Virus record (IMG/VR): IMGVR_UViG_3300009788_000219 | Coordinates: 1-34,052 of that record | Source: a virus | Lineage: Duplodnaviria > Caudoviricetes | Length of the DNA: 34,052 bases | Direction: 5' to 3' (one strand) | Shown here: piece by piece, positions 1 through 34,052 of the stretch | How positions within the stretch are numbered: the first letter of the stretch is position 1 | Layout of the letters: every line of letters starts with the position of its first letter | Made by a program: the position numbers and the translations under genes | Notes under the pieces: model-generated | What the model was told of the DNA's origin: nothing | Seen by the model: the letters and a program-made list of their open reading frames with translations, nothing else | Databases searched by the model: none

Positions 1-825
1 ACGGTAATATCACCCGATAATCATATATGGTACTGGGACGGCGGCGCATGGGCTGACTCTGGCACCGGTTCTGAGGGTGACATGCTTAAAGCGGTTTATG
101 ATCCATCAAATATAGCTGCAAATGCTTTTTCAATGACCAATATGGTTGAGAACGGAACAAACAAAATACTGACCGCAACTGAGAGAAGTGAAATTGCAGC
201 CAATACCGTTCATAAATCATCAGACGGTAAAGATCATTCCGATGTTGTGGCAAATAATGCAAAAGTTTCTTTTCCCGAAGCTCCAAACGATGGCAAGCAG
301 TACGCCAGGGAAAATGAAGCATGGGTGGAAGTAGAAGCTGGTGGTAGTGTTCTTTTTCTCAGCTTTGGGCCTAATGATGCTTTGTTTCCAGATAGTAATC
401 CAGCAAGTGCAGATTCAAGAAACAATCATCCTATTCTTGTTTTTGATGATTCTACATCAGAAAAAATATTATTTAATTCTAATATTCAAAGTAGTTATGA
501 TGGTGAAAATAGCAATGTAGATATTTATTGGGTTGCTGAAACCGCAATTTCTGGTGGTGTAACTTGGGGTGTAGAATTTGAGAGAAACACTTCTGGCGGT
601 AATGATATTGATTCAGATTCTTTTGCTGCTCAACAAACAGGTAATAGTACTACTAATGGAACGAGTGGAGTTATTAATAAAACTACTATAACTTTGACAC
701 AGGCACAAGCTGATGGACTAATTGCTAATGATTATTTCAGAATGAGACTTGAAAGGGTTACTAGTGATAGTGGTGATACTATGTCAGATGATGCTCAAGT
801 ACTTAGAGTAGTAGTAAGGGTTTAA
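1..825 (+). CDS. Fibre-like virion protein with an internal foldon-like motif (5'-truncated by the window edge)
   Basis: Frame 1 is open from base 1 to the ATG at 82, so the true start is probably outside the window. FPEAPNDGKQYARENEAWVEV resembles the T4 fibritin foldon. A beta-rich C-terminal domain follows. Confidence 0.65.
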   Translation, partial: TVISPDNHIWYWDGGAWADSGTGSEGDMLKAVYDPSNIAANAFSMTNMVENGTNKILTATERSEIAANTVHKSSDGKDHSDVVANNAKVSFPEAPNDGKQYARENEAWVEVEAGGSVLFLSFGPNDALFPDSNPASADSRNNHPILVFDDSTSEKILFNSNIQSSYDGENSNVDIYWVAETAISGGVTWGVEFERNTSGGNDIDSDSFAAQQTGNSTTNGTSGVINKTTITLTQAQADGLIANDYFRMRLERVTSDSGDTMSDDAQVLRVVVRV

Positions 826-826
826 C

Positions 827-1489
827 ATGGCAAGACATTTTGAAGCTTTAAATAATGATTATATAGATGCTGGCAATCCATCAATTTTAAACCTCACAGG
901 TGATGAAGTAACATTGTCAGTTTGGATAAAATTAGAGTCTACAACAATGGAAGGAAAAATAATTGCTAAATGGGCTGATCAAGGTGATAGATTTCAATAC
1001 CTTTTATCGAACAATAGTGGTGATAAATGCTTGTTTGCTATCTTCAATGATGGTACTAAAATCGCGCAAGGAACAACAATTCTGGTTGTGGGGCAGTGGT
1101 ATCACCTGGCCGGAACTTATGACGGATCAAATTTAAGGGTTTATTGTAACGGAATACAAGAAGACTCAACGCCGGCAACAGGAAATATGTCGTCAACAAC
1201 TGCACCCGTTCGAATTGGTGCAGGATCAGGAGGATTGGGAACTGAAAACCCGTTTGACGGAGAAATAGGGCATGTAGCTATATGGGATAAACCACTGACT
1301 GATGGTGAGATAAAATCATTAGCAAATGGCATTAACCCTTTAAATATTCGTTCTGAAAGCTTGCTATTCTATGCTCCACTGAATGGCCAAACCCCAGAAT
1401 ATGATGTAATAGGTGGACTTGATATGACAGTGAACGGAACTATAGTAGCAGAAGAGCCACCGATACCTAACAGTATCAAAGCTCCATAA
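827..1489 (+). CDS. LamG/concanavalin A-like jelly-roll domain protein
   Basis: Motifs VTLSVWIK, GQWYHLAGTYDGSNLRVYCNG and FDGEIGHVAIWDKPLTDGEI are typical of Laminin_G_3. Confidence 0.9.
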   Translation: MARHFEALNNDYIDAGNPSILNLTGDEVTLSVWIKLESTTMEGKIIAKWADQGDRFQYLLSNNSGDKCLFAIFNDGTKIAQGTTILVVGQWYHLAGTYDGSNLRVYCNGIQEDSTPATGNMSSTTAPVRIGAGSGGLGTENPFDGEIGHVAIWDKPLTDGEIKSLANGINPLNIRSESLLFYAPLNGQTPEYDVIGGLDMTVNGTIVAEEPPIPNSIKAP

Positions 1490-1601
1490 AAAAACAGACT
1501 CACCAGATGATATTATAAAGAGAATACATGTTTTACTTACACGGAAGACATAAGAATTTATTAAAATATTAAAATTTTCTCTTTTCGAAAATCTTTTTTT
1601 G

Positions 1602-1610
1602 TGATATACT
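1602..1610 (+). promoter_or_regulatory. Extended -10 promoter (TGnTATACT)
   Basis: TGATATACT in an AT-rich intergenic gap, about 43 nt upstream of the ATG at 1653. Confidence 0.5.
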
Positions 1611-1620
1611 CTTTTTTATC

Positions 1621-1632
1621 AAAGATCGAGCG
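1621..1632. repeat. Left copy of a 12-bp inverted repeat (AAAGATCGAGCG)
   Basis: Exact reverse complement CGCTCGATCTTT lies at 2757-2768. Both copies are intergenic. Confidence 0.7.
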
Positions 1633-1652
1633 AACTTTGATAGGGGTTTTAT

Positions 1653-2009
1653 ATGGATATGACTTTTAAACAGTACATTGGTATTGAGTTACCTAAAAAA
1701 TGTGAAGTTCATCCTTCTTATGGAAAAATAGCTGAATTAGTATTTGATGCTGAAAACATGGGAGAGGCAGCTTTTCAAGGTGATCAATTTGAATCAATTC
1801 GGCAGCGTGGTGAAGTTTTATTTTGCTCATATAAAACAGATTTTCCAGAAGAAAAAGAAAAAGGTCTTGATGTGATTGAATTAAGTATATCTAATCACAG
1901 ACAGACTCTCCATGGAGAAGATCATAATGAAAGGATGGAAATCCTTAAAGAAAAAATTAATGATTCAGAACTTGTGGAAATGGCCTCTAAAAGATGGTGG
2001 TTGGGATAA
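1653..2009 (+). CDS. Hypothetical protein, 118 aa
   Basis: AGGGG RBS and ATG. Its 3' end overlaps the next gene. No family recognised. Confidence 0.7.
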   Translation: MDMTFKQYIGIELPKKCEVHPSYGKIAELVFDAENMGEAAFQGDQFESIRQRGEVLFCSYKTDFPEEKEKGLDVIELSISNHRQTLHGEDHNERMEILKEKINDSELVEMASKRWWLG

Positions 2010-2730
2010 TCCTTATTTTATAAGTTCTGGATTTATAATATTATTTGCATTCCAGAATTTATTAACTGGAATTTCTGATCATAGAAATTTTGAGTATTTT
2101 TTTATATTTGTTATTTTGCTTATTTGCATTAGTGGGTTTTTTTATTTTTTAAGAAACCCATTTTTTTTATGTGGAATTTATTTGTTACTTGGGATAGGAT
2201 TATTGATAGGAGCAGATGATATTGGTGATTTTTCTGGAATTCTTTATTTTATTTTTGCATATCGAATTTATCGTAATAAATCAATAACTTTTATCATTTT
2301 ATTTCTTACCTTCATGGCATTATCTTTACGTTTTATATATCTGCCTTTTGTCTTTTCAAGAGCTTTTAATTTAATAGCTGTAATTATATTTTCTTATTGT
2401 ACTTATTTCATATTATTTGAACTTCCTGAAATCAAAAAGATTAGAGAAAAAAATACAACTGCAGAAATTAATAGAAATCTTAAAATTATAAAATATGAAT
2501 TATCAGATCAAGAATTATTTTTACTGGATTATCTGGCTAAAGGATCTCTTTATAAAGAAATGGCTTGGAAAATAACTAATGAAATGGATCATGAAATTTC
2601 AGAAAATGGAGTTTCCAGAGCAATTTCTCGTTTATGTAAGAAGTTTAAAGTGAAAAATAGTTGTAGTTTGATGGTGAAATGTGTAGAATTGGGATTAGTA
2701 AGTACGGAATCGGAGAATTCCACTATGTGA
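1927..2730 (+). CDS. Multi-pass membrane protein with a C-terminal LuxR-type HTH (one-component regulator)
   Basis: About 5 hydrophobic segments, then LSDQELFLLDYLAKGSLYKEMA...ISENGVSRAISRLCKKFKVKNSCSLMVKCVELGLV, a GerE/LuxR pattern. GGAG lies 9 nt before the ATG at 1927; alternative starts are 1912 and 1960. Confidence 0.8.
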   Translation: MKGWKSLKKKLMIQNLWKWPLKDGGWDNPYFISSGFIILFAFQNLLTGISDHRNFEYFFIFVILLICISGFFYFLRNPFFLCGIYLLLGIGLLIGADDIGDFSGILYFIFAYRIYRNKSITFIILFLTFMALSLRFIYLPFVFSRAFNLIAVIIFSYCTYFILFELPEIKKIREKNTTAEINRNLKIIKYELSDQELFLLDYLAKGSLYKEMAWKITNEMDHEISENGVSRAISRLCKKFKVKNSCSLMVKCVELGLVSTESENSTM

Positions 2731-2756
2731 TATTAAATTATTGTACTGTATAAACA

Positions 2757-2768
2757 CGCTCGATCTTT
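2757..2768. repeat. Right copy of the 12-bp inverted repeat
   Basis: CGCTCGATCTTT, the reverse complement of 1621-1632. Confidence 0.7.
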
Positions 2769-2803
2769 CTCCTGGGTGTGTTGTGTTACAGTGCCCCAGG
2801 AGA
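2768..2803 (+). promoter_or_regulatory. Hairpin occluding the RBS of the first lysis-cassette gene
   Basis: TCTCCTGGG (2768-2776) pairs perfectly with CCCAGGAGA (2795-2803), which contains the AGGAG RBS of the ATG at 2808. Confidence 0.55.
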
Positions 2804-2807
2804 TCTT

Positions 2808-3416
2808 ATGTCAGATTTACAGATTTGGGTTGTAATTGCAGCAGGACTTATCCTTTTAAGTTTTATTTTTTATCTCTTTATAAAACGAGGAGGTAAAATA
2901 ACAACTCCTTATGCTTCTGTTTATATTCCGGATGTTGTCAAAACTGAAGGTCCTTTATCTGAAGAATTAAGTTATTTATATAATAGTACTCTTCCTCAAA
3001 TTAGAGCTGCTTTTGAGCAACGCTTTTTGAAAGAATTAAAAAATAAAGGGATCCCTTCAAATTGGTGGCTTGAAATGGAAGATTATAAATTTTTCCGTGA
3101 AGCTATGGGTAATATTGTGTATTCCGGAAATGGAATCAATTCTATAAAAACTATTTTGGAAAAGGAAGTATGTCAGCATAAAGAAGTTAATGATCGTTAT
3201 ATTCAAAATGTACTTTCCAGATTAAGTGAATGTGCTCGAAAATATTTAAATGTTCAATATGAAGATCATGTTTATGTAGCCCCAGGTGAAATGAGAGAAC
3301 GGATTATAAGTAGCATTGAAGTTTTTACTTTTTGTCAAGAACTATTTGAATCAGTTATTAAAGAACATGTAATTTATTTGTTTGCAGAAAAAGAAAGAAT
3401 ACAAACAGAGAGGTAA
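2808..3416 (+). CDS. Single-pass membrane protein, lysis-cassette associated
   Basis: N-terminal TM helix (IWVVIAAGLILLSFIFYLFI) followed by KRGGK. AGGAGA RBS. Translationally adjacent to the endolysin. Confidence 0.7.
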   Translation: MSDLQIWVVIAAGLILLSFIFYLFIKRGGKITTPYASVYIPDVVKTEGPLSEELSYLYNSTLPQIRAAFEQRFLKELKNKGIPSNWWLEMEDYKFFREAMGNIVYSGNGINSIKTILEKEVCQHKEVNDRYIQNVLSRLSECARKYLNVQYEDHVYVAPGEMRERIISSIEVFTFCQELFESVIKEHVIYLFAEKERIQTER

Positions 3417-3418
3417 AT

Positions 3419-3898
3419 ATGAAACGATACACGTATAGAATTGCCCATCTTGAATCTGTACCAGATATAGATGTTGGAGATATTATAAAACCGGATCAGA
3501 AAATCGGAAGAATGGGTAATACAGGGAAATCAGAATGGCCTCATCTGCATCACGATGTTATTCATGAATATATAACGAGAATAGTTAGACTCAAACAGAT
3601 AGGCTATGAACCACATCATATATACGCACCAAGTATTGAACAATTGAATCATTTTACGGATAAAGGTTTATTCCATTTTCCTTTAGTGATTACTACTCCA
3701 TTTTATGATCCTCAATATAAAATTGATTGGGATAAAGATCATCCAGCATATGATGTAGTGCCGGAAGATAGAAAGAGAACAACTGATCATTTTGATATAT
3801 TCTTTAACAGAACAGAAATAGAAGGTATTTTGTTATTCAAGGGTTATGATTATCAAGGTGGATATGGAAACTACGCATTAATAGGATTTGAGGTGTAA
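3419..3898 (+). CDS. M23-family peptidase endolysin, circularly permuted
   Basis: AHL...VGD...DQKIGRMGNTGKSEWPHLH at the N-terminus. ITTPF...HPAYD...GGYGNYALI at the C-terminus. Confidence 0.85.
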   Translation: MKRYTYRIAHLESVPDIDVGDIIKPDQKIGRMGNTGKSEWPHLHHDVIHEYITRIVRLKQIGYEPHHIYAPSIEQLNHFTDKGLFHFPLVITTPFYDPQYKIDWDKDHPAYDVVPEDRKRTTDHFDIFFNRTEIEGILLFKGYDYQGGYGNYALIGFEV

Positions 3899-3899
3899 T

Positions 3900-4139
3900 A
3901 TGGAATACAAAGACATGAAGTTTATGGATGCTGTAAAGTATCTTCCTACAAGAATAGTAAATGCTATTTCTAAACTTTTGGGAATAAAAGGTATTGTACT
4001 GTATATAACCTATAGTATGATCACTAATGATCATATTCCGGAAAGTGGAATAGTATATGTTTGGATATTTATTGTTCTTATAGTTGTTTTTGGCAGGGAA
4101 GCTTTAACTTTTATAAAGGATCTTAAAAAAGTGGGGTGA
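3900..4139 (+). CDS. Putative holin
   Basis: 79 aa with two hydrophobic segments and a basic C-terminus. Follows the endolysin. GAGGTG RBS. Confidence 0.65.
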   Translation: MEYKDMKFMDAVKYLPTRIVNAISKLLGIKGIVLYITYSMITNDHIPESGIVYVWIFIVLIVVFGREALTFIKDLKKVG

Positions 4140-4540
4140 GTAATGTGGATAAAAAGATTATTATTATTATTATTCTTTCTCTCATTATCATTGGTCTTAT
4201 TTGGTTTGGATTTTCAAGAGGATCTTACTTTGAAACTATTATTGAGCAGATACAGGGACAACGAATCAGCCTTATTAGATCAACAGCGATTATTGAATCT
4301 GAAAATAGTAGAGTTAGAACTGAATCAGCAGAGCTCAGAAAAAACTATATTCAGTCAGAGCAGAACAATATCAAATCAGAAGAAGATAATATCCGACTCC
4401 AAACAGAGAATAAATATTATAGAGGAATCATCGGAGAAATCACAGCAGGAAGTAAAGAAACAGACCAGTACCTTGGGGAATATGGGAGAATCACTGATGA
4501 CTTTGCAGAGTTCCTTCGACAAGCGACAATTACAGATTAA
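4136..4540 (+). CDS. i-spanin-like protein (N-terminal TM plus coiled coil)
   Basis: KKIIIIIILSLIIIGLIWFG followed by a heptad-rich region. Sits after the holin. GTG start at 4136 or 4145. Confidence 0.6.
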   Translation: MSNVDKKIIIIIILSLIIIGLIWFGFSRGSYFETIIEQIQGQRISLIRSTAIIESENSRVRTESAELRKNYIQSEQNNIKSEEDNIRLQTENKYYRGIIGEITAGSKETDQYLGEYGRITDDFAEFLRQATITD

Positions 4541-4625
4541 AATAATGAAATATGTTATATTAGGGTTAGCAGCAGTTGTAACCGCTGAGACAGCTTATAT
4601 TGCAATAGATTATTGGTTTGAATAA
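4143..4625 (+). CDS. Overprinted spanin-partner-like protein (signal peptide, coiled coil, C-terminal TM)
   Basis: Signal-like MWIKRLLLLLFFLSLSLVLFG, an S/Q/L-rich coiled coil, and C-terminal YVILGLAAVVTAETAYIAI. GGGGTGA RBS. No cysteine. Confidence 0.6.
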   Translation: MWIKRLLLLLFFLSLSLVLFGLDFQEDLTLKLLLSRYRDNESALLDQQRLLNLKIVELELNQQSSEKTIFSQSRTISNQKKIISDSKQRINIIEESSEKSQQEVKKQTSTLGNMGESLMTLQSSFDKRQLQIKIMKYVILGLAAVVTAETAYIAIDYWFE

Positions 4626-4642
4626 GCAACAATTGTATGAAT

Positions 4643-4680
4643 TCAACTATAGTTGACAAAATTAAAATTTAGGATATTAT
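4643..4680 (+). promoter_or_regulatory. Sigma70-type promoter with an overlapping 14-bp palindrome
   Basis: TTGACA (4653-4658), a 16-nt spacer and TATTAT (4675-4680). Palindrome TCAACTATAGTTGA at 4643-4656. Confidence 0.6.
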
Positions 4681-4687
4681 ATAGGTA

Positions 4688-4882
4688 ATGGCACTTTTAA
4701 AAGAAGAAGACATCTTACTTATAAAAAAACACACAGCTAATGTTAATTACGGAAAGGTTATTTTGGATTTTCAGGATGGAATTTTAATAAAAATAGAACA
4801 TCAGGATGCTGAATTAACCAGGGCCGGACTCACAAAACGAGGTAAACGTGTGGGAGGAAATAATAATGTTAAAAAATCTTAA
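4688..4882 (+). CDS. Small DUF2292/YezD-like protein
   Basis: VNYGKVILDFQDGILIKIE resembles the YGxVxIxxxDGxxxxIE signature. Confidence 0.55.
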   Translation: MALLKEEDILLIKKHTANVNYGKVILDFQDGILIKIEHQDAELTRAGLTKRGKRVGGNNNVKKS

Positions 4883-6206
4883 ATGGGTGGAACTTCCTAT
4901 TTTTGAAATGTTGAAATCTGCTATTCGTTTGGATAAAGCTGAAAGTAGAATTGATTATTTTGGATATTTAGGTTCTGAGAGTAGTTCTGAGGCAGAATAT
5001 TTTGAAGAAATGAATCGTTATAGAGAAAATAATATCTATGACCCTATGAAAGAAGATTCTAATGGATTTCTTAAAGGAAGAGCAGTTATTACAACTACTG
5101 GAGTATTTCCTTATGTTTTGGAAGATGGGAGTATCCAGTGGGAACTTCGAAGTCCTGAAGAAGTTTTTCATCCTGATTCTTTAAATACATTAAGAATGGC
5201 AGTTGTCACTAATGATCATCCGGATGTTTTAGTAACTCCTGAGAATGTTAAAACTGTAATGGTAGGACATCTTGGAGAAGAGATTATAGTGGATCAGTTT
5301 GGAGGTCGAGTAGCCAGTAATCTTACTATATCTGTAAAAGATGCTATTGATGATGTTCAGGATGGGAAGAGAGCCATTTCTGCCGGATATAGAAGTGATA
5401 TTGTTATGCAATCTGGTGTTTACAATGGTGCTCCTTATAATGCAAAACAAACAAAAATAAGATATAATCATGTGGCTGTAGTTGATAGAGGAAGAGCAGG
5501 GGATGCTGCTGTAATGCGAGTTGATGCTTATCAGGCTCCTCCTGGAACTACTAAGCCGATTGTTATTAAGGATACTGCAGGAGTTAATCCTCCTGTAAAT
5601 ATAAACGAGGGGGAGAATATGCCCGAAAATTTAAAAGTCGTCAAGATTGATAATGTCGAATACCAAGCAGAAGCCCCGGTAATCGCTCATTATTTCAAAA
5701 TTGACGAAGCTCTTAAAAAGAGCAATGTGGAGCTTGAAACTGTGACTAAGAAATTAGATACAGTTACTGCAGATCTTAGTGCCCGTGAGGGAGAAAGAGA
5801 CGCAGTACAGGCAAAACTCGACACTGCAGAAGAAAAACTGAAGAATGCTATTCAGTTAGATCAGCTTGATGGTCTTTTCGAAGCCAGAAGTAAGTTGGAT
5901 GCTGCAGTAATAAAAGCCGGTATTGAAGATGCCGACAAGATGGATGTGATGGCTAAGAAAAAAGCCATTATCGCAAAAGCTTTTCCCAAAGTAGTTTTGG
6001 ATGAAAAGGATGATGCATATGTTGAAGCTATGTTTGATGCAGCAGTGACAAACTTAGATGAAGCAGATGATACCCTGGACGACAATCTTACTGCTGGAGC
6101 TGATCACAAGGATGGTGAGCTCAAACTGGTTGAGGGCGAGATTAAAACCGATGCGGAAAATTGGTTACAGCTCGTTAATATCAGTAAGAAAAAGAGGGGG
6201 GCCTAA
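4866..6206 (+). CDS. Prohead protease/scaffold, DUF2213-like
   Basis: NGFLKG...TGVFPY...ELRSPEEVF...TNDHP...ISAGY...YNHVAVVDRGRAG, then a C-terminal coiled-coil scaffold. GGAGGA RBS before the ATG at 4866. Confidence 0.9.
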   Translation: MLKNLKWVELPIFEMLKSAIRLDKAESRIDYFGYLGSESSSEAEYFEEMNRYRENNIYDPMKEDSNGFLKGRAVITTTGVFPYVLEDGSIQWELRSPEEVFHPDSLNTLRMAVVTNDHPDVLVTPENVKTVMVGHLGEEIIVDQFGGRVASNLTISVKDAIDDVQDGKRAISAGYRSDIVMQSGVYNGAPYNAKQTKIRYNHVAVVDRGRAGDAAVMRVDAYQAPPGTTKPIVIKDTAGVNPPVNINEGENMPENLKVVKIDNVEYQAEAPVIAHYFKIDEALKKSNVELETVTKKLDTVTADLSAREGERDAVQAKLDTAEEKLKNAIQLDQLDGLFEARSKLDAAVIKAGIEDADKMDVMAKKKAIIAKAFPKVVLDEKDDAYVEAMFDAAVTNLDEADDTLDDNLTAGADHKDGELKLVEGEIKTDAENWLQLVNISKKKRGA

Positions 6207-6967
6207 TGTCTATGTATGGAAATATTAGCCAGCTCTCTGCTGGTAATTTGTTTGGGGCTCAGATAGGAGCTGTTACAGAATCATTTGTAGCCCGTGAACT
6301 GATTAAGTTCGGCATGTGTGCTTTTGGGTATAAGGGTGATCCTGATAGTGCTATGAATATTCATATCGATAAAGTTGTAATGACTTACGATATTGATTTC
6401 ACTGCTGGTAATGCTGTTACTATTAACTTCACTGTTAATGGTTTGGTTATGGCTGAACAAGCTTTTCTTACTGATCATGATACTACAATGCAGCTTATGC
6501 TTGTAGCTCTTCAGGCTCTTAACTCTGAATGGCAGGTTTCGGTAACTGGTAGGGTATTTACCATTATCACTCCTGGAGAAACAACTTCTGCTTCTACTGT
6601 AGTAACAGGTTCAACACCTCCTGTAGGTACTCCTGTTCTTTCTCAGTCAGCTGAAATGGTTGTTCTTGGTCCTGTAGTTAAAGCACAGAAAGCTCCTACA
6701 GCAACTCTTCTTAGTGACGAAGGTTATGAAGATGGAGAGGCTCTTGAGGCTTTGGTGGACGGTTATGCAGTTGTCATCGTAGATGATATTGCTAATGTGA
6801 CAGTAAATGAACCGGTTTATGTTATTAAATCCGGTGCAGATGCTGGTAAGTTCACCGGAACAGTTGGAAGTAACTTGGCATTGAATGCCGCCTTTGCTTT
6901 TGTAGCAGATGGTGTGCAGAATTTGGCAGTTATTCGAATCGATAATATGAAGAAAGCAGTGAGCTAA
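6206..6967 (+). CDS. Head decoration/cement protein with an inserted domain
   Basis: Lies between the protease and the capsid gene. I.FG..., GY.VV and PVYV...GKFT motifs typical of such proteins. Confidence 0.7.
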   Translation: MSMYGNISQLSAGNLFGAQIGAVTESFVARELIKFGMCAFGYKGDPDSAMNIHIDKVVMTYDIDFTAGNAVTINFTVNGLVMAEQAFLTDHDTTMQLMLVALQALNSEWQVSVTGRVFTIITPGETTSASTVVTGSTPPVGTPVLSQSAEMVVLGPVVKAQKAPTATLLSDEGYEDGEALEALVDGYAVVIVDDIANVTVNEPVYVIKSGADAGKFTGTVGSNLALNAAFAFVADGVQNLAVIRIDNMKKAVS

Positions 6968-6976
6968 GGAGATAAT

Positions 6977-7894
6977 ATGCCCGAAAGATTAGATAGTAGC
7001 CAGCTGCTTTTTTTTACACGGCAGCTTGAGATCATAAAAAGATCTCAGTACAATGAGAAGAATAAACTCCTTTATGGAGCTTCTCTAATTCCTGTAGACC
7101 CTGAAGTAAGGGGAGAGGGAATTGAAACAGTAACATACCGAAGTTACTCACGAATCGGTGTAGCCTCTTTTATTGGAGACTATGGTGGAAGTATTCCTCG
7201 TGCTGATATGTTTGGTACAGAGGTTTCTGCCCACATTAAACGACTTGCGTCATCTTATGGTTATTCGATCTTTGAGATCAAAAAAGCCATGAGAGCTGGT
7301 GTTAATCTTAAATCCGGAAGAGCAGATGCTGCTTTCAGAGCAGTAGCTGAAAAGGTTGATTACATTATCTGGAATGGTGATGTTAAAAGAAATCTTCAGG
7401 GTTTTCTTGATTATCCTGGTATTCAGGAGTATGCAACACCTGATGGTGCCACAAATGATCCGGAATGGAGTACAAAAACTCCTGCTGAAATTTATGCAGA
7501 TATGCGAGCTATGGTTAAGACTCCTTACATCAACACCAAACAGATTGAAAAACCTGATACTCTTCTTCTTCCTACAGAACAGTTTGAGCTGATTAAAGAT
7601 ATTCAGTTTTCAACTGCTTCAGATCTTACTATTATGGAGTATTTCAAAAGAAATAATCCTGATGTAACTGTTCTGTCTATTCCTGATTTGGAGGGAGTAG
7701 GTGATGGTAGTTCTGATAGAATGATTGCGTATGTGCGTGATGCTGATCACCTTACACAGTTGTTCCCAGTTCCTACCAAACAGGAAAGAGAATTTCAGGA
7801 AACTCCTTTCACTTATGTGATTCCTGTATGGGCTGAACATGGTGGAATTATAATTTATTACCCTCAGAGTGTTATTTTTGCCGATAACATATAA
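6977..7894 (+). CDS. Major capsid protein (HK97 fold, DUF2184-like)
   Basis: FFTRQLE, YGYSIFEI, WNGD...GFLDYP, W.TKTPAEI..D, PDTLLLP and GGIIIYYP motifs. Confidence 0.92.
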   Translation: MPERLDSSQLLFFTRQLEIIKRSQYNEKNKLLYGASLIPVDPEVRGEGIETVTYRSYSRIGVASFIGDYGGSIPRADMFGTEVSAHIKRLASSYGYSIFEIKKAMRAGVNLKSGRADAAFRAVAEKVDYIIWNGDVKRNLQGFLDYPGIQEYATPDGATNDPEWSTKTPAEIYADMRAMVKTPYINTKQIEKPDTLLLPTEQFELIKDIQFSTASDLTIMEYFKRNNPDVTVLSIPDLEGVGDGSSDRMIAYVRDADHLTQLFPVPTKQEREFQETPFTYVIPVWAEHGGIIIYYPQSVIFADNI

Positions 7895-7900
7895 GAGGAT

Positions 7901-7927
7901 GCACACCCTGCTATTTGTAGGGTGTGC
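7901..7927 (+). terminator. Stem-loop after the capsid gene (attenuator or mRNA stabiliser)
   Basis: GCACACCCTGC-TATTT-GTAGGGTGTGC, an 11-bp stem including one G-U pair. The U-tail is weak. Confidence 0.65.
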
Positions 7928-7950
7928 TCATTTACACAAGGAAGGTATTT

Positions 7951-8403
7951 ATGATTATTGATTTTAAGAAACCTAATGCCGGTGTTTTGACATTACCTAT
8001 ACCTACGAAAAAGGTTAAGGGCCAGAAAGGTGTTAATGCTGGAAGAAATGCTTCTCATCGAAAACAGAAAACTATAACACTTATTCCAGGGATAAATGAA
8101 ATGCCTGATGAAACATGGAATCAGGTGAGAGAACTTAAGAAAATTAAGTATTATCTTGAGGCAGAGTATATTGTTGTAAAATATGCTGTAGAAAAGAAAG
8201 ATGCCAAAGATAAAGTGATAGCTATTGAAACTGAAAAAAAGTTTGGAGAACTTGAAAGTGAAGAGCAGGAAGCTCTTGTAAAGAATACTTTTGATTTAAA
8301 ACTTTTGACTCAATGGCGTAGAAAAGGAAATGATTTCCTTAAGGGTGTGATTGATGATCAGAGAGAGTTAATCAAAAACCCAAAAAAAGATGAAGAAGAA
8401 TAA
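7951..8403 (+). CDS. Hypothetical Lys-rich head-associated protein
   Basis: AGGAAGG RBS. Position directly after the capsid gene. L.PG.N...W motif. Confidence 0.7.
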   Translation: MIIDFKKPNAGVLTLPIPTKKVKGQKGVNAGRNASHRKQKTITLIPGINEMPDETWNQVRELKKIKYYLEAEYIVVKYAVEKKDAKDKVIAIETEKKFGELESEEQEALVKNTFDLKLLTQWRRKGNDFLKGVIDDQRELIKNPKKDEEE

Positions 8404-8413
8404 GAGGTAAATA

Positions 8414-8821
8414 ATGGGACTCTCAGCTTCACAAATAGTTCAAACATATCCAGGTATTAAAGATGATGTTGATATAGAAACTTATATTGCATTAGCTCGG
8501 TTAAAAACCTCATCTGCTTATTATGGTACCAAGTATGAATTAGCTGTGTCATTGAGAGCTGCCCATGATATAACTCTTTCTAAACCGGAGTTGTATAGTA
8601 CATCTTCAAGTAAACGTGGTGCTCAGGCCAGTAGAAGACAGCAGGATTTATCTGAGTCTTTCTATCCCAGTACTCCACAATTTGCTGGTGGAGGGGTTAG
8701 TGCCGGTTTAAAATTATTGGCTACTACTTCATATGGACAATTACTTTTACAGTTAATGTCAATGTCTAATACTTCTATGAGTGTTATTGGAGCTTCTGCT
8801 TTAATGGTATCTGGGAGTTAA
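8414..8821 (+). CDS. Head-tail adaptor, DUF4054-like
   Basis: ELAVSLRAAH and TTSYGQLLLQL motifs, plus synteny. Confidence 0.8.
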   Translation: MGLSASQIVQTYPGIKDDVDIETYIALARLKTSSAYYGTKYELAVSLRAAHDITLSKPELYSTSSSKRGAQASRRQQDLSESFYPSTPQFAGGGVSAGLKLLATTSYGQLLLQLMSMSNTSMSVIGASALMVSGS

Positions 8822-8824
8822 CTA

Positions 8825-9301
8825 ATGAGTTTTAAAGTAGTTCAAAAAGGTGATTCCCTTCAAGCTATAATTAAAAATATTGATAAAATGACTAAAGATC
8901 ATGTAGAGGTAGGTCTCTTTTCAAAAGGAGCTGGCAAAAATATGGATAAAAACTTTGCTATGCGAATGGCTCATTTTGAAAAAGGTTCTGCAAAAGCTCA
9001 TTTACCATCTCGTCCAGTATTTAAAACTACTTTAAATGATCGAAAATCTGAAGTAGCACAATATATGAAATTTTTATATAGTGAACTTTTGAAAGGTAAT
9101 ATGTCTCGGAAAGAAATTTATAATTTATTAGGGAAGCGATATACTCAATTTTTAAAAGATCAATTTATAAAACGAACATTTGCTCCTCTTTCTGAAAATT
9201 ATAAAGTCCGTCCCAGTGGTAGAGCAGTAACACCTAATAGCACTCCTTTATTAGATACTAATAAAATGAGAAGTAAAATCACACATAAGGTGGTGATGTA
9301 A
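8825..9301 (+). CDS. Neck/tail-completion morphogenesis protein
   Basis: VEVGL, HFEKG...LPSRP, APLS and PLLDT..MR..ITH motifs. Confidence 0.75.
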   Translation: MSFKVVQKGDSLQAIIKNIDKMTKDHVEVGLFSKGAGKNMDKNFAMRMAHFEKGSAKAHLPSRPVFKTTLNDRKSEVAQYMKFLYSELLKGNMSRKEIYNLLGKRYTQFLKDQFIKRTFAPLSENYKVRPSGRAVTPNSTPLLDTNKMRSKITHKVVM

Positions 9302-9660
9302 TGTCTTTATTTTATAAAACCACAATTCAAAGAAAAGAAGTAAATCAGAGCTTTGTAAAAGGGAAACCTTTAACTGACTCTGCACCTATAACAACTTTCC
9401 AAGGAAATATTCAGCCTTATAAAGGTCAGGTTACAGTAGAACAAACTGAGGGGGTTCTTACTTCCGGTTTAATGGTTGTTTTTTCGGAAGAGAAACTCAA
9501 TATTCCTACTCCAAACGCCTCTACTAAGGGCACCTACGTACTTTACCATGATAACTGGTATGAATGTATCAAAGAGCTTGATTGGAGTGATCAGAAGGGC
9601 CCTTTTGCAGATTTAAGTTATTATCGTTATATAATTGTATGGAGAGAGGTTGATGCATGA
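9301..9660 (+). CDS. Head closure/stopper protein
   Basis: GNIQP and Y...WYE....DW motifs, plus synteny. Confidence 0.65.
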   Translation: MSLFYKTTIQRKEVNQSFVKGKPLTDSAPITTFQGNIQPYKGQVTVEQTEGVLTSGLMVVFSEEKLNIPTPNASTKGTYVLYHDNWYECIKELDWSDQKGPFADLSYYRYIIVWREVDA

Positions 9661-10244
9661 CATTAGATGAATTGTATGAACATGTCTATGATTTGCTCTC
9701 TCTAATATTTACTGCTGAAGAATTAACAGTTAAACTTTTTCAATCAGATACTGGGTTAGCATTACCGGTAACAGATGATCCTTATATTGTAATAGGTTAT
9801 ACTCCTACAATTTTAAAGAAAACAGGAGCTTCTACTTCCGGAGATATTCATGATCCAAGTACAGAAGATCCTCCATTGGTAGATCTTCCTTATTTGGTAA
9901 GATTTACTCCATATGAAGGTGAAGTAGAAATCAGGCAAGTTAATGGAGATGGAGAGTTCTTAAAAATAGTATTATCAGCTTTAGAAACTGTTTATGTTAC
10001 TGAATTTTTATCGGCTTTAGGTTTAGGAATCAAAGATGTGGAGATACCAATAACATCTATTCCTTTTCGAATTAATAATAAACCGCATAAAGAAAGTATT
10101 GTATCTCCGGTCTTTTCCTTTTATGATAGTATGAGAGAAGAGTTACCATGGATAGAAGATGTGAATATTGCTGGAGCAATTGATAATGAAGATGGTAGTG
10201 AAACTAGAATTTTGGAGATCACTAAAGATTCAGTGACTCCATAA
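9657..10244 (+). CDS. Tail terminator protein
   Basis: Acidic protein with PYIVI, directly before the sheath gene. Confidence 0.6.
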   Translation: MTLDELYEHVYDLLSLIFTAEELTVKLFQSDTGLALPVTDDPYIVIGYTPTILKKTGASTSGDIHDPSTEDPPLVDLPYLVRFTPYEGEVEIRQVNGDGEFLKIVLSALETVYVTEFLSALGLGIKDVEIPITSIPFRINNKPHKESIVSPVFSFYDSMREELPWIEDVNIAGAIDNEDGSETRILEITKDSVTP

Positions 10245-10266
10245 AAATAACGTTTAGGAGGTTATT

Positions 10267-12102
10267 ATGTCTGAAGTTAAAGACATTGTAGCGGTAAATA
10301 TTACTCGTGAAACACGATATCCTACGCAGTTAGGATTTGGAAGTGGTGCAATTATTTCTGAGTTTACCCCTGGAAGTTTGAATAACCCTATGTTGGGGGG
10401 TAATAGGTATCAATTATATCCACACACAACAGCTATGACAGAGGATGGATGGGCTATCACTGATTTGGAATATCGGGCTGCTGTGGCTTATTTCAGTCAG
10501 AATCCTAATCCTGGAACATTCATGGTGGGAAGAAAAGATGCAGGAGATGCTAATTGGACGGCAGCTTTGAATGCTATCAATGCTGTTTATACTGATTGGT
10601 ATGCTTTTACAATCAAATCATCTACAGAAGCAGATATTTTAGAAGTTGCAGCATGGGCTGAAACTCAAGTGAAAATATTTGGCTATACTTCTGCAGAAAA
10701 AGCAATCATAGGAATTCAAGTAGCTTTGGCTGCTGGTTTTTTTACCAGTGGAGCATTAGGAACTTTAGCTGCTTTTCAGGCAATTACTGATGGTGAATTC
10801 ATGATTGCAAAAGATGGAGCTGCTGCTGTTGAAGTAGATGGTATTAATATGTCATCGGGAGCTACTGCAGGTTTATGGGTTACAGGCATTGTAGCTGGTA
10901 AAATGGCGGCTTTTCAACTTGTGACGGATGGTGAATTTGATGTTACATTAGATGGTGGATCAGCAATACCTGTAGCAGCTATTAACTTAACTACAGGAAC
11001 TACCTGGGCAGGTATGGCAACTCTTCTTCAGACTGCAGTAAGAGGTGAAACTGGCTTAGAAGCTGTAACTGTAGTTTATGATTCTGATTCCGGAAGATTT
11101 ATTTTCGGAAGCGACAGTACGGGAGCTAGTTCAAGTCTTTTAGTAGAAATAGCAGCAGCACCTGCAGGAACTGATTTAACTGCAGCTGCTTATTTTGATG
11201 GTGGAGATGAGACAGAAGGAACTGATGCAAGTCTACCTGCTGATATGGCTGCAGTTGCTACAGCATTGGAAGCAGCTATTACAGCTGCAGGAGTAACTGG
11301 TGTTACAGTAGCTTATACTGACAGTAGAATGGTTTTTACCAGTGATACTACAGGTAATTCTTCAAGTATAGTTATTTCAGCTGTTGTTTCTGGACCTGGA
11401 ACTGATCTTACAGGATCCTCTTACTTGAATGGTGGAATTTCTACATTGGGAACAGCTCTTGGTAATACACCGGGAACAGATGATTTAGCTACTCAATTAA
11501 AAGCTTTAGGATATGATCATACGGTCATTATTTACAATGAGTTAGCTCAGGATCAGAATGGAATAAGCACTTCTGTAGTAGAGTTTTCCTTTATTGCATG
11601 GATTGGAGAAGCATTGCCTTATGATCCGGCAAGTCAAACCTGGGCTTTTAAGTCTCTGAAAAGTGTTACTGTATCTGATGAGATAGGTACGGGTCAGGAA
11701 ATATTTGCTAAAAATAATAATGCAAATGTTTATGTAAAAACTGGTGGTGTACCGATAACTTTGGATGGTAAAGTGATTGGTGGTGAATATATTGATATCA
11801 TCAGAGGAACGCACTGGTTGGAAGCAGAAATGCAAACTGCTGTTTTTGCATCTCTGTTGAATAACAGAAAAGTACCATTCACAGATGCTGGAATTACTTT
11901 GGTTGAGAATGCTATCAGAGGTGTAATGTCCAGAGCTGAAGTTGATCTTCTTAATGCAGAAGATACCACAATAGTGATACCTAAGAGAGTTGAAACTGAT
12001 CCTGCTGATAGAGTAATTCGCTTTCTCGATGGTGTTTCATTTAATAGTAGTTACCAGGGTGCAATTCAGAAAGTTGCTATCACCGGAACACTATCAATTT
12101 AA
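10267..12102 (+). CDS. Contractile tail sheath, DUF3383-like
   Basis: IVAVNITR, EY.AA..YFSQ.P.P, TWAFK.L and GEYIDIIRG.HWL...KVPFTDAG motifs. Confidence 0.92.
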   Translation: MSEVKDIVAVNITRETRYPTQLGFGSGAIISEFTPGSLNNPMLGGNRYQLYPHTTAMTEDGWAITDLEYRAAVAYFSQNPNPGTFMVGRKDAGDANWTAALNAINAVYTDWYAFTIKSSTEADILEVAAWAETQVKIFGYTSAEKAIIGIQVALAAGFFTSGALGTLAAFQAITDGEFMIAKDGAAAVEVDGINMSSGATAGLWVTGIVAGKMAAFQLVTDGEFDVTLDGGSAIPVAAINLTTGTTWAGMATLLQTAVRGETGLEAVTVVYDSDSGRFIFGSDSTGASSSLLVEIAAAPAGTDLTAAAYFDGGDETEGTDASLPADMAAVATALEAAITAAGVTGVTVAYTDSRMVFTSDTTGNSSSIVISAVVSGPGTDLTGSSYLNGGISTLGTALGNTPGTDDLATQLKALGYDHTVIIYNELAQDQNGISTSVVEFSFIAWIGEALPYDPASQTWAFKSLKSVTVSDEIGTGQEIFAKNNNANVYVKTGGVPITLDGKVIGGEYIDIIRGTHWLEAEMQTAVFASLLNNRKVPFTDAGITLVENAIRGVMSRAEVDLLNAEDTTIVIPKRVETDPADRVIRFLDGVSFNSSYQGAIQKVAITGTLSI

Positions 12103-12117
12103 TAAGGGAGGAAAACA

Positions 12118-12555
12118 ATGCTTGATCCTATTGTAAGAACTATTGATCCTAAATTAGTTATCGTCACTATGGGACCTATTTTGGTAACAGGTTATGCCCC
12201 TGACACATTTCTTACTATTGCTACTGAAGATGATTTCTATGAAAAAGTAAGAGGAGCTGATGGTTCTATAGAGAGGTATGCAAAAAATGTGTACGATGCA
12301 ATGATCACTTTAACATTGCTGGGAACCAGTTTAGCAAATGAATTGCTAATGGCTCTGCATGAAGCTGATAAATTGGCTAATCTTGGGAAAGTACCTTTTC
12401 TTATGAAAGATTTGAATGGTACAACTTTAGCTGCTTTTCCACAGGCGTGGATAAAGAAAACTCCGGATCTTGAAGTTTCGAGTTCAGCTGTAACAAGAGA
12501 ATGGGTGATTGATACAGGACCTGGTATTACACATATCGGGACTAATATTTTATAA
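12118..12555 (+). CDS. Tail tube protein, DUF3277-like
   Basis: DPK.V...GYA..TF...GADG...ITLTL..TS..N...KDLNG...AWIKK.P...REW pattern. Confidence 0.88.
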   Translation: MLDPIVRTIDPKLVIVTMGPILVTGYAPDTFLTIATEDDFYEKVRGADGSIERYAKNVYDAMITLTLLGTSLANELLMALHEADKLANLGKVPFLMKDLNGTTLAAFPQAWIKKTPDLEVSSSAVTREWVIDTGPGITHIGTNIL

Positions 12556-12585
12556 ATATAATCATTAAAGGAAGGAAGGAAGGAA

Positions 12586-13032
12586 ATGATTAAAACCACA
12601 AAAACTGTAACTGTGGAGGGAACAGAGTTTCACATTGGAACTCTTTCCCCTCTCACAGCCATGGCTGTTCTAAAAAAATTGACTGGGATTATCGGAACAG
12701 CTTTTAGTGCAGATTCTCAAACAGAGGTATTTGCAGCTCTAGGACCGGCACTAAGTACTTTAGAAGATAAAGATCTGAATACCCTTTGGCTTCAGATTTT
12801 TTCATGTGTGCAGGTTATCCCTGCAGGAAAGGCACCTTTTCAAATTGATTCAGAAGCCTCTTTTAATGGGGCATTTACTGGATTAGATCCTGATGCTATA
12901 TTTACAGTTGCCTTTGATGTAATGAGGCATAATCGCTTCCCTTTAATAAGGGACCTGGAGGGAGATATTGGAGAGTTAATGAGCACAATCCTTACTATTC
13001 CAGGGGAAGAAGAGACAGAAGAAGAGACTTAA
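12586..13032 (+). CDS. Tail assembly chaperone (gpG-like)
   Basis: Lies between the tube and tape measure genes and contains a slippery heptamer. Confidence 0.8.
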   Translation: MIKTTKTVTVEGTEFHIGTLSPLTAMAVLKKLTGIIGTAFSADSQTEVFAALGPALSTLEDKDLNTLWLQIFSCVQVIPAGKAPFQIDSEASFNGAFTGLDPDAIFTVAFDVMRHNRFPLIRDLEGDIGELMSTILTIPGEEETEEET

Positions 13033-13256
13033 AAGATTTAGGTGAAGTAGGAACTTTAGAAAAAGATTTTGAATCTGAGTGGTTAGTTTGGAGAATAATA
13101 AAAGAATCTAATTTTCAGATCAGTAGACACCAGATAGAGACAGAATGGTCTTTAGATGATGTTTTTAAAGTAAATGCTTTATTAGATATGGAACAGGATT
13201 ATCAGACTGCTAAAAAAGGTTTAGAATCTATAAAGCAAGATAAAACTGGTAAATAA
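12939..13256 (+). CDS. -1 frameshift extension of the tail chaperone (gpGT-like), absent from the ORF track
   Basis: C CCT TTA at 12939-12945. The -1 frame opens after the TAA at 12930 and runs to the TAA at 13254 (…EWLVWRII…EWSLDDVFKVNALLDME…). Confidence 0.8.
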   Translation, partial: PFNKGPGGRYWRVNEHNPYYSRGRRDRRRDLKDLGEVGTLEKDFESEWLVWRIIKESNFQISRHQIETEWSLDDVFKVNALLDMEQDYQTAKKGLESIKQDKTGK

Positions 13257-13266
13257 GGGGAGTACA

Positions 13267-15519
13267 GTGGTTATTGAAGAATTTATATCAAAGTTTTCTT
13301 TCAAAGCTGACACTTCTAAAGTTCATAAATTTTCCAAAAAAATAAATGAAGCTAAAGAAAATATGAAAGGAGCAGATAACTCCTGGAATAAATTTCAAGA
13401 TCAATTAAAAAAGGGAATCCCTAACCAATGGTTTAACAGCATGTCCGGATTTATTACAACATTTAACCGGACCCGTGTTTTTCTTAATGGTTTTAAAAAT
13501 ACATTTCAGATTTTAAATAAGCTTCCTTTTGGAGGTGTCTTTAAAGGGTTAAGTAATTCCATTACAGGCATCATGCTTCCAATGAATAGGTTTGGTCTTC
13601 TTATAACTCGTATTAGAAGTTCTGTACGTTCCTGGATGCATTTAATGAATACAGGTTGGAAGAAATTATGGACTAATTTTAAAAGCCATATGGCTGGAAT
13701 TTGGAGAGCTACAAAAGTAGGATTAACTAAAATAGGTCCTCTTGTAAGAGCTAATCTATTAAAATTAAAAGTCTGGATCACCAAAACCTGGAATAGTATT
13801 GTAGCATCTGTAATGGCTGGTAACAATAAATTTCTTAAAGGAATGATAGCTGGTTTTCAAAAAGTAGGGGGATTTTTCAATCCTAAATTAACTCAATTTG
13901 GCAAAGGGATAAAAGGAGCTGCAGCTAATATACCTTTTCTGGGAAATGCTTTGGCTAAAATACCATCATTTGCATTAGGAGCAGTTGCAGCTTTAGCTTT
14001 AGTGGTGGGAGCAATTTTTGCAGTAGTTAAAGCTATTAAAGCAATTGCTTCAGCCACCAGACAATTCATTGCATTTGAAACAGCTATGAAGGGTGTTCAA
14101 AAAGTAACTTTAGCTTCTGCTAAAGAAATGAATCAATTAGAAGCTTCAGCATTAAGAGCTGGTGAAGCAAGTATTTTCACAGTAAAAGAATCTGCAGAAG
14201 CTCAGAAGTTTTTAGCAATGGCTGGTCTTTCTGTTAAAGAAACAATGGCTGCTTTACCGGGAACACTTCAATTAGCAGCTGCAGGTGAGATGAATCTTGC
14301 TACTGCAGCAGATATTGCTACAAATATTATGTCTTCCAATGCTTTACAGGTAGAAGATCTTGCTCGTATAAATGATATCATGGCTTTTACTGCTGCTAAT
14401 GCAAATACTGATATTGTACAATTAGGAGCTGCCATATCTAAAATAGGACCTGCTGGTAGACTTGCAGGGCTCAGTGTTGAAAACTTGAGTGCATGGTTAG
14501 GTGTACTTGCTAATAATGGTGTCAGAGGTGAAAGAGCCGGTACTATGGTTCGTAATGCCATAAAGGATTTAGTTAATCCTTCAGAAAAAATGGCAAAAGC
14601 TATGGCTGCAGGTGGAGTAGCTATTGGTGATTTTGTAGATGAAACTGGTAATATTCAAAATATTGATGCTTTTTTAATGGCTATGGAAAACATGGATGCT
14701 GTAGCTAAAAAAGCATTTTTGGCGAGTTTAGATGAAAGAACCTGGCAAGCTCTTTCACCTGTTATTACAGGTAGTGCAGAAGCTGTAGCTCAATTTAATG
14801 ATGAATTAGAAAGAGCAGGAGGCACAGCTGCTAAGATGGCAGGATTTGCTTTCCGAGGATTAAGCGGAGCTGTTAAACAATATAGATCCAGGATGGGAGC
14901 TACTGCAGTTAAGTTTATGAAAAATTCTGGACTTAATAAACTATTCGAAGAATTTGTGAGATTTGCAGCTGATGTTTTACCTCCAATTATAAATACAATA
15001 GGTTTGCTTTTACGTCCTCTTGTAGTAGTCTTTAGAGCTGTTATGGCTGTTTTGACTCCTATTGGGATGTTATTTAAATGGCTTTTAGATACTATTAATA
15101 CTATTGGAGATGTTTTTCTGGATATTTTTGTAGGTCCTTTTGAATGGATGCTTGATAAATTTAATCAATTATTAAGAGATACCAAAGGTTTTTTGACATG
15201 GATTACTGAAGCTGAAGGTCCTATTGGGGCTATAGCTAGATGGATTCAAAGTATTATCGATAATATTTCTAAATTTTTTGATAAGTTTAAACATGTAGAA
15301 GGGTTAGATAAATATGGAATGACTACTACAAAACCTTCTGATTCTATAACTGGAGATGGAGCTAGGGGAACTTCCACTACTTCAACAACAAATATTGCTG
15401 TGGAATCTCCAATTACAATAAATGGAGTAGACACTAATAATGCACCTGCAGTAGCGGCTGCAGCCAGATCAGCAGTAGCTATTGAGGTTAAAAAAATACT
15501 TGTAGAGGCAGGGATTTAA
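13267..15519 (+). CDS. Tape measure protein (TP901-type core)
   Basis: FETAMKGV…AEAQKFLAMAG…LQLAAAG…LANNGVRGERAGT, with a hydrophobic helical C-terminus. Confidence 0.93.
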   Translation: MVIEEFISKFSFKADTSKVHKFSKKINEAKENMKGADNSWNKFQDQLKKGIPNQWFNSMSGFITTFNRTRVFLNGFKNTFQILNKLPFGGVFKGLSNSITGIMLPMNRFGLLITRIRSSVRSWMHLMNTGWKKLWTNFKSHMAGIWRATKVGLTKIGPLVRANLLKLKVWITKTWNSIVASVMAGNNKFLKGMIAGFQKVGGFFNPKLTQFGKGIKGAAANIPFLGNALAKIPSFALGAVAALALVVGAIFAVVKAIKAIASATRQFIAFETAMKGVQKVTLASAKEMNQLEASALRAGEASIFTVKESAEAQKFLAMAGLSVKETMAALPGTLQLAAAGEMNLATAADIATNIMSSNALQVEDLARINDIMAFTAANANTDIVQLGAAISKIGPAGRLAGLSVENLSAWLGVLANNGVRGERAGTMVRNAIKDLVNPSEKMAKAMAAGGVAIGDFVDETGNIQNIDAFLMAMENMDAVAKKAFLASLDERTWQALSPVITGSAEAVAQFNDELERAGGTAAKMAGFAFRGLSGAVKQYRSRMGATAVKFMKNSGLNKLFEEFVRFAADVLPPIINTIGLLLRPLVVVFRAVMAVLTPIGMLFKWLLDTINTIGDVFLDIFVGPFEWMLDKFNQLLRDTKGFLTWITEAEGPIGAIARWIQSIIDNISKFFDKFKHVEGLDKYGMTTTKPSDSITGDGARGTSTTSTTNIAVESPITINGVDTNNAPAVAAAARSAVAIEVKKILVEAGI

Positions 15520-16109
15520 TGGCTAATTTAAAGGTTCCAGCTATGTTATTTGGAGGACGAAAAAGAAGTAAATCCATTAAAAGTGATTCTTTTAGTTTAG
15601 TATTTGATCTTCAATTATCAGAATCACATTCTCTTGATAATGAAGTAGCCAGTCATCCAGTAGAAGAAGGATCCCCTATCTCAGATCATATTGAGAATAA
15701 GTTACGTTCCGGATCTACTTCATTTTTGATCTCAAATTATAGTTTAAAAATAGGAGAGTTGGTCACAAATAGAGTGCAGGATGTATATGATCTTTTTAAG
15801 CAGTTATGGAAAGCTAAAGAATTAGTAACTTTAGTAACTGATTTAGAGGTGTATGAAGATAGTGCTATTACTAAAGTAGGTATTTCCAGAGGGGAAGGAA
15901 CTGGTGAAGCAGGTACTTTTGAAGTATCATTCACAGAATTTAGAATTATAAGACTTAAAAAAGTATCAATAGATGCCAATATTGTTATAACTGAATTAGA
16001 AACTCCGGAGAGTCAGCAAGCTTCTCCTCCGGCTGATATAGGCACACAAGCTCCTGAGAGTGAAACTTATACTGCAAAATCTAATTATCTGAGGGGAGGA
16101 GCACGTTAA
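15519..16109 (+). CDS. Baseplate/tube-initiator (Dit-like) protein
   Basis: D...SESH......HPVEEG..ISDH motif. Confidence 0.8.
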   Translation: MANLKVPAMLFGGRKRSKSIKSDSFSLVFDLQLSESHSLDNEVASHPVEEGSPISDHIENKLRSGSTSFLISNYSLKIGELVTNRVQDVYDLFKQLWKAKELVTLVTDLEVYEDSAITKVGISRGEGTGEAGTFEVSFTEFRIIRLKKVSIDANIVITELETPESQQASPPADIGTQAPESETYTAKSNYLRGGAR

Positions 16110-16463
16110 ATGCTTAAAATACCTATTTTTCAAAATCAATCATCAGATATTACAGAAAGAGTTACACTTGATGGTATTGAAATCAGCCTCAGATTTGCCT
16201 GGAATACTAAAAGTGAATATTGGATGCTTAATTCATATATAGAAATAGAATCTGAGATAACTTTGAATGGAATTAAAGTAGTTGCTAATTATCCTTTGCT
16301 TTATCAATTCTCTACAAGTTTAACTGGTCAATTTTTAATTTTCTTACAGGATTCAGCTTTAGGGCCAGAAATAACTTATGATAGTTTTGGAAATGGTCAT
16401 AATTTGTTTTATCTTTCTGATGAAGAGTTTGATATCTGGAAGGATGCAAATGGCTTTCAATAG
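16110..16463 (+). CDS. Small baseplate (plug-like) protein
   Basis: VTLDG...LRFAWN....W...GIKVV...PLL motif, plus synteny. Confidence 0.7.
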   Translation: MLKIPIFQNQSSDITERVTLDGIEISLRFAWNTKSEYWMLNSYIEIESEITLNGIKVVANYPLLYQFSTSLTGQFLIFLQDSALGPEITYDSFGNGHNLFYLSDEEFDIWKDANGFQ

Positions 16464-17298
16464 AATTCTAACTGTGAAAATTGGATTTGAAAACACTGGA
16501 ATTCTTATATCAGATTTGAATATTGATTTTCAAATTGAAAGATCCATTGATTTTTCAGCTAATTCAGTTCAATTAAAAATATATAACCCTTCAGTTGCTA
16601 CACAAGAAAAGTTTTTAAAAAAAGGAGCCAGTGTTACTATCTCAGCTGGTTATGAAGATGAGGGGATAGGTGTTATTTATGTAGGTCAAATTACAGAAAG
16701 TGTTTCTTATAAAGCAGGATCTAATCGTGTTGTGGATCTTATTGCTGGAAGTATTCAAAATGCTAATAGAGATCTTGCATATATTACAGTTGCTTTATCT
16801 TATAAAAGAGATACAGCTGTAATTACACCTTTAAAAGACATAGCTGCAGCTTTGGGACTTTCAAATTATGGATTTGAAATAGCTAAACGTGTTAAGTTAT
16901 CTAATGGTTTTTCTTATTCTGGATCTGCTAAAACAGCACTTGCCAGATGTAAAGATATTTTAAATGCTAATGGAATGGATCTGTTTATTGATAATACCAC
17001 AGTAGTAGTTTTCAAAAGAAAAACTGCAGATACACGATTTAAAGTGGTTTATTTAACTCCGGAGACAGGATTGATAGGATCAGCTAAATTGACAGATTCA
17101 AGTAAAGCCGGTAATCCCGAAGAAGAATTTCCATTAAGAATGTCTTTTAAATGTCTTTTAAATCCTCAATTAAATCCTAATGGAGTTGTGGTTTTAGATA
17201 AGAGTACTGTTATTGGAACTTTTATTCTTGAAAAAATATCATTTTCAGGTAATAATTATGGAGGAACTTTCATATCTATGGGAGAAGGGGTGTCATGA
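16450..17298 (+). CDS. Baseplate hub protein
   Basis: L.IDF.I, IYN.S, AGYED, TGLIGS and CLLNP.L motifs. Confidence 0.8.
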   Translation: MAFNRILTVKIGFENTGILISDLNIDFQIERSIDFSANSVQLKIYNPSVATQEKFLKKGASVTISAGYEDEGIGVIYVGQITESVSYKAGSNRVVDLIAGSIQNANRDLAYITVALSYKRDTAVITPLKDIAAALGLSNYGFEIAKRVKLSNGFSYSGSAKTALARCKDILNANGMDLFIDNTTVVVFKRKTADTRFKVVYLTPETGLIGSAKLTDSSKAGNPEEEFPLRMSFKCLLNPQLNPNGVVVLDKSTVIGTFILEKISFSGNNYGGTFISMGEGVS

Positions 17299-17927
17299 GA
17301 ACAGATTTAGTAGAGGCTATGACAATATGGTTAAACTCTAAGTTAGAAGATGTTCACACAGCTATCCCAGGGAAGATAGAAAAATATGATGAAGTTACTC
17401 ATACTGCTGAAGTGTTACCTCTTTTGAGTAAAATAACAGTAAAAAATACGGAAGTAGCTTTACCAGTGATTCCTGGTGTTCCAGTTATTTTTCCTTCAGG
17501 ACAAGCTTTTGAATTATCTTGGGAAGTGCAAAAAGGAGATGGGGTTCTTTTAGTTTTTTCTGAAGTAGCACTTGGTGCTTGGGTTAATTCAGAAGGAGAT
17601 AAACAAGTTTCTCCGGAAGGAAAACATCGTTTTTCTGAAACAGATGCTATGGCTATTGTAGGGCTTTCTCCTAAAGTTATTGAATCAGCATTGAAAATGT
17701 ATATAGATAAAAATGGTAAAATGACTATAGGTTCTGGAGATTCACCATTTGTAAAAGGTGATGTTCTTGATACATTATTAACTACTTTATTAAGTGATAG
17801 TTGGATGACGTTACCAGCTGGTACTGCAGGTCAAAATGCTGCTATTTTAACAGCTTTACAGGCAGCAGCAACAACTGCAAAAACTTCTTTAACGACACTG
17901 CAAAGTGTAAAGGTGAGTGCAGAGTGA
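17295..17927 (+). CDS. Baseplate central spike, Gp138-like
   Basis: HTAIPG.I, VPVIFP, GDGVLLVFSE and R.S..DA motifs. Confidence 0.85.
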   Translation: MRTDLVEAMTIWLNSKLEDVHTAIPGKIEKYDEVTHTAEVLPLLSKITVKNTEVALPVIPGVPVIFPSGQAFELSWEVQKGDGVLLVFSEVALGAWVNSEGDKQVSPEGKHRFSETDAMAIVGLSPKVIESALKMYIDKNGKMTIGSGDSPFVKGDVLDTLLTTLLSDSWMTLPAGTAGQNAAILTALQAAATTAKTSLTTLQSVKVSAE

Positions 17928-18289
17928 AAAATTTATATATTGATCCTTTGACAAATGATATTGTGCTAGCTAAGAGAAATCTGGTTTTAATTTCAGAAAA
18001 TGGAGCACTTGCTCAATTATGTGAAAGTAGATTACTTATGCTTAAAGGTGATTATTTTTTAGATAAAACGCAAGGAATACCTTATATTTCTCAAGTGTTT
18101 GTTAAAACAAATGATAAATCACTGGTAGATTCTTTTTTTAAAAATACTCTTTTAGAAACAGAAGATGTAAATTCAATTGTTTCTTACTCTGGAGAGTACA
18201 TAGGAGCTACAAGAGCTTATAAGATTACGTTTGAAGCAGATACAACACTGGGTTTAATTTCTGGTGGTGTAGAAAAGGAGGTTTCTTGA
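17924..18289 (+). CDS. Baseplate wedge/sheath initiator (gp25/gpW-like)
   Basis: AQ....RL....G.YFLD..QGIPY motif. GTG start overlaps the previous stop. Confidence 0.75.
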   Translation: MKNLYIDPLTNDIVLAKRNLVLISENGALAQLCESRLLMLKGDYFLDKTQGIPYISQVFVKTNDKSLVDSFFKNTLLETEDVNSIVSYSGEYIGATRAYKITFEADTTLGLISGGVEKEVS

Positions 18290-19734
18290 TGGGTATATTT
18301 ACAGATTCTGGTTATCAAAAAGAATCATTAGCAGAATGGAAAATAAAAGTAGAAGATCTTTTTAAAGAAGAGTTTGGAGATGATGTAGATTTAGATCCCA
18401 GTGGTCCATTTGGACAGATAACAGCTATCACAGCTAAAATAATGGCAGATCAGGATGAAATTACAGAAGAAGTATATTTGGCAAGGGATCCTGATTCAGC
18501 TACAGGTGTTAGTTTGGATAGAATTAGTGCTGAAACCGGTACAAAAAGAAATGATGCAGGATTTACTTTTGTTCAGGATGTACTTTGTTATGGTGATGAA
18601 GGTACAATTTTAGCAGCTGATGAAAATAGAATCACATTAGCACCTGCCTTTTCTCCATCAGAAGATCTTTATTTTGCTTTAGTGGATGGGATTGTCATAA
18701 CAAAAGCTATTGCCAGGAAAGTAGTATTAACACCAGATGATCCTAGTGAGGATGATGATTATACTATTACAATCAATAGTATAGTTTATTCTGTCATTGC
18801 AGATGCTGATCCTACAGTAGATGAGATAATTACAGCTATGATAGCAGAGCTTCCAAATGTAGTAACAGGAACTTTAGTAGATGGTACTTTAGAGATATTT
18901 GCTAATATTGATTTTTCATTTGATTATAATTCTCTTTGGACTTTAAATGAACAGGCTTCTGCTGGAAATTTTCAATCTAATATAGCTGGAATAATCACAG
19001 CACCAGCAAATTCTTTAACAGAGATAGTTACTCCGATTTCCGGATGGTCTTCTGTCAATAATCCATCTGCAGGAGAAACTGGAGCAGAAAAAGAAGCAGA
19101 TCCTGTTCTAAGAATAAGACGCAGGGAAGAACTTATTTCTGGAAAGGGTACAGATAATGCTATAAGAATTGCTGTAGAAAAAGTAGATAATGTTAGTGCA
19201 GTTTCTGTTTTTAGTAATAGAACTTTGGTGGTGGATTCTTCTGGAATACCTGCAAAATCTTTTGAAGTAGTTGTTTTAGGAGGTAATGAAGATGAAATTG
19301 CTCAGGCTATTTATGATAATGCACCGGCTGGTGTTGAAATATATGGTTTGAATGCTTCTGGTACAGCTATAGACCCTATTGATAGTACTGTGACTATAAT
19401 TGATTTCAGTAGACCTACGCCTATTTATATATGGGTTAGAATCACCAGAATACCCAATACTGAAGAAGTCTATCCTTCTGATGGTGATGATCAGGTTAAA
19501 GCTGCAATTGTAGCTTGGGCAGAAGAAAATCTTAAACAGGGAACTGATGTTATCAGATTAAGACTTTCTATTCCTGTATATGAGGTTCCAGGATCAGGAG
19601 ATTTAACAATTGAAATCGATGATACTGCAACTCCTGGAGGAACGCCTGTATATGCTGAAGATGATATTATTGTTCTTAATAGAGAAAGTGCGGAAATAGT
19701 TTTAACCCGTATAACAATAATAGAAGGACCATAA
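18289..19734 (+). CDS. Baseplate J-like protein
   Basis: DPDSATGVSLD, N.....G.E.E.D..LR.RR and SFEVVV.GG...IA.AI....PAG motifs. Confidence 0.9.
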   Translation: MGIFTDSGYQKESLAEWKIKVEDLFKEEFGDDVDLDPSGPFGQITAITAKIMADQDEITEEVYLARDPDSATGVSLDRISAETGTKRNDAGFTFVQDVLCYGDEGTILAADENRITLAPAFSPSEDLYFALVDGIVITKAIARKVVLTPDDPSEDDDYTITINSIVYSVIADADPTVDEIITAMIAELPNVVTGTLVDGTLEIFANIDFSFDYNSLWTLNEQASAGNFQSNIAGIITAPANSLTEIVTPISGWSSVNNPSAGETGAEKEADPVLRIRRREELISGKGTDNAIRIAVEKVDNVSAVSVFSNRTLVVDSSGIPAKSFEVVVLGGNEDEIAQAIYDNAPAGVEIYGLNASGTAIDPIDSTVTIIDFSRPTPIYIWVRITRIPNTEEVYPSDGDDQVKAAIVAWAEENLKQGTDVIRLRLSIPVYEVPGSGDLTIEIDDTATPGGTPVYAEDDIIVLNRESAEIVLTRITIIEGP

Positions 19735-21423
19735 ATGGCAGAGCTTTCAGCTATTGATTATCCCACAATTGCTCTTTCTCTTTTAATTGAGAGATTCAAA
19801 GATAGTGAAGATATTCAAAAACTTTTAGTGATAACAGCAGAAGTTGCTATGGATCTTCAGACAGCTGTTTTTGAGATAGATGAGTTATTTGTATTAGAAA
19901 CAGCTGAAGGTCCGGAACTAACGATAATAGGTAATGTCTGGGATGTTTCCCGAAAATTAGATGTAATAGAAACGGATAATGAATATCGGGATAAAATTTC
20001 TGTTAAAGCTGTTTTATCAATTTCAGGCACTATTTCTGAAATAAAAAAAGTACTCTATACTTTTTTTGGAGCTACTTATGTAGATTATGTCACTCAATAT
20101 CCTGCTGGTTATGCCGTTTATAGTGATGCTGTTATTACTCAGATTATGTTAAATACTTTTACTGCTTCAGGAGTACAAGCTCTTTTGGAAACTGGGTTTG
20201 TAATGGGAGGATCTGTAGTAGGAATATCTGCTGTAAGTGGTGCTGCTAATGTTTCTTTTAAAGCAAGAGGTTTGTCTGCTTCTGTTTCTACTGTACCGTT
20301 TGTTCAGGGTACAATGACAGTATTAAGATCTATAGAAGGATCTGCTGATAGTGTAAGTGTTGTTGAGGCATCAGCAACTATACCACATGAAGTAATAGGA
20401 TCATGTGATTCTGTATCTAGTGTTAGTGGTGCTGCTGATGTATCAGGGTCCTTTGAAGAGAATCTAATTGCATTTGCTACTGTTTCAACTGATGTAAGTG
20501 GTTGGAATAAAGTTGATGGTTCTGATGTTGCTCTTGATTTGATTGGTAAATATCCGAAAGTACATAGTTCAGAAGGATCTACTGGTGGATCTGAAACACA
20601 TGACCATGGTACATTTAGCGGCAGTTCTGGTGGGCTTTCAAATAATAAGCAATCTGGCAGTGGCGAAAACAGGGTAATTGGTGCTAGATCTCATACTCAC
20701 ACTATAAATCATACACATCCTTCAGTAAATAATGAGCCAGAATATTTAAAAGTATTACCTGTTACTGATGGGGACGCAATAAAAACTTCAATGTTCTTAT
20801 TTTATGATGGAGGGTCAGCTCCATCAGGTTGGAGTGCATTAAGTGCTGCAATTGATAAAATGTATAAATGTGATTTAGCACCTGAGGCAACACCTACAGG
20901 TGGAAATGCAGATCATTCGCACGTACATTCAGGTAGTACTAATGCTGTTACCCCATCTATTACTACTGACAACAGTGCTGACTCTTCTGGTGGCAATAAA
21001 GGAGTGAGTCCAGGGAACCACTCACATTCAAATACTCATACACATGTTGGTGGTGAAAATTATCCATTATGGCATGGGCTTATTCCTGTTAAACCAGATT
21101 CAGAAACTGGTGAGTTACCATCTGGAATATGTGCATTTTTTAAAGGATCTGTAATACCTGATGGTTGGAGTGCATTTTCAGCAGCAGATGGTAAATGGAT
21201 ACAGGGTAAGTCAATTGCTGGTGCTACTGGTGGAGCAAATACTCATAATCATGTAAGTACTAATGTTACTGGTTATAGAAATGGAGAAATAGCTTGTAAT
21301 AGTGGTGGTTCAGCTTATGCTGCTGCTGTTTCTTCTGGACATAGACACACAATGTATCATACAGAAAGTACAGTAGATAACATACCACCATATCAGGAAC
21401 TTATGTTCTTGAAAAAAGATTAA
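19735..21423 (+). CDS. Baseplate wedge (DUF2612-like) fused to a His-rich, collar-repeat tail fibre
   Basis: N-terminal A.G.EL.IIG...D.EYR. A Ser/Val/Ala-rich middle. Three P.GW…GG..H.H modules, ending NIPPY..LMFLKK. Confidence 0.75.
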   Translation: MAELSAIDYPTIALSLLIERFKDSEDIQKLLVITAEVAMDLQTAVFEIDELFVLETAEGPELTIIGNVWDVSRKLDVIETDNEYRDKISVKAVLSISGTISEIKKVLYTFFGATYVDYVTQYPAGYAVYSDAVITQIMLNTFTASGVQALLETGFVMGGSVVGISAVSGAANVSFKARGLSASVSTVPFVQGTMTVLRSIEGSADSVSVVEASATIPHEVIGSCDSVSSVSGAADVSGSFEENLIAFATVSTDVSGWNKVDGSDVALDLIGKYPKVHSSEGSTGGSETHDHGTFSGSSGGLSNNKQSGSGENRVIGARSHTHTINHTHPSVNNEPEYLKVLPVTDGDAIKTSMFLFYDGGSAPSGWSALSAAIDKMYKCDLAPEATPTGGNADHSHVHSGSTNAVTPSITTDNSADSSGGNKGVSPGNHSHSNTHTHVGGENYPLWHGLIPVKPDSETGELPSGICAFFKGSVIPDGWSAFSAADGKWIQGKSIAGATGGANTHNHVSTNVTGYRNGEIACNSGGSAYAAAVSSGHRHTMYHTESTVDNIPPYQELMFLKKD

Positions 21424-21435
21424 GGGAGAAAGAAT

Positions 21436-21753
21436 ATGATAGATTTAGTAAATGACTTAACACTCACATTTGTTTGGTTAATACATAATTTTGAATTATA
21501 TTTTGTTGATTTAAAGTTTAAAGTGTTACCGACTACTGGCACAATAGTAGCAACGGGACTTGATGATTGGATTGAATTTAGTGTAGGTTTTAAAAAAGGG
21601 ACTCCAGGATATGTAGCAACAATTGGAAAAAGTAAAGATGATGTTTGGGCATTGATTCTTGGAGAATGGGACAAGTACCAAGTTGATCCGGCAACATCAG
21701 TTTTGGAATTAACACAGTTATTTGAATATGTAACTGAAAAAGGAGTTAAGTAA
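21436..21753 (+). CDS. Hypothetical fibre-associated protein
   Basis: GGGAG RBS. Lies between fibre genes. Confidence 0.65.
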   Translation: MIDLVNDLTLTFVWLIHNFELYFVDLKFKVLPTTGTIVATGLDDWIEFSVGFKKGTPGYVATIGKSKDDVWALILGEWDKYQVDPATSVLELTQLFEYVTEKGVK

Positions 21754-22145
21754 TGGCAGGTTCATTTAGTGATTACACAGAAGATAAGGTATTAGATCAC
21801 ATATTAAAGATAGCTGCTTTTGTAGTACCAACAAATATATATTGTGCATTATTCACAGTAGCACCTACTGATGCAGGTGGTGGAACAGAAGTGACTGGTG
21901 GAAGTTATGCTCGTATGATTGCAGAAGATTGGGATGTTTCTTCCGGTGGAGTAACAGCTAATTCAGCAAAGATTACATTTGTACAGTCAACAGCAGATTG
22001 GGGAACGGTTGTAGCATTTGCATTATTTGATGCAATCTCTGGTGGTAATATGCTGATGTGGGGTGATCTTGATACAAGTAAACCAATGACTGATGGTGAT
22101 ATAATTGAGTTTGCAATAGGTAATTTAGATATTTCATTGACATAG
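21753..22145 (+). CDS. Small conserved phage tail-associated protein
   Basis: SDY.E..VLDH, Y.ALFT..P.DAG.GTEV.GGSYAR and WGTV...ALFDA..GGN motifs, common in tail-fibre loci. Confidence 0.75.
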   Translation: MAGSFSDYTEDKVLDHILKIAAFVVPTNIYCALFTVAPTDAGGGTEVTGGSYARMIAEDWDVSSGGVTANSAKITFVQSTADWGTVVAFALFDAISGGNMLMWGDLDTSKPMTDGDIIEFAIGNLDISLT

Positions 22146-22154
22146 AGGTATAAA

Positions 22155-22694
22155 ATGGCAGAAATAATTCCTATTGATTATCCTACAATAGCTGTATCAC
22201 TTCTTGTAGAACGTTTTAAAGATAGTGAAGATCTTCAAAAGCTCCTTACAGCTATGACAGCTGCTGCTCTGCCTCTTCAGACTGCTGTACTGGAAATAAG
22301 GGACCGTTTTGTACTTCCGACAGCTACAGGGGCTGAATTGACGATAATTGGAGTTGTTTGGGATGAGGCCAGAGAGAATGATAATGATACAGATTATAGA
22401 CATCGTATTAATGTGAAAATATCGTTATCTATCTCTGGAACTCTTCCAGAAATAAAAAGAATATTGTTTGTATTGTATGAAGCAACTTATACTACGTTTG
22501 TTCCTGGTTATCCTGCCGGGTTTACAATAACTACAGATGCTGTTATTTCTCAAACAGAATTAGAAGCACTCACACCTTCAGGCGTTTTTGTGTTATTATG
22601 GCCTGATGTGCATGAAGGAAATTATCTTGTAGATCATAATGATGATTTCATTGTAGGGGAGAATAACTATCCCCTTATTGATCATGATGTTTAA
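22155..22694 (+). CDS. Second DUF2612-like baseplate wedge, paralogous to the N-terminus of 19735
   Basis: 25 of the first 31 aa are identical to the 19735 product, and similarity continues for about 150 aa. Confidence 0.8.
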   Translation: MAEIIPIDYPTIAVSLLVERFKDSEDLQKLLTAMTAAALPLQTAVLEIRDRFVLPTATGAELTIIGVVWDEARENDNDTDYRHRINVKISLSISGTLPEIKRILFVLYEATYTTFVPGYPAGFTITTDAVISQTELEALTPSGVFVLLWPDVHEGNYLVDHNDDFIVGENNYPLIDHDV

Positions 22695-22707
22695 ATAGGA
22701 GTTTAGT

Positions 22708-24225
22708 ATGGCTGGTGGATTTAAAAGAATTGAAGATTATGATGTAGTAGATCCTGTAGTACTTCCGGATGATGCAGTAATTTACACAGTATTACCAAAT
22801 GAAAGCACTCCAGCTCTGATTGATAGACATTGGAATTGGCTTGCTTTTAAAAATTGGCTTGTAGGGATCATTGCATTGTTTGCTACCGGGCCTAGAGAAA
22901 TTATTACAGCAGATACAACTTTGGTTTTCGGAAAAAAATATTTAATATCTGGTGATTATGAATTAACTTTACCTGCAAATCCAGTTGAAGGTGATGCAAT
23001 TGATATTTTATCAGAGGGATATGCTACAGTAATACAAACAGATGCAGAGCATATTATAGAATATAAAACAAAATATTTTACTATAAAAGGAAGTGCTGGA
23101 TATTTAAGTTTATATCCTAGAGACAGATTGGTATTAGTTTATAAAGGAGTACAGAATTATCAAGCAGGAAGTATACTTAAATTATCTGATCCGGGGACTA
23201 AACCTGGAGCCACTTGTAATGGAGTGACATTTTCATATGATGGTATTTATTTGGGTGCTGCAGCAAGTAGTACACCTTATGTTCATATATATAAACGGGC
23301 TGGTGATACTTTTACAAAACTTTCAGATCCTACAGGAGATTTACCCACTAATGCTGCAAAAGGAGCCTCCTTTACAAGGGATGCTGCTCACTTAGCTATA
23401 AGCAGTGTTCAATCACCTTTTATACAGATTTATAAGAGGTCTGGTGATGCTTTTGCAAAAGTAGCAGATCCTACAGGAGGTTTGCCTCCTGATCAAGCAC
23501 ACGATTGTGCATTTTCACATGACGGTAATTATTTAGCAGTAGCTCATCAAGGTACACCATATCTTACGGTATATTCTCGTTCTGGGGATGTTTTTACAAA
23601 ACTTTCAAATCCTTCAAGTCTTCCTGCCAGTAATGGTATAAGTGTTGGTTTTTCATCAGATAATAATTTTATATTAATAGGAACACAGTCTTCACCATAT
23701 GCTTATATGTATAAATTAGAAGGAGGAGCTCTTAAACAGATGGCATTTCCAACACAAGCATCAACAATTCGAGGGGTAGCTTTTTCTCATAATGGTGATT
23801 ATGTTGCCTGTGGTGTATCAGTTTTACCAAATATCAATATTTTGAAACGTAATGGTAATACGTGGGTAGCATTAACTCCTCCAGTATCTCTACCTGCAGG
23901 TGCAGGGTTCCGTACAAGTTTTTCTCGTAATGATTTATTTTTAACTGTGTCACATGGTGCATCTCCATACGTCACAGTATATCAGCGATTTGGAGATACT
24001 TTTGTTAAATTAACTGATCCTGTTACACCTCCTACAGGCAATGCAGAAGGAGCTATTTTTAGTGAAGATGGATTTTATATGGTAGTTGGACATAGTACAG
24101 ATCCATGGTTGACTTTTTATATAAACAAAACTTCAGCTAATAAGGTATGGATAATAGAAGAATTTGATATAATAGATGGTGGTTCTGCTGAAGATGGGGG
24201 AGGTATGGTAAATCGTTTTAAGTAA
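22708..24225 (+). CDS. Beta-propeller (WD40-like) putative receptor-binding protein
   Basis: LTLPA.P..GD.I N-terminal motif, then about 7 repeats of AFS.DG.YLAV.....PY..IYKR.GD.F.KL.DP. Confidence 0.8.
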   Translation: MAGGFKRIEDYDVVDPVVLPDDAVIYTVLPNESTPALIDRHWNWLAFKNWLVGIIALFATGPREIITADTTLVFGKKYLISGDYELTLPANPVEGDAIDILSEGYATVIQTDAEHIIEYKTKYFTIKGSAGYLSLYPRDRLVLVYKGVQNYQAGSILKLSDPGTKPGATCNGVTFSYDGIYLGAAASSTPYVHIYKRAGDTFTKLSDPTGDLPTNAAKGASFTRDAAHLAISSVQSPFIQIYKRSGDAFAKVADPTGGLPPDQAHDCAFSHDGNYLAVAHQGTPYLTVYSRSGDVFTKLSNPSSLPASNGISVGFSSDNNFILIGTQSSPYAYMYKLEGGALKQMAFPTQASTIRGVAFSHNGDYVACGVSVLPNINILKRNGNTWVALTPPVSLPAGAGFRTSFSRNDLFLTVSHGASPYVTVYQRFGDTFVKLTDPVTPPTGNAEGAIFSEDGFYMVVGHSTDPWLTFYINKTSANKVWIIEEFDIIDGGSAEDGGGMVNRFK

Positions 24226-24246
24226 AAATGAAAATATGAAGTATAG

Positions 24247-24630
24247 TTAATATTTATTACTTATTCTTATATAGAATTCTTTATATCCTTTATTACTATC
24301 CTTTGGTTGGTATATAATTTCATAAGGTTGTATAGGATATAAACATAACTGTCTGTATCCTATTTTTAAAATTCCAAATTTTAATCCTGCATTAATTAAA
24401 TAATCTGGTTCGAAATGAAGAAGATAAGTATTAACATTTGTAAGTTGAATATTTGTCTTTGTTGTTCCACCAATAAAAAATATATTCCCTATTATTATTT
24501 CAGCTTCTAATAATGTATATTCAATATTTTCATTTACATTTACTTCAATATGTGGATAAATAGCATTTAAACTTTCATAATTAGGTATAAAACTTAACTC
24601 TAATGCAAATAATAATATTAACCAATTCAT
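24247..24630 (-). CDS. Hypothetical exported/membrane beta-rich protein
   Basis: Hydrophobic N-terminus, aromatic-rich strands, AGGAG RBS, and very AT-rich sequence. Confidence 0.6.
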   Translation of the reverse strand: MNWLILLFALELSFIPNYESLNAIYPHIEVNVNENIEYTLLEAEIIIGNIFFIGGTTKTNIQLTNVNTYLLHFEPDYLINAGLKFGILKIGYRQLCLYPIQPYEIIYQPKDSNKGYKEFYIRISNKY

Positions 24631-24632
24631 AC

Positions 24633-25256
24633 TTAACTCCTTACTAAATTAACTCTGGAAACTTTATATCCCAGTTTTTTATTGAATTTCTGAACTATTT
24701 TGTATACCCGATCAGCACTGTCAATCTGATCCTCTTTATGAGTACTTAATAATACCTGTACTTCCAATTGATCACTGATGTCTTTTAGTAATTGAGTCAT
24801 GATAGGAGACCGGACCACATCAAGATTTTTTGCCGGCTCATCCAAACATAATAAATTAGCTGTTTTTCCCATGCTCCATACAGCTAATCTCAATCCTAAA
24901 GCCACTACGTCAGCGAGTCCACCACCTGCAGAATCCAGGGGAGCTTGTTTGCTTCCACCTTTCTCCACAGTGATAGCAGCATGGCTATTGTTGTTCTTTG
25001 TGGTAAAGTCGATATCAAATACATTTCCCGGAAACAAAGCCTGTAGAGGAGTATTAACCAGATCTGAAAGATGATAAGCAATACTTCTTTCAATTTGATG
25101 AGCAGCTGTTTGGATAATTAACTGAGCTTTTTCCACAGCTTCTAATTTTTTACTCAGTTTTACTTTTTTTAGTTCAGCCTGTTCCAGAGATATTTCTGTT
25201 TCTTCCAGGAGATATTTTTTCTTATCCAGTATGTTTCTTAATGCTGTATTATTCAT
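24633..25256 (-). CDS. sbcC: SbcC/Rad50-like ATPase, C-terminal half
   Basis: Signature-like SAGGG, Walker B/D-loop LCLDEPAKNLD and H-loop STH. Confidence 0.85.
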   Translation of the reverse strand: MNNTALRNILDKKKYLLEETEISLEQAELKKVKLSKKLEAVEKAQLIIQTAAHQIERSIAYHLSDLVNTPLQALFPGNVFDIDFTTKNNNSHAAITVEKGGSKQAPLDSAGGGLADVVALGLRLAVWSMGKTANLLCLDEPAKNLDVVRSPIMTQLLKDISDQLEVQVLLSTHKEDQIDSADRVYKIVQKFNKKLGYKVSRVNLVRS

Positions 25257-25425
25257 TTCGCAATTCCTTTAGTTTATCACGTAAAAGTTTACCACCTTTA
25301 GCACCAGATATTCCTCTTTGTGATAATTTAATAAGTACATTTTTTACACTTTCTATTGGCATATTCAATTTATTAGCTATGTCTTTTATAGCTTCTAAAG
25401 CCACATCTAACTCAGTAATCTTCAT
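25249..25425 (-). CDS. 58-aa protein resembling one tape-measure core repeat
   Basis: Ungapped alignment to the TMP segment encoded at 14407-14577 (14/57 identical). Overlaps both neighbouring genes in operon fashion. Confidence 0.6.
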   Translation of the reverse strand: MKITELDVALEAIKDIANKLNMPIESVKNVLIKLSQRGISGAKGGKLLRDKLKELRNE

Positions 25426-25711
25426 CTTCTTCGTCTTCGTCATCATCTATTATAGCATTAAGAATTTCTTCCGGAAGAAGTTCTTGAATTTTAGCTGTGA
25501 GTGTTTCTCGTTTCACCTGGAGCATTGAAATACGTTCTGCAGTTTCTTTCTGTAATGCTTCCATCTCTTCTTTAGTATCACATTTGTATTCAGATTTCCA
25601 TTGGGCTTTAATTTGCTTAATAGCTCCTTCAGTTTCTGCACATTCTGTGGTTAATTCAGCTATTTTAGCCTGTAAAGCTTCTACTTGTTCAATAGTCATT
25701 TCTTTAGACAT
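25412..25711 (-). CDS. Small coiled-coil protein of the split SbcCD locus
   Basis: Two heptad helices and an acidic tail. Lies between sbcD and the C-terminal half of sbcC. Confidence 0.75.
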   Translation of the reverse strand: MSKEMTIEQVEALQAKIAELTTECAETEGAIKQIKAQWKSEYKCDTKEEMEALQKETAERISMLQVKRETLTAKIQELLPEEILNAIIDDDEDEEDEDY

Positions 25712-26579
25712 TAGTTCTTATCTCCTCTAATATATTTTTTACAAGTTTTGAACTGTTCACTGACAGTTTTTTCACGACTTCCCAGAGATCAAAAGACAGA
25801 CCTTTGGAACTTGCTAATTGTTCTGCATATGCTGTAAGGGAATCCTCACGAGCATGTTGCTCTACCAGATATGAATCATCTATCAAGGTCACATCATCAC
25901 TTTCTAATGGGAAAAACCCATAACTGCTATCTTCAGTATCAAAAGCATAGAAACCTACTTCATAATTTTTCTCATCAGCACTTTGCCGGTTTAGACATCC
26001 AGGATTGAAAAGAATAGTATCTTCGTATATTTCTACATAATGTTTATGATAATCTCCAGTGAGTATAAATTCAGCAGTAGGAAATGATTCCATGATATCG
26101 GCAGCTATTTCCGCATTTGCTAATCGGGCCAGACTTTCATTTGCATCAGGCATGATTAATCGATGAATAATCACAATTCCAAATTCTTCAAGAAAATCAG
26201 TATTTTCAAACTTCTTATTCACACCATGGGGCACCACGCCCTTCATTCTCATTAAGTTCCCTATACTGCTGTTATGAAGATTAGCGTACTGGTGATGCTG
26301 TAAATCATGGTTTCCTGGGATAATATGAACCTCCACTGACCAAGGTCCCTCTGCTTTTACAGTGTCCATAGCTTCCGGAATAATATTTACTACCCAGGGA
26401 GGTTGATTAGAGGAATCAAGTATATCACCAACTAAAAGCAATTTATCAACATTTAGATCTCGACATTTCCTGAAGAGTTCTACCACATTATTTTTTTGAG
26501 AGAGGATCCAATCTTCATCTGTTCTTACTCTAGGCCGGTCTCTCCGGAGATGGAAATCGGCACTAACGGCTATTTTCAT
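25704..26579 (-). CDS. sbcD: SbcD/Mre11-like metallophosphoesterase nuclease
   Basis: ADFH, GDILD, PGNHD, GDYH and NPG.L.R motifs. AAGGGG RBS before the ATG at 26579. Confidence 0.9.
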   Translation of the reverse strand: MKIAVSADFHLRRDRPRVRTDEDWILSQKNNVVELFRKCRDLNVDKLLLVGDILDSSNQPPWVVNIIPEAMDTVKAEGPWSVEVHIIPGNHDLQHHQYANLHNSSIGNLMRMKGVVPHGVNKKFENTDFLEEFGIVIIHRLIMPDANESLARLANAEIAADIMESFPTAEFILTGDYHKHYVEIYEDTILFNPGCLNRQSADEKNYEVGFYAFDTEDSSYGFFPLESDDVTLIDDSYLVEQHAREDSLTAYAEQLASSKGLSFDLWEVVKKLSVNSSKLVKNILEEIRTNV

Positions 26580-27813
26580 GTTTATCCCCTTTCCATGATG
26601 ATTTGCAAAGAGGGCAAATAGCAGGGAGTCTCTTTTCATCTTTTTGCAGCATGGTGCTCCATTCTTTTAATGATGCCTCATGTCTTTCAAAAAGAGTGAT
26701 CTCATTAGAAATATTTAATTCTTTATTTTCTAATTCTCCAATAGTGTCATCCAACATTTCTAATTGCATAATTTTATCAGCAGTATTTTCCAACCAAGGT
26801 TGATTATTTTCAAGAAAAAGAATTGCAGTATCATGTTTTATTATTTGCTGTTCAATATTTTGGATATGGAGTGTAGAAAAACCTATATCATTTTCAATTT
26901 CTTTTATCTTAGAAATAGCTTTTTCAGCTTCTGGAAGCCAATCCTGATGTACTACTAAGATTGATTGATTTTTATAAAAAGAAGTGAGAGAAATGTTTAT
27001 AGACTTTTGATTATCAAGTATATGAGCTTCTTTATTATAGAGAGATAACCACCTTTCTACTAAAGGAGAAGTATTTTTAGTCCATTTAAATAATTCAAGA
27101 ACATCTTTTAAACCATTATACTTATCAATTTCTTCGATTATGGTGTTTTCTTTATCTTCCAAATCTTCAATATCTTTCTCTACTTTTTCCAAACGTTTAA
27201 ATACTGGTTCAGCTTTCAAAATCCAGCCTAGAGATTTAATATCTCTTTCACAAGAAGTAATTTTCTCAGTTTCAGCTTCTCTTAATTTTTTAATAGATCT
27301 TTTTTTACTTTCTACAGCAGTTAAAGCTCTTGGGATTTCATCCAGTTTGACAACCGAGTTAAGGAATCTTGCAACTTCCTGGCCTCCTTTACCGCCTGAA
27401 TGAAGCAAGAAAAGACTATCATGCTGATTCTGAATATTGACTTCACCCATGTTAAACCATTTTTTAACTTCATCAGGGACTCCTACACCAGCTCTCGCCA
27501 GATCTTTACCATTAATTCGATAACCATTGAAACTGAGAGATCTTTCCCGAATAAGAATAGAACCATCTTCCCGAATACATTCAACTTTACAAGATCGATC
27601 AATTACAGTCATTCCTTTTTTAGTTTGATGTTTGGCCCAATAGGATATAAAGCCGGTTCCTGCAGGTTCATTATTAACAGCCCAATTCAATCCTCTCATG
27701 ATGGCTGTTTTACCTTCGTGAGATTCTCCGGTTAAACTCGTTATCCCCTCATCCAATTCAATGAAAGAATCAATATGAGCTTGAAAATTAACTAATCTAA
27801 GTGACTTAAGCAT
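26563..27813 (-). CDS. sbcC: SbcC/Rad50-like ATPase, N-terminal half ending at the zinc hook
   Basis: L.L.NFQAH, Walker A GESHEGKT, Q-loop IQNQHD, a coiled coil, and terminal CPLC. Confidence 0.88.
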   Translation of the reverse strand: MLKSLRLVNFQAHIDSFIELDEGITSLTGESHEGKTAIMRGLNWAVNNEPAGTGFISYWAKHQTKKGMTVIDRSCKVECIREDGSILIRERSLSFNGYRINGKDLARAGVGVPDEVKKWFNMGEVNIQNQHDSLFLLHSGGKGGQEVARFLNSVVKLDEIPRALTAVESKKRSIKKLREAETEKITSCERDIKSLGWILKAEPVFKRLEKVEKDIEDLEDKENTIIEEIDKYNGLKDVLELFKWTKNTSPLVERWLSLYNKEAHILDNQKSINISLTSFYKNQSILVVHQDWLPEAEKAISKIKEIENDIGFSTLHIQNIEQQIIKHDTAILFLENNQPWLENTADKIMQLEMLDDTIGELENKELNISNEITLFERHEASLKEWSTMLQKDEKRLPAICPLCKSSWKGDKHENSR

Positions 27814-28310
27814 AAGTACCTCCCATATTCAGCTATAAGTACAGCATCAGCTCTGCCATCTTTTGTTTTTAAAAAAATACTTATCATATCAGGATAATGA
27901 AGCCGGCATAATTCAACAGCAGCCTGTTTTCCTTTCTTCAGTAATTTATGGTGTTTTTTCCATACAGGAGGAGTAGTATAATGAATTCTGCTTCCTCCAG
28001 TAGTTCTTATAATACTTTCAATCCTTCCAAATGTCTGTCCAAAGGCAAAAGCACTTACAGCACCATCTCCAGGCATAGAAGTTACTTTTTCTATTATTAC
28101 TAATTCTGGTCTCCATGCTCTTACCATGTCTTTATACATAATAAAGAACTCTTCAATATCTAATTGATTATTCTTTTTTTGTTTTCCACTTTTAGTTTTT
28201 GTAGTTTTAAAAGTAGTTAATAGAGGCAGATCATGAACTTCAAGAACTTCTTTATGTTGGATAGCAGCGATTGCCCCAGCTACACCAGGATCTATACCTA
28301 TAATAATCAA
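27792..28310 (-). CDS. ruvC: RuvC-like Holliday junction resolvase
   Basis: IGIDPG..GAIA, IIEKV, SAFAFG..FG, P.VWK and DGRADAVLIA motifs. Confidence 0.88.
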   Translation of the reverse strand: MIIIGIDPGVAGAIAAIQHKEVLEVHDLPLLTTFKTTKTKSGKQKKNNQLDIEEFFIMYKDMVRAWRPELVIIEKVTSMPGDGAVSAFAFGQTFGRIESIIRTTGGSRIHYTTPPVWKKHHKLLKKGKQAAVELCRLHYPDMISIFLKTKDGRADAVLIAEYGRYLCLSHLD

Positions 28311-28540
28311 TTGAATAACCTTCTTTGCTTAGGGTCTTCCATTTTATGCATCAGAGCATCATTCAGATAATTTAAACCTAAAGCAGCCAGAACAAATTGT
28401 TCTCTATCATTAAAAGCCATTCTAAGAGACATGCTGAAATTACGATTTCTATTCATATGAATTGTAAATGACTGATATTTAGCATACATTTGTGTGTCAG
28501 TCACATTGTTTTCTTTCATTAATTGTCTAAGATCTTTCAT
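28307..28540 (-). CDS. Hypothetical protein
   Basis: Overlaps both neighbours by 4 nt, consistent with translational coupling. Confidence 0.7.
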   Translation of the reverse strand: MKDLRQLMKENNVTDTQMYAKYQSFTIHMNRNRNFSMSLRMAFNDREQFVLAALGLNYLNDALMHKMEDPKQRRLFN

Positions 28541-29769
28541 TCGTATTTTCTCCCAAGGCCGCTTTTAGCAGCAGCTTCAATAGCTTCCCATTTATCAGTA
28601 ACTTTTTTATCAAGTTCTTTTTTTAATATAGGATCCTTCATTATTTGAAGTCTGAGAGTATTGAAATCAATAGGAGCTCCAAAATGATCATCAAAAATCA
28701 ATTTTAATTTAGGAAAGACAGTTATAAATTTCATTACAATACTAAGTTTAACAGCTCTTTTACCATCTATTTTTTTTCTAAAAGTTTGATATTTCTTTTT
28801 AATACCTTCATTTAAATTTAACCATTCTACTACACCAGCAAGATCTAATTTGGGTTTATCTGCAACTTCCCAGGGAATATTGTTAGCAATAGTTTTTCGA
28901 TACTCACCTTTGTCTTTACTTCTAATATCATAAAGAAAAGTAAGACTGGTTCCAACATCATCAATACCATAGTCAGTATAATAAAGGAAACGAGCTTTTC
29001 TTTTCATTCTGCCATCACGGGACTTAAGACCTTCTACTTCTACAAAGATACCATTTACAAGATCACTACCTTCATTTTTAAGATCTTTAATAGGAGTGAA
29101 CCACACTTCTATATCCATCCAGTGTTTTTTAGCTTTTCCTCCAGAAGTTTTTAATTTTTTCTGATATTGTTTAGCTCCTATTTTTTCCCGAACCTGACTG
29201 ACGATACCCAATATAACTTTACTACCTTGTAGTTTAGCTGTTTGAGTTCGGAAGAATTCCTGACTTAAGAACTTTGCAGAAGCCATCCCATAAGTACCTT
29301 CATCAAAAGTTTTACCTTTCTCATATTCTTCTTTTCTTTTTTTTGAACGACTCATTTTATCTTCATCAGAGATAGAATCTAAACTGTCCATTAAATAAAT
29401 TCCAAAATGCTTTTTGGGAAGCATTCCAAGAAAGATAGAAAGTCTGGCATCCATATCTTCTACTGTTTTAGGTCTAATAGGGAGTTTTTTTGTGTGTTCA
29501 AGTAAAAGATTGCCTCCCATAATATCTACACCATACAATTCAGTAGTATCAAAATTATTTCCATTTTCACCATCTTCATATTGCCAATCAAACTTATCTT
29601 TTCTATGGTGATGTTCTGCAGCAATCATTTCATTTCCGAGCATGGATTTACCACTACCAGTATCTCCACATAGATTGATAGCTATTCCATAGGGAATTCC
29701 AAGTCCTCTGCCTCCTCCAAAATATAAATCAAGTAGATGGCAGCCAGTTCTGGCAAATTCAGTTTTCAT
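28537..29769 (-). CDS. recA: RecA/UvsX-like recombinase
   Basis: TG..LLD...GG…G.P.G, Walker A GDTGSGKS, MDSLD, SQVREKIG…TSGGKA and YGID motifs. RBS-supported start at 29769. Confidence 0.9.
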   Translation of the reverse strand: MKTEFARTGCHLLDLYFGGGRGLGIPYGIAINLCGDTGSGKSMLGNEMIAAEHHHRKDKFDWQYEDGENGNNFDTTELYGVDIMGGNLLLEHTKKLPIRPKTVEDMDARLSIFLGMLPKKHFGIYLMDSLDSISDEDKMSRSKKRKEEYEKGKTFDEGTYGMASAKFLSQEFFRTQTAKLQGSKVILGIVSQVREKIGAKQYQKKLKTSGGKAKKHWMDIEVWFTPIKDLKNEGSDLVNGIFVEVEGLKSRDGRMKRKARFLYYTDYGIDDVGTSLTFLYDIRSKDKGEYRKTIANNIPWEVADKPKLDLAGVVEWLNLNEGIKKKYQTFRKKIDGKRAVKLSIVMKFITVFPKLKLIFDDHFGAPIDFNTLRLQIMKDPILKKELDKKVTDKWEAIEAAAKSGLGRKYE

Positions 29770-30139
29770 TTTTATATCCTTCTTTATTGCTGAGTTTACC
29801 TGGTTTTCGATCCAGGAGCTCTTTGAGGGTGTTATAATCTTCATGATGAATTACATCCTTTCCTTGATAGATACTTACTCTTAAACGATTCATAGCAATA
29901 ATTCTCCACATTCGTGTACGATTTTTATCTTTAGGGAAAGGAATTATTTTCCATTTGGAAGTTCCTTTTCTTATTTTTAAGAATTGAATTAGCTGATCTC
30001 GTTTAAAATACCAATGCTTATCTTTAGGATTCTTCCAGGCAAACGGTTGTAATCTTAAGGTTTGAATAGAATATTCTAATTCAAATCGTTTAATCATTGC
30101 TAAAGCTTCACCAGTCTTTAAGTATACCTCAGATGGCAT
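29759..30139 (-). CDS. Excisionase/MerR-like HTH DNA-binding protein
   Basis: YLKTGEA…SIQTLR…WYFKRDQL..FL pattern. Basic protein. Confidence 0.55.
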   Translation of the reverse strand: MPSEVYLKTGEALAMIKRFELEYSIQTLRLQPFAWKNPKDKHWYFKRDQLIQFLKIRKGTSKWKIIPFPKDKNRTRMWRIIAMNRLRVSIYQGKDVIHHEDYNTLKELLDRKPGKLSNKEGYKNEN

Positions 30140-30142
30140 ATT

Positions 30143-30439
30143 TTATTTCCTCATTGCCAAAACAGTAATTCTAATTGGTTTTTCAGAAGAACAAGTTTCA
30201 CAGACAGTAACTTCTGCACTGAATATCTTATCAGCCATATCTTCATTAGGACCCATCACAGCAGCTAAAGGAGCATGTCCTCCTAGTACCATAGTTAAAC
30301 CCTGCTGCCGTTGTAATGCCTTAGCATTTAAACCATAACGTTCAATTCGAACACGATAAAACAAAGGAACACCAGAAGCTCCAATAGGTTTATTGCATAT
30401 TCCGCAAATTGCAGCTTCTCTTAATTCTTTTTCTTTCAT
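30143..30439 (-). CDS. Small zinc-finger-like protein
   Basis: CGIC … CETC pairs. AAGGA RBS. Confidence 0.7.
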   Translation of the reverse strand: MKEKELREAAICGICNKPIGASGVPLFYRVRIERYGLNAKALQRQQGLTMVLGGHAPLAAVMGPNEDMADKIFSAEVTVCETCSSEKPIRITVLAMRK

Positions 30440-30452
30440 AATTTATTCCTTC

Positions 30453-30478
30453 AAAAAAAGCCCCCTTTACAGAGGGCT
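30453..30478 (-). terminator. Rho-independent terminator after the SSB gene
   Basis: Minus strand AGCCCTCT-GTAA-AGGGGGCT followed by a T-tract. Confidence 0.8.
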
Positions 30479-30498
30479 CTGTTTTTGCAAATATGTGA

Positions 30499-31674
30499 TT
30501 ATTTCTTTTTGGCTTTTTTGGCTTTATAACAGGCCATTTCCAAATCGCAGTCATCACATTCCGGATGTTTTCCATAATCAGGGCCAAACTTAAAATCTTC
30601 AGGACATTTACTTTTAGAAGATTTCTTTTTGGGAGATGATTTAGAATGGGATGTCGTCGAGGAAGTCTTCTTCTTGTTGCTCTTTTTTACTTTTTTTTTG
30701 GCAACTACAGGTTCTTCTTCTTCGTCATCATCCTCATCATCGTCCTCGTCATCTTCTCCATCAGAATCATCATCGTCAGCATCATCTTCTTCGTCTTCTT
30801 CCTCGTCATCATCTTCATCAGAGTCATCATCATCAGGTTCGTCACCTTCTTCTTCCTCCTCTTCTTCATCATCAAGTTCTTCTTCATCTTCATCATCACT
30901 GACTTCATCATCTTCACCGAAGTAGAATTCTTTGATTTCCTTATTAGTCATAAGTACAAGAGCTTCATCCCAGGAAAAAGCTTTATCAATATCAGAATCC
31001 GGAACAGGTTTTTTCCTGTCAATAAAAGAAAACTGTTTGAACTGTTTCTTTTTATCTTCCGGAACGAGAAACTTAACAATCTTACCTTCATCTTCAACTT
31101 CATAAAAGGCAATAACACCCTCACCATCAGCACATTCTTTTGCAGCATCTGCAAGTTCATCACCAAATATAAAGGTGGAAGCATCAAAGAACATGATTTT
31201 ACCTTTGTCTTCACCTGTCACAGGTTTGACATTGTAAACAGCTCTTCTTTTGGCTCCCAAATTAATAGCCAGTTTTTTAGTTTTTTCACTGCCGGATTCA
31301 TTGTATTCATCCCATAATTCTCTGGAAGCATCACATAAGGCACAGGGTTTTCCATAATTTTTCTGGAGGCAAAGAATATCTTTTGTTTTGTTCACATTCT
31401 TATGAACATAATATTCCATTGAATAATGCAGATCACCCACTTCCAGATCTCCGGAAGCTACCTTTGGGAATAAATCAGATTTAATTTCAAAGGGAATGAT
31501 ATTAAATCTGTTTGATTTACCTCTTGTAACTTTGAATACTTCAGGTTTTTTCTTCAATTTTTTAAAATCAAAAACTCCAGTATAAGAAGACATTCCCCTG
31601 GCATTATTGGTATTAACATGGGATTCAACCCTTTCAGATCCTACTTTTCTTGATTTTTTCTTTTTTGTAGCCAT
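30499..31674 (-). CDS. T4 gp32-like single-stranded DNA-binding protein with an acidic linker and Cys4 tail
   Basis: FNIIPF, YYVH…LC…YGKPCALCD zinc motif, KRR.VYNV, and a long D/E tract. Confidence 0.8.
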   Translation of the reverse strand: MATKKKKSRKVGSERVESHVNTNNARGMSSYTGVFDFKKLKKKPEVFKVTRGKSNRFNIIPFEIKSDLFPKVASGDLEVGDLHYSMEYYVHKNVNKTKDILCLQKNYGKPCALCDASRELWDEYNESGSEKTKKLAINLGAKRRAVYNVKPVTGEDKGKIMFFDASTFIFGDELADAAKECADGEGVIAFYEVEDEGKIVKFLVPEDKKKQFKQFSFIDRKKPVPDSDIDKAFSWDEALVLMTNKEIKEFYFGEDDEVSDDEDEEELDDEEEEEEEGDEPDDDDSDEDDDEEEDEEDDADDDDSDGEDDEDDDEDDDEEEEPVVAKKKVKKSNKKKTSSTTSHSKSSPKKKSSKSKCPEDFKFGPDYGKHPECDDCDLEMACYKAKKAKKK

Positions 31675-31688
31675 AATTTACTACTCCT

Positions 31689-32654
31689 TTAATTTTTAGG
31701 TCTTGCTTTAAAGCAATCATTATCTATTTCACAGTCATCACATTCAGGTTCTAATCCGAAAGATTTACCAAAAGAATAACCAGCAGGGCATTTACCTTCA
31801 GGTTTTTCAGCTTTTTTCTTATCAGCTATTTTTTTCTGAATTTTTTTCCCTTCCACCTGATTGATCTCAGCCTGTTCTTTGATTTTTCTTTTAGTAGGTT
31901 TTTGAGCTTTAAGTTTTCCGGCTGCAGTACCTGTTTTTACAGATCTTTTGGTTTTGGGAGGAACAACAACTTCTTCCTCTTCTTCATCCATATCTACATC
32001 AAGATCTTCATCTTCTTCAAGTTCCGGATCAGAAGTACCAATACCATCATTTTCATCATAGAGTTCTTCATCGTTATCATCAATTTCTTCCTCTTCCTCC
32101 TCTTCATTATCATCAATAATTACTGGTTCAGGTTTAGAAAGTTTCTTTTTCTTCTTGCGCTTCTTATTCATTTCAGAAATACTCAGATCCATAGCCTCAA
32201 TTGCAGCATCTTTGGTTTTCTTTTTATTTTCACGAACATCAGCACTTACTTCTTCTTTAAGAAAATATTTAGTAGTGTGTAATTCAGTGAGGATTTTAAT
32301 CATGCTTCTTTTCTGCTGCATAGCTTCTTCAGCTACACGACAGTAACCATGAGCTTTATTAGTAGTAATAAAAACTTTCTGTGCTTCCATTACTTCTTCA
32401 TCAATAACCGTAAGACTTTCAGCCAATTTATCTGTGGGAACCTTTCCTCCAGGTTCATCTGGTGTTTTATGAAACATAAATCTTTCAGCTCTTACTTTAT
32501 CCAGATTCAATTTTGCTTTATCAACATCTTCTTTTGCATTAACTACAAGCATAGCCCATTCACCATAAACATAAGGCTGCATCTCTGCTTCTACATCCAG
32601 CAAATTTTTATTGATCTGCTTATCGGCTCTTAAGTCCCGATTAATCTCTACCAT
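31689..32654 (-). CDS. uvsY: UvsY-like recombination mediator with an acidic linker and Cys4 tail
   Basis: Helical N-terminal domain (LD.E...QP..Y..W, K.T....ES, A..QK..M...L). Adjacent to the SSB gene. Confidence 0.65.
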   Translation of the reverse strand: MVEINRDLRADKQINKNLLDVEAEMQPYVYGEWAMLVVNAKEDVDKAKLNLDKVRAERFMFHKTPDEPGGKVPTDKLAESLTVIDEEVMEAQKVFITTNKAHGYCRVAEEAMQQKRSMIKILTELHTTKYFLKEEVSADVRENKKKTKDAAIEAMDLSISEMNKKRKKKKKLSKPEPVIIDDNEEEEEEEIDDNDEELYDENDGIGTSDPELEEDEDLDVDMDEEEEEVVVPPKTKRSVKTGTAAGKLKAQKPTKRKIKEQAEINQVEGKKIQKKIADKKKAEKPEGKCPAGYSFGKSFGLEPECDDCEIDNDCFKARPKN

Positions 32655-32668
32655 CTATTTCCTCCATT

Positions 32669-33598
32669 TTAATCTGTAAGACTTCTCACAGTTCTTGTTA
32701 TCAATAAAGGCCATGCTGTTCCAGTATCGAACAGAGGCTCTTCAAACCATTCCAACATTTCAGCAATTGCAGAAGCCTTTGACCCATCTCTTAACATAAT
32801 AGAACAACCATAATTTAAAATAGTTCTTCTTATTGTTTCAGGTTCAATTCTTTCTTTCTTAAGAGCACTAAGTAGTTTTAAAGATTTTCCGGAACTACCG
32901 GTAAAGTACATCCTACAGAAGTTTATTACTTCTGGGATGTCTTCACTAAGTCCTGCTACATTGCTCTCAAGGTACTCCTGAATGTATTCTTCTTCCATTC
33001 CGGATACAGTATCCAATAACTTAACAGCATCACGCACATGACCGTCAGCAGCTTCTGTGAGCATTTCTAATACTTCAGGATCCAGAATGAAATTCTCTTC
33101 CCTGCAGATCTTTTTAAGTAATTTTTTAATGGAAGAATCTTTCACTAAATTAAGTTTAATAGGTGTGCATCTGCCTTTGATTTCATCAATAATTTTTTTT
33201 GGATTAGTGGTGCAGATAAAAAAGAAATCACAAGGAGAGGGTTCTTCTAATAATTTTCTGATACCATTCTGAAAAGCTTTACTGGAATCCTGCATTTCAT
33301 CAAGAATCCATCCCCTGTTACCGTGACTGACAACATTGCATTCTTCAATGATATTTTTAGAATCAGCTTTTAAACCATCCTGAGCTAGATTCATTTCTGT
33401 AATATTGTAAGGATCTATTTCTAAAGCTTTACAAGCTACTCTTGCTAAGGTGGTTTTACCTACTCCATGAGGTCCTACAATGATATAAGCCTGAATAGGA
33501 TTATCTTTTTCAACACTTTTTTCCAGAGCAACAACTTGAGGTCCATTTCCAATTACATCTTTGAAAGTAGTAGGTCTATATTTTTTAGTATAACCCAT
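32669..33598 (-). CDS. dnaX: Clamp-loader AAA+ ATPase (DnaX gamma/tau or RFC-like)
   Basis: KYRP.TF.DVIGN, GPHGVGKTT, ILDE, LLEEP, CTT.P, GRC and G.VRDA motifs. Confidence 0.9.
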   Translation of the reverse strand: MGYTKKYRPTTFKDVIGNGPQVVALEKSVEKDNPIQAYIIVGPHGVGKTTLARVACKALEIDPYNITEMNLAQDGLKADSKNIIEECNVVSHGNRGWILDEMQDSSKAFQNGIRKLLEEPSPCDFFFICTTNPKKIIDEIKGRCTPIKLNLVKDSSIKKLLKKICREENFILDPEVLEMLTEAADGHVRDAVKLLDTVSGMEEEYIQEYLESNVAGLSEDIPEVINFCRMYFTGSSGKSLKLLSALKKERIEPETIRRTILNYGCSIMLRDGSKASAIAEMLEWFEEPLFDTGTAWPLLITRTVRSLTD

Positions 33599-34044
33599 TA
33601 AAAAAGCCTCCCAGATTGCCATATTTTTACTACTTCAATTGGAGCTGTGCTTGCTCTAACAGCATTTTCAATAGTTTGCCAAGCTGCTATCCACATCCAT
33701 AATTGATCAAGTCTTTTATTGTTTGGAGGTTGGATAGTACCTTTCACTAATTTTTCAAAAAGTTTATTCTTATAAGGTTTAAGCCAGTCTCCCATATTAA
33801 AATACAGGTCTTCGCCTTGTTTTATAAATCTGACAGCTTTCTTTCTATTCAAGGGGTGAGCTGATTTAGTTATCATATTGGGAAAATCTGATGCAGATCC
33901 ATATTTATATACTTTATTCATTATAGAGAGATTATCAATTTTTTTTATAGCATCTTCTTTTTCTTGCAATCCAGGAGCTAAAACTTTCACAGTAGCTTCG
34001 TACAATTCATCCCTCATTTCTTTATTCGTCATTTCTTTATTCAT
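33598..34044 (-). CDS. Hypothetical protein
   Basis: Its stop overlaps the clamp-loader start (TAATG). No family recognised. Confidence 0.7.
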   Translation of the reverse strand: MNKEMTNKEMRDELYEATVKVLAPGLQEKEDAIKKIDNLSIMNKVYKYGSASDFPNMITKSAHPLNRKKAVRFIKQGEDLYFNMGDWLKPYKNKLFEKLVKGTIQPPNNKRLDQLWMWIAAWQTIENAVRASTAPIEVVKIWQSGRLF

Positions 34045-34052
34045 TCATATCC

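Follow-up and report, generated by a model that had tools for sequence, protein, structure and literature searches.

Does the short reading frame at positions 3419–3898 (+) of this phage record encode one half of an M23 peptidase, or a complete enzyme whose two halves stand in swapped order, and what would such an enzyme do for the phage? The window, i.e. the whole stretch of DNA that was analysed, is a tailed-phage record of 34,052 bases, estimated to be 56% complete, with head, contractile-tail and replication genes. A replication and repair block occupies 24247–34044 (−) and comprises SbcC/SbcD-like proteins, a Holliday junction resolvase, a UvsX/RecA-like protein, a single-strand binding protein and a clamp loader. 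Promoter-like sites occur in the window at chance level (16 seen versus 19.7 expected).

The reading frame, preceded by a GAGG-type ribosome-binding site, lies where the preliminary description had placed it, and H10, H42, H44, H108, D112 and a GYGN motif near the C-terminus are all present as claimed there. As read from the sequence, its product of 159 amino acids, a likely endolysin, opens straight on the first β-strand and displays neither a signal peptide nor a SAR anchor. Residues 1–52 (3419–3574, +) correspond to the canonical C-terminal half of an M23 domain: in the alignments, H10 is equivalent to LytM H260, and the HxH histidines H42 and H44 to LytM H291 and H293. Residues 89–159 (3683–3895, +) correspond to the canonical N-terminal half, in which the HxxxD residues H108 and D112 are equivalent to LytM H210 and D214, and which also holds the GYGN strand and Y100. 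Residues 53–88 (3575–3682, +) appear to comprise the loop that follows HxH and the helix of the old C-terminus, together with a linker peculiar to the family, in which D81, L84 and F85 are conserved among relatives and which would tie the old C-terminus to the old N-terminus.

The Pfam profile PF01551 matches residues 3–48 alone (profile positions 44–88 of 96), above the curated cut-off; two partial matches had been predicted, and the second did not appear. We compiled a profile of canonical M23 domains from 59 distinct sequences (63 before removal of duplicates), originating from 16 tandem-M23 proteins and 48 viral loci. Since these domains were chosen by their likeness to the first half of the query, only the match to the second half constitutes an independent test. 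Against this profile the native protein gave two swapped matches, residues 3–51 to positions 81–128 and residues 89–155 to positions 20–76, the latter with an E-value of 0.005 for one target. Profile–profile comparison with hhalign placed residues 3–52 on canonical positions 86–134 of 151 (P 99.5%) and residues 89–157 on positions 25–83 of 151 (P 94.4%, E 8.5e-8), so that the canonical ranges abut at 83/86, in the loop between the GYGN and YAHL strands. The best PDB sequence match includes a faint extra GGYGN match near the C-terminus of the query, which in the PDB chain precedes the main match.

The two swapped matches were recovered in 145 of the 150 rows of the family alignment versus 15 of 750 controls in which the C-terminal part had been shuffled. 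By this two-match test, the canonical M23B order, HxxxD before HxH, is thus reversed in 145/150 rows, and the protein is therefore classed as a permuted M23 variant and not as a canonical M23B member. The frame at 3419–3898 is almost certainly a natural circular permutant of the M23/LytM domain; sequence profiles, half-wise structural matches and coevolution all bear out the earlier proposal of a permutation cut in the GYGN/YAHL hairpin loop.

This arrangement is not peculiar to one phage. A first search returned 23 relatives among 30 candidates (43–87% identity over nearly the full length), and a profile search returned 186 representatives at E ≤ 1e-10, the best 150 of 186 being used. The 172 proteins collected fall into 129 that possess the permuted domain in full, 16 canonical multi-M23 proteins and 27 partial ones. 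The family alignment combines the query, the 129 proteins and 20 frames from viral loci (150 rows, 149 distinct), multi-M23 and partial proteins being excluded, and the family extends over more than 100 divergent clusters. Full-length relatives were found neither in cultured phages (three queries with stand-alone or short proteins and one with a fusion protein) nor in plasmids (one query), and PHROGs holds no full-length family (best E 1.7e-16, over 75 members). In the ESM Atlas, look-alike clusters carry ordinary M23 names. An M23 match of Leptospira phage LE1 type was set aside as the C-terminal domain of a very long protein from a different family.

Most of the 129 members are short, 93 having at most 190 residues and 36 being longer. 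In the longer members, Pfam detected LysM (2), SH3 (1), SLH (5), GH25 (1), NAGPA (10) and S8 (6) domains, located before or after the permuted domain. The statement that the enzyme has no cell-wall-binding domain is consequently correct for the 159-residue protein but not for the family, as 8 of the 36 longer members carry LysM, SH3 or SLH. All but one of these 36 fall within one 40-row clade, whose FastTree SH-like support of 93 is under the 95 mark. Modular endolysins being typical of single-membrane hosts, this clade may represent phages of such hosts. Six proteins (P0054, P0114, P0122, P0134, P0148 and P0155) display the permuted domain behind a subtilase (S8), often with SLH or NAGPA, an unusual architecture for a lysin. 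A search for longer forms retrieved none at E ≤ 1e-9 among 7,992 candidates, and was insensitive, as known fusions were missed.

In the window, the gene is surrounded by small membrane-protein genes. Right after its stop codon comes the ATG of a 79-residue membrane protein (3900–4139, +), a candidate holin with no family match, homologues of which adjoin the M23 gene in five other loci (L004, L005, L070, L073 and L074). Two genes overlapping each other out of frame follow: a candidate spanin subunit with an N-terminal membrane segment and a predicted coiled coil (4136–4540, +), whose L070 homologue has a weak Rz-like PHROG match (E 2.4e-4), and a candidate second subunit (4143–4625, +) with a signal-peptide-like start, a predicted coiled coil and a C-terminal hydrophobic anchor, devoid of a lipobox. 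Upstream, a protein of 202 residues with a single membrane segment (2808–3416, +; homologue in L073 only) is a possible holin, antiholin or lysis accessory. None of the neighbours of the M23 gene in the window matched a holin or spanin family.

Two features of the surroundings may be mentioned in passing. Directly upstream of the lysis genes, the gene at 1912–2730, with homologues in L073 and L078, encodes a protein with several membrane segments and a C-terminal LuxR-type helix-turn-helix (Pfam GerE, E 0.0015, below the cut-off). The lysis genes themselves (3419–4625, set against 1–1489 and 4848 onward) stand directly before head protease and capsid genes and not after tail genes; similar head-proximal lysis genes are seen in L002 and L004.

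Gene context was then compared across loci. The set consisted of the window and 60 loci (20 viral, two from metagenome-assembled genomes (MAGs) and 38 metagenomic), leaving out L072, the window's own record, and L111; 41 loci were kept after dropping duplicates, loci without a match and loci with less than 1 kb downstream. A small membrane gene comes next after the M23 gene in 33/41 loci versus 4/82 other gene ends in the same loci, a count that overstates independence as several of the 41 are close relatives. It is absent, by the rule used, in the remaining eight, and L003 (from genome G003) has no lysis neighbours at all. An overlapping pair of membrane genes lies downstream in 26 of the 41 loci and at none of the 82 control ends, and in four more loci a single gene hydrophobic at both ends replaces the pair. 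Set against the control ends, the loci thus display the holin/spanin-type neighbourhood of a holin-dependent endolysin. At the level of families, 69 neighbours were scanned (from 158 candidates): two match holin families (L071, E 1.1e-14; L018, E 2.3e-8), and four gave Rz-like matches near E 3e-4, weak values of a kind that coiled coils can produce by chance.

Downstream of the holin-like gene, the paired genes, of about 90–200 residues, share nearly their whole length in different frames (e.g. in L004, L005, L009, L013, L070, L083 and L098). One product has an N-terminal membrane segment or a lipobox; the other starts with a signal-like sequence and is often anchored at its C-terminus. Such pairs may represent an unusual spanin system. 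In L006, L015, L016 and L021, the pair is replaced by one gene, for a lipoprotein-like product anchored at its C-terminus, as in a unimolecular-spanin layout. A lipase-like gene (G-x-S-x-G, read from the sequence) lies between the holin-like and spanin-like genes in L006 (6695–7282) and L016 (1669–2217).

Other lysins were sought in five records rated 100% complete, by scanning 65/68 reading frames in G003, 50/50 in G005, 47/47 in G004, 41/43 in G006 and 48/49 in G010, with G001, G002:C39, G007 and G012 outside the full scan. The frames dropped were opposite-strand overlaps, and short or fetch-boundary frames may be missed. The permuted M23 is the sole recognised lysin catalytic domain in four of the five (G003, G004, G005 and G006); within the baseplate hub of G003 there is, in addition, a short N-terminal match to an endolysin PHROG. 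The fifth, G010, also carries an SLT transglycosylase gene, far from the lysis cassette.

Taken with the gene neighbourhood, these counts make it likely that the permuted M23 is the holin-dependent endolysin of the phage. An active permuted enzyme could conversely be virion-associated, or an accessory wall-remodelling enzyme, as M23 domains act as tail lysins in phi29 gp13, Tal2009 and CwlP according to the accessible sections of PMC9662197. The isolated gene of L003 and the second hydrolase gene of G010 would fit this possibility, which we nevertheless consider unlikely: in most loci the gene is small, stands alone and sits among membrane-protein genes, it occurs in myo-, sipho- and P22-like phages alike, and in four of the five complete genomes it is the only recognised lysin. 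Gene context therefore supports the endolysin role put forward in the preliminary description, a role that we infer from that context; the consulted part of PMC9662197 warns that in vitro proof is wanting for the majority of M23 endolysin calls.

The predicted fold bears on how the two halves would meet. AlphaFold2, run with 24 sequences, gave a model with pLDDT 96.0 and pTM 0.91 (91.8–96.0 over the five models), with strands at both ends (3–11 and 150–158). VIA-align superposed residues 1–83 of the model on LytM 2b0p 251–316 (Z 2.7, rmsd 2.7, 66 aligned), residues 1–82 on lysostaphin 320–384 (Z 2.9, rmsd 2.9, 65 aligned) and residues 73–159 on EnpA 6smk 2–70 (Z 2.5, rmsd 3.0, 69 aligned). Such half-wise alignments to solved M23 chains have low Z-scores (2.2–2.9, rmsd 2.2–3.5) and rank below unrelated chains, which hold the best VIA-align Z of 4.4; their ranges are complementary and swapped. 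A superposition was obtained for each half on the matching half of solved M23 chains but not for the whole domain, as the aligners appear to be order-dependent. Foldseek, whose search is order-dependent so that no significant match was to be expected, retrieved nothing from the PDB at E ≤ 0.001, with no M23 protein among the matches listed, and nothing significant from BFVD, where the M23-type matches were short (e.g. 46 columns, rmsd 1.3).

Coevolution in the 150-row alignment (effective number 135) ranked the pair 7–46 second and the pair 5–154 fifth. The latter sets the first strand against the last, and therefore the hairpin is kept and the loop alone is cut. Further pairs were 31–126 and 47–157, both across the halves, 43–85, 84–113 and 81–131, which may be a family-specific salt bridge holding the new linker. 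Neither coevolution nor half-wise matching distinguishes contacts within a chain from contacts between chains, and both would be compatible with halves acting in trans, i.e. with a domain-swapped dimer or oligomer that rebuilds the active site from two chains. This seems quite improbable, however, given a single-chain model that is confident over all 159 residues and a linker that, at 36 residues, is of sufficient length for the fold to close intramolecularly.

We then considered whether the rearranged domain retains a working active site. In LytM, H210, D214 and H293 bind zinc, H260 and H291 act on water and Y204 serves the oxyanion, according to the portions consulted of PMC4594094 and PMC9662197. 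The counterparts are kept almost throughout the 150 rows: H10 in 149, H42 in 149, H44 in 147, Y100 in 149, H108 in 149 and D112 in all 150, with the six occurring together in 143. All zinc ligands are present, as had been noted for the single protein, and by analogy H108, D112 and H44 would form one zinc site. The H(x)nD (H108, D112) and HxH (H42, H44) motifs that define M23B are thus both found. A further M23 catalytic histidine is described about 30 residues ahead of HxH (LytM H260; PMC9662197, in the part available); H10 sits 32 residues before H42. Y100 lies eight residues ahead of H108 (six for LytM Y204) and, by position and conservation, is the putative counterpart of Y204. In three rows (P0126, P0148 and P0155) HxH has become HxD at the zinc-ligand position H44.

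The enzyme is very likely active, and its chemistry is probably not new. Catalytically dead LytM factors do exist in the M23 family (PMC9662197, as far as accessible), and the half-wise structural matches include EnvC; this would suit an EnvC/NlpD-like protein that activates a host amidase. We regard this as highly improbable, since the zinc ligands and both water-activating histidines remain near-invariant in sequences down to 25% identity.

The integrity of the locus was checked in a second assembly, from one public run that is probably the source sample and so not independent. There, a single contig (3377–4700) spans the gene with no joint, and its copy of the gene differs by five substitutions, none in catalytic codons. 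No RNA dataset figured among the public runs listed as holding the stretch. The upstream gene was tried as the carrier of a missing N-terminal half, and was rejected on its reading frame and a Pfam scan. That Pfam, PHROGs and NCBIfam each recognise only the first half might have suggested a truncated M23 half joined to unrelated sequence, or a misassembly, with second-half motifs arising by chance, but this idea is refuted, with next to no probability left to it, by the hhalign match of the second half, the shuffled control, the invariant D112, the second assembly and a swapped order common to 149 distinct sequences from many separate assemblies, which also disposes of the assembly artefact named as a risk in the preliminary description.

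As to origin, circular permutation by duplication is an established mechanism, and the permuted gene likely arose when an M23 gene was duplicated and the product then lost sequence from each end. P0142 consists of canonical M23 domains in tandem with a short linker, and because the middle of this protein already reads in permuted order, permutation by duplication is plausible. From HxH to the first strand of the next domain, P0142 has about 31 residues versus 47 in the 159-residue protein. No duplication intermediate of the permuted family was found in the sequences examined. Concerning the host, one match each was obtained in a Cloacimonadota MAG and a Chlorobium MAG; neither group was taken to be the host, the matches representing 1/232 genomes of the phylum and 1/138 of the order, and possibly misbinned phage contigs. 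The gene flanking provirus G001 gave no host clue.

The reading that we favour as probable is therefore that of a permuted M23 zinc endopeptidase serving as a holin-dependent endolysin. The chain, which opens with the HxH half and closes with the HxxxD half, would fold as one compact zinc endopeptidase, its new termini in the GYGN/YAHL hairpin loop and its linker joining the old ones. On the model of LytM, the zinc ligands would be H108, D112 and H44; the attacking water would be activated by H10 and H42, with Y100 stabilising the oxyanion. Lacking a signal peptide, the enzyme would accumulate in the cytoplasm until the neighbouring small membrane protein made lesions in the inner membrane, through which it could cross. 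It would then cut peptide cross-links of the peptidoglycan in a zinc-dependent manner, and the overlapping spanin-like pair would break the outer membrane. Our guess, by analogy with ShyA, MepM and gp13 (table in PMC9662197), is that the bond cut may be the cross-link from D-Ala to the diamino acid.

On balance, and with moderate confidence, we lean towards a broader picture: an old, undescribed lineage of permuted M23 enzymes would supply the main endolysin in a wide range of uncultured phages (myo-, sipho- and podo-like), and would have split into a stand-alone form that works with an unusual overlapping spanin-like pair and a modular form whose wall-binding domains lie before or after the enzyme; M23 would have been permuted repeatedly, and many Pfam ‘half M23’ matches would be complete, active enzymes. 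With only half a domain recognised by Pfam and PHROGs, and no significant match from Foldseek, such phages give the appearance of lacking a complete endolysin. M23 enzymes such as lysostaphin, LytM and EnpA are well studied and have been engineered as antibacterials, and the main review presents one fold with two ordered motifs. A natural family with swapped halves implies that the termini of M23 can move to a hairpin loop; binding domains could then be attached at new points, and the effect of terminal position on activity and specificity would be readily testable.

In line with the statement that no example was known, the open full-text literature, as searched, gave no description of a permuted M23, though lysin-database supplements or subscription papers could mention one. 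Indeed, the string ‘permut’ does not occur in the main text of PMC9662197, as far as available, in which the InterPro M23 domain runs from Hx3D to HxH, and the accessible parts of PMC4594094, PMC12419801 and bioRxiv 10.1101/2022.02.15.480533 describe none. Among known systems, EnpA (6smk), the 2638A endolysin and the lysins predicted in transposable prophages of Leptospira are likewise phage-encoded M23 domains. Only the N-terminal 70 residues of EnpA align, and they do so to the last half of the permuted model. The Leptospira lysins, compared by description only, have predicted holins and spanins nearby, and the available text of PMC8705779 mentions no permutation.

Permutation has parallels in other folds. 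M23 is counted among the HABAS (barrel-sandwich hybrid) domains, of which three topologies are linked to one another through circular permutation (PMC11515920, in the sections at hand, which describe no permuted M23 enzyme), and HABAS domains align to the permuted model (e.g. 8emb, 51 residues, rmsd 1.7). The permuted NlpC/P60 proteins (YaeF/G6R, LRAT-like) set a precedent in which natural permutation swaps the order of catalytic residues within a cell-wall-hydrolase superfamily (PMC6403190, as far as accessible), but they have a papain-like cysteine fold unrelated to M23. The closest likeness is to canonical M23B enzymes (PF01551; LytM 2b0p/4ZYB, lysostaphin 4qpb, ShyA, MepM and NMB0315), with which the protein shares the two zinc motifs HxxxD and HxH, the extra histidine before HxH, the conserved tyrosine before HxxxD and, by prediction, the two halves of the fold. 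In contrast with these enzymes, its halves are swapped and its termini lie in the hairpin loop, Pfam detects only 46 of its residues, and its family possesses a linker and a WNRS motif of its own.

Follow-up and report, generated by a model that had tools for sequence, protein, structure and literature searches.

We found that two genes, which we call A and B and which are written over nearly the same nucleotides of a phage contig in two different frames, are both conserved and are both real genes. The window, by which we mean the whole stretch of 34,052 nucleotides that was analysed, has head, tail and baseplate genes of myovirus type and replication genes resembling those of T4. We propose that this overprinted pair is a lipid-free two-component spanin which fuses the inner and the outer membrane of its host, probably a spirochaete, and we regard the chances of this reading as evenly balanced.

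On the (+) strand, the order of the genes is an M23 peptidase, likely the endolysin (3419..3898; Pfam PF01551, E 5.9e-8, over the cut-off), a holin-like membrane protein of 79 aa (3900..4139; so called for its size, hydrophobic stretches and position, and without family match) and the overlapping A and B, all of them upstream of the head protease gene. B has 160 aa, begins with an ATG (4143..4625) and is in the +1 frame of A; A begins with a GTG, which may be the one at 4145 (131 aa, 4145..4540) or the one at 4136 (134 aa). The sequence-only reading, an earlier note on this DNA, had two ORFs sharing 398 nt in different frames, which is what we find with the start at 4136; with the start at 4145, where the alignments of homologues begin, the overlap is of 396 nt and A lies entirely within B. 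The same reading had supposed that ATG 4143 and GTG 4145 could use one ribosome-binding site, and indeed the Shine-Dalgarno-like GGGGTGA (4133..4139, (+)), common to both starts, ends 3 nt ahead of the ATG and 5 nt ahead of the GTG. Its TGA is the stop of the holin-like gene, so that A might also be started from GTG 4136 by a coupled restart. Purine-rich motifs are found ahead of the double start in the homologues as well. Past the stop of A there remains a stretch which belongs to B only (4541..4625, (+)) and which encodes the C-terminal helix of B.

Ahead of the lysin, the gene at 2778..3416 (+) encodes an N-terminally membrane-anchored protein without known family, which is probably part of the lysis cassette; similar-looking genes occupy this position in L004, L026, L103, L104 and L140, and in other cassettes its place is taken by a coiled coil bearing a C-terminal helix. 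The gene at 1912-2730, the second before the lysin, encodes a multi-pass membrane protein with a weak C-terminal match to a LuxR-type HTH, possibly a membrane-bound regulator, which is also present in L026. Between the pair and the head genes (4653-4680) there is a sigma-70-like site with 11/12 of the consensus, in a promoter scan whose overall result was at chance level.

It could be objected that only one of the two frames is a gene, the other being a shadow held open by composition. Gene callers do mostly record one frame: the database proteins are mostly A, with 18 found by word search and 32 profile matches (some of them generic), against 1-3 for B. Since alignment-driven scans gave no confirmed locus, we searched for loci with DNA patterns of about 40 nt, which cannot themselves force 330-400 nt of a second frame open. 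The 42 metagenome pattern matches contained 16 family members (one being the window's own contig), the 26 without profile match being discarded; two of the four genome pattern matches were family members. After removal of the duplicates L003, L005, L006, L043 and L053, the family set comprised 21 distinct loci including the window, 15 of them complete and 6 cut by contig ends. An interruption of one frame in homologues, which had been named beforehand as telling against the pair, was looked for: all 21 loci keep the B frame open throughout the overlap and have neither frame interrupted, while the third frame has 3-23 stops over the span of A. When either frame was randomly recoded with synonymous codons, 0 of 5000 trials kept the other free of stops, and this held at every one of the 15 complete loci (8-16 stops being expected). 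In 12 other genes of the window, the +1 frame runs without a stop for at most 28-81 codons. In 10 chosen pairs of close loci, which are not fully independent, purifying selection acts on A (dN/dS about 0.40, Fisher p 6e-4) and on B (dN/dS about 0.27, p 1e-7), and the changes altering both proteins are depleted. The tail of B is conserved past the stop of A, and its p-distances (0.38, 0.34 and 0.52 at codon positions 1, 2 and 3) make the third position the most variable, as in a coding frame. Hence the recoding result, the selection in two frames and the conserved tail effectively refute the shadow reading, whose probability we consider negligible. The family also varies by heptads: most indels are of whole heptads, and two conserved residues of A are separated by 47, 54, 61 or 68 residues, a series in steps of 7, in 34 of 40 rows and by 51 or 65 in the other 6. 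Elsewhere in the window (30646-31317, (+)), an ORF of 223 codons without family match lies antisense to the acidic low-complexity tail of a gp32-like gene; it is probably a shadow frame.

A has a strong N-terminal membrane helix (residues 5-23), an acidic coiled coil and a conserved C-terminal motif, EYGxINxDFAxF. Hydrophobicity was calculated by Kyte-Doolittle and by a biological hydrophobicity scale to which no position terms were added; the sum for the helix of A runs from -1.7 to -7.2, and Lys stands ahead of it, which is the signature of an inner-membrane signal anchor. The N-terminal transmembrane segment and coiled coil announced for this ORF are thus borne out by the helix, by the heptad pattern and by an all-helical model. 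B begins with a signal-peptide-like segment (residues 1-21), an appearance due in part to the Ile-rich codons of A, which is followed by a mostly basic coiled coil (22-136) and by a weakly hydrophobic C-terminal helix (137-159). An acidic residue stands within this helix in 15 of 15 full-length homologues, and Lys or Arg follows the tail in 3 of 15 homologues of the window family. What had been said of the start of B, of its coiled coil and of its lack of Cys therefore stands, but its C-terminal hydrophobic helix turned out to be just weakly hydrophobic and to carry that acidic residue. The net charge is acidic for A in all 15 complete loci and basic for B in 13 of them. AlphaFold predicts each protein as one unbroken helix without hinge (mean pLDDT 88.5 and 90.5; pTM 0.37 and 0.42).

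Neither A nor B of the window has any Cys; across the 15 complete loci, one Cys lies within the membrane helix of an A and another in the tail of a B. A lipobox scan of all six frames of the window gave zero candidates. A possible lipobox (LSSAC) occurs in one B of 15, that of L032 (L032:3903-4313 (-)), which, if lipidated, would resemble a unimolecular spanin. In searches by sequence, neither A nor B had a family match in Pfam; NCBIfam and the PDB sequences gave matches to generic coiled coils only, PHROG one weak match of unknown function for B, and the spanin models no match to either protein. In 50,697 annotated phage records nothing matched A, B or the lysin of L051. The ESM Atlas returned unnamed clusters only; in the top cluster of B the commonest phylum, known for 10 members, is Spirochaetota, and the recognition is below threshold.

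Published spanins of both classes need a lipoprotein (PMC6139136, PMC9636201). Like the two-component spanins (lambda Rz/Rz1, P2 LysB/LysC), the pair lies in the last slot of the cassette, is made of overlapped genes in frames 0 and +1 of which the second is missed by gene callers, and has an N-terminally anchored coiled-coil subunit, A, with the predicted topology of an i-spanin. Unlike them, it has no lipoprotein o-spanin with a lipobox Cys, its partner B being instead a coiled coil of full length which has a helix at its C-terminus, and it lacks the periplasmic Cys for intermolecular disulfides, which are missing from about 4% of known two-component pairs (PMC6139136). The start of an embedded o-spanin lies, in about 70% of cases, at 0.4-0.5 of the length of the i-spanin (PMC6139136); here the genes A and B begin at most 2 nt apart, and it is the i-spanin-like gene which is embedded. 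The unimolecular spanin T1 gp11 resembles B in its export signal at the N-terminus and its hydrophobic helix at the C-terminus; it has a lipobox and works alone via beta structure (PMC6139136, PMC9636201), whereas B has no lipobox (with the one possible exception in 15), is predicted to be all-helical, has a weak tail and is always found with A. The pair is outside the two-component spanin family as defined, yet most plausibly works like one. Kongari et al. 2018 report no spanin in 91 of 677 genomes, about 13% of the surveyed phages of diderm hosts, in a search which relied on the lipoprotein and left arrangements of another kind, for instance an i-spanin of type I in the inner membrane, out of consideration (PMC6139136). 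A study of Leptospira prophages predicted spanins near M23 genes by lipobox search, and its text as available has no lipid-free overprinted pair (PMC8705779); nor was such a pair described in the literature that we searched, which included few subscription papers.

The surroundings of the pair are those of a lysis cassette. The first or second gene upstream of the pair is a small membrane gene in all 15 complete loci; 13 of them also have a lysin-like gene nearby, the remaining 2 being too short. These small membrane genes are of about four unrelated types (by eye) and the lysins of three unrelated types, M23, YkuD-like (a weak match, E 0.02) and DUF261, in carriers which are myovirus-like and podovirus-like genomes, including a circular podovirus-like contig of 35.9 kb. 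In Spirochaetota the slot after the lysin and the holin-like gene could be followed at DUF261 loci, DUF261 being present in 20 of the 401 genomes of this phylum, that of G001, and in 0 of 14 controls. The slot is filled by canonical pairs of an i-spanin and a lipoprotein (L102, L111, L123, L125), by overprinted pairs whose A is a lipoprotein (L095, L103), by overprinted pairs with a membrane-helix A and a window-like layout (L110, L112) and, once, by a partly overlapped lipid-free pair (L106). The spanin-like role put forward in the sequence-only reading is backed by this slot and by the canonical spanins found there in other Spirochaetota prophages, and we hold it highly probable that the pair performs the outer-membrane step of lysis, by whatever geometry.

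A lysis accessory without membrane fusion, that is, a regulator of the holin, a factor releasing or positioning the endolysin or a second pore former, would also explain why the pair always adjoins a holin-like gene, and membrane accessories which are not spanins exist, for example Lcc6 and the Mu releasin (10.1101/2024.01.23.576932). Such a reading is improbable: the holin-like genes beside the pair are of about four unrelated kinds and the lysins of three types, and in one and the same slot the pair alternates with spanins of the canonical type.

Some loci of the family have peculiarities of their own. Two genes before the lysin, L050 encodes a lipoprotein of 109 aa (L050:2355-2684 (-)), which was not seen in other family loci and is therefore not a general o-spanin. 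In L004, a second overlapping pair, truncated at its 5' end, comes right after the intact one (L004:3635-3941 (-)); it has a B-like C-terminal helix (HHalign 15% to B), is followed by the apparent end of an M23 gene and is probably the scar of a cassette swap, of which no further copy was found among viral contigs. Between the portal and head morphogenesis genes of L002 there is an HNH-endonuclease-like gene (L002:1452-2111, by eye), absent in L001.

The host of the window phage is likely a spirochaete, judging from the company kept by related sequences. One copy of the family is in a Spirochaetaceae MAG beside a DUF261 gene, on a free circular phage contig assigned by binning; another is on a 3.2-kb contig of a Cloacimonadota MAG, also a binning assignment. 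The earlier guess of a spirochaete thus gains from the first copy with its DUF261 lysin and from the distant family in Spirochaetota described below, and is weakened by the second copy. Among the 401 genomes, the close-family B and holin profiles match strongly in G001 only. Two phage-host matches in G001 were rejected as host evidence, one of 71 nt being the phage's own tRNA-Met and one of 33 nt lying outside any repeat array.

With the B protein of L110 as query, 16 of 191 genomes were matched, and 13 of them have an overprinted pair (L138, L139 and L141 have none). The distant pairs with a membrane-helix A start with ATGTGG or GTGTGG in 9 of 12 cases, as in the window. Their B aligns with that of the window family over its full length (HHalign 96.6%, E 5.8e-10, scores which coiled coils and membrane helices inflate), with a best score of 20.2 bits against at most 3.6 for reversed controls; A of the window family gave no alignment with the distant A proteins (HHalign 3.7%). 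The A profile matched 31 other genomes, weakly and mostly in long coiled-coil proteins. Two of these matches were examined: L092 proved unrelated, and L095 led to the lipoprotein variant.

In this variant, which occurs in Spirochaetota genomes (L095:1401-1845, L103:1013-1589, L142:1395-1878), a lipoprotein coiled coil is overprinted with a type I membrane coiled coil. The two-frame layout is the same, and in L095 and L103 the pair comes after a holin-like gene and a DUF261 lysin; with its lipoprotein A and its strong-helix B, it is the mirror image of the window pair. Its homology to the window family is weak, B reaching an HHalign probability of 67% on 34 columns and A giving no alignment (HHalign 0.5%). 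We did not find these lipoprotein-A overprinted pairs in print; they fit a topology which Kongari et al. 2018 suggest and did not find (PMC6139136), and the window pair goes further in having no lipid. The pair of L142 and another intact two-frame pair, L136:1467-1947, have no phage genes in the 3.4 kb around them, the genome of L136 being of 1.1 Mb; these two pairs are possibly retained by the host.

The strength of the B tail follows the type of anchor in A. The hydrophobicity sums of the tail are -3.4, -2.2 and -2.8 in the three pairs with a lipoprotein A (L095, L103 and L142), and, where A has a membrane helix, -0.8 to +1.9 in 13 distant pairs and +1.6 to +8.8 in 15 pairs of the window family. 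There is no overlap between the 3 and the 28: a lipoprotein A goes with a strong membrane helix in B, and a membrane-helix A with a weak tail. The Mann-Whitney p of 0.002 is overstated, since there are only three lipoprotein pairs, of which two are 54% identical and one, L142, is without phage context; moreover L130 and L140, classed as having a membrane-helix A, have an Ala-Cys inside the helix which could be a lipobox. The simplest reading of this relation is that the two anchors must occupy different membranes, B forgoing a strong inner-membrane helix wherever A occupies that membrane, which supports the opposite anchoring claimed in the earlier note.

If so, the polarity might still be that of the lipoprotein variant throughout, with B in the inner membrane and A reaching the outer membrane by its N-terminal helix. 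This would give all overprinted pairs, L095, L103 and L142 included, a single polarity. It is very improbable for the window pair, where the helix of A is very hydrophobic and preceded by Lys, like an inner-membrane signal anchor, and where the weak tail is that of B.

The main rival of our proposal is a spanin-like pair with both proteins in the inner membrane, A through its N-terminus and B through its C-terminus in the manner of a type I protein, in which the distal tip of an antiparallel rod (the amphipathic C-terminal motif of A and the processed N-terminus of B) would act on the outer membrane by inserting into it or by grabbing a host outer-membrane protein. Among the distant pairs, 1-3 Lys or Arg come after the B tail in 12 of 13 and several tail sums are near zero, which fits an inner-membrane stop-transfer helix; B is clearly inner-membrane-like in the lipoprotein-A pairs, and a type I inner-membrane protein is named as a possible i-spanin by Kongari et al. 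(PMC6139136). In the window family, however, the tails have sums of +1.6 to +8.8, the acidic residue in 15 of 15 and a following Lys or Arg in only 3 of 15. Placing both anchors in one membrane neither predicts that tail strength tracks the anchor type of A nor provides a second anchor to pull on, and we consider it rather unlikely.

The binding of A to B was modelled by co-folding their periplasmic parts, a heteromeric coiled-coil model having been proposed as a check in the earlier note. The score was 0.46 against 0.00 for the best control, the controls being not stated to be coiled coils; the runs agree in at least 96% of the contacts, with a partner pLDDT of at least 85 and no interface given. 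The co-folding mark is reached by 116 of 157 solved pairs and by 2 of 215 mismatched pairs, and the weak band of scores up to 0.60, into which our value falls, contains 18 solved pairs and both mismatches. Co-folding lends weak support to the binding of A to B. A crude e/g charge score over 30 heteromeric registers put full antiparallel zipping first, at -2.4 (a favourable value in 14 of 15 loci), and the in-register parallel arrangement last, at +2.2; the homodimers, at -2.4 and -2.8, score as well as the best heteromer. The best antiparallel register sets the anchor of A beside the tail of B and opposes the two conserved distal motifs. A fusion zipper would be expected to end in this state, but a rod anchored twice in a single membrane would have this shape too, and the charge optimum also fits the main rival.

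We come back to the lipid-free spanin with its anchors in two membranes. The helix at the N-terminus of A would hold it in the inner membrane. B would be exported and lose its signal peptide, and its weakly hydrophobic C-terminal helix would take the role of a lipid by docking in the outer membrane. The ends of the rods remote from their membranes would meet, the C-terminal motif of A with the N-terminal motif of B, and once the endolysin has removed the wall the rods would zip antiparallel, drawing the anchor of A next to that of B. One shared stretch of DNA and one ribosome-binding site would keep the rods equal in length and co-expressed. For the placing of the B tail in the outer membrane and the antiparallel zipping, which are the inferred mechanism, we see equal weight on either side; counted against this model is that no route was identified for a helical tail into the outer membrane. 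SNAREs and class I viral fusion proteins fuse membranes through the zippering of anchored coiled-coil rods, and SNAREs zip in parallel with both anchors C-terminal. A and B show no sequence relationship to these proteins, and their geometry is predicted to be antiparallel, from N-terminal anchor to C-terminal anchor. Hence the comparison of the earlier note with SNAREs fits loosely, an antiparallel arrangement being needed here.

A broader reading, which we put forward tentatively and whose chances we place somewhat below even, is that of a third class of spanins, widespread in spirochaete phages: a lipid-free two-frame fusion pair with an alpha-helical tail in the outer membrane and an antiparallel zip, whose subunits would have swapped membranes between lineages, so that a lipoprotein A goes with an inner-membrane B, or an inner-membrane A with an outer-membrane B.

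The pair likely breaks the outer membrane of spirochaete-type hosts in a manner not yet described. A lipid-free pair hidden by overprinting would be a testable answer to part of the missing-spanin gap and, if true, would change the annotation of lysis cassettes in spirochaete phages. If the tail of B does reach the outer membrane, it would reveal a route for helical anchors into that membrane. The pair would be a minimal bacterial fusogen of two helices, with rod lengths locked by the DNA which they share.
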